Notes: generated from the sequence alone by a model not told the origin. A stretch of DNA of 63,776 nt, filler included, from 10 parts of 10 records of this genome joined end to end with filler, not necessarily neighbours in it, one strand, 5' to 3'; shown: positions 1 to 63,776, numbered from the whole stretch's first letter. Numbers and translations: made by a program.

Positions 1-23
1 CACACACACACACACACACACAC
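1..23. repeat. (CA)n microsatellite at contig end, inside a dynein intron
   Basis: Perfect CA tandem repeat following a GTACGT donor on the minus strand. Confidence 0.95.
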
Positions 24-41
24 GCCAACACCCAAACGTAC

Positions 42-3000
42 TGCCCCAAAGACTTTTGTATCTTGGCAAGCAAATCCGCAAGACGATCGAGAGAATGTTG
101 AATTCCTTCAATATTGAGCGTATCCATGACTTTGGGGTACTTGTAGACCTTACTCATCAGGGCCAGAAACTCATGATCGACAGACTAAATCGTTCCCATA
201 AAAACACAATCAAGGAGAGCAAAGAAAGGCGCACGTGGAACCGCTGGAACTCGTTGGGAAGTTGAGCCTTGATTTCGGCACTTCGACTGAAGATTCCTTC
301 CAAGTACACCCATCGACGCTGCACATCATGCCACACATCAAAAAGGGTGTGTACACGATTGAGCTTTGTCTCCCAAGCGACTACTTCCTCCTCAAACGGT
401 TTGTAGTAGGGGGACAGTTTCATCGATGCCAACGACTCAAGGTGTTCGGCGGCCTTGGCAAAGATGTCGTCCCAGCCACGAACCAACTTGCACTTGTTGT
501 GATAATTGACGAAATCCAGCACATACGTATTCCATGTCTCCTTGATGTGGTTCAAGTACTCCTCGAGGGCCACTTCCCCCTGAGTGGAGGTGAAAAGGTG
601 TGAACAAGCGTTGCGAAAACAAAACAGAGAGGAGGATGACACACTTGCGCCAACACAAAGACGTCCTTGAGATCGTGTGCATGGTCAAGTATGTTAGAAT
701 CGAGAACGGTGCCCAAAATGAGCTCTGGAAGGGTCCAGTGCAGTTTGCACCGGCTCATAATGGTCTTCCAGTGACGTTCCTTCAGAGCTTCACTCTTCAA
801 CTCCGCCACCAGAGGACTCATATCGTAGTATCGCTTGACAGTCTCCTCAATCTCTGCAAGGGCGGGGAGCTCGCGAATACTGGCAGGAAGCGAATCAAGT
901 TTGTGAAGTGCTTCCTTGAAGGTCGGTCGTAGTTTTCGGGGGGCCACCTGTTGCCTGGGCGTAAACAGACACACAAAAGAGAACAAACACGAACACAAGA
1001 CGTGCCTCAAGCCACGGAGTGTCCTTGAGTTCAGTGATTCCTGTCATCAGAGATTGTACTTCTGACCACATATCGGAAAGACCGTGGAGGTCGTCGTTCA
1101 GTTCCACCAGCTTGTCCACACACCTTATGCAATAATACAGAGTTACACATGCGTCAGCAATCCCCACGACCTACTTAAGGGGAAGGTTGACATCAAGCGC
1201 CTGATTGGCTTGGGCGATGAAGTCATAGGCATCAACGAGCGGTCCCAAACGATCTTCGTAGGAATGAAGACACCGAAGGGCCTCAGCGGGCGATATGGTC
1301 CCGGACACAGGCTTGTCTCTCTCCCAGTCCCTGCGGAATTGATCGATCTTGGTCTCTACCGCCTGAAATCCCAGGGGGTCATTCCTCCACCACGACACGT
1401 ACGCATACGCACTTGTGCTTCGGTAATGATTCTGTCACGTATCACATTAGCATGTGAGGACATTGACTGGTTCACGCGATCAAAGATGCTGTTGAATGCA
1501 CTCATCTCTCCTTCAACCAGGTCAGAATCAATCCAATTCTTGGGGAATTTGAACTTGTGACGTCGAAGAAGGGCATAACCCTCTTCCATCTCCTTGGCAG
1601 CGGCATTCCACGTCTCAGCCTCGGCCTTCAAGCTCGCCATCTTGCCAAACATCTCCACCATATCACTCAAGGAGCTTGTCTCGAGGTTGAAAGCTTCCAG
1701 TTGACTTCGAGCCGCAGCCACGGACGATACCAGTGAAGTGGCATTGTCTCCTACAATGCGACCGTAACTCTGTGTCGCATTTCGGAGGAGAGACTCCAAC
1801 CTAACGCGTCACCAATGAACCAGAGCTATGCGAAGGTATGGGAACGACGCACTTGACGGTGACACTGTCCTCCACTTCACGGCTGTCAAGAAAGACGGAT
1901 CCGAAAATAGACTCAATTGCCGTAGTTTCCAATTGTTTGCGACTTTGGTGCAGTCGCTCGAGGAAGGCACGCCAGGAGGATAAATCACTTCCCAGTTGTG
2001 CAAAAAGACGTTCGGGATCCTGTTTTCGTGTTCAGTCCTCCCTCCCTCCCTGTATCGCAACGTACAAGAATCCAGAGATATTGAAAGCCATCCCAATACT
2101 GCACTGTACTCCACAATGCACCAAGAACCTTTTCAATCTCGTCGTAAGCGGCCCGGATCACCCCAATCTTGATCGAACTCTCTTTGCGCCATAGGTCCCA
2201 GTGGGTTTGAGGCAAGACCATCGCGTACGGAGCGCGAAGGGGGCGTTGATCACAAATAATACCCATCCATGTTCGGAACTGTTGATACAGAGCGGTCCGT
2301 ACACTCTCCACGGGAGGGTCTACAAGAATCTAGTGGCAACGAATCAGAACAACTCCCCGAGGACACAAGGCAACGTACCGCTTTGTTGGTTACACGAACG
2401 CGAAGCTCAATAGGCTGAAGCGGGGCATCACTCCCATCATCCGGGGCCGGGGTGTCAATGGACTCTAAGCGGAAACGACTCCGTGAAAGCCGATCGTGGA
2501 AGATTGTCTTTCCTTTAGCCAACTCGCTAGACCAGAAGGCGGCTGCTTCTTGGAAGCGACCTCGAAGAACACTTTCCAGGCGTTTGTTCACATGTGAAAT
2601 CCACGCGTCCAGGTTTCGATACGTTTCGTCGTCCAGGCTATTCACGAGAAGCTGCATAGCTGCACAATGCGACAATGCGAACGTTATTCCCTACGGACAA
2701 TACAATGCTACGAGTCTTACCCTCCAATTCGTCTGTAAGTAGAATACGCTTCAGGGGACACTCTTGAAGTACTCTCAAGTGTCTTTCCAGGGCCTCTTCG
2801 ATGGCTACCAGCTCCTGAATGCGGTTTGCAAAGACTTCAACTCCGTACGCCATCTTCTGGGCATACTCCACAAGGGATCCCGATCCCCAACGCAGATGGG
2901 TTCCTTCTCGTGCACAGAGTCAACGCAATAGCATCCCCACACCCCACACCTCCCACACCTTCAGAAATGAGTTTCTGTACTTCTGCATGTGGTGTATCGA

Positions 3001-5094
3001 GGAGAACCCGAATCCCTTCATGCATGTGCCCACTCGCCTGGACATAGGCACGTGCTGCCTCTTGAAGGAGAACCAGAGTATCGTGGAGCGCTCCCACACG
3101 CTGTGCCTTCTCCACAACATCTTCTGGCATTGGGAATCCGTAGGTATCCAACAATTGTACCTAACAATAAGTAAGTGCATGCTTCAAACGTGGGAAGGGT
3201 ACCTCGCGGGGAAGGTCAAACACTTCAGGGCTGAAGTTCACCATCAGCTGAAAAGAACCCTTGAAACCGATGATGGCAAAGATGGGTTCCTTGGCATTCA
3301 AATCCCAGTGTTGCACGCTCTTGATCCATCCCTTAACAAACTTGAAGCACATTCAAAGGACGAATGAGGTCATGCTGGCGGGACGGAACATCCCTCACCA
3401 AACTGATTCCCAGGCGATTGTGGAAGGCATCCACTTGTCCTTTGAGCGTTTGTCCAGCAACATCTGTGGACCATTCTTTCCCAAGGACGAGTTCTAGACG
3501 TCCCACATTTTCGTCCAATTTCGCCAGAAGTTGTTTGGCCCATACCACCGTAGCTGTGATCAGGCGTGCCGTGATGTCACCAAGGACGTACTCATTGCAC
3601 AAGGTACGCACATGCTACAGGTGGCAAACCGCGAATCACTGTCATGCCCACAGCGGAGGTTGGATCCTCGATCTTGTCGGCCAGGTTGTCCACGTCTTCA
3701 CGGACTCGGTCAATCAGAAGGGGCTTGTATTCCAGTACGACAGCACGGACCTTTGTGGAGGAGACAGTAAGACACGAGGAAATCGAACCCAGCCAACCAA
3801 ACCAAACGTACCGCCGGTCGGACGAGAAGAACCCGAAACTTGAAGAGAATACGAAACATTTCACTCACATTCTTGGTGCTGTCGAGTGCTTGACGAAGAA
3901 AATCTACGAACTGAATATCGAGGGCCTGCACAAGCTCGTCATACCGCTTCAGGGCCGCTTCCCAGGCCTCTTGCCCCTCTGTGGAAAGGTGAGCCTCACC
4001 AACGAAACCACACAAAGTACCTTCGGATGTATCCAGCACGTCAATGGAGGCAACATACTCAAAGGCAGCATCCACATCACGCAGTGTGGGAGCACCGCGT
4101 CCATATCTATTGAGACGAATCAAACACGTCGGGATACACACATGCATTCAAAGGAAACACACAACACGCACGATCTGTCTTGCAAGGAAGAGACAACAAA
4201 CTTGAAAGCCTTTCGCAGCTCGTCGTCTTGAAATCGGAAGGCATGAAGATCGTGTAACCGTCTCTCAAGAGGTTCTTGACTAAACTTGTGCCACTGGAAC
4301 CACTGGGCCGGGATGGCATCATGACACTGTCATGGTACGACACGATACGAACCTCCTTGAATGCAGTGGGAGCTTTCTCTCCACGTTTCTTCACTACATT
4401 CTTCACCGTGCTCTCAAAGATCCCGACTTGCGTATTCCATACATCAAACGAGGACATACATTCCGTGTGCAACTGGATTGTCGTTGGTGTACGTGCTTGT
4501 GTATCGCTGCTGGGACATGTACGCACTTCCACAAATTCCCGAAAAGGTAATCGCATGATATCCTTGCCCTCAAGAACCTTCACCATCTGGCCTGTGTGAT
4601 CCCGTGACAACCCAATGATAAGCTGACACGCCCGCGGCAAGGGATAACGCGTGGTGCGTAGTCGTTCCATATGTGCAAAGCACTTGACGATAGCATCCGT
4701 CACACGGTCGATGGTAGCAGCGCCCGTCAGCTCGCTCACAGGGAATTCATTCAGGAGTAGGTTATAATCCATGACTATGGGAGGGTGTGAATCAAACGAG
4801 AATCGTGACGCATGCGCGGCGTGGCGTACCTGTTGCAAGTGCTTGCCTGAGAGCCTGTTCCTCGAATCCGATTCGTGTGATCGCATTCACACGGCCAACG
4901 CTTTTCAACATCTCCAATGTGAATTCTTGTACGGAATGAAGGAATTCCCCAGGCAGAGAGATACCACGAACACATAAGGGGTGGGGGGGATACGGACTTC
5001 TTGACTCTTTAGTTGTTCCTGGATGGCCTTGAGTGCTTTCTCGAAATTCAACCAGAATCCCACTTCTTGCACCACGCCACCTTGTGATGCATCG
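42..5094 (-). CDS. DYNC1H1: Cytoplasmic dynein-1 heavy chain, partial (tail DHC_N1 into DHC_N2 linker); about 21 exons
   Basis: Manually spliced exons give [70 protein letters not shown] and [16 protein letters not shown], collinear with cytoplasmic dynein heavy chains; introns are GT-AG (one GC-AG), e.g. 580-644. Confidence 0.95.
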
Positions 5095-5106
5095 CTACGT
5101 GGGGGT

Positions 5107-5135
5107 TGAATGAATGAATGAATGAATGAATGAAT
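5107..5135. repeat. (TGAA)n microsatellite at contig end
   Basis: Seven tandem TGAA units. Confidence 0.95.
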
Positions 5136-5235
5136 NNNNNNNNNNNNNNNNNNNNNNNNNNNNNNNNNNNNNNNNNNNNTTAATTAATTAANNNNNNNNN
5201 NNNNNNNNNNNNNNNNNNNNNNNNNNNNNNNNNNN
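5136..5235. other. Artificial contig linker (N-run, TTAATTAATTAA, N-run)
   Basis: 100-nt spacer with stops in all six frames; identical at 9 positions. Confidence 0.99.
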
Positions 5236-5861
5236 GTAAAAAGCGGCGTCAGGATCGAATAGAGCAGCCCGTAGATATGGATCGGGCTCACGGTCGCCAC
5301 CAGCCGGTCCTGCTCGGTGACGTCGTAATAGGAAATGATCGACATCGTCTCGGCCAGCAGGTTGCGAACCGTCTTGGTCCACATTTTGGGGGCGCCGGTG
5401 GTGCCGCCGGTAAACAGGCGCACCCATTCATCTTCCGCCTGTTTCGGTGAAAGCAATTCGGGCGCCGGCCAGCTCACCTCATTTGCTTGGGGAATCACGC
5501 ATCCGATTCCCTCCGGTACGGGAAGCGTCCGGTCCGTCACCACATGCCGGTAGTCGATCAGTTGCCGCAATTCGGACAACACCTGCTCGGAGAAGGCATA
5601 CGGCAGGATCAGAACCGGTCCGCCGGCCAGCGAGGCCAGCAGGGCTGCCGAAACCACTGTCTTGTCCTGAGTACACAAACAGGCGTACGGCGTATCGGCA
5701 CCATTTAGAAAATAGTTCCGGAGAAAGGCGGCCATCTCGTACAACTCGGCAAAGGTGGCGCCGTCATGTATAAACTCCTTTTTGGAATGACGGGGCCCCT
5801 GCAACACCTGATGTATCGTCCGATTCAACTCCGTCTCGCTTCTGGAATATGTCACGTTCAC
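5236..5861 (-). CDS. AMP-binding acyl-CoA/acyl-ACP ligase family protein, 3' partial
   Basis: ANL-superfamily P-loop motif FTGGTTGAPK and ATVSPIHIYGLLYSIL. Confidence 0.85.
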
Positions 5862-6051
5862 CTCTTGCAGCAGTGTCGTTGAATTTTATTGAGCGTACTT
5901 ATATGCCCGTTGCCCGGGTGTCAACTCGCCCATCTTTACTTAGCCGGTGGGTATCAAATCCGCACCGGAAATGACCTTGACACGGTCTGATTAACTCTCT
6001 ATGTGTTTGCGTTAATCTTTCACCGATCAAAAAGATAGGAATAGACACCTC

Positions 6052-7146
6052 GTGCAGTGCAAACCGATATACGACACCAATTTTGAGTTTCCCGAAGACG
6101 TTATCGAGCAGGCCGTAAGCCACGGACGCCTGCTCTCCATGGAGATTGAGTTCAGCCTGCGCTGCAACTTCAAATGTCCCTACTGTTATGTTCCGCGCGA
6201 GGACCAGCTTCAGGATGAGATGACGCATGACGAAATCAGGGCCGTCATTCTCCAGGCAAAAGCGCTGGGAGCAACCAAAATCATCGTCCTGGGCGGTGAG
6301 CCTTCCATCTATCCCGACACAATAAAATTAATTGATTTTATTCGGAATCAGGGACTGACGGTGGAGATGTTCACCAACGGCAGCGGGGTAACGCGCGAAT
6401 TTGCCGAAAAACTTCACTCGCTGGAAGCTCGTGTCGTTTTGAAGATGAACTCCTTCGACAGGGGGAAACAGAATCGCCTCTCCGGCCATCCCGATGCCTA
6501 CCGGATCATCCACAACGCGTTGAAGAACCTGAAGTCGGCCGGGTACCCGTCCCGGGACCGCTTCCTGGCCGTCAGCTCGATCATCTGCCGCCAGAACATC
6601 GAGGAACTGCCACGGATGTGGCAGTGGCTGCGTGAGCAGCATATCGTGCCCTATTTCGAGATGATCACCCCCCAGTCCAATGCCCGCCTGAATGAGTGGC
6701 TCTATGTGGCACCAGCGGATCTGGAACTCTTTTTTGGAAAAATTGCGGAGATCGACCATCGGATGTTCGGTCGCACGTGGGACATTCAGCCCCCATTGGT
6801 GGGAAACAAGTGCATGCGCCACCAGTTCTCCTGCCTGGTCACTTCAAAGGGAGAGGTTCATCCATGCGTCGGGGTCACCCTCTCCATGGGAAACATTCGA
6901 AAAGAGCCGCTGGCCGACATTCTTTCCAACAGCCAGGTGCTGAAAGATCTGAAAAACTACCGCAACACGATCAAAGGTCCTTGCAGAGAATGTGAGCAGG
7001 CCGACTCGTGCTACGGCTGCCGGGGTGCGGCCTATCAAATGACGGGCGACTACCTGGCATCCGACCCGCTATGTTGGCGCAATTGCAACACCACGGGAGA
7101 GATGCCGGCTACGCCGGCAGGTTATCGTGTACCGGCCTGCCGATAA
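6052..7146 (+). CDS. Radical SAM protein with SPASM domain
   Basis: CxxxCxxC (CNFKCPYC), GGEP, FTNG; C-terminal CMRHQFSC...HPC...CRECEQADSCYGCR...DPLC cysteine pattern. Confidence 0.93.
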   Translation: MQCKPIYDTNFEFPEDVIEQAVSHGRLLSMEIEFSLRCNFKCPYCYVPREDQLQDEMTHDEIRAVILQAKALGATKIIVLGGEPSIYPDTIKLIDFIRNQGLTVEMFTNGSGVTREFAEKLHSLEARVVLKMNSFDRGKQNRLSGHPDAYRIIHNALKNLKSAGYPSRDRFLAVSSIICRQNIEELPRMWQWLREQHIVPYFEMITPQSNARLNEWLYVAPADLELFFGKIAEIDHRMFGRTWDIQPPLVGNKCMRHQFSCLVTSKGEVHPCVGVTLSMGNIRKEPLADILSNSQVLKDLKNYRNTIKGPCRECEQADSCYGCRGAAYQMTGDYLASDPLCWRNCNTTGEMPATPAGYRVPACR

Positions 7147-7911
7147 GCTCGGCCAGAGGTTGAATCTTCAATCCCATCCCCCTCAGCCCCTCGACAATGG
7201 CGGCCACTTCTCTTAGCCATCGATCAAGATCGTCTCTTCGGGGGGAGGGCTGTCGTGAAGCATAATGATATCTCCGGGTTTGACACGCTTGAGAATGCGG
7301 CGGGCGATATGGGCAATGGAACGGTTGCCACGGTCCCACGCCTGACAGCTGAAAGTAACGGCGTCCATTTTCAGTTCGGCAAGGGCCCGGCCCATGGCCG
7401 GGTAGGTGATACCAACCGGTGGCCGAAACAGGCGCGGTGTCACGCCTTGTTTGGAAATCACCTTCTGTGTGGCAACGATCTCATCCAGCACCCGTTGTCC
7501 GCCCTTGAAAGCCGCCCATGTATCGTGATGGAAACCATGGTTGCCGACGGTGTGCCCTTCATCCAGGATGGCCTTGACAAGATCCGGGCGGGACGAGGCC
7601 CGCTCACCTATCACAAAGAAAGTGGCCGGTACCCCATAACGTTGCAGAAGTTGCAGCAGCGCCGGGGTGGTCGTGGCATTGGGGCCGTCGTCAAAGGTCA
7701 GCGCCACGGCGCCACGGCCTGGGTTGCCCCGGCTGGTCACCGGCAGGAAGAGACCCAATCGATGCACAAACGGCGCCATCAGCAAGAGCAAAAGCAAGAG
7801 CGTCAACGGCACCAAAGCAAAGGCCGGGTCGATCAGTGCCAACAGCAGCGACACCAGCAGCGCTGCCAAGCCGAGCTTTTGTACTTTGGTCAATCGCCCC
7901 AAATCACTCAC
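7109..7911 (-). CDS. Membrane-anchored polysaccharide deacetylase (NodB/CE4); frameshift in G-run near 7240
   Basis: ALTFDDGP, ATFFVIG, GHTVGNHGFHH, LFRPPVG, IIMLHD motifs; C-terminus continues in ORF 7109-7339; GTG start overlaps the MMPL stop. Confidence 0.88.
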
Positions 7912-10900
7912 CTTGCCGTTTCGCCTCATTGACCGCCAGCACCCACAGTAAATCTCCGTTCCGTCCGCCCGGTTCGGTATGCGCCACCTTGAAGCCGCTA
8001 TGCGCAAGGAGGCTTAGGATCTCCCCTTCTGAACGAAAAAACGTCTCCAGGCCGTTGAGCTTGTTCCTGATTCGATCGACCCACCAGTAGCCTACGCCTC
8101 TGCGCTCAACCGGCATGACGCAACGCATTTTAAGGGGTGCGCGATCGGCCAATTTTTGATGCAGCCGTCGGAAGGTGAGCATCAACTGGTCATCGGACAG
8201 ATAGTGCAGCATGTCCAGTATGAAAGCACCGTCGGCGCCCTCCGGGGCCGGCGGGAGTTCGGGGGCTAAACCGCCGACCACTTTTCCTTGGCTGCCCAGC
8301 GCCAGGTTGGCCACACGGACCCGGTCCTCGTCGGGTTCGATACCGTAGATATTCACCCCTGGATATGATTCGGCCAGCCAGCAGGCCGGCACGCCATACC
8401 CGGTGCCGATATCCAGGAGAACCTCAGGGGGCTTTTCAAATTTCAGATGACCGGACAACTCATCAAAGAGCGGGTCCAGGCGCACTTTGAAACGGGCGAA
8501 GAGTCTGGCGTGGGGCTCCAGTCTGCGGTAGCGCGCAACGACCCTCGTCCTCACGTCGTCCGCTTCGTTTTTCGCATCTGAAGGCCTTTCAAACTGGCGC
8601 TTCAACAAGGGCGGCAGGATCAGAAACACCCCCAGTACCGAATAGGCAATGCCCAGTGAAGAGGCGATACCGGCGCTTTTAAGAAGCGCGTGGTCGGCTC
8701 CGGCCAGAACGCCGAACCCGATCAACGTGGAGGCTGCCGTCATAAACACCGCCGAACGAATCAGTCGGAAAGAGGGGTGGTCGGCGCGACCATATCGCTG
8801 GTAGGAGCGCACCATGAATAGGGAGTAATCGATGCCCATCCCCAGGACCACCACAGCGAGAATCAATGCCGGCAGATCCAGAGACCGCCCCATCAGATTC
8901 AGGGTGCCCAGTGTGCAGATCATGGCAAAAACGACGGGTGCGAGGGCAGTCAAAGCGAGCTTCAAATCGAGGAAGAAGATCAACAACAGCACCACCACAG
9001 CCGACCCGACGATCCAGAGCAGACGCACGAAAGTATGTACCATCAGATGCCCCAACTGCTCCGAAAAGAGGTTGGGGTCGAAAATGCGCGCCAGCGTTCC
9101 GAAACGCTTGTAAAAAAAATCTCCCCGGTAGTCGGCCGGCAGGCTCAGGCTGGCGAATTGCCGCCATTTTTCGCCGCCCTCTCCACCTGAGATACTCATC
9201 AAGGCCTTTACAGACTTGGGAATGGCAGGGACCGCCAGTCTTTCTTCCGGGCGAACCAGACTGAGAAAAAAAGGATCGAACGCCTTTTCGGTGAATCCGG
9301 CCCCACGGCCGAAGATGCGCAAATTCTCCTTCAGCGTATCGATGCGCCCGGCGTCCCAGAAAGCGGTCCAGGCTGCCAGGTTTTCACTTCTCCGGACCTG
9401 GCCCGGAAAAAGCATCGACGGTAAAAAAACCTGATCAATCAGCCGCTGATCGGTATCGGCCTCCATGGCTGCCAGGAGACGATCGTTTTTATCCTGCAAA
9501 TCGGCGATCGTGTCGGCCTCTGTCAGGACGAACACTTTGCTGAAAATATCGCCCCATACCGAAGCGACGCGCTGCTCGGCCTCACGCGTTGCAGAGCTCA
9601 CCGTGTTCATGGCGCTCAGGTCCATATTGAAACCGGGTGCCGCAAAAAAGATCATAAAGAGAAAGATCACCAGGGCCGCTACGGCTCCCTTGTATCCCAT
9701 GGAGAACAGGCGGTCCGCCACTTTCGGCAGGGGCAGCGCCCGCTCTTTAGCGGCCTTCAGGGCAGGAAAGATCTTCGGGAAGATGGTGTGCACGAAGAGA
9801 AAAGAGAAGCATATCCCAAGGGCTGTAAAAAGCCCCAGTTGTTGAAGAATGAGAAAATCCCCGATCATCAGCGCACCGAACGCGCCAATGGTGGTCAACA
9901 CGGCCAGTAGCCCCACGGCCCAGACTTCTCTGGAGGCCCTCTTGCCGAACGAATGACGGGGACGGTCGAGAAAAAGCAGATATGCAATGCCATGGTCTAC
10001 CGTAATGGAGATAATGGCGCCGCCGAAGCCCAGCACCATGATGGAGATGCTCGGCTTTATCATGGAGAATACAAAGAAGGCGGTCAGTGTACCGACTACG
10101 GCCGGCAGCAGAGAGAGCAGGCCGATCAGCGGCCTTGGAAAAGCCAGCATGAGCAGAATTGCAATACCGATGGAAGAGAAGATAATCGCGCGCTGCACAT
10201 CACTGCGCACGATGGTCTCATTGTCGAGCGCCGCGCGATAGGCACCTACCGGCGTGAGCGTCACCCCGATACCCTGGGCAGCGAATTGTGTTTCGATCTG
10301 AGCTCCGATACGCTCCAGTTCGGTGGCCAACCGCGCGGCGAATGCCGTGTCCGTCCCGGAAGCGATCGGTGTGGCCATCACCAGCAGGTGGCGGTCGTCC
10401 CCTGATATTAGCTGACCTTTGTAGACCCTGGCTGTTTGCGTCGGGGCGAGCCGAAGCAATTTGCCCAGAACGATATCTTTCAACCCCAGGGGATCTTTAG
10501 AGATGGCAGCCGCCTGTCCGATGGCGTCCATCTGCAGCAGGCCCTCACGCAGCAGTCGCATGCGGCGCTCGACGGCCTCAGGGGAGAGCAGCGGAGCAAC
10601 CCGCTGCTCCAGCTCATCGGCCGTAAAGAGAACCGGCAAGTTGTCCGATACGATCTTCATCAGCAGCGGCAGCCCACCGGAGATGTCTTCCATGCCGGCG
10701 CTTTTGAAAAGATCGCTCTCTTTCAGCGCCGTCTCCACCGCCCGGCCGCAGCTTACCAGAGCATCGGGATCGGCCTGTTCGATCCCCACATCGATGGTCA
10801 GTTGATCCTGGAAAGGATGGTTTTTGAAAATGTGCACAGCGTCCCGAATCACCGGATCGCCCTGAGGCAGAGAGGAGACAATGTCGGTATCGATCTCGAT

Positions 10901-10984
10901 TCTTTGCCAGCCGACAGCGAAAAGTCCAGCCGCGACAACGAGGACAATGATCAGCAAGGGAAAATTGGTGCGTGAAGATTTCAT
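7904..10984 (-). CDS. MMPL/RND-family exporter fused to a C-terminal class I SAM methyltransferase
   Basis: Two TM bundles with ISITVDHGI and LGMGIDYSLF motifs; C-terminal LLDIGTGYG and LDMLHYL; ATG at 10984 overlaps the upstream TGA. Confidence 0.9.
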   Translation of the reverse strand: MKSSRTNFPLLIIVLVVAAGLFAVGWQRIEIDTDIVSSLPQGDPVIRDAVHIFKNHPFQDQLTIDVGIEQADPDALVSCGRAVETALKESDLFKSAGMEDISGGLPLLMKIVSDNLPVLFTADELEQRVAPLLSPEAVERRMRLLREGLLQMDAIGQAAAISKDPLGLKDIVLGKLLRLAPTQTARVYKGQLISGDDRHLLVMATPIASGTDTAFAARLATELERIGAQIETQFAAQGIGVTLTPVGAYRAALDNETIVRSDVQRAIIFSSIGIAILLMLAFPRPLIGLLSLLPAVVGTLTAFFVFSMIKPSISIMVLGFGGAIISITVDHGIAYLLFLDRPRHSFGKRASREVWAVGLLAVLTTIGAFGALMIGDFLILQQLGLFTALGICFSFLFVHTIFPKIFPALKAAKERALPLPKVADRLFSMGYKGAVAALVIFLFMIFFAAPGFNMDLSAMNTVSSATREAEQRVASVWGDIFSKVFVLTEADTIADLQDKNDRLLAAMEADTDQRLIDQVFLPSMLFPGQVRRSENLAAWTAFWDAGRIDTLKENLRIFGRGAGFTEKAFDPFFLSLVRPEERLAVPAIPKSVKALMSISGGEGGEKWRQFASLSLPADYRGDFFYKRFGTLARIFDPNLFSEQLGHLMVHTFVRLLWIVGSAVVVLLLIFFLDLKLALTALAPVVFAMICTLGTLNLMGRSLDLPALILAVVVLGMGIDYSLFMVRSYQRYGRADHPSFRLIRSAVFMTAASTLIGFGVLAGADHALLKSAGIASSLGIAYSVLGVFLILPPLLKRQFERPSDAKNEADDVRTRVVARYRRLEPHARLFARFKVRLDPLFDELSGHLKFEKPPEVLLDIGTGYGVPACWLAESYPGVNIYGIEPDEDRVRVANLALGSQGKVVGGLAPELPPAPEGADGAFILDMLHYLSDDQLMLTFRRLHQKLADRAPLKMRCVMPVERRGVGYWWVDRIRNKLNGLETFFRSEGEILSLLAHSGFKVAHTEPGGRNGDLLWVLAVNEAKRQGE

Positions 10985-11718
10985 CAGTTCCGGGCCACCA
11001 CCTCTGCCGCAATCCATAAGAGAAGAGCAAGCCCCGCCAGATGCAGGGCAATCACCCACGCCTTGTTGCGATGGTAAAACTCGTTTGCCTTTTGAATACG
11101 CCGAAGCCCGCCGAACCAACGACGGAATCGATCCAACGCCCTGCGCCGCACGTTGTCCGAAGCGGCATCGCTCTGGAAGGCAAAGGCCGGGCTGACGATG
11201 AAACAGGGGGCATTCAAGCGGCTCAACATAACATCGAACGGAATGTTCCGCCACGGTTTTTCAGCCACGAGCAACGCAAACGACCTGTTGATGGCGTAGG
11301 CATGGGTCAGGCAGCGGTAGTCCACGCTACGAACCGCCGGCACATCGGTAGGCCTGCTTCGTTTAACGATACATCCCAGGAACAGAATGGCCCAGTCGGG
11401 GCACTTCTCAAGAAAAGCGATGCTCTGCTCAAATCGGGCAGGATCATATCGCTCGAAAACCACGTCGTCTTCAAAAATCAAAATATGGCGGGCACCGGCG
11501 TCAAGGCCGTCGCGGAGGCATTTGAGGTGAGATTCGTAAATACCCTGCTCAGAGTCTGTGGAATGCCGATCGACCAGCATGAACTGCACCCGCTCAGCAA
11601 TCCCTATCCGCTCAAACTGCCCCAGCGCCTCTTCGCGTCGATCGGTCCGTTCTTTAACGGAGATACAGTAGATACGGTCGAAAAATTCCCATACGGCCGA
11701 AGTCGATTCCTTTTTCAT
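10984..11718 (-). CDS. Glycosyltransferase family 25 (LPS/lipid GT-A) protein
   Basis: FDRIYCISVKERTDRR, GIYESH, ILIFEDDV, THAYAIN motifs; C-terminal TM segment. Confidence 0.85.
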   Translation of the reverse strand: MKKESTSAVWEFFDRIYCISVKERTDRREEALGQFERIGIAERVQFMLVDRHSTDSEQGIYESHLKCLRDGLDAGARHILIFEDDVVFERYDPARFEQSIAFLEKCPDWAILFLGCIVKRSRPTDVPAVRSVDYRCLTHAYAINRSFALLVAEKPWRNIPFDVMLSRLNAPCFIVSPAFAFQSDAASDNVRRRALDRFRRWFGGLRRIQKANEFYHRNKAWVIALHLAGLALLLWIAAEVVARN

Positions 11719-11825
11719 TAAAAGCCTTTACCTAAAAAACTTGATTGCCATGGCGGATATCGCATATTACCTTTCCGGTAAACGTGATGGCAGTATAGAT
11801 CGCATAGGAGCAGCCCCGTATCAAT

Positions 11826-12213
11826 ATGCAGAAACTGGTCGCCAAACTCGCATCGACCCGCTTCGTCCGCAACGTCATGGAAGAGGAGGCGGATCTGAGC
11901 GCCTTTAAGCAGAAACCATCCCTGAGGGTGGTCCTCGGCGTCGGCGCCATCGCACTGAGCTATGTGATCGGGTGGCCCTTGATCACCCTGTTGGGCGCCC
12001 TCTCGGTCTACTACAAGGAGCCGATCATTGTGCTCCTCGGCGGCCCGGCGGCGTATGGCCTCTCCCATCTCACCTTCATCCTGGGCATGTACCTGGCCGG
12101 CGCCCGCTACTCATGGATCTTCCTGCGCTGGTTGACCCGCGTTACCATGCTCAAACTGCTCAAATGGTTCCCAGGTGCCGCCCCCGGACAACTTCACCAA
12201 GCCGGCTCCTTAG
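11826..12213 (+). CDS. Small conserved membrane protein; end approximate, probable frameshift in C-run near 12180
   Basis: Two or three hydrophobic segments in the first ~120 aa; the rest of ORF 11826-12647 is antisense to plsY. Confidence 0.6.
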
Positions 12214-12239
12214 CCAGGTTCGGAGCATTGAGAATCCGC

Positions 12240-12827
12240 CTATCCACGCCTGCGACGCTCCAACAGGGCTACAATATTACTGCGGTGAAACCATACGACG
12301 CACATCGCCGTGACGACCAGCGCCGTGGCACCGACCAGTGTGTCCCCCCATCGAAGCAGACCGCCTCCGGTCAATACGGCAACCATGCCGAAGGAGCCGA
12401 TGAAAGGCACCCGAACCAACGCAAATACCACCAGATAGGTCAACGCAGCCACACCGGCGACGACCGGCGTCAGGACGGCATAAAATCCAAGGTAGTTGGC
12501 GACCCCTTTTCCGCCGCTGAAACCGTGAAAACACGGAAAGCGGTTGCCGAGGATCAACGCCAGTCCGGCCCACGGCACCCAGGGTTCCGCCAAAAAGAGC
12601 TGGGACAGCAAGGCCACCCCCGCCGCTCGCCCGACATCCAGCAGTAGAATAAGAGCCGCCATGCCCCACCCTGCTTGCCGGAACACGTTGGTCACGCCGG
12701 GGTTGCCGCTGAAGCGGCTTCGCGGGTCCTCCTTGCCCAGCACTCTGAACAACAGAATGGAGAAGTTGACCGACCCGGCCAGGTAGGCGCAGAGCATGGC
12801 AAACATAAAAATCGCGATCGCAGTCAA
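12240..12827 (-). CDS. plsY: Glycerol-3-phosphate acyltransferase PlsY family
   Basis: AYLAGSVNF, SGNPGVTNVFR, FSGGKGVA and FHRSNI motifs. Confidence 0.88.
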   Translation of the reverse strand: MTAIAIFMFAMLCAYLAGSVNFSILLFRVLGKEDPRSRFSGNPGVTNVFRQAGWGMAALILLLDVGRAAGVALLSQLFLAEPWVPWAGLALILGNRFPCFHGFSGGKGVANYLGFYAVLTPVVAGVAALTYLVVFALVRVPFIGSFGMVAVLTGGGLLRWGDTLVGATALVVTAMCVVWFHRSNIVALLERRRRG

Positions 12828-13194
12828 TTCAATCTCTCCAACGGGCGCTTTTTCGATTGAAAAAAGTCCCAAACGACACGTGCGGCATCAAATCCCCTGA
12901 GTGGATCACCTGGTGGTAGTTCATTCGTAAAGAAGGCGCCGGGCCATACGTGCCCCCAGCCATATAGTTGATATAGAACCACATCCGAATCCCCTGTTGG
13001 GGAAAGCCAGGATGTGACCTTAACCTTCCCGCTACGTTTTTCTTGGGTCCGGGGCTGAGCAACGCATTGGTTCGTTTCGATCCATACGTCAAGGGTGCGT
13101 TGCACCGACCAATATTGCCGTTCAGCGTCACTGCCGATCGCAACACCGCCTTTAAATGGAATCTGTTCATCATCCATTCCATGGATCGTCAACA
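12824..13194 (-). CDS. Alpha/beta hydrolase of the PHB depolymerase/LpqC esterase family, 5' partial
   Basis: IHGMDDEQIPFKGG and GWGHVWPG motifs; ends VWDFF. Confidence 0.75.
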
Positions 13195-13294
13195 NNNNNN
13201 NNNNNNNNNNNNNNNNNNNNNNNNNNNNNNNNNNNNNNTTAATTAATTAANNNNNNNNNNNNNNNNNNNNNNNNNNNNNNNNNNNNNNNNNNNN
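13195..13294. other. Artificial contig linker
   Basis: N-run, TTAATTAATTAA, N-run. Confidence 0.99.
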
Positions 13295-15796
13295 GGGGGT
13301 GACGTGTGCGTTTTCCGTCTTCCATCTTCCACCGCTCCCCTTATTGGAAGTTGCAGGTCCTTCTCAGTACAAACACCCTCATGCGTATTGTAGCGTGCTG
13401 GGGAGCATGTACAGTCACAACAAACTGGTCTTGTGCCGTGATCCCCGGTCACGAAACGCACATTGACGTTCCTGTGGTGTGTGCGCGCATGTGTTGTTTT
13501 TCTCCTACATTTTGTCTCAATATGATAATAGGGGTGCTGCGTCGTACGCTGGGAGGTGTTTCCATGTGAACAACCGGCTCGCCTTTTGTGTGTGCAGGGC
13601 CATCCTGACTCCGTCCTCTGTCTCTCCCGTCGTCGTGACGAATCCACTGGATCCACTCCATCACTGATGCTCACTTCATCTGTGGGAGGTCATATCGGCT
13701 TGTGGGACCCTACTACGTGGACACCACTGATGGTCGATTCTCCAAGCGGATGCAACGTGGGAGGGGGCCGTGGAGTGTTCTGTTTGGAATGGTGCAAAGA
13801 TTCTCGTTCTCGTTCTTGTCATAATCCAGAAGAATTCGTATTCTTGTCTTGTGCCAAGAGCAGGCCTGAAAGCAAAGACGGAGAGATCGGGTAGGGGAGA
13901 TTCCGCAGGTTGTCCGTCTGTCTGTCTATCTGACTGACTCGCATTGAATCAGATGCTGGGTGGCTGATCCACACAGCGACACTCCCGGATATTGGTGTCT
14001 GCGATCTCGATGGCGTGTTGAGGGAGGATGGTCCTTTGCGTGTTGGGTGTCGGGGCATCGAATCGCCGCCGTACGCGAAGAAGGCAAAAAAGCCGTGCAT
14101 CTGTCATTCCTGGATGGTATCAGTGGACGAATTCTACATGTTCAAACACTTTCTGCTCAAGGACCACGTGGGTGGCTCCCCACGGCCCTCACATCCTCTC
14201 CATCAGGCACTCTTCTGGCTCTATGCACACGGGACGGCAGTGTACATGTGTTTCGTTGTATAGTATCTTGTTCTCCGGTACTTCTTTGGTCACTCCACGC
14301 GAAACGAAGCGGTCGTTTGATGGCCCTGGCCTTCGATCAGACAGAAGAGTTATTGGCTGTTGCGGGAGACGAGCGTCAGGTTTGTTTGTTTGTTTGTCTT
14401 CTTTGGAATCTGGAAGCGCTCACATAACCCACTGTCAGGTGCAAGTATGGCGTGGGGAGAATCTCATCGGCACAATATCGGGACCGGATGCGGTTGATGT
14501 GCGTTCTGTTGCTTGGTCCCAATCGAACGACAGCCTCTGGATCGGTTCCGACTACGAACTCTTCTTTGTACCGCTTGTGTCGTCTGGGTCTGCACTGTTA
14601 GCTGCACCCCAGTCTACATCGTCGGTCAAGTTCCACAGCATTCTGACATCAGCTGTCGATGTATTTCCACTTGCCGATCGTGTGCTTGTCGCATCGGGTG
14701 GGATGAATATGGTGCACGTACGTGTCATTGATCGATCGCCTATGCAGCCACATGTATCTTGACACATCCCCTAGGTATGGAAGGCGCAAACGGATCAGAC
14801 TTCTTCGGGGAATGAACACGGATCACCATGGCTATCTATTCCGTGTGACGATTTGGTACGATCCCTCTCCTTTAGCCCTATGGGTGATCATCTTCTCTGT
14901 GGACTGGAAACGGGAGCCATTTGCATGTGGAGCCTCTCCCTGCACGGTTGCACCCCAAACGATCCCCGCACCCTCTACGACATGGGACGCCCCGTAACAT
15001 GTCTCAACTTTCATACAAGGACCGGGGCCCTTGTGGCGTCTTCAACATCAGGAGTTGTGATAGCCTTTCGATCTTTGTTGGATCGACCCATCTCCGTGAA
15101 CGCTCATGGCGTAGAGATTTGGTCTGTCGCCTTTAGCCCCAATGGGAGTCAGGTATGCAGGTTTCTCTCCGGAGCCCACTCACAAGCGTGTGTCAGTTTG
15201 TGTGTGGATCGGAAGATCAGACGGCCACTGTGTGGAGTTGGGGGGCCTCAGAGAAACCAATTCGCGTACAAACTCTCTCGGGTCACACGATGGCTGTAAC
15301 ATGTGTTGATTGGCAGACGACAGCCACGGGGGATCGAGTGGTGACATCGTCTGATGACCGAACAGTGCGTTGTTTTGTGCGTTTTCCTTTTCCGATGGTC
15401 CCTTGTGACAGCTTCGCGTGTATGATTCTGCATCGTGGAACCTCCTTCACGTCTTCCGCACAAGAGATTTGTATGTTACGTATTGTGCACTTGAACCACG
15501 AGGATGCCGCCTGGTGTGTGGCACCGCGGATGGCTGGGTCTACATCTGGCCTCTCTCGCCGAGTTCCAGGGATCGTGAACTCATCCAACCTCTCTCGCGC
15601 ATGAAACTACATCTTGGAACGGTGAGTCGTACACTTGTTTGTGTCGCTGATCTTTGTGTGCCCAAAGGTGGAAGGGCTACGCTGGAGCGCAGTGGCACAG
15701 TTTGTAGTCTCCTGTGGATCCGATTGTGGTGTTTTTCTCTATGATCCAACACGAACGCAGACCAATGATGGCGTCACTTCAAGCAACGTCACATGA
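13295..15796 (+). CDS. Eukaryotic WD40-repeat protein, multi-exon, probably 5' partial
   Basis: AHGVEIWSVAFSPNG, CGSEDQTATVWSW, LSGHTMAVTCVDW, VRSLSFSPMGDHL; short GT-AG introns; spliced stop TGA at 15794-15796. Confidence 0.85.
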
Positions 15797-15800
15797 ACCG

Positions 15801-18071
15801 TCATCGTCGTCGTGTTCTCTTGCTGGCAGCGCGGTTGGATCCACTGCTATCGTCGCTTCGAAGTGTCTAGGCACACGCGTATGAGTCGTATTGCTCCAAT
15901 GAAACAACAGCCAACAACCTTTTCTCGTGTTATGGAAGAGTGTGAAGCAGCGTTGGCTGAGGCAAAGTCCACCTGAAAGAAACAGATTAGCGCCTCGTGC
16001 CATTCGGGTCCATCGGTCCGTCACCTGAAACCAGCAATGATCCAATGCCTGTTTGGCCGTGAACCTGTCGTACGATGCAGAGGATTACGATCCATGTTGG
16101 ATCCATCGTGTGAAACGTGGAACACACCTCTTGTTGGGATCCACAGTGAGACAGTGTCGCAAGAGGTCCTTGGCTGTGTTTTTTTTTGTATGGGTGTACG
16201 GTACGATTCACACCCGTTCCCTGAAACGCACCACCATCAGAGATGCTGCCCCAGGTTGCATCCTTGAATTCCACCTTTCCTACAAGAATAGCCTCAAAGA
16301 TGTCTGGCGCCGTGTTCGTCGCATCTGAGAAGGGAGGATGGCCGCATAGTATCGTGTACCTAGGCCCGTCAAGGTTGCCAAGGTTATCGAGGTTCCTCTT
16401 TTCGAAGTGAAAGAACGTACATCATGGCCCCGAAGCTCCACATGTCGATGGGTGTTCCATATTCCTCCTTTCGAATAATCTCCGGTGCTGTGCGGCATGT
16501 CATTTCCCTCGCTCTCTCCCCTCCCACACATTACAGTCCGTACCGAGATAGTAAGGTGTGCCGCACATGGTTGTGGCCCCCTGGTCCGATGTTAAAGATT
16601 TCGCCAATCCAAAATCCGAAAGTTTCACCTGTGCACCGCCGCACGACATCAGAGCACGAATGGGGAGCAGGAATTCGATCTACCAAGGCATTATCGCCTT
16701 CTCCCTGGAGAAGGATATTATCGGGTTTGAGATCACGGTGAAGAATGTTGTGTCCGTGGAGAAAGTCGAGGGCCTGAAGCACCTGCACAGGATGGACCCA
16801 TGTGTGTGCATAGGAGCATGTAAGTGTGGGTGTGGAATTCAACCCACTTGACGCAGAAGGCGTCTTGCTTCGGGCTCTGATACTGTGCAAAGGACTCAAA
16901 TCCCTCTCGTCTTCAACCCAATAAACGTACATCGTCCTCCAGCATCCAACAGACGATCTGAGAGCTCTCCACCAGTAACCCTGTTGAACAAATAAGAAGG
17001 GCGGGAAGGGATCTTTAGGGCACGACGTACAACTCAAGAACAAGATGAATGTTCTTGTCATCTTCAAACACGTCGTTGATGGCAATGATATTTGTATGGC
17101 CTACGATCATTGCATGTTACATCACCCATCACCCAGGAAGGAAAAAGGGTGCAAGACGCAACGAATTGCTCGGAGGATCTCTACTTCTGCCATAACCTAG
17201 TCGTGGGATTGGTAATGTAGCCAGCTAGCCACGTCGTGAGCTGGGAGCACACTCACCTGTGAACGCAACACGGGTTGAAGGAGGAACTTCTTTTTGGGGA
17301 TCGTCTTCACAGCATAGGGAACGCCACTCTTCCGGTGGGAACACCGTCGAACAGTTGCGTAGTTCCCTCTGATAAGGTCATCCAATGATACAGAGCCATG
17401 AAACGCCACACAACCCGAACAACACACCTTCCTAACACTTCTCCCAGAGCGTATTCAACCTCAATGCTGCCACGTACAGGATCTCGCTCCTCCTACAACT
17501 CGTGAAAGTGAGGGACGGATCTACGCCGCGTTCACACAACCTTCGTGTCTTCCGGCCGAATTTGAAGAATGTACGCCACGAATTCTGGTGTGATGGAACA
17601 ACGGTTACGTGGAAGGATGATCCCCACAAGGCGACACACGAACTCTCTGTGAGTGTCTTATCAAGTTCGTCTCGCTTGGCAACGAGGGAAACCTCGTCTC
17701 CATCCACGAGGCGACGCCGGTTCCCCCTCCCCACTTTCTCAGAGTTCACGAATGTCCCATTGGTGCTGCCATGGGATCGGCGTGAGGACGAACAACCCTT
17801 TGATGACGGAGACCCAACAACCTGCAATCCTCCACTTCCACGACGCGGCTATCACCGGATACGCGCACAATACAGTGCAGACCACTTATCCGTTCGTCTG
17901 GAAGATGGATGCTGGCCACGGGGCCACGTGAACACACCCATGCACACATGACACACACACACAACACGAGCCGACGCACTGACAGGTGTCTCGTCGTCCA
18001 AAGCGAAGGTCCCCTTCTTTCAGTTGAATATCCTCGCGTCGTGGGTTGAGGGAGCGCAGAAGCAGACGCAT
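15801..18071 (-). CDS. FHA-domain Ser/Thr kinase (CAMK group, Chk2/Cds1/fhk-like), multi-exon
   Basis: FHA motifs FGR, ISGLHC, STNGTFVN; kinase motifs LGRGNYATV, YAVK, HRDLKPDNIL, DFGLAK, CGTPYY/APE, IDMWSFG; spliced C-terminus KRTRRR*. Confidence 0.9.
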
Positions 18072-18298
18072 GGGAACCAATCAAAGACAAGGGAAGGGCC
18101 TGTTCGCTTTCCACACGTCTCCCCGTCCACCACACGCGTACCCCCTGGGGTACTGCCTGGGAGGAGAGAACTGACTGGCAGCAAAAACACGAATGTTGTT
18201 GGTGTGATCGACTCCTCGTGCCGATCATCAGGCAAGGAGTGTGGAACAACGTGGGACCCGGATGTGATGACGGAGAATTTGCGATAGGCATCAAGGAA

Positions 18299-19886
18299 TC
18301 AACTGAACTTCTTCCCCATGAATCGCTTAAACCCTGTGGCACTCTTGACCTGCCCCTGGGCTCCCCCACCGTCGTTGAATACGTCTCCCAGACGTCCATA
18401 CATGGTTGCCATGCGCTCGAGACCACCCTTGTATTCCGAATTCTACTTTGTGTTAGGGAAGGAAGCTTCTCCTAATGCACACACACACCTTCACGGCTTC
18501 TTGACACAGTTTCTTACACGCACTTGTACTGTTGATAATGAGAAAGAGTTTCGCGAGTTTCTACAAGGATCTCTCTGTGGTAAGAAGACATCCAAAGTGT
18601 CTCCCGTCCACACTCGCACCTGGAAGGCAGCTCCATAGCGTTCGTCGAGTTCGAAACGTCGAAGCATCATGTGGAAGCGAATGAAGAAGTCTGTACGCAC
18701 AATTATACCCCACGGCTCCTGTCCTTTCCCACGTGAACGCACTGTGTAGTTGGTCCGCGAGGAATTTCTGACCCTTTTCATGGGTTTTGCGGGCATCCAC
18801 TGGAGCCATGCTCTTCTTCTCCTCACTTCGTTGATTTTCATTGGCAACACTTAGGAGGATCTGGGCGAGAATGGGGAGGTGCCTTTCGCTGAGTCACTCT
18901 CACCTTGTTGATGTAGTGAATACTGTTGACAGCCAGTACAATTCCCCCACGACTCGTGGTCATCATGCTCCCAATAAGTTCCAAGAATTGCCACAAGAAT
19001 TTGATGTCGGCCCAGTGTTCCAAAGTAGAGGGATGATAGCGGAACAGCTGCCGGGTGGGCTCGTGTGAACAGCAACCGGGGGAGGAGAGTGTACACAAGG
19101 GCACCTGATAGAATTGACGCCACGCTTCGCGGTTGAAGTCAATATCCCCCACATCACGACAGGACTTAACAAGCCTATTCGGAATTCAGTACAGAGGATC
19201 ATCACCTCCCTGACCCAAACGCACTCAGAGAGAAAGGCTTGTTCCTTCCACACAAGCACATAAATGGATCTGATCTTTAGCAAGTGCTTCAATGAAGTGA
19301 GCAAATCTAATAAATGGGGTGCGTTGAGGGATTCAGGCTTCTGTGAAAAGGAAAGATACGTTTTCGCAGTTCGTAGTGCTCGCTCTTAATCGATGCAATG
19401 GCTTGATAGATTGATGCAACATCTGCACCCACAATCAAGATCCAGTGCCCGGACACATTCTATCCTATAACCCGTACCCTTGTATTGTACCATCACCTGC
19501 AACTGTTGGGCGTGTTGGTCTGCTGGTTTGGCTTCCACCGCCACCACACACACACACACGCACATCGATACTTGTCGCGTCAAGTCGTTGCATGCTACGC
19601 TTTGTCTGAATGGGAACGCAAGGTGAGAGAAGAAATCCAGAAGACGCCCCCAAACCTTGAAATCCTCAGGGGAAACAGCCTTCAAGCGGCCCATTCGCTG
19701 AAGAGTTTGGCACAAGACTGCAAACATTTTCGCAAGAAACACGTGGTTCTGGGAGAGTGGTTGGTCTAACTACAACACACAAACAACCCTATACGGAAAC
19801 CTCTGTTAGCTTCTGCTTGTAATCCAAGATCTTTGAGAGCAGGGCGTGAAACACCCGTGCCTCAATGAGTCGTGTTCCAATGGGAC
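18299..19886 (-). CDS. Eukaryotic hypothetical protein, multi-exon, 5' partial
   Basis: Protein-like exons flanked by GT-AG introns (FLAKMFAVLCQTLQRMGRL, DIDFNREAWRQFYQ, HWADIKFLWQFLELIG, TDFFIRFHMMLRRF, ...GFKRFMGKKFS*); no recognised domain. Confidence 0.55.
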
Positions 19887-19907
19887 CTGTCGCATCCATA
19901 CAAAGTG

Positions 19908-19935
19908 AACAAACAAACAAACAAACAAACAAACA
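19908..19935. repeat. (AAAC)n microsatellite at contig end
   Basis: About seven tandem units. Confidence 0.95.
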
Positions 19936-20035
19936 NNNNNNNNNNNNNNNNNNNNNNNNNNNNNNNNNNNNNNNNNNNNTTAATTAATTAANNNNNNNNN
20001 NNNNNNNNNNNNNNNNNNNNNNNNNNNNNNNNNNN
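19936..20035. other. Artificial contig linker
   Basis: N-run, TTAATTAATTAA, N-run. Confidence 0.99.
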
Positions 20036-21308
20036 CCCCGCACAGGGGGACTATTCATTCGGCGGATATGCCGTTGATCCGACCAGCGGCACCATCACCT
20101 ATCTCGGCTCGCCAGAGAACCGGACCCTCCTGGAAGGGTTGAGCACCAGCGACACCGAGCCGCACCCTGTTTACGGCGGCCCGGGGAGCACCGAGTGCGT
20201 CAACGGCTGGCTGGGGTTGACCCCCCTGGTGATGAACCCGCTCTTTACGGATGTGGGCGGGCTGGAGCAGTTCGCCGACGAAGACGTCCTGGACGTCAAT
20301 TGGACCCACTGGGGCGATCTGGAGAACATCTACGACACCGATGAAAACGGCGATGCACCCAGCACCTGGGACAACGTCGGGGTGCAGTACGGATTGCAAT
20401 CGCTGGTGGCCGGCGATATCTCCCTGGAGCAGTTTCTGGACATCAACGCCAAAATCGGCGGATGGAAACAGTCCTATGAAATGGTCCCGGAAGGCTATCC
20501 CTTTTCACTCTGGAACGAGATCCAGCACCTGGTCGGCCCGGCACCGGATCCGGCCGATTTCGATCCCTGGAGCATCCGCAATTCGACGTTCAACCCATAC
20601 GGCATCGCGCCCAGAGCCGAAGGGGATGTCAAGGCCATGCGCGCCGCCTACCGCTCCGGCCATGTCTTCATCGGCCGCATCGACATCCCCGTCCTCGATA
20701 TCCGCGATTACCTCGATCCGGTGCTGGATATGCATCACGCCCAGCAGTCTTTCGCCACGCGCCAGCGCATTATCGATTACAAGGGGGAGTGCGACAATAT
20801 GGTCATCTGGATGGCAGATCCGGCCTCGTCCTCCGACGTTAGCGCCACGGCCATCGACGTCATGGAACAATGGCTGGACAACATCGAAAACCATCCCGAA
20901 CTGGGTGTTGCGGCCAACAAACCGGCGGAGGCGGTCGACGCTTGCATACTGGCCGATGATACGGTGTATGCCGGGACCGACGTCTGGGACGGCATCATCG
21001 ACGACCTTCCCGAAGGCCTCTGCACTCAGGCCTTTCACATGTATTCGACATCACGCATCATCGCCGGTGGAGACATCAAAGGCGACGTCTTCAAGTGCCA
21101 CCTCATACCGGTGGAAGAAGCAATTGATCGCGGATTCTACGGTGTCGTGGAGATCGATGCCGGAACCCGGGCCCTGTTGAAAACCATTTTCCCGGATGGC
21201 GTCTGCGACTATGCGCAGGGTGATGTGGGCCGCCCCGCCGGCATCTGTCCGGATCATAAGAAATGGCCGCGAAAAGGCCATCGCTTCGCTCACCATCGCC
21301 ACCATTGA
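20036..21308 (+). CDS. DUF6351 (tannase-like) family protein, 5' partial
   Basis: WDNVGVQYGL, FLDINAKIGGW, AYRSG, DMHHAQQSFATRQR, FKCHLIPV and FPDGVCDY motifs; frame open to the contig edge. Confidence 0.75.
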
Positions 21309-21345
21309 TGCAAAGGAAGACAAATAGCGATATCCGCTTCGACGA

Positions 21346-21383
21346 CAGGGGGGAACGGTAGACCATAGAGGCCGTTCCCCCTG
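21346..21383. terminator. Hairpin between convergent genes (probable terminator)
   Basis: CAGGGGGGAACGG...CCGTTCCCCCTG inverted repeat. Confidence 0.6.
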
Positions 21384-21398
21384 GTTATACCACTTTTT

Positions 21399-22274
21399 TT
21401 ATTCGGAAGTCGATCCAGGAGATCCATGTTCCAGATAGCGCACCAGTCGAAGCGTCACGGTGCCGATGCCGGGCTCGGTTTCGACCTTGACGATATCTTT
21501 GGATTCATCGGCAGCGATGAATATGCGGGTTTTGCGGGCAACGGATGACGGTTTGTCCTCAGTGGTTCTTTGAAGCCGGGGCTGGATTACCCACACTGGT
21601 ATGCGATCGTCTTCGATCTCGAAAGTGCTTTTGCCAATGCAGTCCATGGTCACCGTATACTGCTTATCGCCAATAAACAGCAGAAACCCGTGCCGTTCAC
21701 CGATACTCCAATCGAAGCTGCGTGCCAGGAAGATGGCCGAAAAGAGATCCAGAATGCCTGTGTCCGACTGTAGCTCATAGGTTTTCGTTTTAGCAGCCGC
21801 TTTGCCCTTCGTTCGGGTTTCCTCTACACTGACCGAACCGGATTCCGCATCGTACTTCGCCTTCTGGACCTTTTTGCGTTTTCGAACCTCCTCCTCGATG
21901 ACCGATTCCGCAGGTGTCAGGTCCACGGCATTGATTCGCGTTTCACCCCGGTAGCGCACCCGATAGATTCTATCGATGAATTTGGTGGTCCGCTGGTCTG
22001 CAGTGAGCACATATTGATCGCTCTCCTTACGGATCGCGATAATACCCGTCGCCACGCGCTGCTGACCCCATTGGATTTCGTAGTGGTACTCTCCCAAACG
22101 AGGTTGAAATTCTACCCCTGTCTTACCAGCCAGCTGCTCATCCTGTTCCGGGTGTTCGGCGGCTAAGCCCGGCAAACCGGCAATCAGAAGGATTGCGACC
22201 ATCAATATCACCGGACGCATTCGGTCAAACCAGCTCAAACAGATTATTGGCAGCGGTTTCGTTTTCAATCGCAC
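21399..22274 (-). CDS. DUF3108 family exported protein
   Basis: Signal-like hydrophobic N-region; YHYEIQWG, LDLFSAIFLARS and IFIAADESKDIVKV pattern. Confidence 0.7.
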   Translation of the reverse strand: MRLKTKPLPIICLSWFDRMRPVILMVAILLIAGLPGLAAEHPEQDEQLAGKTGVEFQPRLGEYHYEIQWGQQRVATGIIAIRKESDQYVLTADQRTTKFIDRIYRVRYRGETRINAVDLTPAESVIEEEVRKRKKVQKAKYDAESGSVSVEETRTKGKAAAKTKTYELQSDTGILDLFSAIFLARSFDWSIGERHGFLLFIGDKQYTVTMDCIGKSTFEIEDDRIPVWVIQPRLQRTTEDKPSSVARKTRIFIAADESKDIVKVETEPGIGTVTLRLVRYLEHGSPGSTSE

Positions 22275-22312
22275 CTCATCCTTCTAATTTTCGGTCATGA
22301 ATATGTGTCAGC

Positions 22313-23350
22313 CTAAAAACCGAACACCGCCTTGAACACATCCTGTTCGGCCATGTAACCAAAATCCGCCTCCATACGCAGCACGATGCCTGGATTTGGC
22401 TTGCGGTCATGATCGGCTGGAAAACCGATCTGTGGCGATACCTCCAGTACCAGCCAATCTCGGAAGAAGCGCTGCCTGTAGCGAACCCTAAGCTGCAGAT
22501 CGGTCATTTTATGGTTCGGTGCCGTATCGAAATAGTTGCTGACTTCGTACTGCAGGGCCCGGTGCCGGTTGAGGATGTGATACAATCGGAAACTCAGCGA
22601 GTGGGGCAGTCCGCTCTGCTCTTCATACCAGTTGACGCTGCCACTGGTGCGGAAAAACCAGCGCTTGGAAAAATAGCGCTCCACGTCCAGGTTCAGCTTA
22701 TTTTCAAATCCGTCGTCAGTGTAATACTTCAGGGTATCGATGACGCGTCCCTGCCATGGGCCGAAGTCATACTCGTAACGGTAACGCAACCCTGCATAAG
22801 CGTAGCCCCATGATACTCCAAGGGTGGTGGAAAAATGATAAGCTTTGCCCACTTTCAGAAAGTAACGCAGCGCTGCACTCAAATCACTCTTTTCATCGTC
22901 CTCATTGCGTGGATTATCCGAAATAGGGTTGTCGCCGACATCAAAATCATCGTCATTCGAAGCGCCGACAATCAGAAAGGCCTTGCTTGACAGCTTGGGT
23001 AGTTTGAGCCGCAGTCTTACCCGTGGACTGAAATCGAATTTATCGAAACGGGTATAACCAAATGACAATCTCAGATTGGCCCGGGTGGTGTTCTCCTCGA
23101 GCATATGCCGGTCATCGTCAAAAAACGAATCCAGCCAATCAGCGGCCGAAACCAGGATCTCGGAAGTTTTCTGATGGACTTCGTCAACCCTTTGTTCCTT
23201 CTCATCGCTGATCAGCGGGATATCGTCTCCCTGGGTGCCCGGATCGGGATCGATATCGGCCATGGACGGCGAAACACAGATCAAAAGGAGACCCGCGGCA
23301 GCCAGGATCGTGCGGATGAACGATACGTCTCGTTTTGCGGATGGACCCAA
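22313..23350 (-). CDS. Putative outer-membrane beta-barrel protein (start approximate)
   Basis: Signal peptide, ADWLDSFFDDDR, alternating aromatic beta strands, YRQRFFRDWLVLEVSPQ, C-terminal Phe; the upstream part of the long ORF overlaps selO in another frame. Confidence 0.7.
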   Translation of the reverse strand: MGPSAKRDVSFIRTILAAAGLLLICVSPSMADIDPDPGTQGDDIPLISDEKEQRVDEVHQKTSEILVSAADWLDSFFDDDRHMLEENTTRANLRLSFGYTRFDKFDFSPRVRLRLKLPKLSSKAFLIVGASNDDDFDVGDNPISDNPRNEDDEKSDLSAALRYFLKVGKAYHFSTTLGVSWGYAYAGLRYRYEYDFGPWQGRVIDTLKYYTDDGFENKLNLDVERYFSKRWFFRTSGSVNWYEEQSGLPHSLSFRLYHILNRHRALQYEVSNYFDTAPNHKMTDLQLRVRYRQRFFRDWLVLEVSPQIGFPADHDRKPNPGIVLRMEADFGYMAEQDVFKAVFGF

Positions 23351-23558
23351 TAGTCGTTTATTCCCAACATGCCAGAGTGCGCCGACATCATATGCGGAAG
23401 CGCACTGATCAATACCAACATCCCGAGTAGAAAATGAAAACAGAATCGACGCTATTGTCAATACCACATAAATGCCTGGCGACAAAGTGGCAGGAAGCAG
23501 ACAGCCACCCTCACCAACCGGAAGGGCGGATCGCAGAGAATGGAAAATGCGGACGGGC

Positions 23559-25041
23559 TCACGTTCCGCAAAAAGTTCGGTAGGGGGGCTCAGAAGGGGG
23601 CGCCGGTAGATGATAGCCGGCCTCTTCCGGTGGATCCTGGTAGGGGTGGTACAGAACACCCAGCAGCCTTTCCATGACCGTATAATCGGCCCGCTCCACG
23701 GCGACTTCCAGGGCCTCCTCCACCCGGTGGTTGCGGGGGATGACCGCCGGGTTGTGGGTGTTCATGCGTCGTCGGGACGCCTCCCGGGAATCGGGCTGCC
23801 GTTTCAACCGGGACTGCCAGCGATCGAACCACAGTTTAAAGTCCTGCTCGCGGAACATGGAGAGCTTCCGGCAGAGAACCGGATGCCAGGTCGCGGAAGG
23901 TGTTAGTGAAATCGGCCCCGTGCCGGTGCATGCAGTCGAGCAGCTCCTCCACCAGGGTGCCGTCCTCCGCTTCCTCGTTCATCAGTCCCAATTTGGCCCG
24001 CATGCCCGCCAGCCAGTAATCACGGAAGGTGTCTGAAAATCCGGAGATGGCCTCATTCGCCATCGATACGGCCTTTTGCTGATCCTCGTGAATAAGCGGC
24101 AGTATCGTCTCGGCAAACCGGGCCAGATTCCACTGGGCGATCTGCGGCTGCCGGCCGTAAGCGTATCGGCCTTGGTGATCGATGGAGCTGAAGACCGTGT
24201 TCGGATCGTAGGCGTCCATGAATGCGCAGGGGCCGTAATCGATGGTCTCACCGCAAAGGGCCATGTTGTCCGTGTTCATGACGCCGTGGATGAAGCCAAC
24301 CAGCAGCCAGCGGGCTACCAGCGACGCCTGCCGTTTCATCACGGCCCCAAGCAGGCCAAGGTAAGGATGGTCATCCCCGGCCAGGTCGGGAAAGTGGCGA
24401 TGGATGGTGTAATCGGCCAGCGTTCGGATCTCATCGGGTTTACCCCTCGCCGCCGCATACTCGAAAGTGCCCACGCGGATATGGCTGGCCGCCGTGCGAG
24501 TGAGAATCGCCCCCGGCAGGGTGGTTTCACGGAAAACCGGTTCACCGGTGGTGACCACCGCAAGGCTGCGGGTTGTGGGAATGCCCAGGGCATGCAGGGC
24601 CTCGCTGATGATGTACTCCCGAAGCATCGGCCCCAGGGCCGCCCGCCCGTCCCCATTGCGCGAGAACGGGGTCCTGCCCGAACCCTTGTATTGTATGTCG
24701 AATCGTTCACCGTTCGGCGTCACCTGCTCACCCAGCAATATGGCCCGCCCATCACCCAGCATGGTGAAAGAGCCGAATTGGTGCCCCGCATAGGCCTGAG
24801 CGAGAGGCTCGGCCCCATCGGGTATACTGCTACCCGAGAAAACCGCACCGCCCTCGTCGCCCTTGAGGGCAGCGGAATTCAGGCCTAAAGACGCTGCCAG
24901 CGATTCATTGAAAACCACGAGCTTCGGCGTGCGCACCGGTACTGGATTCTGCCGGACATAGAAAGCGGCCGGCAATCGTAGGTAGCTATTATCGAATTTC
25001 CACCCGGGGTTCGGGCGGTTTGGTCTGTTGCTGTGCGTCAT
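23559..25041 (-). CDS. selO: Protein adenylyltransferase SelO/YdiU; single frameshift near 23862
   Basis: [50 protein letters not shown]-terminus [12 protein letters not shown]...YRTFCGT in a second frame; AGGAG RBS. Confidence 0.93.
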
Positions 25042-25945
25042 GGCATTCTCCTGTTTCGCAGACGAAGTGTATGACAAAAAACATTGGGATGGGATACGCG
25101 GAGGTCAAGAGGCGGCGCAAACAAAATGGCAGCCATCAAGTAATGTCGCCTGCAGAGAGTAGGGCAAACCGCCAAGGTGAGAATTTAAGCCCCCCCGATT
25201 GATGGGTAACCCATTCGATCAAAGCTCGTGTTAACGGCTTTTTACTATTAGGGAGGATCCTCTTCTATCGTTTCGGATGTAAAATTTAGGCACATCGAAT
25301 TGAAACGTTGGCTGGCGACCTTACTATATACTTAATTTGCGATATTGGTTGGCTTGGTTGACATGAACCAAGCTTTACGGTTAGGCTGATTCAGGGCTCC
25401 AGACCAAAAGCGCCTATCCCCGCATGGGACACCACACCCATCCTCCCATTATAGGCCCGGAGCCCTTTTCATTTGCGTTGTAGTTATTTGATAAATTTAG
25501 TGGCTGATCATTTATAACCATCTTAACCAGATAATGCGAAGAATTCGGAATTGATTGGTAGGATGTAATAAGTAAACCCGCTCCAAACAGATGAACCTGG
25601 GTTTTCACCATGTGAAATAGAGTGATGAATACGCGGTGATTGACAGGACATATGATTTTTTTTAATGATTTTATCATCTGGTGAAACGGAGGCAAGCTCT
25701 GCTGCGGAGCAACCTGTCAAGGGATAGCTGGGTGCAGGTGGCATCGAAAAATGCCTTGGGGGGAGGCAGCTTTAAAAAAGGCTGTTTCCGCCGCCTTCAA
25801 TGATTTAATATTCAAGCCTTCCTGCCAGCGCCTTAGATAACCCTATACAATAGCCGTGCGCATTGCAGCCGATAAATCGCCCAAACCGTTACCCAATTGA
25901 TTTTAACAGGGTCATCATTAATGATGTCGCACAGGATGGACAATC

Positions 25946-27142
25946 ATGAAAGCACACAACTTGCCTGCCGGTAAGGGGAAAGTGATCGGCATTTGTCACT
26001 ATAAAATTGGAAAAACAGATGGCGTATCATAGAAATTGCGAAACGCGAGAAAATGCTCAGGCAGGAGATGGGACACAAGGTTATCTTAATTGCGGGTACC
26101 TCCGGTTTAAACGGGCAGGAGGAAAATGGTCGTGAGATCAAATTGATACCTGAACTCGATTTTGATTATCCGAGAGGGCACCGTGTTATTGATACCGACA
26201 TCAATATAGAAAATATCAAAAGAAACGCTTTTAGTGGTTTTGAATTAAAACCGGAACAAACCTACAAGACTGAGACTGCACTGTTTTACGATATCGATAG
26301 AGTGGCGGGAAGAATAATAGATCGATATTTTCAAATGTTCGGCAAAAGCGATTTGGATTATTTGTTTTTGCACAACATCTTTTCACACGGTCGCCATATT
26401 GCTGCCGCTAAGGCTTTTTACACAATAGTTAAACAGATCAACGCTAAGATAATTGCTGTGAACCACGACTTCTACGAGGATTACGAAGGAAGGTATTCAG
26501 CCCGGAATAACTCCAAAAAAATTCATGCATTTTTAGATAATTATGTGCCGCCATCACTCCATGGTATAAAACATGTCACTATCAATAGCATCAAGAAGGA
26601 ACAACTGACAAAGAAACTTGATCAGAAGGGGGCTAAACCCGATACTGAAATCATTGTTTTTCCGGATACCTTTGACTTCGATCAAGATCCGTGGAAGGCG
26701 GACGACCACAACAAGGATTTCAGACAAACGTTTAATATCAGAAGCAACGATCTATTCGTTTTGCAAGCCACTCGAATCGTCAAGCGAAAGGCAATCGAAC
26801 TGGCTATCGATTTAATCGCTGAACTCAATAGAAGAAAAAATGAATTAATCAACCGAAAATTATATAATAATAAAATATTTACGGTATCATCAGAAATTAT
26901 TTTGGCTTTTGCACAGGCTGAAGAACAGGACGCTGTCCAATACAAAGAAGACTTGATCTCCCGCATGGACGAAAAAGGGGTTCAATATCGGTTTCTCTAC
27001 GATCGAATAGAAAGCAATCGTGGCTATAGAGATGAAAAGACAATATACAGCCTATGGGATGCATACGTCTTTGCGGATGTCGTATCTTATACCAGCATTT
27101 GGGAAGGATTCGGCAACCAGTTTCTTGAAGCGGTTTTTGCTA
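25946..27142 (+). CDS. GT4 glycosyltransferase, mannosylglucosylglycerate synthase (MggS)-like; 3' partial, frameshift near 26030
   Basis: HYKIGKTDGVS(L)EI, NHDFY, LQATRIVKRKAIELAIDL, YSLWDAY, YTSIWEGFGNQFLEAVFA. Confidence 0.8.
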
Positions 27143-27242
27143 NNNNNNNNNNNNNNNNNNNNNNNNNNNNNNNNNNNNNNNNNNNNTTAATTAATTAANN
27201 NNNNNNNNNNNNNNNNNNNNNNNNNNNNNNNNNNNNNNNNNN
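27143..27242. other. Artificial contig linker
   Basis: N-run, TTAATTAATTAA, N-run. Confidence 0.99.
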
Positions 27243-28034
27243 CCAGCGCAGCGGCACCAAGAACGCTGAGAATGTTGAACATATTGCTTCCCACAAGATT
27301 GCCCACGCTGATATCCATCTGTTTTTTCAAGGCCGCCACAACCGATGTGGCGAGCTCGGGCAGGGAGGTGCCAAAGGCCACAATGGTCAGGCCGATGAAT
27401 TTTTCATCCACGCCGAAAAAGGTCATCATGGATACCGCAGACCGGATCAGGGCCTCGGCACCGGCCACCACACAGCCGATCCCCCCGAGGGTACACAGGA
27501 TTAACCCGGCGGCAGCGCCGGTCCCGACTGCCTTTTGAGCATCATGGAAAGATTCAGGGGGCCCTGCCCCATTTTCAGGGCCGGGGCTCATCCGGATCAT
27601 TTTTCTGCAGCTGATCCAGGTATAGACGATGATCCCTGAAAGAGGATTCCCCCTTCAAACCGGGAAATATATGAATTGATCAAAATAAAAAAAGAAATAC
27701 GGAAACCCCGATCATGACGGGGATGTCCCGCCGGACAATGGCCGGGTCCGATGTGATGGGCCGGATAGAGGCGGCCAGCCCCAGAACCAGGGCAATATTG
27801 CATATATTGCTGCCGATGATGTTGCCCACGGCAATCATGCTTTGCCCTGGAGGAGGAAACCACGCTGACAAACAATTCCGGAGCCGATGTGCCGAAGGCC
27901 ACAACCGTAAGGCCGATGACAACCGGAGAAAGCCCGAACCTTGCCGCAATGCCGGAAGATCCTTTTACCAGCCAATGGGCCCCATAGTAGAGGCCGGCCA
28001 GCCCCATGAAAAAAAGTGCCAGATCAAAAATCAT
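27243..28034 (-). CDS. Calcium/sodium antiporter (CaCA, YrbG-like), 3' partial, at least two frameshifts
   Basis: Alpha repeats GLTVVAFGTSAPEL...GNIIGSNICN and GLTIVAFGTSLPEL...GNLVGSNMFN spread over three frames. Confidence 0.9.
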
Positions 28035-29425
28035 AAAAAGAAAAATGAAACCACGACCACCCCGGCAAGCCCTCCTGCCGTCGGGATCAGATTCCGCCGG
28101 GCCACTTCAATGGGATCTGTGCCTGTGATGCCCGCAGCCGGAATGACAGCCCAGGGCACAATGCATCCACCGCCCACCGCAATGCAGAAAAACTGCCCCA
28201 GGGCCGTGAGGGTGGCAAGATTAAGATCGGACGGCGCGCTCAGGACCTGGGCCAGTGATCCGATCAGGGGGAGCCCGGAAAACCCGGATCCGTCAAGCCC
28301 TGTAATGGCGCCCACCGTACTCTGGGCAATGGTTGCCGTTATTTTTCCGATGGGAACCACCTGGGCAAATGCACTGCCCAGATCAAAGAGCAGGCCGTTG
28401 GCCCCCTCGCCGAAGATAGCGGCGGCAGGACCGGGCGCACCCATGAAAAAGAAGGCGGCAATAAAAAAAACCGGGGCAAAGATCTTAATCCCGAACCGGA
28501 ATCCGGATCTGCCGTGTTCCGTGATTTTTTCAAGGCCGTCTCTCCCGTAGACACCGATGGCGACCATGGCCATGATTAAGGCAATGGTGCCGCCCAGAAG
28601 GGCTGTGGCATCTCCGCCCCTAAGCTTGAAAATCACCATTGCGGCAATATTGGCAATAAAAAGGGCGCCAATGACCCAGACAATGACATTTTTGAAACCA
28701 GGTGCGGCCGCTTCCCATTTTGCCTGGGCCTCAGCCCTTGTCTCATCCGAGGCAAACAGGTCGGATTTAAAGGGTTTGCCGCCGTTGGCAGCGATATCCT
28801 TTCGAATGGAAAGAAAGGAGAGGGGCAGAGCGATGAGGGCCCAGGTTATGACCATAGGGACACTTTTGGCCATGACCTCACCCACATCCACGCCTGCGGC
28901 CTTGGAAGAAATACTCGGTGCCCCCTGGATCACAAAATCGGTGGTCAGGGCAATGCCGTATCCGAACATGCTGATGGCCATGGCCGCACCGATTGGGGGA
29001 AGGCCTGCCCTCAACGCTGCCGGCAGCAGCAGGGCGCCGACCAGGGCAATGGCAGGGGAGGGCCAGAGCAGCCAGGAGCAGACCATGATCACAAGCCCCA
29101 TGATCCAGAAGGCCGAACCCGGCCCCTTGATCACGGCCCTGAACGGAGAAAACATCCTGTCGGCAATACCGGTTTCTTCAAGCATTTTTGCCATGGCCAC
29201 GATAATGGAGATGATCAGGACAATGCCGAGGAGCTCGGAAAAAGCGACCTGGATGGCGTTGTAGACCGACTGGACAGCGCTGATCATACTGCCGGTTGTG
29301 ACAAGCCCCAGGATAAACGCCGCCACAATGCAGATCAATGGCGTCTCCCGCCGCAACGCCATGGTGATGATCACCGCGATAATGCCCAAAAGGTAAACCC
29401 AGTGTGACATAGTTAACTCGACCAT
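28031..29425 (-). CDS. Uncharacterised polytopic permease (ion-transporter superfamily-like)
   Basis: 464 aa with ~12 hydrophobic segments, GAITGLDGSGFSGLPL motif; AGGAG RBS; stop overlaps the antiporter start (ATGA). Confidence 0.75.
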   Translation of the reverse strand: MVELTMSHWVYLLGIIAVIITMALRRETPLICIVAAFILGLVTTGSMISAVQSVYNAIQVAFSELLGIVLIISIIVAMAKMLEETGIADRMFSPFRAVIKGPGSAFWIMGLVIMVCSWLLWPSPAIALVGALLLPAALRAGLPPIGAAMAISMFGYGIALTTDFVIQGAPSISSKAAGVDVGEVMAKSVPMVITWALIALPLSFLSIRKDIAANGGKPFKSDLFASDETRAEAQAKWEAAAPGFKNVIVWVIGALFIANIAAMVIFKLRGGDATALLGGTIALIMAMVAIGVYGRDGLEKITEHGRSGFRFGIKIFAPVFFIAAFFFMGAPGPAAAIFGEGANGLLFDLGSAFAQVVPIGKITATIAQSTVGAITGLDGSGFSGLPLIGSLAQVLSAPSDLNLATLTALGQFFCIAVGGGCIVPWAVIPAAGITGTDPIEVARRNLIPTAGGLAGVVVVSFFFL

Positions 29426-29462
29426 CGTTTCTCCTTTCCCTTAAATAGTTGCGTCCAATAAC

Positions 29463-30734
29463 TTACTTGAAAACCCCTGTCATTTCCGCCGACCGGACCC
29501 TTTTTTCAATTTGCCCCTGGTCTGTGGTATACAATTGCCTGGATTTCATCCGCTCAAAATAAACCGATCCGGAAAAGGTGAATTTGAGGCCCAGTTCATT
29601 TTTTTCCTTCATCTGCGTTCTGACGTGGCTGATGGCATCGCCCACAGCCAGGGAGGCGGGAAGAATGAGCAGGGGATTGCCTTTTATGGCACAGACCGCA
29701 TTATACCCTGCAAGGGTCCCGGTGCAGATCGCCTCGGTATGCCCCACAAGAAGCCCTGCTTTTTCCCCGGCGCAGAAGAGGTTGTCGATCCCCTCAACTT
29801 TCAGTGCATCATCCCGGGGCGACATCCCGATATACCGGACCGAATTACCGATCCCGCCGGAATAGGGATCTTCAAAACGGGCGTTTTCAAGGCCTTTGAT
29901 CCGCCTCAGATCATCCAGGGGAAAATAGGGGGTCATGAGTTTGGCATGACCTGTGTCCAGCAAAATGATATTCTGCTCAAACTCGGCAATGGCATACTGC
30001 TGGCAGGCCTTCACGGCAAGCTTGCCTTTGAGACGCTGGGATTCATCCAGAGAAACCAGGGCCACCCCGTTGCGGCTCAGTTCTTCCTTAAGTTCCGGGG
30101 ACAGCGACTCCTTGTGCAGCTTGCATGATCCGCTGATGGCACCGGTCTGGGCGCCTTTTTTCCCGTTCATCTCTTTGATGCCGGCTTTGGCCGCCAGGCT
30201 GACCCTGCCCCCAAAGGTATGGCATCGCAATATGCACATGGCGCATCCATTGCCGTACTTGACACAATTTGCCGGCGGCCCGCCTGTGCCCGTGGTTTCG
30301 ATAAAGGCATCCGCCTCAAGCAGAATCTCTTCTTTTCCCTGTTTGGCCCTCACTGCGGTGATCCGGTTGCCCTCCATTAGAACATCCACCACCCGGGTCC
30401 TGCACCGGATTTCGATGCCCTGCTCCGTTAAAAAGCGTTTGATCACAGGCTCCATGGTTGAAACGTCATATAAAGAGGCATGGCTGTGGCCGGGGAATTC
30501 AATGTTCTTGTGAACCAGGTTTCCGTCAATGACGGTAAAAATCTCTCCGCCGCCCATGGCCAGCATCTCTTCGGTGGCCGTAAACCGGCCGTTGTTTCTC
30601 ATGATCCCGCCCACAAGCCCTGTGCCCAGAAGCATGTCGGTCCGTTCCACAAGGATAACCCGGGCCCCTTGTTTTTTTGCTGACAATGCTGCGGCGCAAC
30701 CGGCCCAGCCCCCTCCTGCAACAATGATTCTCAT
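29463..30734 (-). CDS. FAD-dependent oxidoreductase, GidA/TrmFO-like, Cys-rich
   Basis: GGGWAGCAAA dinucleotide-binding motif; NLFCAGEKAG...GHTEA...GTLAGYNA C-terminal motif; CVKYGNGCAMCILRC cluster. Confidence 0.85.
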   Translation of the reverse strand: MRIIVAGGGWAGCAAALSAKKQGARVILVERTDMLLGTGLVGGIMRNNGRFTATEEMLAMGGGEIFTVIDGNLVHKNIEFPGHSHASLYDVSTMEPVIKRFLTEQGIEIRCRTRVVDVLMEGNRITAVRAKQGKEEILLEADAFIETTGTGGPPANCVKYGNGCAMCILRCHTFGGRVSLAAKAGIKEMNGKKGAQTGAISGSCKLHKESLSPELKEELSRNGVALVSLDESQRLKGKLAVKACQQYAIAEFEQNIILLDTGHAKLMTPYFPLDDLRRIKGLENARFEDPYSGGIGNSVRYIGMSPRDDALKVEGIDNLFCAGEKAGLLVGHTEAICTGTLAGYNAVCAIKGNPLLILPASLAVGDAISHVRTQMKEKNELGLKFTFSGSVYFERMKSRQLYTTDQGQIEKRVRSAEMTGVFK

Positions 30735-30755
30735 GGTCTAACCCCTTAAATTATG

Positions 30756-30788
30756 GCACCTTTAATTCTCCCTATATATTAAAGGTGC
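30756..30788. promoter_or_regulatory. Perfect 11-bp inverted repeat in the leader of the flavoprotein operon
   Basis: GCACCTTTAAT-N11-ATTAAAGGTGC. Confidence 0.6.
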
Positions 30789-31014
30789 GCCTTTATATAC
30801 CGGTCCTGGATTTAATTAAGTTTTTAATCAAACCTATTCGATTACCCAATAAGTTGTCAAGAGAAATCTCTAAGATTATCCAAAAAATATATGAATTTTC
30901 GAGAGGTTACCAACAATGACCATATTCATAAAAATTTAATTAAATTATTTTAAATTTGCATTTTTCCCCTCCAGATCATAGTATGGATTCAATATTCTTG
31001 GAAATGGTGCCCAT

Positions 31015-31686
31015 ATGACGAAAAAGAAAACCAAAGAAAAAGATCACACGCGATTTGTCCACAAAGGCATTCGCCAGCTATTGTTCAACAACGAAATCGT
31101 CCCCGGCCAGAAAATATCCTATAGGATGATTGCAGAACGCCTTGGGGTCAGCCTCACCCCGGTGGTCCAGGCCCTGAAAATACTCGAGTTCCAGGGACTG
31201 GTAAAACACATCCCCAATAAAGGATACTATACAGAACCCTTAAGCCTGCGGGAAATTGAAGAAATCTACGAACTGCGCGAAGTCCTGGAACGCTCCCTGC
31301 TGCCCATGGTGATCCAGCACCTGGACGGGGAGAACATCAGGGGCTTAAGCAGGATACTTAAAAAACAGGAGGCACCGGACATCAATTTAAACGACCGCCT
31401 GCTTTTGGACCGAAAATTTCACCTCACCCTGGCCGCCATTTCCCAGCGGAAAATTCAAATCCAGATCCTGCGAAACCTCTTTGACCTGCTTTACCTCAAA
31501 TACCGGGGCAGCCTCCTTTTTGTGGCGGCGGAAACCATTGTCGGCTCCCAGCATCAGCTCATCTTTGACGCGGTTGTCACACGGGATATCGCCAAGGCGG
31601 AACAGGCCATGCACCAGCATTTTAAAACGGTGAAAACCAAAGCCCTGTCCACCCTGAGCCAGATTCTGGCCGGAAAGACCGTTTAA
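31015..31686 (+). CDS. GntR family transcriptional regulator (FCD domain)
   Basis: PGQKISYRMIAERLGVSLTPVVQAL wHTH; EIYELREVLE; DRKFH; QHQLIFDAV. Confidence 0.92.
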   Translation: MTKKKTKEKDHTRFVHKGIRQLLFNNEIVPGQKISYRMIAERLGVSLTPVVQALKILEFQGLVKHIPNKGYYTEPLSLREIEEIYELREVLERSLLPMVIQHLDGENIRGLSRILKKQEAPDINLNDRLLLDRKFHLTLAAISQRKIQIQILRNLFDLLYLKYRGSLLFVAAETIVGSQHQLIFDAVVTRDIAKAEQAMHQHFKTVKTKALSTLSQILAGKTV

Positions 31687-31719
31687 ATATTCCCATCCTG
31701 GCTCCCCGGGGAGCCCCGC

Positions 31720-33180
31720 CTATTTCCTGAAATACTGGTAAAGGTATGAAAGCTTGCGCTTCAAATCCCGGCTGGCGCCCGGATCTCCCTTTTGCGCCTG
31801 CCAGGCCGGTGCCAAAGCGGCCAGCGCCTCTTCAAGGGCCCATTTATGCCTGAACTTTCGGCCGGCAAGCTGCTTGAGGGCAGCCATCTGGGCAGGAGAA
31901 ATCCAATGGGTGTCAAGGGCGGCCAGTTTTTCCGCCAGGATAGCCGTCTCCCCAATCCGGGACGCGGCCATGACCTGATCCAAAAGGCCGGAAGAAAGAT
32001 CCAGATGGGCCCTTAATGCCCGTTTCATTTCAACGGCGTTGGCATAGGTCTTCCCAAGGATGGGCGCCAGGGGGGCCGTATCCATGCCCTGGGCCGTCAG
32101 GCGGCGTTCCGCCTGGGGACTGATCTCATAGGGCACGGGCCGATAGGTCTCCTGCATAAAGACATTCTGCATGAAAAAAAGACAGATAAAGCTGACCAGG
32201 GCGGAAATCACAGGGGTGGTGACCCATCCCGAGGCAATGCCTCCGACGGTGGACCACCGGATCCCCTTGCCCCCCTTGAGCAGCCCCATGCCGATCACAG
32301 CGCCCACGATGGCCTGGGAACTGGAAACAGGCACCAGGGGGAGAGAGGGCAGCCCGTGGGATTTCAAAAAGGCTTCAAGGCCCTGGGAAGAAAAAATAAA
32401 AAGCACAATGGAGTGGGACCAGACCGCCACAAAGGCCGCCACAGGGGAAAGCTCCATAATCCCGGACCCCACCGTCATCATCACCCGCTTTGAATAGGTA
32501 AATACCCCCACGGCAATGGCCAGGGCCCCGAAAAAAAACAATTGCTGGGCCGCCGAAAGGGTAAACAGCCCCATAAAAGAGATGTCGGAAAAGGGTGAAA
32601 CCGGGACAAATACCCCCATGACATTGGCAATATTGTTTGCCCCCAGGGAATAGGATCCGAACATCCCTGCAATGAGCAGGCCGTTTCGGGTATACCGGTC
32701 CAGGCGGAACATATGGATTTTAAACCCATGGATGAGCACCACCGAAAGTTTATAGAAAAAAACCGCAAAACAGGCGGAAAGCACCGGGCACAATATCCAG
32801 GTGGATACGATTTTGGTCAAAGACTGGGTATCGGTGAGGGCCCCTGTAAAGAAATTCCATCCGATGATGGCCCCCACAATGGCCTGGGAGGTTGAGACCG
32901 GAAACCTGGCAATGGTCATGAGATAAACGCTCATGGCTGCGGCAAAGGCCACAACAAAGGCCCCGGCCATGGCATTTACCGACCCCAGCTTGCCCAGGGT
33001 AAGGGAGGCCCCGGCCCCGGAGACCACGGCCCCCAGGATGACAAAAAGGCTGCAGCAGATGGCGGCGGTCCTGAACCGGACCATGCCCGACCCCACGGCC
33101 GTGCCGAATACATTGGAGGCGTCATTGGCCCCCAGGGACCACCCCAGAAAAAGGCCGCTTGAAAGGAAAAAGGCAAACAC
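31720..33180 (-). CDS. PiT family inorganic phosphate transporter with C-terminal extension
   Basis: GANDASNVFGTAV and GANNIANVMG signatures; PVSTSQ and PVSSSQ. Confidence 0.92.
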   Translation of the reverse strand: MFAFFLSSGLFLGWSLGANDASNVFGTAVGSGMVRFRTAAICCSLFVILGAVVSGAGASLTLGKLGSVNAMAGAFVVAFAAAMSVYLMTIARFPVSTSQAIVGAIIGWNFFTGALTDTQSLTKIVSTWILCPVLSACFAVFFYKLSVVLIHGFKIHMFRLDRYTRNGLLIAGMFGSYSLGANNIANVMGVFVPVSPFSDISFMGLFTLSAAQQLFFFGALAIAVGVFTYSKRVMMTVGSGIMELSPVAAFVAVWSHSIVLFIFSSQGLEAFLKSHGLPSLPLVPVSSSQAIVGAVIGMGLLKGGKGIRWSTVGGIASGWVTTPVISALVSFICLFFMQNVFMQETYRPVPYEISPQAERRLTAQGMDTAPLAPILGKTYANAVEMKRALRAHLDLSSGLLDQVMAASRIGETAILAEKLAALDTHWISPAQMAALKQLAGRKFRHKWALEEALAALAPAWQAQKGDPGASRDLKRKLSYLYQYFRK

Positions 33181-33189
33181 GGCAGCCCC

Positions 33190-33836
33190 CTACAATGAGC
33201 GCTTGATGGCAAAAATACCCAGTTTATCTGCCACATCCTCTGCCCGGTCGGCAATCTTATCCACATGCCTGACAAATTCCCGCAGCTGCATCCTATGGCT
33301 GAGCCGCATCTCTTCCTGCCTGAAAATCCTGCGCTGGAGCCGGGTGGAGACCTTATCGGCTTCGGTTTCCCAGAAAGAGACCTTGTGCATATGGTCGGCC
33401 ACGGCCCGGACATCCTTGAAAAATGCCCGCACCGACCGGACAATGGCCTCTGAGGCTTCCACCACATGGTGGACCAGTTCCCTGAACTCATCATGGAATT
33501 TAGGGTCAATCTCGATCCGTTCGATCTCGAACCGCCAGATCGCCCCTTTAAACCGGTCCAGAAGGGCGTCCATATTCTCCAGAAGGTCCAGCACGTCCCC
33601 CCGGGATTCCGGGATCAGGGTTTTAATATACAATTGTTTTTCAATGGACCGCCGCAGACGGTCCCCCCGGTGCTCCACCTCATTAATCTCGTCGGTCTTC
33701 CGTAAAAAGGCTTCCTTATCCCCCCGAAGATAGGTATCGACCCCGGACTTGAATAAAAGCCCGGCCTCACTGATCTGGTTCAGAAAATCATCCACCTGAT
33801 TTTCAATGCCGATTTTCTTTTCAATATTCTGGCCAT
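33190..33836 (-). CDS. DUF47 (PhoU-like phosphate transport regulator); frameshift near 33818
   Basis: EHRGDRLRR, LIPESRGD, ETEADK, IADRAEDVAD; adjacent to pit; GGAGG RBS before ATG 33836. Confidence 0.88.
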
Positions 33837-34059
33837 AATCTTGCCTCCATATCTTTTAAAGGGCCTGTCTTACGGTCAGGCATCATATTCAATCCAAACG
33901 GCTTTTTCAACACATGGTTTCTTCCCTGACAGGAATCCGGGATCGGCTGTTTTAAAAATTTCAGAACAAAATGCCAAGGGCCACGATATTAAGGATGGGG
34001 GTTGAATTCAAGGGGCAGGATCATTTTAAACCGGGAAAACCGGACCCGGCAAAGAAAGG

Positions 34060-34567
34060 TTAAGGCCGCATATGGCAGGCCACAAGATGACCTTTTCCCG
34101 CGGCCTTAAGCCCGGGCCGGGCTGTCTTGCAGATGTCTTTGGCCTCGGGGCATCTGGGATGAAAGGTGCATCCCGACGGCGGATTAATGGGGCTGGGCAC
34201 GTCCCCCTTAAGCATGATGCGCTCTTTTGCCCTGCCCGGAACCGCCTGGGGTACGGCGGAAAGAAGGGCCCGGCTGTAGGGATGAAGTGCATTGGCGTAA
34301 AAATCCTTTTTATCGGCTGTTTCCACAAGCCGGCCCAGGTACATCACCGCCACCCTGTCGCAGATATACTCCACAACCGACAAATCGTGGGAGATAAATA
34401 TATAGGTGAGTCCGAACCGGGTCCGCAGTTCCTGGAGCAGATTGATCACCTGGGCCTGGATGGAAACGTCCAGGGCGGAAACCGGCTCGTCCGCCAGGAT
34501 CAGCCTGGGCTGAAGGGCCAGGGCCCGGGCGATGACGATCCGCTGGCGCTGCCCCCCTGAGAATTCA
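34060..34567 (-). CDS. Oligopeptide/dipeptide ABC transporter ATP-binding subunit (OppF/DppF-like), 5' partial
   Basis: [54 protein letters not shown]. Confidence 0.93.
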
Positions 34568-34667
34568 NNNNNNNNNNNNNNNNNNNNNNNNNNNNNNNNN
34601 NNNNNNNNNNNTTAATTAATTAANNNNNNNNNNNNNNNNNNNNNNNNNNNNNNNNNNNNNNNNNNNN
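34568..34667. other. Artificial contig linker
   Basis: N-run, TTAATTAATTAA, N-run. Confidence 0.99.
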
Positions 34668-34676
34668 GGAGAAATA

Positions 34677-35105
34677 GTGAAAAGCGAAATAGAGGTTTTT
34701 CGGGATTTTGTGCGCAAAAAGGGACTTCGCAATACGGTAGAGCGAGAGACCATCATCACCGAAATCCTTGCCAGCCGCGACCACTTCGACGTAGACGAAC
34801 TTTACCTGAGGCTGCGCAGGAAACACAAAAAAATTTCCAAGCCCTCCATCTACCGTTTGATCCCCTACCTTATAGAGGCCGGCATGATTCAGGAGGCCTA
34901 TTTCGAGGACGGCCATCAGCATTACGAGAACATCTACGGGCAAAAACACCACTGTCACTTGCGCTGCATGGTGTGCGGCAAGATCATCGAATTCGAGTAT
35001 GGCGGACTGAAACGGCTGGAGAACAAGCTCGCCGACCAACACGGATTCACCATCGAGGGCCACAAAGTCGAAATTTCGGGTACCTGCCCGGATTGTCAAT
35101 CCTGA
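34677..35105 (+). CDS. fur: Fur family metal-dependent transcriptional repressor
   Basis: HFDVDELY, ISKPSIYRLI, HHCHLRCMVCGKIIEF, GTCPDC. Confidence 0.92.
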   Translation: MKSEIEVFRDFVRKKGLRNTVERETIITEILASRDHFDVDELYLRLRRKHKKISKPSIYRLIPYLIEAGMIQEAYFEDGHQHYENIYGQKHHCHLRCMVCGKIIEFEYGGLKRLENKLADQHGFTIEGHKVEISGTCPDCQS

Positions 35106-35137
35106 TTGTTCTTTTATGGGTAGGCACTAAATAATGG

Positions 35138-35201
35138 TTGACAGCCGACTTCCATTGATACTATTAGCAAAATCTCATTGTGTTAGAAAGACAAACCTAA
35201 A
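35138..35201 (+). promoter_or_regulatory. Putative sigma70 promoter and metalloregulator operator upstream of the TonB receptor
   Basis: TTGACA at 35138; TGATACTAT downstream; GTTAGAAAG shared with the second promoter; imperfect TTAG...CTAA dyad. Confidence 0.5.
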
Positions 35202-35220
35202 CTTCGTCAAACCATGAAGA

Positions 35221-35303
35221 GTCTTGCGACGTGCGGCTGAGTAATAGCGCGCATGGCAGTGAAGGCGCGGCAGGGGGATTTCTCTTGTTGCGCTTTTTTA
35301 TTG
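35221..35303 (+). ncRNA. Candidate structured cis-regulatory leader, copy A
   Basis: Sequence and fold conserved with copy B (37816-37915); alternative hairpin followed by T6 just upstream of the GGAGGAG RBS. Confidence 0.5.
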
Positions 35304-35327
35304 ATTTGTAGGATTGCGGAGGAGCCA

Positions 35328-37493
35328 ATGGGAAGAAGAAAAATGCCTGTCTTGTTCGGCCTTGGCATGGTGTTGCTGGCAGGCCTGTTCGTGCAAGGGC
35401 TGCCGTGGGCGTCATGCGTTGCCGCTCAGACCGAAACAGCGGAGCAATCGGAGACGGTCGAGGCGGAGGAAAAGGAGGCACCCGCCCCACGACCGGATAC
35501 GGTCACGGCGCGTAAACAACAGGAATTTGCTCGGGACGTGCCCGTGAGCATGACGGTGCTCGGCAACCAGGACATTGGAGACCGGCAGATCGACTCAGTG
35601 GTTGAGATTGCCGATTTCGTTCCCAACATGATGATTTTCGAGAACGGCCTGGCCGGGTTCAATACGCCGTCCATGCGCGGCATTCACGCCGATCCAGCCA
35701 CCCGTTCGGTTTCATCCGCTTTGTTTGTGGACGGCGTGCCGATTCTTACCCCTATCGGATATACGGCCGGCCTGGTCGACGTCGACCGTATCGAGATCCT
35801 GCGCGGTCCCTTGGGGGCCTTGTATGGCCGGAACACCGAGGCCGGCGTTATTAACATCGTCAGCCGGCAATACGCAAACGACTTCGGCGGCGCCTTGTCC
35901 GCAAGGATCGGCAGGCGGTTGTCCTCCGAATCAGACGATCGAAATACCGGCGGGTTCGATGCCCATGTCGGCGGCCCGATACAGAAGGACCGGCTCTTTT
36001 TCGGTATCGCCGGCCAATACGACCGCAAGGATGGATTTATCGGAAACACACTCACCGGCGATGCGGAAAACGATCGGGAGCACCGCTACGGCCAGGGATC
36101 GCTGCGCTGGGTGCCGACCGATGACCTCGAGGTCCGGTTGTCGGCTTCCCTGCTTCAGCGTGAGGACGGCGGCCCGGGCATGTCCCTGACCGAGGCCGGT
36201 GCCGCCGACCTGGGACTTCCCGCCCCGCAGGACCGGCGGGTCTCTTCCAATGCCGAGGCTTATAACGAGGGAAGATCGGAATTGGAATCACTGTCTATCG
36301 TTTACGATATCAACGATTCCCTGAAACTGACCTCCGTCAGCGCCCGAAGGGTATGCCGGGATGACACCCTGATCGACCTGGACTTCAGCGACCAGACATT
36401 GATCCATGAGAAGAAGGACAATCGCTACCGGACCCTTTCCCAGGAGTTGCGCCTCGATTACGCGGCCGGGGGGCTGCAGTGGCTGGTCGGCCTTGACTAC
36501 GACGACGATCACTCCGATATCGAATACCAGATCATTTCCGATTTGCCGGACACGGCTTCCGTAGAAAGTCGCAATCTCAAGGGCCGGGGATACGCGGCCT
36601 TCGCCTCGTTCAGCTACCATTTGGGGCGCCGGCTTTACCTGGACGGCGGCTTGCGCTGGGAGAAACGCGAAATGGAACACGAAGACAATATCGAACGCGC
36701 CCAGTGGGAGGATTCCTGGGGGGCGTTCGCGCCATCGCTTACCATCAAGCACGACTACAACCGGCGCATCATGGCCTATCTGAGTGCCGCGAAAGGGTAC
36801 CGGCCCGGCGGGTTTAACGTCTATGCCACCGACGCCGATCATCGAGTCTATGACGAGGAGGCCTTGTGGGCGTTTGAATACGGTATCAAAAGCACCTTTT
36901 TGGACGATCGCCTGTTGATCGATGGTGCGGTTTTCTATCAGCAGATCGACGACATGCAGGTCAGCGAGGCCTTATCGGCGACCACCACCTATCTGACCAA
37001 CGCCGCCGAGGCATCCGGCATGGGCGGTGAACTGGAGGTCACGGCCAGGCTGGGCGGCGGCTTCAGCCTGGTGGCCGGCGGCGGCTACAATGCCATCGAG
37101 TTCGACGAATTCGAGGATGCCCTGGATGACTACCGGGGCAACACGCCGCCCTTTGCCCCGGAATATACCTATCATGCCGGCGCGCAATACCGGCATCCGG
37201 TGGGGGCCTATGTCCGATTGGACCTGATCGGTTATGGCAAGATATACCTGGACCGGGCCAATGATTACGAGCGGGGTGCCTACGAGCTGGTCAACGCCAA
37301 AATCGGGTATGCGACCGGCAAGTTCGATTTCTGCCTGTACGGTAAAAACATCTTCGATACGGAATACAACGCCGACGGCTATGCCGGGGGCGCCTATACC
37401 ATCTACAGCGATCCGGGGGAGGCGGGGTTGCAGGTGACCTACCGGTTTGATGATTCGGGTGTGCAAAAGGACAACAAGGGCTTTGTGATTTGA
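35328..37493 (+). CDS. TonB-dependent outer-membrane receptor
   Basis: Signal peptide; DTVTARK; plug motif DVDRIEILRGPLGALYGRNTEAGVINIVS; AKGYRPGGFN; YGKNIFD; ...VTYRF (true stop probably near 37450). Confidence 0.93.
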   Translation: MGRRKMPVLFGLGMVLLAGLFVQGLPWASCVAAQTETAEQSETVEAEEKEAPAPRPDTVTARKQQEFARDVPVSMTVLGNQDIGDRQIDSVVEIADFVPNMMIFENGLAGFNTPSMRGIHADPATRSVSSALFVDGVPILTPIGYTAGLVDVDRIEILRGPLGALYGRNTEAGVINIVSRQYANDFGGALSARIGRRLSSESDDRNTGGFDAHVGGPIQKDRLFFGIAGQYDRKDGFIGNTLTGDAENDREHRYGQGSLRWVPTDDLEVRLSASLLQREDGGPGMSLTEAGAADLGLPAPQDRRVSSNAEAYNEGRSELESLSIVYDINDSLKLTSVSARRVCRDDTLIDLDFSDQTLIHEKKDNRYRTLSQELRLDYAAGGLQWLVGLDYDDDHSDIEYQIISDLPDTASVESRNLKGRGYAAFASFSYHLGRRLYLDGGLRWEKREMEHEDNIERAQWEDSWGAFAPSLTIKHDYNRRIMAYLSAAKGYRPGGFNVYATDADHRVYDEEALWAFEYGIKSTFLDDRLLIDGAVFYQQIDDMQVSEALSATTTYLTNAAEASGMGGELEVTARLGGGFSLVAGGGYNAIEFDEFEDALDDYRGNTPPFAPEYTYHAGAQYRHPVGAYVRLDLIGYGKIYLDRANDYERGAYELVNAKIGYATGKFDFCLYGKNIFDTEYNADGYAGGAYTIYSDPGEAGLQVTYRFDDSGVQKDNKGFVI

Positions 37494-37643
37494 TCGATCT
37501 CAATGGTGGGCAATGCCCACTCAACTGCTTTCAAACTCGAAATTCGATGATCGAGGCGGCGAGGGTGACACATGGGAGGGCGGTGCGAGCAAGTTCAAGC
37601 GGCACGGCAAAACCCCTTCACGGCAATCACGGCCATTCCCTGT

Positions 37644-37673
37644 AAGGCAGGGGCGAAGACGCCCCTGCCTTTT
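37644..37673 (+). terminator. Intrinsic terminator or REP-like hairpin after the TonB receptor
   Basis: Perfect 12-bp stem AAGGCAGGGGCG-AAGA-CGCCCCTGCCTT followed by TT. Confidence 0.7.
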
Positions 37674-37748
37674 CAATCGCACAACCACTATATTTCTTCG
37701 CTGTAATTGACAGCCATCCAACTGCCCATGCCAGTTTGCAAAAAACGG

Positions 37749-37808
37749 TTGACAGACGACGGTATTAAAGTTAGAAAGCTCTATCAAATAAAGAATACTA
37801 TATTATAA
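37749..37808 (+). promoter_or_regulatory. Putative sigma70 promoter upstream of the DUF2325 gene
   Basis: TTGACA-17 nt-TAGAAA; GGTTGACAG.CGAC and GTTAGAAAG shared with the promoter at 35138. Confidence 0.55.
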
Positions 37809-37815
37809 AAAGGAT

Positions 37816-37915
37816 GTCTTACGGCCGTCGGATGAATTAATCGCGATTGGCAGTGAAGGCGCTTGGGTACCGGTGAGACGGTTGTCCGATGCGCCTTCGC
37901 CGTTTGGCAGGGAGG
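37816..37915 (+). ncRNA. Candidate structured cis-regulatory leader, copy B
   Basis: Identical 15-mer TGGCAGTGAAGGCGC and conserved stem with a compensatory change relative to copy A; competing hairpins involve the GGAGG RBS. Confidence 0.5.
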
Positions 37916-37923
37916 AAAAAGCC

Positions 37924-39166
37924 ATGTTAATGGAAGCCCAAAAGGATTTAGTCGAAGTCAAGGACGCGGAGAAAGAGAGCTGCGAACCCTGTCGCCGTTT
38001 AGCCATCTGGGATGTCAATCAATGTTTCAAATGCCCCGTGATCGGTATGTGTATTACCCTGGACGAGCAAAAACGCCTGCTGAGGAAGATGGGACTGCTG
38101 GGAAAAAAGGACAGCCCCTTTGAAATGCACGAGATCATGGTGGCCGCGACGGATAACGAAAACCGGCTATCACGAAGAATCGACAATCTGCTTGAACGGA
38201 AATACGGCAAGCAGGCCAGCGTGCTGCTTCAACTCGATGACGAGGCCTTCCTGGCCAGTTTCAAGAGGGCGATGGAGGCCGGGGAAGCCGCGACGGTGTT
38301 GTGGGCAACGGCGGTCAACCCCGATCTATCCACGGCCTGTCGCCGGGCGATTTTCGGTGATATTCACATGAGCATGCATTGGAACGGCGAACGGTTGATG
38401 CAACTGAAACGCAAGATTAGCCGGCAACAACATGATTTGGCCCGGATACAGGGGCGCTACGACGAATCTGTCCGGCGACAGAGAGAAATGAAAAAAGAAT
38501 TCAACGCATGCATGCGTGAAAAAAGTGTTAGAAAACACCCTTGCTGCCGAGCAAAGAGAGAAACTTAGGTCGCAACAGGCCATGATCGGCCTGGATTGCC
38601 CAGGGTGCGCGGACGATCCGGAACAGAAGAACCAGAATTCGCAGCGACTCATTGATTCCCTCAGCCAAGAATTGGCCCAAGCCAAGCGCGAAATCATTGC
38701 CCTCAAGGAAGAAAATTGCAATTTGTCATCGCAGGTCAGTCAACAAAGCGAAATGAGCAGACATTTCCGGGAAGAGGCCCGCGCCATTGTGGCTGAAATG
38801 ACATCGTTGAACCGCTGCGATGCCAATTGCCCATCGTTCGATCTGTGTCAGAAACGAGTGTTGATTGTCGGCGGGGTTACGCGTATGGAAACGCTTTACC
38901 GTGATTTGATTGAAAGCAGCAACGGTATTTTCGAGTACCATGACGGCTATTTCAAGAAAGGCGCCAAGAGCCTTGAATCCAGCCTGAAGCGGGCGGACAT
39001 GGTGCTCTGTCCGGTAAACTGTAACAGCCATGCGGCTTGCTCGATTGTCAAGAATCTGGGCAAGAAACACCATAAAACCGTGCACATACTGGCCAATTCG
39101 AGCCTGACCACCGTATCCCAGGTGATTCGGGGAGGCCCGGACGGCGATACATGCACGCTCAATTGA
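37924..39166 (+). CDS. DUF2325 domain protein, long form (Cys-containing N-domain, coiled coil, DUF2325); frameshift in A-run near 38520
   Basis: RLAIWDVNQCFKCPVIGMC, FGDIHMSMH, coiled coil, then KRVLIVGG, YHDG, ADMVLCPVNCNSHAAC; GGAGG RBS. Confidence 0.85.
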
Positions 39167-39213
39167 CTTCAGGTTTGCCGAACAGGGGACAATTGCCCCA
39201 TACAGCGATTGAT

Positions 39214-39510
39214 ATGAAAGTAGAAAATACACATGTCCGTGTCGAAATCGCCGCGACGACGCTTCTTCACCTTCTTGCTGGCGGTCAAGTTTGTGCGGCT
39301 GATTTCCGTTGTTTGGATTGCGAATCAAAACAATGCCTCTGGCGCCTTTGCATTCAAAGCTGTGCAACTCCTTTGCAAAAACGCATTGGCCGTGCTCAGG
39401 CGCCGGAATCGATTTGCCTGCTCGGGAAACGGTGCCATTTGACAGAAAGCGTTGCTCTACTCACGACAGCCAGTTGCACAAGCAAATTCGATAATCGTGG
39501 GTCTCGATGA
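39214..39510 (+). CDS. Small Cys-rich hypothetical protein
   Basis: VCAADFRCLDCESKQCLWRLCIQSC motif; co-directional immediately after DUF2325. Confidence 0.7.
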   Translation: MKVENTHVRVEIAATTLLHLLAGGQVCAADFRCLDCESKQCLWRLCIQSCATPLQKRIGRAQAPESICLLGKRCHLTESVALLTTASCTSKFDNRGSR

Positions 39511-39624
39511 ATAGCGGTTTCGAAAAAAAACTTAACAGTTGCCGATCTGTCGCATTCTCCACGCGACTTTAGATCACCGGGCGGTAGTGGTGGGTGTCCT
39601 TCCCTTCTCTTTCCTTGAGTCGCC

Positions 39625-39685
39625 CGGTGATCTATACCTTAAAGAACTCGTCCGTTATATTCACCTGAATCCATTAAGAGCCGGT
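39625..39685 (+). mobile_element. Fragment of a REP-associated tyrosine transposase (RAYT, IS200-like Y1)
   Basis: DLYLKELVRYIHLNPLRAG motif; upstream sequence is not transposase-like; runs into the contig end. Confidence 0.7.
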
Positions 39686-39785
39686 NNNNNNNNNNNNNNN
39701 NNNNNNNNNNNNNNNNNNNNNNNNNNNNNTTAATTAATTAANNNNNNNNNNNNNNNNNNNNNNNNNNNNNNNNNNNNNNNNNNNN
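39686..39785. other. Artificial contig linker
   Basis: N-run, TTAATTAATTAA, N-run. Confidence 0.99.
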
Positions 39786-39936
39786 GTTTAGCAGTGTCTA
39801 TCAAAGTCTGGGAATTCCATCTCCGTTCCTTGGTGACAACTCTTTCCATCCGTGTTGCCGGACCAAGTTGACTGTTCTTGTGTGTCGGGAGAGTTTCATG
39901 CACTCGTTGAGAGTGCCATTGTGTCCCATGATGTAG

Positions 39937-40991
39937 GTGGGAGACGCTCGCACGGAAGCTCTCGTCCAACATGCTTTTGATCCGGGCGACACTCTTCAGC
40001 GGCGATCGATCGAGCTTTTCGATGTCTCTCGGGAGGAATGGGGCTTCACCAGTGAACGAGAGCCTACGCGAAACCGACAGTTGTCTACGACCTTCTCGTG
40101 TATCTGGGTTTGGAAGGTGCATGACTTTCTCTACTGGCGCGGGGATCCGGATTGGGTCGCGGATCGCATGATTGGTGTCCACTCCAGTCTTGAGTCATTC
40201 CGGTCTTACACTACCCCGGATGGCCTACTGCACAGTTTCCCGGGATGGGACTTCGTGGACTGGGTTCGCGACTGGGAGGCCGGATGCCCGCCTGGCAGCA
40301 GGGACAACGTCTCGAGTATTGTGAACCTGCACTTGATACTGGCATTGCAGAAGGCCGTGGATGCAAACAGAATACTGGGAGACCCCGTCATGGCCCATTG
40401 CCACGCAGAACGAGCCAGAGCCCTCGCCCAAGTCGTCCGCAGCAAGTTCTGGAGCGAAGAGTGGGGCACGCTCAATGTCTGGGGTTGCTTGCAGGTCTCT
40501 TCACGCCGGAACAGGAATAGCGCGTTTTGCATAGTCTTCTCGATAGAGATGGTCTTGCCCCCTGCACAGTCTACTTTTGCTTCTACCTGTTCGATGTCCT
40601 GGCCAGATTCGGTTGCGTCACATCCCTCATGGACCGACTTGAGGCCTGGGCCGCCCCGAGGGGCCGTGGATTTCCGACAACACCCGAAATGTCTGAACCA
40701 ACCAGGTCAGACTGCCACGGCTGGGGGGCTCACCCGCTATTCCACCTGGCCGGAAGCCTCTTTGACTTTCGGCCAACGGCTCCCGCAATGAAGGAGGTTA
40801 TAATACGGCCGCAAGCGGAGCACCTTCGTTCCATGTCGGAGATAATCTCCGCACCACAGGGAGACGTTATATTCGATTTGCACTTCCCTGGCAATTGGTG
40901 CACCGGACGGGTTTGCCTACCACCCGGAATGCAAGGTCGGTTCTGCTGGGCAAAGGACCACCAGGACTTTACCGGCGAACCGGTTCCGTAG
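39937..40991 (+). pseudogene. Alpha-L-rhamnosidase (GH78) C-terminal remnant
   Basis: VGDARTEAL, GWDFVDW, HAQCLGLLAG, TTPEMSEPTRSDCHGWGAHPLFH; in-frame TAG and non-homologous sequence upstream; apparent deletion plus frameshift near 40468. Confidence 0.75.
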
Positions 40992-41117
40992 CGATACTCT
41001 CTATCTGATGATTCACTGACACCTTCGTTGATACTTATGACGGCGTTCACAATGCCAGACGTGCATACTGAACGGACCTGCCTCATAGCATGAGGGCCAC
41101 ACTCCTGGGAGGAACTA

Positions 41118-43645
41118 GTGCCAGCGGATATCTATGTCATTCCATTTTCTCACATGGATCTCTTCTGGCTCGGAGACCAGGAGGACTGCCTCTCCAGGGG
41201 AAATCGAATCATCAGCCAGGCAATGCAGATAGCCAGTTCGGATCGTGACTTCTGTTTCCTGGTGGAGGATGCTGTGTTCGTCAAGAACTTCCTCGAGACC
41301 CACCCGGAGCAGCGGAGCCGTCTCAAGGACCTCGTGGCCATGGGAAGAATCGAGGTTGGGCCGAAGTGGGCAGGGATCTATCAGAACTCTCAGGGCGGTG
41401 AGGATCTTGTGCGGAATACGCTCTACGCAAAACAGTTTCTGCGCGAAGAACTGGAGATTGATACAGCTGTCATCAACTTCGGCGATTTGCCGGGGTTCAC
41501 CCCCCAGTTCCCACAGATTCTCGCCAAATCCTGCGTTCGACACGCCATTGTCTCCAGATGCGGGCCGAGCGCCACACCGCTCTTCCACTGGCGCGCGCCG
41601 GACGGATCCTCAACACTCACCTGGTACTCAGTCAAAGCATATACGTGGGGGCTTGACCTGGGACTGCACGACGACGTTGACGCTGCCAGGCTGACTAGGG
41701 AGGTGGCAGAGGTCTCGGCGCTGACTCCCGCTCCCGTTTTGATGCACTGGGGGATTGACTTGGTAGTGCCCAACGAAAAACTCTGCCACAACGTCAGGCG
41801 CTGGAACGGGAGCAATGCAACAAAGATGAAGCTTGATACTCCCTCCGGCTACTTCAAGGAAGCGGAGCAGCACAAGGACCTGCCAGTGCTCTCTGGAGAA
41901 GCCCCACGTGTTTGGTGGCCACGGGATGGAAGGTGCGTCCACGTCACTGCCCTGGGTATCCCGGCGACGAATGCTCTGCTTGCGGCAGAGAAGTTTGCAA
42001 CTGTGGCATCTCTGATGGGTTTAGTTGACTACCCGAGGGCTAAGCTGAAGGACCTGTGGTGCAAGTTGCTTCAGGGAATGGATCACAACTACAACGGTCA
42101 AGGAGGCCTGGATGGAGATCGGCGAAAGGCAGAGTACCATATAGGTGCAATACGCGCGGGTAATGCCATGCTGAGAGATTCATTGGCCCGCATAGCAGAG
42201 AACGTGGAAGTACTGCACGGCCCAGCGTGCAACCCGATTGTTGTCTTCAACGTATTGTCCTGGGCGAGGAGTGACATTGTTGAAGCCCACGTGACTTTCC
42301 ATGGAGACCTGCTTCCGTTCGACATCAAGAAGTTCAGGGATGTTGTGCTGAAAGATGAGAACGGGGACGAAGTTCCCTTCCAGTACGTTCGCGTGCGCGA
42401 TGGTATAGCACGTGACGCGATAATCGCATTTCTAGCAAAGGACATCCCGTCAATTGGCTACGGGGCGTACTATCTCGTTCCGGGCAGTTCTGTTCGCAGA
42501 GGCAGTGGATCGTGCGAGATTGTTGAGCTGGAAGAAGATCTCCACGGAGCCGTTCCAACTCGTAAGGAGATCCTTGTCCTCGAAAATGACTTCGTTGTCG
42601 TCCGGATGAATCGCCTCACCGGGGCCATTGACATTACCGACAAGAGTCTGGGCCGCCCCATGGTTGTCGGAGCCAGGTTACTGGCCGTTGAGGAGCGAAC
42701 CGGTAACTACCACGTACCAGAGGAGACCGGCCGAGTTTTCGAGAACGCAGTTGAATCTGTCATGGTAGAGGAGAATGGTGAGGTTCGCACACGAGTTGCC
42801 ATTGTCGGACGAATCAGGGGTGCTGTTGTGCGGCAGGAGATTGTCCTCTACCGTGAGCTGCGGCGGATAGACTTCGTTGATACCATCTTCTGGGAGGAGA
42901 GCCATCCTCTCAAAGTGCAACAGGTCTTCCCGGTTCAGGCGAATTCGCCGGATATCACGTATGGGACTCCGTATGGCAGCAACCCACTGGAGAAGATTCT
43001 CCCGGATTGCGGGCCGGTACGTCCGGACGAACTGCCCCGGGGGCTATGGAGTCGGTCAAGGGACATCCAGAAATGGATTGATGTGGGCAACGGGATCGAT
43101 GGACTTACCATATGTAGTGCCGACACCCGTTCCGTGGAGATCGAGGGTGCCCTTGTGCGGTTCAATCTCGTCTGGGGAACAGAGTCTCCTTTCTGCCGCA
43201 CCGTTGATGCCGACGGGGGCGACCCGCGGTTGCTGCAACTGCCGCCGCCTGGCGAATACACACTTGCTTTCAGCCTGTATCCACATGCCGGAACGTGGCG
43301 AGAATCAAAGGCGTATCGAAGGGGATGGGAGCGGGCTGACCCATTGCGACCCATATCAAGCAACGACCCGGTGACGTCCAGGACACTCCCTCCCAGAAAA
43401 GTTTCTGTGCCCTTTCTGAGGACAATATAGTGGTGACGGTCCTGAAGAAATCAGAGATCGATGAGATGCCTGTTATTCGGGGCTACGAAGCGGAAGGACG
43501 AAGCGCAAGATCAAGTGTGACGTTCTTCAAGCCCGTGTGTGGCCTGACTGAGACCAATCTTCTGGAAGACGAGCAAAAGTCAATTGACGGAGCAACTTTC
43601 GAGTGTGGAAAGTGCGAGATCAAGACATTGCGCCTGCTCCTGTGA
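41118..43645 (+). CDS. Glycoside hydrolase family 38 (alpha-mannosidase-like); frameshift near 43400
   Basis: FSHMDLFWL, GGEDLVRN, DLPGFTPQFPQILAKS, LFHWRAPDGS, IVVFNVLSW; C-terminus VTVLKKSE...ETNLLE...EIKTLRL in the next frame; GGAGG RBS. Confidence 0.88.
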
Positions 43646-43859
43646 CACAGCCAAGTGCAAGCGCCTATCAGAGCGACCTACTCGAATAGGAGAGTACTGG
43701 GGGGGGCCGACAATCATGTCAATCAGGTTGTCAAGCAGTAGATTTCGACTGTCAAAGCCGCCCCCGTTCGGGTACTGAATCACCCTGGCTTTACCGGAGG
43801 CACAATTACCTGAGAGGATTGTGTCATGGGAAAGCAAACAAGGTGCCCAAAGTAGATTC

Positions 43860-44755
43860 CGAGTATCTCCGGTTTTGGTGTCTTTCAATCCGTCGGTGGC
43901 GGACCATGAATGGCATATATGGAGCTTCTTCTTGCCTAGGTCCTGCATGCGTAGTCCAAGGATTTCACCAGCACGAAGACCCGTGCTGGAAGCTAGTAGG
44001 TTTCCGATCCTCGCTTCTTCGTCATCCCAGTGCATCTCGAGAATTTCCTTCGCTTCAGTTTCAGGTAAAATGCCATGTTTGCGCATTTTACCAGAGAATT
44101 TTATAAGCCCTTTGGTCGGATCTATATCTATCTTGCCGTTGTTCTTTGCCCAGCGTAGTGGCGCAGTACCGGCAGACATGACGTTATTAGTTGTCTTCGC
44201 TGCAAGCTTCTTTTGCTCAGCGAGATACAGTCCAAAGTCTTTAAGGTCGCTCACTAGGATGTCATGAAGGTTCTTACCCACGAAAGCAGGTTCCCAGTGC
44301 TTTCTCACATATCCAATCATATCTCGACAACGACGTTGACCGATTCGCTGACCATGGCTTCTCATGTCACGAACCCTTGGTGATTCTTCAAAGTCCCACA
44401 TCTCATATAGCCATGGAATGAATAGTGGGCATTCTTTGGTTGGCTCCTCTGGAGACAAGTCTATCAACCCTCTAGGTTCCAGAACCGTGACAATCTTTCT
44501 GGCATCTAGAACATCCAGATCTGCCATTTTGTTTTTATAGAATCTCGTCAAGACCGAAAGTCCGGGAGATTGGATAGGCACGGGCATGGGGATCTGGAAG
44601 TCCGTTCTTCGACCAATCAGCAACTACCATTAAGGCGGCTGACTCTTCGGTTTCCCGTGTGGACCGCTTGGACATGTACTTGCCGGTCTTCAGATTCTTG
44701 ATTTGAACGTACCGGAATTGTCTGTTTGAAGGCTTGTAGTGGGTGAATCCCCTAG
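43860..44755 (-). pseudogene. Tyrosine recombinase/integrase remnant (spirochaete-type), frameshifted and C-terminally truncated
   Basis: N-terminal YVQIKNLKTGKYMSKRST; SAM-like domain; TGLRAGEILGL and LKDTKTG; no HxxR/H/Y catalytic C-terminus; frame break near 44537. Confidence 0.8.
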
Positions 44756-44792
44756 CTGGGCTTGTAATCCCCCCATTTCTGATCGTAGCCAG

Positions 44793-44892
44793 NNNNNNNN
44801 NNNNNNNNNNNNNNNNNNNNNNNNNNNNNNNNNNNNTTAATTAATTAANNNNNNNNNNNNNNNNNNNNNNNNNNNNNNNNNNNNNNNNNNNN
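44793..44892. other. Artificial contig linker
   Basis: N-run, TTAATTAATTAA, N-run. Confidence 0.99.
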
Positions 44893-44971
44893 TTTTTTCG
44901 CGTTTTGTGCGAAAATTATTCTGTCTCCGAACTGGAAACCCAGAAAAATCAAAGAGGTCCCCGAACACGGC

Positions 44972-46162
44972 CTAGGTAGTACTGTGCTCTGGATTTATCT
45001 TCAACTGGTGCGGTATGAACTGGACCAGGACCAGCGAGAAGAGGCTGAGTAGTGCGCCTGAAAAAAACACGAGACGATAATCGACAATCCACAGCAGGCC
45101 GCCGGCCACCGGCAGAAATATTGCCGCGATATGGTTGATCGTAAACCCGACGGCCATGCTCGGGGCAATATCATGGGGATCGGCGATCTTCTGGAAGAAT
45201 GTCCTGATGCCAAGTGCAAAATTAAAGAAGATATGATCTCCGATGTAGAGGACCAGCGCGAGATATCGTGATTCAACGAGGCCGTAGCAGACGAAGATCA
45301 GGCAGAGCGAAAAGTATTCAATGGAGAGAATCCTGCGTTCACCATAACGGACGATCCATTTTCCGATATAGGGGCTGAGAAAATTAACCGCGTTGTTCAA
45401 CAGGAACAGCCCGGCAATTTCGGGAACAGTGAACGAGAATTTCTTTACCAGCAGGAATACCGCAAAGGCGATGAAAACCTGTCGCCGCGCTCCGGCCATG
45501 AAGGTCAGCGCATAATAGAGCCAATAGCGTTTCCTGAACACCATCTCCTTGCGCTGGGGAACCAGGTTGCTATCGACCGGATTTTTCGTCAATGCCCAGA
45601 GGGACGCCGCGACGATGATGATGCCGAAAATGAGGTAGAGCTGCCGGTACTCCAGGCGCGGCGCGAGCATGATCACGACCAGGCCGCACGCGACATTGGT
45701 ACCTGCGGCATACCCGCGCAGGCGGCCGAACACGATTGGTGCGGTCTGTTTGTCGAAATACTGCAGGGTGAGGGACTGGTTGGTCGTTTCGAAGTAGTGG
45801 AAGCCGAAGCTCATGATCAGGGTTGTAAACGCAAGTCCGTAAAAGCTGGGGAGCAGGCCCGTCAGGGCGACTCCAAGTCCGAGGATAAGTACCGACAGGG
45901 CTGACAGACGGTGTTCTTTGACAACCAGGAGTACGTATACAACCAGCAGGGACAGGAATCCAGGCACCTCACGGATGGACTGCAGTACACCGATATGAGC
46001 ACCGTTGAGGTCGACAACGTTGACCGCAAAGTTGTCGAACAAGGTCCGCCAGACGTGCAGGCCTGCAGTGGAACAGATCGTCAGCAGGAGCAGGTAGCCA
46101 TACATCGGGGACAGACGGTATCGGGGCGTTATTTTCATCGGAGGCCTAAAGGGTGTACGCAT
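44972..46162 (-). CDS. MFS transporter
   Basis: About 12 TM segments; LQSIREVPGFL, FMAGARRQVFIAFA, GFTINHIAA. Confidence 0.88.
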   Translation of the reverse strand: MRTPFRPPMKITPRYRLSPMYGYLLLLTICSTAGLHVWRTLFDNFAVNVVDLNGAHIGVLQSIREVPGFLSLLVVYVLLVVKEHRLSALSVLILGLGVALTGLLPSFYGLAFTTLIMSFGFHYFETTNQSLTLQYFDKQTAPIVFGRLRGYAAGTNVACGLVVIMLAPRLEYRQLYLIFGIIIVAASLWALTKNPVDSNLVPQRKEMVFRKRYWLYYALTFMAGARRQVFIAFAVFLLVKKFSFTVPEIAGLFLLNNAVNFLSPYIGKWIVRYGERRILSIEYFSLCLIFVCYGLVESRYLALVLYIGDHIFFNFALGIRTFFQKIADPHDIAPSMAVGFTINHIAAIFLPVAGGLLWIVDYRLVFFSGALLSLFSLVLVQFIPHQLKINPEHSTT

Positions 46163-46417
46163 GGTCGGGGTTCGCTCGGCCAGCTGGTTGAAATTAATCT
46201 GAAAACAGAAAGCGGGAGCGGTGGCAAGGCGGAATCTGCGGAATCTGAGTGGTCGGCTGTTTTACGCATTCTTGTCATTTGTCCCGGTTAATGATAATAC
46301 ATAGATATAAAACTTGTAATTACAATTCGTTGATAGTTTTGAATTGTCTATGGACTAACGGCTCGATCCGGGCTGCGGGTCGAATTATACTCACTCACTT
46401 CAAGGGGAAGATACACA

Positions 46418-46750
46418 ATGGGTGATTTTTTTGGAAACATAATGGCCTTTATTGAATCGACCAACCTCATCGACCAGGTCAAGGATGTGGATGCGGCCGG
46501 GTTGTTCACAAACCCCTGGTTCATGGTTCCGTTTGTCGCATTGGTCGTTTACCTGGTCTGGAAACTACGCTGGCGCGATCTTGTGTTTATCGCAATTTTC
46601 ATCGGTGTCTGGTGGGTTTCAGGTACCGACTACATGCAGACGCTGGTTGTCGGCGAAAAGCTGCAGGTGAACAAGGTACTGCCGGTCATGTTTGGAGGCG
46701 CTGCGATACTCGGGGTCGTTATCTACCTGTTATTCGGAAGATCGGATTGA
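46418..46750 (+). CDS. Small membrane protein (hypothetical)
   Basis: 110 aa, three TM segments, AAGGGG RBS. Confidence 0.75.
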   Translation: MGDFFGNIMAFIESTNLIDQVKDVDAAGLFTNPWFMVPFVALVVYLVWKLRWRDLVFIAIFIGVWWVSGTDYMQTLVVGEKLQVNKVLPVMFGGAAILGVVIYLLFGRSD

Positions 46751-46853
46751 CGCGTACGGGGGGCATAGTGCGTGAAGAACAGGCCGAGTGTGGAGAGGCG
46801 CCTCCGAATGATTCACCAGCAATCACGTTGAGAGTAACGATGACCATACGATT

Positions 46854-47933
46854 ATGATAAATCATTTCAAGAATTCCATATTTATCGTCACCGATGAACA
46901 CAACTGTCCGTTCTACAATGCCAAAGAGGAACTGGAAATCGTTGAGAATGCGCTTAAAACCGCTGCCGGCAAGCCGGTATGCCTGATTCTCGTGCAGGAC
47001 ATCATTGCCCTTACCTCAGAGCAGGCGATCCTTGACAGGCAGGCAGAAAGTTTTGGCGAACAGCAGGAGTTCAAATGCGGCGGATGCGGCGGTGTCATAA
47101 AATTCGAATATAAAAAGGCAAAGAATTATTCAACGCTGCAGATGAAACTGCTGGCGGCTGCTGAGCGCAAGGAGAAACTCAAGGAAGTCATCAGGTATGT
47201 GGACGACCTGCGCAACGTTGAGTTGTTTAACTCGCTGTCCGATGATGATCTCCTGGATCTTGGCACACTGCTCGAGTTCGAGCACTATGACTGGGGCTAT
47301 TTCGTTACCCAGAAAGGACAGAAAGGGTCAAAGCTCAGTATCATTGTATCGGGGCAGGTTGAGGTGCTCGATGATGAAGGCGCGATACTTTCCGAAATGT
47401 CAGCCGGTGACGTTTTCGGTGAAATGAGCATTATCTCGGGTGAAAGCCTGATGACGACGATTCAGGCTGCGGAGCCCTGCGTCATTGCAACTCTGAACAG
47501 GAAAAATTTCCGACATGTGCTGAATCGGTATCCGTCCCTGCAGATATTCCTCTATCAACTGCTGGTAGATCGCATCAGCCGCCTCAACGAGAACCGTGCG
47601 GATGAGTTGAGTTCGGGTATGGCCGGTCAGTTCTCGGAAATATCGCCGGTGGAGATCTCGCAGATGATCAATTCGAATCACAAGACCGGAATCCTCGAGA
47701 TCGAATCGGAATTTCTGAGCGGCCGGATCCTGTTTAACGAAGGGGAAATCGTAAAAGTGGATTTCGGCTACCGGAAAGGTGTCAACGGATTTTATGATTT
47801 CGTCGCCATGAGTGACGGTCGTTTCACATTTTCCCAGGGGCTGTCTGCATCCGAGCGCAAACTGCAGTCGATCGGAGGTTTCATGGGCATGCTCATGGAA
47901 GGGATGAAGCGGCTGGACGACCTGCACGAATGA
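46854..47933 (+). CDS. Cys-rich N-domain + cyclic-nucleotide-binding domain + DUF4388 (PatA-N) protein
   Basis: CPFY..CLIL..CGGCGG; IIVSGQVEV...GDVFGEMSII; GMAGQFSEISPVEISQMINSNHKTG...LMEGMKRLDD. Confidence 0.85.
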   Translation: MINHFKNSIFIVTDEHNCPFYNAKEELEIVENALKTAAGKPVCLILVQDIIALTSEQAILDRQAESFGEQQEFKCGGCGGVIKFEYKKAKNYSTLQMKLLAAAERKEKLKEVIRYVDDLRNVELFNSLSDDDLLDLGTLLEFEHYDWGYFVTQKGQKGSKLSIIVSGQVEVLDDEGAILSEMSAGDVFGEMSIISGESLMTTIQAAEPCVIATLNRKNFRHVLNRYPSLQIFLYQLLVDRISRLNENRADELSSGMAGQFSEISPVEISQMINSNHKTGILEIESEFLSGRILFNEGEIVKVDFGYRKGVNGFYDFVAMSDGRFTFSQGLSASERKLQSIGGFMGMLMEGMKRLDDLHE

Positions 47934-48000
47934 CCAGGAATCGCGCGCGGGTTGAGGGGGATGGTTCTATCGACGAGCCGATGTTTATTTCCCGGACGCC

Positions 48001-48693
48001 ATGAATCGAAGACTCATCAAAAAGCGTATCATTACGTTGCTTCGTGATGGTGATCTGCTCGGGATACAAGAAGGTCTGAAGGAATATCCAGAACCGGGAA
48101 TGCTGAACGCGCTGTTTTCCTGTCTCTGCCACCCCGATGAGTTGGTTCGCTGGCATGCGGTCAGTGCGTTCGGTATTGTCGTACCGGACCTGGCCGCGAG
48201 GAACATGGAACAGGCCCGGACGGTAATGCGGCGTTTTTTGTGGATGCTCAATGATGAATCGGGCGGTATCGGCTGGGGAGTCCCGGAGGCCATGGGCGAG
48301 GTAATGACGTTGAGTGATTCACTCGCTGACGAATACCTGCATATGCTTGTGTCCTACACGCTCGATGACGGGCCCGAGATGTTTCAGGACGGCAATTTCT
48401 TAGAGCTGGACCTGCTCCAGGAGGGAGTGCTGTGGGGGTTGTGCAGAGTTGCTCCCCGGTGGAGCCCCAGACTCAGGGAACTGGGCCTCGGTGAAAATCT
48501 CGGTGTCTATTTACACTCCGCGAACTCGAATGTGCGCGGGCAGGTATGCCGCCTGAGTTCCATTCTGAAATGGACGCCATTGCAGGAGCGTCTCGACGAG
48601 CTCCTTACCGATTCCTCCCCGGTGCGATATTACGACGAGGGGACATTTATCACGACCACGGTCGCCCACCTTGCGTCAGCTGCGGTATCATAA
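48001..48693 (+). CDS. DVU0298 family HEAT-like protein
   Basis: ARTVMRRFLWMLNDESGGIGWGVPEAMGE motif. Confidence 0.8.
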   Translation: MNRRLIKKRIITLLRDGDLLGIQEGLKEYPEPGMLNALFSCLCHPDELVRWHAVSAFGIVVPDLAARNMEQARTVMRRFLWMLNDESGGIGWGVPEAMGEVMTLSDSLADEYLHMLVSYTLDDGPEMFQDGNFLELDLLQEGVLWGLCRVAPRWSPRLRELGLGENLGVYLHSANSNVRGQVCRLSSILKWTPLQERLDELLTDSSPVRYYDEGTFITTTVAHLASAAVS

Positions 48694-48731
48694 GGCTTGC
48701 GCTCCCGGGTTCCGGCTCCGTGCGCCGTACT

Positions 48732-49585
48732 TCAGTGCGGATCCTGAAGATCGCCGGCCGGCATGTCATGGACTTCAGCGCCTCCGAGCAGGTACCCCCC
48801 ATCGAATACGACCGTTGCGCCCGTCATATAGCGTGCCCTGACAGCCAGAAAATAGACCAGTTCGGCAAACTCGCCCGGCGTGGCTGTGCGTTCCAGCAGC
48901 GTGTGTTCGAGCAGATCGTTTCGCTGGTCCTCACTCATCAGCGACCATCCCCTGGTATGTTCTCCATGTCTGGTTTCGCATAGGCCGAGCATAATCTCGT
49001 TGACTGTGACGGCGGGGGCCGCCTCCCTGGCCCACTGCGCGGTAAACGAACCCACCGAGCGGCTGGCGGCACTGTACCCTTCGCTGAAGATTGTGGATGC
49101 GGGCCCGGAGCGGCCCACGCGGGAGGCGATTGATGAAATGTTGATGACTGCACCCTGGCCTGAGTCCTTCATCAGTGCGATGCACCGGCGATACAGGTTT
49201 CGCTTCGCGGTGACCGTGGTGCTGAATTCCAGCTCCCACTGGTTTCGGTTGACCGGCAGTTCGTATGACCCGTGCACGATCGGCATGCCCCCCGCTCGAT
49301 ATTGTTGATCAGGTAATGCAGTTTTCCGTAGGCGTCTTCCGCCTTGTCAATGAGGTCATTCACCTGAGCTGAACAGGTGAGATCGCAGGGCAGCAGCAGA
49401 CAGTCGTATCCAGCGCGCTCAACGTGGCGGCGCAGATCGTCGGTGGATTCCGGCCAGTCACTGTGGAAGGGAAGAATCAGCGCGGCACCGCTTTGACCGA
49501 ACATATCCGCGATGGCACGACCGACAGGCCTGCTCGCCCCGGTGATCAACGCGACGCAGTCGGACAGTTCAGCTCTCTTTTTCAT
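48732..49585 (-). CDS. Atypical SDR family oxidoreductase; frameshift in G-run near 49290
   Basis: ALITGASRPVG, LINNIERG(G)MPIVHGSY, VINISS, GYSAAS, YMTGATVVFDGG. Confidence 0.85.
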
Positions 49586-50294
49586 GAGCGGTCTCCGGCT
49601 GTGTTGCTCCCGGCTTCAATGAATGATTGAGCAGGGCAATGTGTCTGCTGAACTCCTCTTTGTCGTCGTTGACGGTGAACGCACAGCACAGTACGGTCTG
49701 TGCATAGGGGCGAGATATTACGTCGACAACAAGCCCGTGGTGGTCGAGGAAACCTTCCATCGCCCCACGTTCCCGCCAGTCAACGTAATTCCTATAATGT
49801 TCTTTCCCGGCACAGCGCTCGATAAGCGGCGTGAGAACCGAGCCGATCAGTGCCCCCTTCACTCCATCTTCGGTACCGCTGTAGTCAGCGAGGATGAGGG
49901 TACCTCCCTGTCTGACCATCCGCCGAGCGTTGGCAAATATCTGGTCACGGGTGGTCGCGTGCTTCTCGTGCAGGCTGAAGACAAGCAGAGCGCAGTCGAA
50001 CGGTTCCTTGGGTGGCTGCAGCTGCTGCGCATCGAGAAGTTGCAGTTCCACCTGTTCCGGGCATCGCTTTTTCGCGATGTCCAGCATCGATGATGAACTG
50101 TCGATGCCGACAAGATTCATGGATGGGCGTTGCAGCATCTGCAACTGGTCACCGGTCCCGCAGCAGATATCGATCACACTGCGATAGCCCCGGTAATTGA
50201 TGTAGGTGCTGATATCTTCCCGTAGCGTCCGCAGCATCGGGGTCAGCACCCGGTCGTAGAACGGGGCGGATGATTTGTACTCGTCCTGGCTCAT
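49569..50294 (-). CDS. Class I SAM-dependent methyltransferase (UbiE-like)
   Basis: VIDICCGTG, GIDSSSSML, FSLHEK, LILADY. Confidence 0.85.
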   Translation of the reverse strand: MSQDEYKSSAPFYDRVLTPMLRTLREDISTYINYRGYRSVIDICCGTGDQLQMLQRPSMNLVGIDSSSSMLDIAKKRCPEQVELQLLDAQQLQPPKEPFDCALLVFSLHEKHATTRDQIFANARRMVRQGGTLILADYSGTEDGVKGALIGSVLTPLIERCAGKEHYRNYVDWRERGAMEGFLDHHGLVVDVISRPYAQTVLCCAFTVNDDKEEFSRHIALLNHSLKPGATQPETAHEKES

Positions 50295-50549
50295 GGAAAA
50301 ATGATCGGTTGGTTTCAGCTTCTGTGTTTCGATTGTTTGCATCTGCAGATTAAAAACGAATTTGTTCAAAAATACAATGCGGCTGCCGGTCCCGATTGTT
50401 CTTGTGTGTTGAATTATCTGATTTACCATATCTGAACGCCATACGGTGATGCCTTCAACCCCGAGTGCGGCAGTAACGTATCCGCATGACGGTTATCGCG
50501 TGCTATCAGGCGTTTTTCAGAATCCATTACAGCGGGAAAACCCACTATT

Positions 50550-52579
50550 GTGAAAACACTCATTTCTATTGTTACTCTGCTGACACTTCTCATGACTTCG
50601 TCGTCACTGGCGTCTGAGAACGACTGTTATTCAACCTCCTGGCCCCATGAACTCAGTGAACTCGAGCCGGATCCGGAATTGTATTTCGGTCGTCTTGATA
50701 ACGGCTTTCGTTATATCCTGAAACACAACATCGAACCTCGCGATCGGGTCGGTGTGTATCTGAACGTTGAAAGCGGATCCCTCTACGAGCGTGAGTCTGA
50801 GCGGGGTATCGCCCATTTTCTCGAGCACCTTTTGTTCAACGGTACCACCCACTTCAAACCCGGTGAACTGATAGACTATTTCCAGTCGATTGGAATGAGC
50901 TTCGGCGGTGATGTGAACGCCTACACCAGCTATACGGATACGGTCTACAAATTGATTGTACCGTCTGGGAGCACCGATTCGCTCGATCAGGCGTTGCTGG
51001 TTATGAGAGACTACGGTGATGGAGCGCTGCTGGACGAGGAGGAGATCGATCGCGAACGCGGGGTTATACTGGCCGAGAAGACGGCACGAAACAGCGCCGC
51101 TTACCGGAGCCGGCTCGCCCGCACATCTTTCATTATGGACGGGACCCTCCTTCCCGAACGGCAGCCGATCGGCATTGAGTCGGTTCTGAACCGTGCTGAC
51201 CGGGAACTTCTCAACACGTTTTACAGAACCTGGTATCGTCCCGACAACATGGTCCTTGTTATGGTCGGCGACTTTGATATCGAGGACGCGGAACCGTTAA
51301 TAGAAAAACACTTTGCGTCCATGTCAGTGAGCCTTGAGAGCGAGTGCCCGAAATACGGTCGCGTTGATCGTCACGGCATAGAGACGTTCTATCATTTTGA
51401 GCCGGAAATCGGTGTAACCGAAGTGTTTATCGAGACGGTCCGCAACAAGGAGCCCGAGAACGACTCTATCGATCTTCTGACCCGCGATCTTCACCGGTTA
51501 ATGGGGACGATGATTGTCAATTACAGGCTTCAGCGCCTGCTGGAATCTCCGGATTCGCCATTTACGTCGGCGGCGTACCATGCAGACGAGCTGTTCGATC
51601 GGTTTCAAATTTCGACGATCAGTGCACGTACCGGCAAGGATATGTGGCAGGAGACACTCGAGCGGCTCGATTTCGTTCTCGAGCAGGCTGTCCGGTACGG
51701 GGTTCTCGAGAGCGAACTTGCCCGTGTGAAAAAGGAGTTGATTACGGGGTTGCAGAACAATCTGCTCGGTCAGGATAGTGAACATTCCCTGCAGATCATC
51801 AGCCGAATTCTCTCCAGGCTCGACGCCAACCGGGTCACGCTCTCTGCCACGCAGGATTTTGAGCTGTATTTACCACTCATCCGCGAGGCGAGTGTAGGGG
51901 ACATTAACGTGTCGCTGCGCACAAACTGGCCTCGGGGTGAGCGGATCGTGCAGGTTGTCGGCGATGCGGAAATCGATGATCGACATGGTGAAACGGCAGT
52001 CAAAGCAGTGTATGCGCGTCTCCACGGGCGGGACCCCGGCCCCCCAAGCAGCAAGGGGCTGCAGTATTTCCCTATCTCGCGATGCCGGACAAGAGCGTTG
52101 CTCCCCAGGCGGTGACAGAGTATGCGGATATCGGTGTCCGTCGTCTCGATTTCGCGAACGGGTTGATCGTCAACCTGAAAAAAACGGACTTCAAGGAAAA
52201 CGAAATCGAGGCCGTGCTACGCTTTGGACCCGGGCGATCGTCTCAGCCTGCCCGGGGGGCTCGGCCTGCTTGCGACGTCGGTGATAAACGGGTCCGGGAC
52301 CGCGACATTGACGGCGTCACAGCTCGCTGAAGCCTTGTCCGGTACAGCGGCGCGCAGCTGGTTCGGGATCGGAGATGAATCATTTGCTATCGGCGGGTCG
52401 TCGGTTTCCTCTGAAGCGGAACTCCTGATGCAGATCATCTACACGAAGCTGATCGATACGGGATTAAGAGCGGATGAATATCACGTTGCGATGAAACAGA
52501 TCGAGACGATGTATCGACGGATGGAAAGAGATATCGGCGGGGCTGAACCACTCTATCTTGACACGTTTTTCAGTGGGGG
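50550..52579 (+). CDS. M16 family zinc peptidase (PqqL-like), 3' partial; frameshifts near 52050 and 52255
   Basis: Signal peptide; GRLDNG; inverted zincin HFLEH; NAYTS; ERGVILAE; FYRTWYRPDNM; FANGLIVNLKKTDF. Confidence 0.9.
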
Positions 52580-52679
52580 NNNNNNNNNNNNNNNNNNNNN
52601 NNNNNNNNNNNNNNNNNNNNNNNTTAATTAATTAANNNNNNNNNNNNNNNNNNNNNNNNNNNNNNNNNNNNNNNNNNNN
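52580..52679. other. Artificial contig linker
   Basis: N-run, TTAATTAATTAA, N-run. Confidence 0.99.
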
Positions 52680-53714
52680 CTTCCGCAGGGTGGAGGAGAC
52701 ACCCACTGCCATGGTATTCAACGAAGTCCAGGCCGTGGCTGCACCTGTTCCCAACAGCAGGAAAAGCAATAAACGGTTATAAAAGCCATAGGGCATCCAG
52801 GCCATTAATCCGATGGCCGTGATGGCGATGAGCGTTCCGCCGGCAAAAAGCGGTTTTCTTCCCAGCCGGTCTCCGAGGTAACCAGCTATGGGAGATACCA
52901 GGATTCCAGACAAACCGGTGACCGACAGGATCGTTCCGATCTTATCCGAAGTAAGACCCATTTCTGATTTTAAAGTGTCGGCCGTAAAGGTCATGATGCC
53001 GATGTATCCGAAAAAGAGGCTGAAGGCCGCAAAACTGATCAGCAGCGCACCCGGTTCCCGGACGGCGCGTTTCAAGACCGGAATGATCTCCATAATTCCG
53101 GCTTTGGCGATATCCGGGAGCTTCGCCGATTTGCTGGTGAGCAGGTAGGAGAGACCAGCCGTCAAGGCTACCACAGAGAGAAAAAAGAAAAAATAGGGCC
53201 AGCCCAGCCGCACTTCGATGGCGCCGGACAGATAGGGTCCGAGGGTCACTCCGGCGGTATAGGCGACCCCCAGAAGGCCGATGGCTTTTCCGATATGATC
53301 TTTAGGCACCAGTTCTCCGATAAGGGCCATGATGATGGGCGTCAGAAAGCCGGCTCCGATCCCCTGGCAAATTCGAAACGCAAGAAACATGCTGAAATTT
53401 GTTGAGAGACCGCTGAGCAGGGCACCCAGTGCGTAGACGGTGAAGCCGAAAAGCAGGGTTCTGCGTGCGCCGAAGAGTTGGGCGATAGCGCCCGAAAAGA
53501 TCTGCATGACGATGAACGGTATCATGTAGCAGGTGATGGCCACGGAGATGGTGCCGAAGTTCACCGACCACACATTGGCCATGACCGGCAGAATGGTAAC
53601 GATGCCGAAACCACCCATGGGGCCGATGACAGCGCCGATATACAGGGAGTGAGACTTCTCAGGTTCAAAGGTTCTATTCCGGTAATACGAAGTGGTCCAC
53701 GGGAAGAGATACAA
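52680..53714 (-). CDS. MFS transporter (DHA1-like), 3' partial, start uncertain
   Basis: FRICQGIGAG, GYLGDRLGRK motif A, multiple TM segments. Confidence 0.88.
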
Positions 53715-53830
53715 GAGAGGACATGAGCTCCACCATCTTTCGGAAACGCTATTTTTCCCGTTAGTTATCCAAACTCAATGTATGCACGATCGATTCAGCT
53801 TAAAGGAGTCCCAACGGCTTGTCAACCATC

Positions 53831-53911
53831 GTTCTGTATGGTTTCGGTCGTTTTCAATAATTCGACCACACAGAACGCATTTTGACATACCAAAACATAT
53901 TGTGTTACTTA
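53831..53911 (+). promoter_or_regulatory. Inverted operator-like repeat plus sigma70 promoter for the MBL/IclR/oxidase genes
   Basis: GTTCTGTATGGT...ACCACACAGAAC dyad (53831-53876); TTGACA at 53882. Confidence 0.5.
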
Positions 53912-53962
53912 GCATTTTGCATTAAAGATGGTTTACACGAAAAATGATCCTAATCTGCATTT

Positions 53963-54889
53963 ATGAACCCAGTGGAAGGTAGCACTGCCATGGAAGTTTC
54001 CCAGCCTGGAAGGGTGACCGATAAGATTACCATGCTGGGCCGTTTCGAGTCGTGCGTCTATCTGGTCGACGGTGGTCATGAAAGCATCCTGCTGGGTGGT
54101 GGTATGGCCCATATCATACCAGACATGATCGATCAACTGGAGGCGTTCGGCGTCGACGAGAGACGGATTTCAGGTATTTGTATTCTACATGCCCACTTCG
54201 ATCACTGCGGTGCGGTCCCGTTTCTTAAAAAGCGTTGGCCGTGGGCGACGGTGACTGCATCCACCAGGGCAGGGGAGCTGTTGGCCAAACCACAGATCGC
54301 TCAAAGTATCGCCGAAATGAACAGGAGATCACTCGAGCATATGGGCTTTGGGGAGGCTGCACGGCCATTGGATATCCCCTTCGGCGGCATCGAGATTGAA
54401 TCGACCCTGTCCGATGGTGATATCCTCAATTGCGGTTCGACGCAGTTAGGGGTGATTGAAGTACCGGGCCACTCGTCGTGCTCGATCGCTTTGTACATGC
54501 CCGGTGAGAAAGCGCTGTTCGCCTCGGACGCCGTGGGAATGAGACTGCGCGGGAATTACCACCCAACCCCTAATTCCAATTATGATCAATATCAGCAGAG
54601 TCTGGAACGATTGTCCCGATATGATATAGATCTCCTGCTCCTCGAGCACTATGGTGCCTATTCGGGTGAAGACGCGCACGCCTTCATCCCCGGCGCCATC
54701 CAAGCGGCCCGTGATACGCGTCGGTTGATCGAAGAGACGTACGCGCGTACACGGGATGTCGTCCAATGCACCCGGGAGATTACAGAGATATTTCTAAAAC
54801 GTTCCGGCGACTCATTTCTTCCCGACGAGGTTCGGGCCATTGTCGCCGGTCAGATGGTTCGCTTTGTTGCGAAGACCATGGAAGAGTAG
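53963..54889 (+). CDS. MBL-fold metallo-hydrolase
   Basis: HAHFDHCG, PGHS, LFASD, LEHYG. Confidence 0.9.
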   Translation: MNPVEGSTAMEVSQPGRVTDKITMLGRFESCVYLVDGGHESILLGGGMAHIIPDMIDQLEAFGVDERRISGICILHAHFDHCGAVPFLKKRWPWATVTASTRAGELLAKPQIAQSIAEMNRRSLEHMGFGEAARPLDIPFGGIEIESTLSDGDILNCGSTQLGVIEVPGHSSCSIALYMPGEKALFASDAVGMRLRGNYHPTPNSNYDQYQQSLERLSRYDIDLLLLEHYGAYSGEDAHAFIPGAIQAARDTRRLIEETYARTRDVVQCTREITEIFLKRSGDSFLPDEVRAIVAGQMVRFVAKTMEE

Positions 54890-54989
54890 CAGCCGGTCCT
54901 GAATTTCCGGGATTGTTTTTGAGAGGGCGATCCCGGCCGGCATTAGGCTTCAACCGGAGCATCCCCCTTGTTGAAATGGAGGTCATGCC

Positions 54990-55781
54990 ATGTCCATCCA
55001 GTCCGTCGATCGTGCACTACAGATCCTGGCTCTATTTTCTCACCGGAGCCCCGTCCTCGGGGTGACAGAAATCAGTCGCGCCCTTGGCCTGTCCAAAGGG
55101 ACCGTTCATGGGCTTATCCGGACCCTGCTCCAGCAGGGGTTTTTACAGCAGGACCTGCCCAGCCGAAAATACCGGCTGGGTCTCAAGATTTATGAGTTGG
55201 GTATTATTCTGGCCGGCACGCTGGAAATTAACCAGAAAGCGGCCGGTTTGATCAACCAGTTGGCAAAAGTGACCCAACGTATTGTCCGCGTGGCCATATG
55301 GGATGGAGATTCAATGGTGATCACCTGTGATGCCCATCCACGGCCTCGTGCTGTGTTGCCTCACCAGTTCGGCCCGCGTGTGCACGCCTACTGTTCTGCC
55401 ATAGGGAAAGCCGTTTTGGCGTTTTTGGATGAGGAGCTGGTCAACGGTTATATCGAGCGAACCGAGCTGGTTGCCTTCACCGAAGAGACGATCACAGGTG
55501 CCGAGGCACTGCGCGCCGATCTGGAAGTGATCCGCAAACGTGGCTATGCCGTAGACCGGCAGGAGGCTGTCCAGGGCTTGGTATGCGTCGGTGCGCCGGT
55601 ATTCCATCGGAACGGCCAGGTGGCCGGATCGATCAGCGTTTCAGGCTCAGCACAGCGCATGGATGACGACAAGGTTGCTGAGCTATCCGAGGAGCTGTTG
55701 AAAACGACCGGGGAGGTTTCCCGCTACATGGGCTATATGCCTGAATTTTCCAATCCGGGGCCTGGATCGAATCCGTTCTGA
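54990..55781 (+). CDS. IclR family transcriptional regulator
   Basis: QSVDRALQIL, GLSKGTVHGLI, AYCSAIGKAVLA, IRKRGYAVD. Confidence 0.95.
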   Translation: MSIQSVDRALQILALFSHRSPVLGVTEISRALGLSKGTVHGLIRTLLQQGFLQQDLPSRKYRLGLKIYELGIILAGTLEINQKAAGLINQLAKVTQRIVRVAIWDGDSMVITCDAHPRPRAVLPHQFGPRVHAYCSAIGKAVLAFLDEELVNGYIERTELVAFTEETITGAEALRADLEVIRKRGYAVDRQEAVQGLVCVGAPVFHRNGQVAGSISVSGSAQRMDDDKVAELSEELLKTTGEVSRYMGYMPEFSNPGPGSNPF

Positions 55782-55833
55782 TTTGATCGCGCCGTCGCAA
55801 GGTCGATCCGGAAGAGAAAGCAAAGGTTTTCTT

Positions 55834-57228
55834 ATGACATTGAATCATCTGAACGATCAGGATTTGCATCATCTGGCATCGTTGGTCGGCGAGGAGCGCT
55901 GCTCGACCGGTGAATCGGTGCTGAATACCCACTCGAGGGACCAGTCGTTGCACCCGCCCTCCAAACCCGAGGTGGTGATATGGCCCGAGTCAAAGGATGA
56001 AATTGCTGCCATCCTTAAGTATGCCAACGAAAGGCGGTTGCCGATCACCGGTTGGGGTTCGGGCAGCAGCCTTGAGGGCAATCCGATTCCGGTATGTGGC
56101 GGCATTGTTTTGAGCTTTGAGCGCATGAACCGGATATTGAATGTGCGGCCGGATGATTTCCAGATCGATGTGCAGCCGGGTGTGGTCTACAAGGAGATGA
56201 ATCATGAGTTGCGCCACACCGGCCTCTTTTTCCCGCCGGACCCGGGCGCCGGGGCCACCATTGGCGGTATGATTGCCAATAATGCCAGTGGCACGCGAAC
56301 CGTTCGCTATGGTTCGACCAAGGATTATGTCCAGCAGTTGACGGTGGTGCTGGCTGATGGGGAGGTAGTCGAGGTAGGCAACCGGGCTTCGAAAAGCTCA
56401 TCTGGGTATGATCTGCTTCATCTGTTCGTGGGATCGGAGGGTATGCTTGGGATCGTGGCCGAGGCGACACTGCGCCTGGCACCGATCCAGGAAGAGTTCG
56501 CTTGGGCGGTGGCCACCTTCCCCAGCGTCGAGGCGGCCAGCAAAGCGGTGTTGGATGTCATGCGCTCGGGGATCGATCCGGCGGCTATCGAGTTGCTGGC
56601 GCCGGAGTGCATCGATCTGATCAATAGATTCAAGGGGTTTGATTTGACGGTTTCGCCCACTCTGTTTGTCGAGCTGCACGGCGCAACAACGCAGCACCTC
56701 TCCGAAGCGATGGATCTGCTGCAAGAAGTTAGTAGCGATCAGGGCTGTGTCGATTTCAGGCCGGGTCTGGATCGTACCGAGCGGGATCGCCTGGTCGAGG
56801 CACGCCACTCTCTGGGCGAGATGATACCCCGTGCCCATTCGGATCAGCGTCGGGTTGTGATCGATGTGGCGGTGCCGATTTCCGCCTATCCTGCGATGAT
56901 TGCTTACGCACGAGAAGTGGCCGAGGAGGCGAAGGGAACCATTGCTTACATTTTCGGCCATGCCGGGGACGGCAATATCCATTTGGTGGTGGGTGCCAAG
57001 CCGGATGATGCGCCGGCCTGGAAGGCCATCGATGAGTTGAACCGGCGCATGGTTGAAAAGGCGTTGGAAATGGATGGTACGGCCACGGGTGAACACGGTG
57101 TCGGTATTGGCAAGCGGAAGTTCATGCCGGCCGAACACGGCTTGTCGTTGGCGTGGATGAAGCGGGTGAAGGATCTTTTCGATCCTAACGGTATACTCAA
57201 TCCGGGGAAGATGTTTCCTGAAGAATAG
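55834..57228 (+). CDS. FAD-linked 2-hydroxyacid oxidase/dehydrogenase (GlcD/D-lactate dehydrogenase family)
   Basis: FFPPDPGA, TIGGMIANNASG, GSEGMLG, GHAGDGNIH, TGEHGVG, FDPNGILNPGKM. Confidence 0.92.
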   Translation: MTLNHLNDQDLHHLASLVGEERCSTGESVLNTHSRDQSLHPPSKPEVVIWPESKDEIAAILKYANERRLPITGWGSGSSLEGNPIPVCGGIVLSFERMNRILNVRPDDFQIDVQPGVVYKEMNHELRHTGLFFPPDPGAGATIGGMIANNASGTRTVRYGSTKDYVQQLTVVLADGEVVEVGNRASKSSSGYDLLHLFVGSEGMLGIVAEATLRLAPIQEEFAWAVATFPSVEAASKAVLDVMRSGIDPAAIELLAPECIDLINRFKGFDLTVSPTLFVELHGATTQHLSEAMDLLQEVSSDQGCVDFRPGLDRTERDRLVEARHSLGEMIPRAHSDQRRVVIDVAVPISAYPAMIAYAREVAEEAKGTIAYIFGHAGDGNIHLVVGAKPDDAPAWKAIDELNRRMVEKALEMDGTATGEHGVGIGKRKFMPAEHGLSLAWMKRVKDLFDPNGILNPGKMFPEE

Positions 57229-57343
57229 TGTTGATAATCACAAATCACACGTCGGTTTGAGTGATTGGGAAACCATGACATCGGTGCACGTGGTGTGACT
57301 TGTTCAGCGACTTAAAATAATCGAAGGTTGATGACTTAATATG

Positions 57344-57379
57344 AAAGGCGCAGGATCGAATCGATCCTGCGCCTTTTTT
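57344..57379. terminator. Intrinsic, probably bidirectional terminator
   Basis: AAAGGCGCAGGATCG-AAT-CGATCCTGCGCCTTT followed by TTT, between convergent genes. Confidence 0.85.
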
Positions 57380-57412
57380 GTGAAAAGTTCGCTTTATCAG
57401 ACCATATTGGCT

Positions 57413-58253
57413 CTACTTGAAAAACAGATCCGGCAGCCAGGTGGCGATCTCCGGAAAGATGATCACCAGGGCCAGTCCGGTACACTCTATGATGGTGAAC
57501 GGGATGACCGAGCGGTAGATATCGCCCATGCTGATGGAGGGCGGCACGATCGCTTTCAGGTAGAACAGGTTGAAGCCGAAGGGCGGTGTCATGTAGCCGA
57601 CGTTCATGTTCATGATGAAAAGGATACCGAACCACAGGGGATCGAAACCGTGAGCTTTGATGATCGGAAGGAAGACCGGCACGCAGATCATCATGATGCC
57701 GGCCGGGTCGAGTACCATGGCCAGCAGGAAGATGACGAGCTGAATGAAGATGATCGTTCCCCACGGTCCGCCGGGCACGTACTGCATAATGTCCTCTATG
57801 AGATGGGCGGCGCCCATGCCGTGGTAGGCAGCCGTGAAGCTGTACGCGCCGAACAGGATCCACATGATCATGCCGGTCAGCTTGAAGGTGCGCATGCTGG
57901 CTTCGAGCAGCAGCCCCCAGGTCAGCTGGCGGTAGACCAAGGCTGAAACCAGGGCGCCGAAGAGACCGACGGCCGCTGCTTCGGTTGGAGTGGTGACGCC
58001 AAACACGATCGAACCGAGCACTGCAAAGACGATGCTGACGGGTAGGATGACGGCTTTGAGAGCTTTAAGTTTCTTGCCCCAGTCCCCGCGCTCCTCCTGC
58101 GGTAGTGCAGGCGCCAGATGAGGTTGAAAATAGCAGCGGATCAGAACATAGGATGATACAAGGATGAGCAGCATAAAGCCGGGGAGCACGCCTCCGGCAA
58201 AGAGACGTCCCACCGATTCTCCCGAGATGAGCGCATATAGGATCATGATGACG
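57413..58253 (-). CDS. dctM: TRAP transporter large permease DctM, 5' partial
   Basis: SVGRLFAGGVLPG, TTPTEAAAVG, GFDPLWFGIL, MTPPFGFNLFYLK. Confidence 0.93.
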
Positions 58254-58353
58254 NNNNNNNNNNNNNNNNNNNNNNNNNNNNNNNNNNNNNNNNNNNNTTA
58301 ATTAATTAANNNNNNNNNNNNNNNNNNNNNNNNNNNNNNNNNNNNNNNNNNNN
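58254..58353. other. Artificial contig linker
   Basis: N-run, TTAATTAATTAA, N-run. Confidence 0.99.
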
Positions 58354-61300
58354 CCCCCAGACCCTGTTGGACAGGCAATACGGCGCGTAGGATGGCAGAA
58401 TTAGGTCTTCCACAGTATCTCGTGGCCCTTGCCCAGGTTTGTTTGACATAGGATTATCCTCATCCTCATCATTGTTTGTTCATCACACAGGAACCCCACT
58501 TGGATGGGCAGTATCAGGCAATTGGAGCACTTTCATCTATGGCGGATAATGGAGGAGGTACGAGCGAGGGTCTTTGGATATCGATTGAGGCGCAATCCTC
58601 CTCTAGATCTTGCCAAGGTTCTCATCGTCCGTGCGGGTGCTATGCGTGTTCTTCGTGCAACGCTTTCCACACAAATGGAGGACATAAATGCACAAGTGAG
58701 AAACAGTATATTGGATCGCTTCTTTTTCACACGAATGGGGACAGGCGTTGATGTGCATTGACAAACTGGTGGAATCGGGTTTGTATCCCTAGGCTTGAAC
58801 CCACGTTCCGTGCACCATACTGAAGCAATGGGGTACATATAGTTCACTGTCGGGAACCCATGGCGGAGGAAGGTGTACTCGACTGTGTTACTCCCTTCTG
58901 TTCTCACAAGGTTTCCCACCTCCGGCAATCGGCCATGAGTATTCTTCTCAAACTAAGTAGTGACGGTATGTGCGGTACCGTGTGACATGATGCGAATGCG
59001 TGTAACGGATGCACGTAACAGAGGCATCACGGTGGCAAGTATCCTCCTCTCCTGATGCAAAGCTAATCTTGTCCAGTGATGTAAGGAAGACCCGGTCTAC
59101 ACCTGTTGTAACCCCCCTCCGTGTGTGTGTGTGTGTGCAGATCACGTCAGGCGATGAACGACTTCAGTTAGATGCCCTCAAAATCATTTCGGCGCTTGCC
59201 TCAAGCTGTGCGTACGCTTCAGGGAAAACGAGGATCGAATTCACCTTTTATTGAATCTAGGGGACACCCACGAGTTCATTACAACGACAGGATGTATGCA
59301 GATCCTCGTTGGTGTGGTTCGATCCTCGGATAATCCAGAGGTGCGTGAATATGAGAACAGTCACATGTCTCACCTTCCCTCCTTCCCCTGTAGTTGCTCT
59401 TTTTTGCCACCTCCATTGTTGCATCTCTTTGCTCTAACCCCGCCTCTCACCCAATTCTTCTGAAACACGGACTGCTGCATCCTCTCATTAGCCTGTTTAA
59501 ACTTAAGGCCGGTTCCATCCAGGTGTGTACAAGGCCATGATGGTTGTTCTTGGCCCCGTTCGTATGACACACGCACAACGGAGATAGTCCGAGGCAGCGA
59601 GAGCGTTATCCTTTCTTGCAGAAGAGTGTGCGTGTTCTTCTGTTCGTTGTGTGCACCAGAATGGCTTATCCTTCACTTGTAGCCTCCACTCGCCCAGAAC
59701 TCGTAGCAGAGGGCTGTGTGAAATATTTCATGGAACTCACCAACTCTCCCAACGAGATCGATAAGGCAACTGCTGCGCGTGCTCTGGCGATCTTCACTTC
59801 CGGTGCGTTGCTTTCGTTCTTTGGACATTGGACATTGGACATTGGACTCACGCGATGATGACGTTCCAGAGCCGCATGCCGTGGTGGGTAGAAGTAGAAG
59901 TAGGAGTGCAAGTGGAAGTGGAAGTGGAAGTGCAGGTGCAAGTGGAGGTGCAGGCAGCATGGGGTCTTTGAGACAGGGGAGTCAACATGGGGTTCTCTTT
60001 TCATTGCTAGCGATGCTACGATCTGAAGGTGGGTTTGTATTGTTGATTGATTCCTTTACATGAGGTGAAACGCTCATCTCCACGTGAAGGAGGTTCCACT
60101 CCCCCTCAATCAATCCATGCTGTCGCCGATATGATCACCGATGGTGCGCATTCCGCTTTGGTTCGTAGGGATTCATGTCGTGCAGAGGAGTCTGCGGCCG
60201 CCGCTGTCAATGAGAATGCCCTTGGAATATTGATCAACGTACTTTGTATGTCTGATGAACTCAAATTTGTCTGGAGTGCCTGCCGAGCTCTGTCATACAT
60301 TGCTACGTGTACGTGTGGAGTACGATGGCACGGAACTTCGTCTACTCAGAACAGGACTCAACAGTGAAGCAATTCAGGCACCTACTCATTCATGAAGGTG
60401 TTTTGGAGGGTGTTATCCGAATCCTGGGGTTCGAGGATATCGAGATACGAAGGGGAGCCTGTCGCATCGTCGCGGGCCTGGCAGGTTGGTAGTACAACAC
60501 ACCGTCTTTGTTTGACCTTGATGAGGTGCCTAGGCCTTTCCCATGAAGAATGCATTCGAATAGAATCCTGCATACGCCCTCTGTTTTTGCTCGCTCAAAG
60601 GTGCGGTGTGGGGCACCGTTGTCTACGTGTGTCTCCTCACTCTCCGCCAGTCCTGACATCCAGACGAGCATCCAATCGCTTTCAGCGCTGAACTCACTCT
60701 GCCAGTCAGGTATGCCTCGTTTATGAGAGATTGGTTGTGTCTCATTCAACACAATTAGCGGATCTGTGCAAGCGTTATGTGTGGACCAAGGAAGCCGTCG
60801 CTCCACTAATCACCATTCTCAAGAATGCACTGGCTACCAATAACGTTGATCTTCAGAGGCAAGGGGTTGCATTGCTGATGCACATGACCGGAAAATGTGC
60901 GCCTACGTGTCCTTGGTGTACCTGTTCCGACTCGGTCCCCGTAGCGCAACTCATGGATCCCATTGTTGAATGGGGAGGTATTGATCTTCTTTTTCAGGCT
61001 AGTAGCGATCTGTTTCTTTCGCGAACGAACTTATATCCCACACGCCTCTCTCAGATTGCTTGCATGGACAATCCAACCCTTGTCTATTGTGCCATTAGCG
61101 CCTTTGCCAATATGGCATGCTCCGGTATGAATTCTCTCAAAAGACCTGTTCTTCTAACACAGCGTGCTTGTTCCCTTCCAGGGATTATCGGAAAGCGCTT
61201 GGTGGAGGCAGGCACGTTGAAACTGCTCTATCCACTTGCTCGTGCGAATTCAAGCGTTCGTCATGAGGCTGTTCGTGCACTGGCCAACTTGGGTGTCTCC

Positions 61301-63757
61301 GGTTTGTCGTCCTGCACACAACCCGGTCGCGGAGAACTAACCCTTTTGTACAGCTTGTTCATCCCTTACTGCGCTTCCCAAGCGACGATGTTTCTTTGCG
61401 GCAGCCTTTGCTCGAGGAGCCTTGTGGCTCTTCCATGGCAAGCGTGATCATGTCAAAAAGGCGAAGTGTTTACGGCACACATATCGTTACACCGTTGGTA
61501 GGGTCGATCTCCGTCATGGGCGCAGCGTGACCGTCTCATTTCTGTTTTGGGGGCAGCTACGGACACATGGAGGAAGTTCACACATCCAGATTCACCCCCG
61601 GGGCGGTTTGGACACACGGCCACCTACTCCGAGGAGTTCATTTACATTTTGGGAGGAAAGGGAGGGATACTGAGTATCGCGGTCGGAAAGGGAGACAATG
61701 TGTTTCGATTTGATCTGGGTCCGTTTCTGTGCAGGTGTCTGAGATTAACAACTTATTTGCGTTCGTTCGTAGAGAATAATGCATGGAAATCACTGGCACA
61801 CGGCCCAGCCAGGTACATGTCATCACATGCGGGCAAAGACTAACGCCACTGCATTCCAAGGTACTTCCATTCTACTGTTGTTGTTCGGGACAAATTGCTG
61901 GTCTTTGGTGGAAAAGACTTGGACAACAATCGGTGCACGGATGACTTGTACATGTATGACATTGGTACGTTTGTTACATGTTGTGGGGATACTTGTTGAG
62001 GGGGCTTGGACAGTGCTGGACAAGTGGTGTCACCTCAATCCCTCTCCACGTCCCTCACCGCGTTACAAACACTCGGCCGTGAATGTGAATGATACCATGA
62101 TTGTGTTTGGAGGGATGGATAGCCACGGGAACGTTCTTAATGATGTATGGGTCTTTGGTATGTTGTTTCGAGCTTTGGCCTCAGGACAGGTATTTTTGCT
62201 CATTTCGGCATTCTGTCAGCCAACAATTCGTGGGTCAAGCTTGATCCTGCCAGTGAATCTCCTCCTCCTCGTTTGGGTCATGCAGCTGTCGTCCTCGGTG
62301 ATGTGATGGTGATCTTTGGGGGAAGAGAAAGCACTAGTGGCCCGAGTTCGCCCAAGAAATCAAGTTATCTCAATGACTTGTGGCAATATGATATCGGTAG
62401 CGTGCACACATCACATCACGAACCTATGAAGCCTGTTATGTGATCTCCCTGTATAGCGACGAATACGTGGATGCGTTTGGACCACGTCAGACTTCCGATT
62501 CCCCCTCGCTATCGTCCTGCTTCATTCTTAGAAGAGAATCAGTTATTGATATTTGGCGGTGTGGGACAAAGGGAAGATGGGACGATTGGACCCTTCACTG
62601 ATATGTGGCAGCTCAATTTGAGTACGTTGACATAGGTGGCTCGGGGGATAGGCGTGTGCGACTCACCACCACCACCACCACCACATAGGCACGGTTCGTC
62701 CGTTTTCCAAGTTTGAGGTCGTTTTCAATGCGAATTTTGAACGCCTTCTTCGTCTATTGTCATTCATTGATAATGGAGAATCCCTGGTAACGTATCTCCC
62801 CTCTCTGTTTGCCTCTGTCTTATCCCCTGTGTAGTTCCAGTCGTCCCACTATGTGACAGCGAAAGAGCTTGTCGAAAAAGCTGTTGCGTCCGGGTACACC
62901 GTGGAACTTGTCGACAGTTTCTATCAGCCGGGTGAGATGGACTTTGTGATGGCCACAAACACGGCCCACCTCAACTTGATCGTGGAAATGGTGGCATTTG
63001 TATACGAGGTCTATCGATCGGAGGTATGTGGCGACGGTGTGGCGGCGGTGTGGTCGTGGTGGTGGTTGAGCCCTGGGCCCAAGGACTATCACGTTCTCGA
63101 AGACAATATTGGGGCGAAGCTTGAATGGTTTTGTGAGTGTTATGATGGCTTCCGATTTCAGCACTGCGCATTACACGTACAGTACATTTTCCAGTGGTGG
63201 TTGCCGCAGGTGTGTGCGGGTGCGGAACGAACGTTCGTTGGTATAACTGGCCGTGTGCAGTTGATCGAGGTTCTTGCCAGACTATCGTTGGCATATGAAC
63301 CGTTCAACCTGGCAGCTGGGTGCGTACAGACGGACGGAATTCCTGCGTTGCGTTCCAACTCACAATGTTCGTCCAGTTTTCATCGCACCTCCAATCCAAA
63401 CTTCGTTCACTACTTTCGAGAGAGTTCGATCATTGCCGTAACACTCTTGGCTGCAGGCTACATTCACCCAGGTCCTAATCATGTGATTACAAGGCTCGAG
63501 TCAGAGTGGTCAAAGAACGTCCGCGAGGTAAGGTGGCTGTCTCTCTATGAGTGAAAGATGAACGGGATGCCCTCCCAGGCTACGATCATACGACGGAAAC
63601 GATCCATGGAGCAGCGTCCGCAGAGGTCCCGAAATCGCTCTGCGAGCCTCACCAAGATTGAAGATGTAGGCCTTGTTCTTGTCTTTGTGCTCGCCTCATA
63701 CTCCCACAGATTCAAGAGAAATTTCGACTCAGGGCTGCATTTCAGCCATCGATCAAG
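58354..63757 (+). CDS. Large eukaryotic armadillo-repeat + Kelch-repeat protein, multi-exon, partial at both ends
   Basis: ARM-like helices (LVAEGCVKYF, AARALAIF, ACRALSYI, VRHEAVRALANL); Kelch blades (PPGRFGHTA..YILGG, PSPRYKHSA..VFGG, PPPRLGHAA..IFGG); spliced frame appears to continue past 62690 into an unrecognised C-terminal domain. Confidence 0.8.
59821..59847. repeat. Intronic 7-bp tandem repeat (TTGGACA)x~4
   Basis: ttggacattggacattggacattggac. Confidence 0.85.
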
Positions 63758-63776
63758 GTGTGTGTGTGTGTGTGTG
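63758..63776. repeat. (GT)n microsatellite at contig end
   Basis: Perfect GT repeat beginning at an apparent splice donor. Confidence 0.95.

Follow-up and report, generated by a model that had tools for sequence, protein, structure and literature searches.

Candidate leader RNAs with a conditional intrinsic terminator upstream of iron-acquisition operons in Desulfobacterales and other orders

The hut terminator controlled by HutP and the pyr attenuators controlled by PyrR in Bacillus subtilis are arranged in the same way: the regulator gene is the first in its operon, an attenuator follows it directly, and more attenuators are located elsewhere. In both systems the protein chooses between the antiterminator and terminator folds, PyrR promoting termination. 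Textbook accounts of bacterial iron uptake have Fur or DtxR regulating the start of transcription, while small RNAs target proteins that use iron. To our knowledge, there is no dedicated terminator switch on iron-uptake genes, and a search of the literature found none.

The leaders considered here resemble the HutP and PyrR systems in that the gene of a small protein is followed by an attenuator in the intercistronic space, while further copies are found elsewhere. Unlike those systems, the leader RNA consists of one hairpin with a purine loop and contains neither UAG repeats nor a PyrR binding loop. Domains of the HutP or PyrR type are missing, Pfam and NCBIfam contain no family that matches the small protein, and the signal would concern iron. 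In contrast to PyrR, the putative binding to the conserved hairpin would prevent termination.

The window, that is, the whole analysed stretch of 63,776 nucleotides, consists of several joined contigs, and genes outside 34669-39686 are possibly not neighbours of the two leaders, A and B. Comparative sequence analysis places the motif copies in these leaders in a conserved family of leader RNAs, not described so far, that likely act in cis through a conditional intrinsic terminator preceding iron-acquisition operons.

Two leaders in a fur, TonB and DUF2325 locus

The features of the locus are as follows.

34677..35105, plus strand: fur-family regulator gene directly 5' of leader A (Pfam FUR PF01475, E 7.4e-29)
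35138..35143, plus strand: -35-like TTGACA of leader A, within the shared block GGTTGACAGNCGAC; putative promoter element
35164..35177, no strand assigned: palindromic box (T/A)TAGA-N4-TCTA(A/T) of leader A, weak (2 mismatches); putative operator
35217..35268, plus strand: motif copy A (model R1, 32.6 bits, E 9.2e-07, copies A and B both being among the 56 alignment rows used to build R1; RNAfold)
35261..35299, plus strand: intrinsic terminator of leader A, 17 pairs followed by T6, with the 5' arm re-using GAAGGCGC of P1
35328..37493, plus strand: TonB-dependent receptor gene behind leader A (Pfam Plug, TonB_dep_Rec_b-barrel)
37749..37754, plus strand: -35-like TTGACA belonging to leader B, position -68 relative to the motif
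37771..37784, no strand assigned: palindromic box TTAGAAAGCTCTAT of leader B, 1 mismatch; candidate operator of an iron-responsive repressor
37812..37862, plus strand: motif copy B (model R1, built with this copy as noted for copy A, 47.7 bits, E 2.9e-11; RNAfold)
37853..37900, plus strand: terminator-like hairpin of leader B, re-using GUGAAGGCGC; U-run broken (CCUUCGCCGUUUGG)
37924..39166, plus strand: DUF2325-family gene behind leader B (Cys/His-rich N-domain, coiled coil, DUF2325)

An earlier sequence-only reading of this DNA had described one motif in two leaders, at 35221-35268 (A) and 37816-37862 (B), and a context of Fur, TonB-dependent receptor and DUF2325 genes. Both copies read as it quoted them, and the context is confirmed by Pfam. 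The shared 15-mer TGGCAGTGAAGGCGC is identical in the two copies and occurs exactly twice in the window, both times on the plus strand. The other four window matches all need three mismatches and are within chance (six matches versus 2.14 expected; six were reached in 5 of 100 shuffles). A second block common to both leaders, GGTTGACAGNCGAC, lies 68-84 nt 5' of each copy. The third partial match, GTCTTACGG at 33866, was rejected, as it is on another contig and its 3' half is absent.

The base stem P1 is formed in copy A by pairing of 35221-35227 with 35259-35266, with a bulged G at 35261, and encloses a variable hairpin P2; in copy B, P1 pairs 37816-37822 with 37853-37860, with a bulged G at 37855. 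RNAfold recovered the hairpin drawn by hand in the sequence-only reading in both copies, together with an alternative downstream hairpin re-using GAAGGCGC. The same reading drew a common bulged G in the upper stem as well; the two copies have it, but only a part of the family does. The whole leaders are strongly structured compared to shuffled sequences (z -3.53 for A and -3.66 for B, with 0 of 200 shuffles equally stable), whereas their reverse strands are unremarkable (z +0.81 and -0.92). Taken alone, the hairpin of copy B has z -2.50 (2 of 200 shuffles as good), and the 58-nt hairpin of copy A is not better than shuffles (z -0.19; 81 of 200 as good).

In leader A, a -10-like TATTAG (35162-35167) follows TTGACA after an 18-nt spacer; a consensus promoter scan of this region reported no promoter. 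The terminator-like hairpin spans 35261-35297 and T6 is next to it, as had been read from the sequence. The minimum free energy is -37.1 kcal/mol, compared to -32.4 kcal/mol with P1 forced. The distance from the T-run to the ATG is just 28 nt, and the Shine-Dalgarno box GGAGGAG of the TonB-dependent receptor gene is at 35318-35324.

In leader B, the hairpin is present, and the T-run is interrupted (CCTTCGCCGTTTGG), whereas the closest relative, from Desulfosarcina variabilis (locus L106), has an intact T6 run. Thus copy B, lacking a U-run, may have a different mode of action or none. The DUF2325-family gene, with the Shine-Dalgarno box GGGAGG at 37910-37915, contains a frameshift in the window: it is split into two frames with the break at an A-run near 38519-38525, and the second frame shares 71% identity with the stretch 201-414 of an intact 414-residue homologue.

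It had also been suggested that the 3' arm of the second hairpin pairs with the Shine-Dalgarno box. Such pairing appears only in copy B, with P1 forced; it is weak in copy A and is not conserved in the relatives. Nearly all of these, 104 of about 106 true instances, have an ordinary intrinsic terminator.

The motif family and its terminators

A model search of the window and 80 related loci produced 63 matches, every one on the strand of the gene. Genome searches produced 117 matches, or 110 distinct copies, in the genomes of Desulfosarcina and other Desulfobacterales, Syntrophales and Desulfatiglandales. Of the 151 genomes sampled from the order, 27 carry the motif, with at most 11 copies per genome; a single tandem pair occurs, in locus L005. 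Scans with regular expressions additionally yielded about ten false instances in the feoA coding sequence (GTGAGCCTGCG...), which have no T-run and are not matched by the model.

The consensus consists of a near-invariant 7-bp P1 (GUCUUAC / GU-G-AAGGC, with the bulged G), a purine loop G(G/A) / NA, and the variable, covarying P2. The apical loop varies both in sequence and in length. Several unpaired or bulged positions are almost invariant: G12 in 108, A74 in 109 and the bulged G in 109 of the 110 copies. The flanks differ while the motif is kept across orders.

Covariation was tested on the model-fitted alignment of 117 rows and also on a MAFFT alignment of 56 rows. Paired cells constitute 93.4%, and there are 182 double-change cells versus 49.5 +/- 14.5 in shuffles, none of 500 reaching 182; when the registers of the alignment are slid, pairing does not exceed 58% in any of them. 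Compensatory changes in P1 are rare and involve four of its seven pairs, the closing pair changing from G-C to A-U five times. As P1 is so strongly conserved, its pairing is backed by few compensatory events. Homologues with covariation, asked for by the sequence-only reading, thus exist outside the window.

No Rfam 15 family matches at the motif, either in the window at the gathering threshold or in the region 34000-39000 at E up to 10, nor, at E up to 5, in the five loci whose copies score best, the cobalamin, Moco, NiCo, yybP-ykoY and fluoride riboswitches being included in the comparison. The sequence-only reading had not recognised the consensus of any of these five either. A description of the motif is absent from the searched literature.

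The 3' strand of P1, AAGGCG, is at the same time the 5' base of a downstream terminator hairpin with a U-run. Since this strand is shared, the two folds are mutually exclusive and P1 is the predicted antiterminator. A T-run of at least four follows in 104 regular-expression instances, of about 106 true ones, and in 88 of 116 instances the 3' arm of the terminator can pair with eight or all nine bases of AAGGYRnnn. The base after GGCG covaries with its partner (C-G 26, U-A 25, U-G 33). P1 is in the minimum free energy structure of the isolated hairpin in 86 of 104 instances. A comparison of the conformer energies, proposed as a check on the initial reading, favours the terminator fold over the P1 fold by a mean of 5.8 kcal/mol. 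The switch layout supposed for the two leaders is thus borne out in the family: the structure is strand-specific, it covaries in 110 copies, and of its two exclusive folds one is a terminator. The expression platform has exclusive folds, an antiterminator hairpin overlaps an intrinsic terminator, and, as in riboswitches, a conserved covarying structured domain is situated in the leader of the regulated genes.

Regulon, promoters and a small helical protein

The longest downstream ORF is co-oriented with the motif in 92 of 99 instances, the median distance from the T-run to the start codon being 60 nt. The downstream genes encode FeoA, FeoB, TonB-dependent receptors, components of TonB systems, HutW, porins, AraC, FecR, DUF3450, a Peripla_BP_2 binding protein, DUF4198 and the DUF2325-family protein. 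By predicted function, this set is an iron-acquisition regulon, which fits the earlier guess of a metal-linked signal. The motif is common in an ecologically important group, the bacteria that reduce sulfate and degrade hydrocarbons in anoxic sediments, and it defines a regulon by sequence alone.

The copies occur in two contexts, either behind a putative TTGACA promoter and a palindromic iron-box-like candidate operator, or in the intercistronic space after the gene of a helical protein of approximately 97 amino acids. Of the 68 own-promoter copies, 52 have TTGAC 5' of the motif, usually between -68 and -74. The palindromic box with at most two mismatches accompanies 43 of these 68 copies, compared to 80 of 1997 background windows. 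The 36 intercistronic copies have no promoter of their own and start 11-13 nt (sometimes more) past the stop codon of the small-protein gene.

The family of this protein, which is all-helical and has a conserved basic C-terminus EESRKAFKSKRLEALRKKL, is the candidate partner of the motif. Its gene is directly 5' of a third of the motif copies; in all five genomes where the gene has no adjacent motif, motif copies are present elsewhere. In the 151-genome sample of the order, 27 genomes have the motif, 25 (26 with a profile search) the small protein and 24 both, these counts taking no account of shared ancestry. In the phylum sample, the protein is encoded in six of seven motif genomes. The RNA element and the candidate regulator gene are linked both phyletically (the protein in 24 of the 27 genomes with the motif, the motif in 24 of the 26 with the protein) and by position, and this co-occurrence is confounded by shared ancestry and a conserved gene cassette. 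The motif genomes with no small-protein match are G177, G207 (nine copies) and G209, and the small-protein genomes with no motif are G204 and G233; all these exceptions may be due to incomplete assemblies. The window encodes no member of the family.

No Pfam or NCBIfam family, known RNA-binding domain or fold (at E <1) matches the small protein. Its Cys and His residues are not conserved, and therefore it may not sense iron itself. Two other neighbours were rejected as partners. The DUF2325-family protein co-occurs with the motif only weakly (19 of 27 motif genomes; 19 of 36 genomes carrying the gene), and in seven genomes that have this gene and lack a model match, its upstream regions contained no motif when read. 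A STAS-like neighbour of about 120 amino acids is too widespread, being present in 64 of 151 genomes, with the motif in 21 of the 64.

Mode of action

The leading model for the family is a protein-dependent antiterminator with the 97-residue helical family as the candidate protein; we assign to it a probability of about 45%. We infer both the effector and the direction of control. Termination would be the default state. A factor holding P1 shut, in this model the all-helical protein, would cause read-through into the uptake genes, and the putative repressor box beside the TTGACA promoter would gate initiation of transcription separately. Under iron limitation, the promoters would open and the antiterminator protein would accumulate or become active, so that the whole regulon is read through. 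The co-occurrence of the small protein and the position of its gene make this model favoured at least as much as a riboswitch.

Among known antiterminators, the motif is similar to the RAT elements recognised by BglG, SacY and LicT and to the ANTAR targets: a short hairpin with internal loops and a conserved stem sequence overlaps the 5' arm of a terminator, and stabilisation of the hairpin leads to read-through there and, as proposed, here. However, the sequence and the loop geometry are unrelated, the genes concern iron uptake rather than use of sugars or nitrogen, and Pfam and NCBIfam scans found no CAT/PRD or ANTAR domain, nor HutP or PyrR, in the scanned proteins neighbouring the motif.

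One further possibility, which we consider rather unlikely, is a bacterial counterpart of the IRE/IRP system, in which the 97-residue helical proteins would bind the hairpin before every iron-uptake operon and, depending on the iron status, disable the intrinsic terminators regulon-wide, the sensor being either the protein itself or its conserved Cys/His-rich partner of the DUF2325 family. If the antiterminator model holds, the likeness to the IRE and the iron-regulatory protein (aconitase) is that of a hairpin in iron-uptake messages that is bound by protein when iron is short. The output is different, namely termination of transcription instead of translation or mRNA decay. The IRE itself was rejected, as it would require an apical CAGUGN hexaloop and, five pairs beneath it, a bulged C, both of which are absent here, and the apical loop is variable; CAGUG is present in some copies only, inside the stem. 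If the IRE/IRP-like reading were true, it would add a second, RNA-level layer over the control by Fur or DtxR. The motif as such suggests a testable role for two protein families of undefined function: that of the small helical protein and, less directly, that of the DUF2325 or 'genY'-type protein, which has long been noted in Fur regulons.

The closest rival, itself doubtful, is a true riboswitch: the hairpin would be an aptamer in which a ligand or ion locks P1 and blocks the terminator, forming an ON switch. The architecture matches that of ON riboswitches with a terminator platform, such as adenine pbuE and ppGpp, and also NiCo/czcD and yybP-ykoY: a 5' leader, the 3' strand of P1 within the terminator, close folds and several copies per regulon. 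The near-invariant unpaired or bulged G12, A74 and bulged G, the two conformers within about 6 kcal/mol, the several copies per genome serving a single regulon and the tandem pair in L005 all agree with this explanation, and the nearby genes encode no known RNA-binding protein domain. On the other hand, the element is a plain hairpin of 45 nt whose purine loop is 2x2 and whose stem sequence is invariant, a design more usual in binding sites for proteins, the RAT elements for example; it is much simpler than the known metal aptamers. It precedes importers, whereas the known metal riboswitches turn on exporters when the metal is in excess. The ON logic has the wrong sign for Fe2+, heme or any signal of iron sufficiency; only a ligand reporting a need for iron would fit. 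The expression platforms are uniform, with terminators nearly everywhere, and the tight co-occurrence with the small protein is left without explanation. If the RNA does act alone, this would be the first riboswitch class turning on iron importers upon a signal of iron need. Whichever effector holds, the outcome would be either a new family of RNA-binding regulators or a new riboswitch class, and an RNA of just 52 nt lends itself to direct biochemical and structural study.

It is improbable that the leader is an attenuator or RNA stability element with no effector, where read-through is fixed or kinetically tuned (by RNA polymerase speed, NusA/NusG or NTP) or the 5' end is protected, and the promoter box does all the iron control. 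The own-promoter copies do already have a well-placed candidate repressor box, and the terminator and P1 folds are near in energy. However, such an element does not need an invariant 7-bp stem, a purine loop and a bulged G across orders, and both the copies between genes and the joint occurrence with a single protein family suggest a factor acting in trans.

Still less probable is an iron-regulated trans-acting small RNA similar to RyhB or PrrF, that is, a terminated transcript of about 90-130 nt with the free 5' strand GUCUUACGG as the seed, read-through being secondary. The leaders share typical features of such RNAs: their own promoter and operator, the variable hairpin, and the strong terminator ending in a long U-tail. 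The family also exists in multiple copies with invariant single-stranded stretches, and includes the tandem pair. Against this, the co-oriented gene follows 92 of 99 copies at a median of 60 nt, leaving no space for a second promoter, and the 36 intercistronic copies have no promoter of their own; the element is not a free-standing unit independent of the neighbouring genes. A dual role, as both leader and small RNA, may exist.

A feature acting at the DNA level only, be it a duplicated promoter/operator block or a REP/MITE-like repeat with no RNA function, can practically be dismissed: although the window copies have promoter-like sequence in common and an identical 15-mer, compensatory changes preserve the hairpin on just one of the two strands, the copies all share the orientation of the gene that follows and are not in both or random orientations as feared for a REP or MITE in the sequence-only reading, every copy is coupled to a terminator, and the motif is kept across orders whereas the flanks are not.

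The K-turn and sarcin-ricin (bulged-G) modules were rejected as well, as in a by-eye comparison with their consensus sequences the opposite strand does not contain the required GA or GAA. A possible CsrA site, (A)GGGAUGU / AGGAAUGU, stands before the intercistronic copies; this flank resembles the CsrA SELEX consensus and is not kept in the own-promoter copies.

A structured RNA shared by two leaders

The 15-mer TGGCAGTGAAGGCGC has exactly two copies in the stretch of 63,776 bases, one at 35254 and one at 37848, each on the plus strand; looser matches to it in the window show no excess over chance. It belongs to a motif present, as quoted in the sequence-only reading, in the leaders of two genes, which share a second block farther upstream, GGTTGACAGNCGAC. 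Both copies lie on one 5.0-kb contig (34669-39686):

34677-35105: fur
35217-35268, plus strand: motif copy A
35328-37493: TonB-dependent receptor gene
37812-37862, plus strand: motif copy B
37924-39166: DUF2325-family gene

The window is a chain of contigs linked by N runs (e.g. 34569-34668 and 39687-39786) with central TTAATTAATTAA, a core with stops in all six frames. It is a concatenated draft or MAG, and genes across joins need not be neighbours or come from one organism. At an A-run (about 38519-38525) the DUF2325-family gene breaks into two overlapping frames (38516-38568); its relatives are single proteins of 346-415 aa. The split reflects an assembly error or else a genuine frameshift.

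The N-terminal part of this gene's product has 1077 family representatives at E up to 0.001, and a 40-member alignment of this N-terminal family led to 80 loci from species genomes, the closest being those of Desulfosarcina (66-69% identity). A pattern scan of these loci found the motif 59 times, always on the strand of the gene. The MAFFT alignment of 56 copies has a near-invariant 5' end (G)UCUUACG(G/A), a variable hairpin in the middle and a near-invariant 3' end (N)A-GUG-AAGGCG. The proposed structure consists of stem P1 (seven pairs and one bulged G), a 2x2 loop and stem P2. In this alignment 93.6% of cells pair, against at most 56% in every slid register, and there are 84 double changes versus 26.3 +/- 6.9 in shuffles (0 of 500 reach 84).

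The model R1, built from the 56 aligned copies, gave 63 matches in the window and the 80 loci, all on the plus strand, and 117 matches (110 distinct) after genome searches. The alignment of the 117 matches, which is fitted to the model, has 93.4% of its cells paired and double changes in 182 cells versus 49.5 +/- 14.5 in shuffles (0 of 500). Compensatory changes affect all six pairs of P2 and four of the seven pairs of P1. In P1 there are few of them: the closing pair becomes A-U in five cases, and three further pairs show one or two events. Conserved in the 110 copies are U9 (109), C11 (109), G12 (108), A74 (109), G75 (110) and the bulged G (109). Copy B scores 47.7 bits and copy A 32.6 bits, partly by construction, both being rows of the R1 alignment.

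R1 matches number 3, 3, 11, 8 and 1 in five genomes. They were found in 6 of 151 genomes of a phylum sample, where a laxer small search added a seventh, G037, and in 27 of 151 genomes of an order sample; these counts are lower bounds (large searches score few candidates). The motif is a conserved RNA and not a local duplication, and the earlier claim of a structured leader is borne out by relatives with covariation, on one strand only, in many genomes. The sequence-only reading had not recognised in it the consensus of cobalamin, Moco, yybP-ykoY, NiCo or fluoride riboswitches; no family of Rfam 15 matches it in the window or in the five loci with the best-scoring relatives.

Competition between the hairpin and a terminator

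For both copies RNAfold reproduced the hairpins and alternative downstream hairpins previously drawn by hand. None of 200 shuffles folds as well as full leader A or B (z -3.5 and -3.7); by itself, copy A's 58-nt hairpin is no better than shuffles (z -0.19), and the reverse strands of the leaders are unremarkable.

A run of at least four Ts follows within 85 nt 3' of the motif in 104 pattern instances. Of 116 instances, about ten of which are false matches inside feoA, 88 have a 3' arm that can pair with eight or nine of the nine bases of AAGGYRnnn and leads into Ts. The position following GGCG covaries with its partner (C-G 26, U-A 25, U-G 33). Since AAGGYR pairs with the downstream terminator arm, P1 and the terminator compete for AAGGCG. 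Folding of the 104 instances, with P1 as the 5' limit and the last T of the run as the 3' limit, gave a mean MFE of -33.2 kcal/mol versus -27.3 with P1 forced, a gap of 5.8 (sd 2.9, range 0.1-18.3) kcal/mol favouring the terminator side; the MFE structure pairs AAGGYR downstream in 89 of 104 and contains P1 in six. Folded alone, the hairpin forms P1 in 86 of 104. Thus there are two mutually exclusive folds close in energy, one of which is a terminator, and the aptamer-plus-platform layout of the sequence-only reading holds in its platform part. The default would be termination, and a factor stabilising P1 would lead to read-through.

Copy A (MFE -37.1, or -32.4 with P1 forced) has the terminator-like hairpin followed by T6 at the leader end that had been claimed for it. 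Only 28 nt separate T6 from the receptor ATG, so that the receptor can be expressed only by read-through. In copy B the downstream hairpin is present and the T-run is broken; with P1 forced, the freed 3' arm is predicted to pair with the Shine-Dalgarno sequence. This atypical copy may act on translation, with the opposite sign, or may be decaying along with its frameshifted gene. The terminator of the copy's nearest relative, in D. variabilis, is intact.

In general, the motif is very probably (about 0.9) a cis-acting structured leader, an antiterminator/terminator switch for iron-acquisition operons.

Candidate effectors

The motif co-occurs with genes of a small protein of ~97 aa, no member of which is encoded in the window.

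Co-occurrence with the motif in the order sample (151 genomes, 27 with the motif)
Small protein, single-sequence query: 25 genomes, 23 also with motif
Small protein, after profile search: 26 genomes, 24 also with motif
DUF2325-family gene: 36 genomes, 19 also with motif
STAS-like protein: 64 genomes, 21 also with motif

The motif had no match at E up to 0.1 in small-protein genomes G204 and G233, and the small protein had none in motif genomes G177, G207 and G209. In the phylum sample the small-protein profile matched seven genomes, six with the motif; the seventh match is weak and partial. At 12 loci the small-protein stop codon is directly followed by the DUF2325-family start with no motif between, and five of five tested genomes of such pairs have motif copies elsewhere. 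Thus the co-occurrence is not just adjacency. Among these samples, seven genomes with the DUF2325-family gene and no small-protein match lack the motif ahead of the gene, where they have box-like palindromes instead.

Four helices are predicted in the small protein (pLDDT 82). Its basic C-terminal stretch is almost invariant, with F80, K81, S82, L88 and R89 invariant; His and Cys are common and not conserved. It matches no Pfam or NCBIfam family and no known fold, and its look-alikes in the Atlas are all 'hypothetical'. The small protein and DUF2325-family genes form a conserved pair, often translationally coupled (L002 2482-4170 and the 12 loci), and both products lack a known function. In the DUF2325-family protein, W, C, H and H of the N-domain are invariant, and a cluster of Cys precedes the DUF2325 domain.

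Protein-dependent antitermination by the small protein is tentatively put first. The reasons are the phyletic link, a gene layout resembling hutP and pyrR, the simple hairpin with its invariant stem, and the sign of the switch: stabilisation of P1 would turn uptake on, which suits a protein of iron shortage and not an Fe2+ ligand. Made or active under iron shortage, the small protein would stabilise P1 and thereby switch the uptake genes on.

A protein-free riboswitch is the less likely alternative; with Fe2+ as ligand the sign of the switch would be wrong. An effector-free attenuator or stability element is unlikely. It is still less probable that the main role is that of a trans-acting sRNA: the longest downstream ORF is co-oriented with the motif in 92 of 99 evaluable copies, and 95 of 99 have a Shine-Dalgarno sequence and start codon within 450 nt (median distance to the T-run 60 nt). 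A DNA-only feature is scarcely credible beside the covariation.

As a kind, the switching logic is already known; what is new, as far as checked, is the RNA family together with its regulon and its candidate protein partner. A full-text literature search found no description of such an element, and three large surveys of motifs (PMC5737381, PMC8632094, PMC11109978) have in their main texts no related passage on feo, iron, TonB or siderophores; their supplements might list the motif.

Probable promoters and operators, and the genes downstream

Motif copies occur in two contexts. Both window copies belong to the class with its own presumed promoter (68 copies, false feoA matches included), where TTGAC lies upstream of 52 of 68, usually between -68 and -74. 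A palindromic box, at -28 or -46/-47 from such copies, was found with at most two mismatches in 43 of 68, versus 80 of 1997 background windows:

35164-35177, window: 14-bp palindromic box (T/A)TAGA-N4-TCTA(A/T)
37771-37784, window: the same box
1762-1777, locus L002: the same box

The box stands at a fixed distance from the TTGACA promoter before iron-uptake operons, and genomes that lack the RNA motif also have it ahead of DUF2325-family genes. A local Fur- or DtxR-family repressor probably uses the box as its operator; the box differs from the TGAAAATCATTTTCA-type FUR box of Geobacter and Desulfovibrio tabulated in PMC545781.

The 36 intercistronic copies start downstream of the small-protein stop codon, 11-13 nt or sometimes farther from it, and the next gene is of the DUF2325 family. 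Only here is the 5' flank of P1 conserved, as (C)AGGGAUG or AGGAAUG (e.g. L016 2766-2772), which by its sequence resembles a GGA-type protein site or a start site. Both contexts meet in D. widdelii, where the order is promoter with box, DtxR-family repressor gene, small protein gene, motif, DUF2325-family gene, STAS-like protein gene, second promoter with box, second motif, feoA and feoB. The DtxR-family and small protein genes of L002 are separated by a plain hairpin that resembles a terminator and has a T7 run (2405-2447); the small protein gene may depend on read-through or an unseen promoter.

Genes downstream of the motif (ORFs clustered and named by Pfam or NCBIfam; counts approximate, a few places having been fetched twice)
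DUF2325-family: ~36 copies
FeoA: ~8
TonB-dependent receptors: ~5
FeoB: ~5
DUF3450 (TonB system): ~4
ChuW/HutW heme-degrading radical SAM enzyme (500 bits, cut-off 400): ~3
Porin-like (Porin_O_P-like cluster): ~3
STAS-like protein of ~120 aa: ~3
Peripla_BP_2 binding protein: ~2
AraC-type regulators: ~2
OprB porin, DUF4198, FecR-like, MoxR-like ATPase: ~1 each
Short or doubtful ORFs: several

These are genes of iron-acquisition kinds, in agreement with the metal-linked context suggested earlier. The same kinds are listed in Fur regulons of delta-proteobacteria by Rodionov et al. 2004 (PMC545781), together with the two-domain 'genY' of unknown function, which we guess to be this DUF2325 family.

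Tandem copies, each with its own terminator, precede a HutW-like radical SAM gene in L005 (4984-5033 and 5087-5137). In genome G004, seven same-strand copies (L082, L087, L101, L094, L098, L096, L090) lie within ~40 kb of contig C4 (2068140-2108792), an iron-acquisition island where seemingly every operon has its own copy of the motif.
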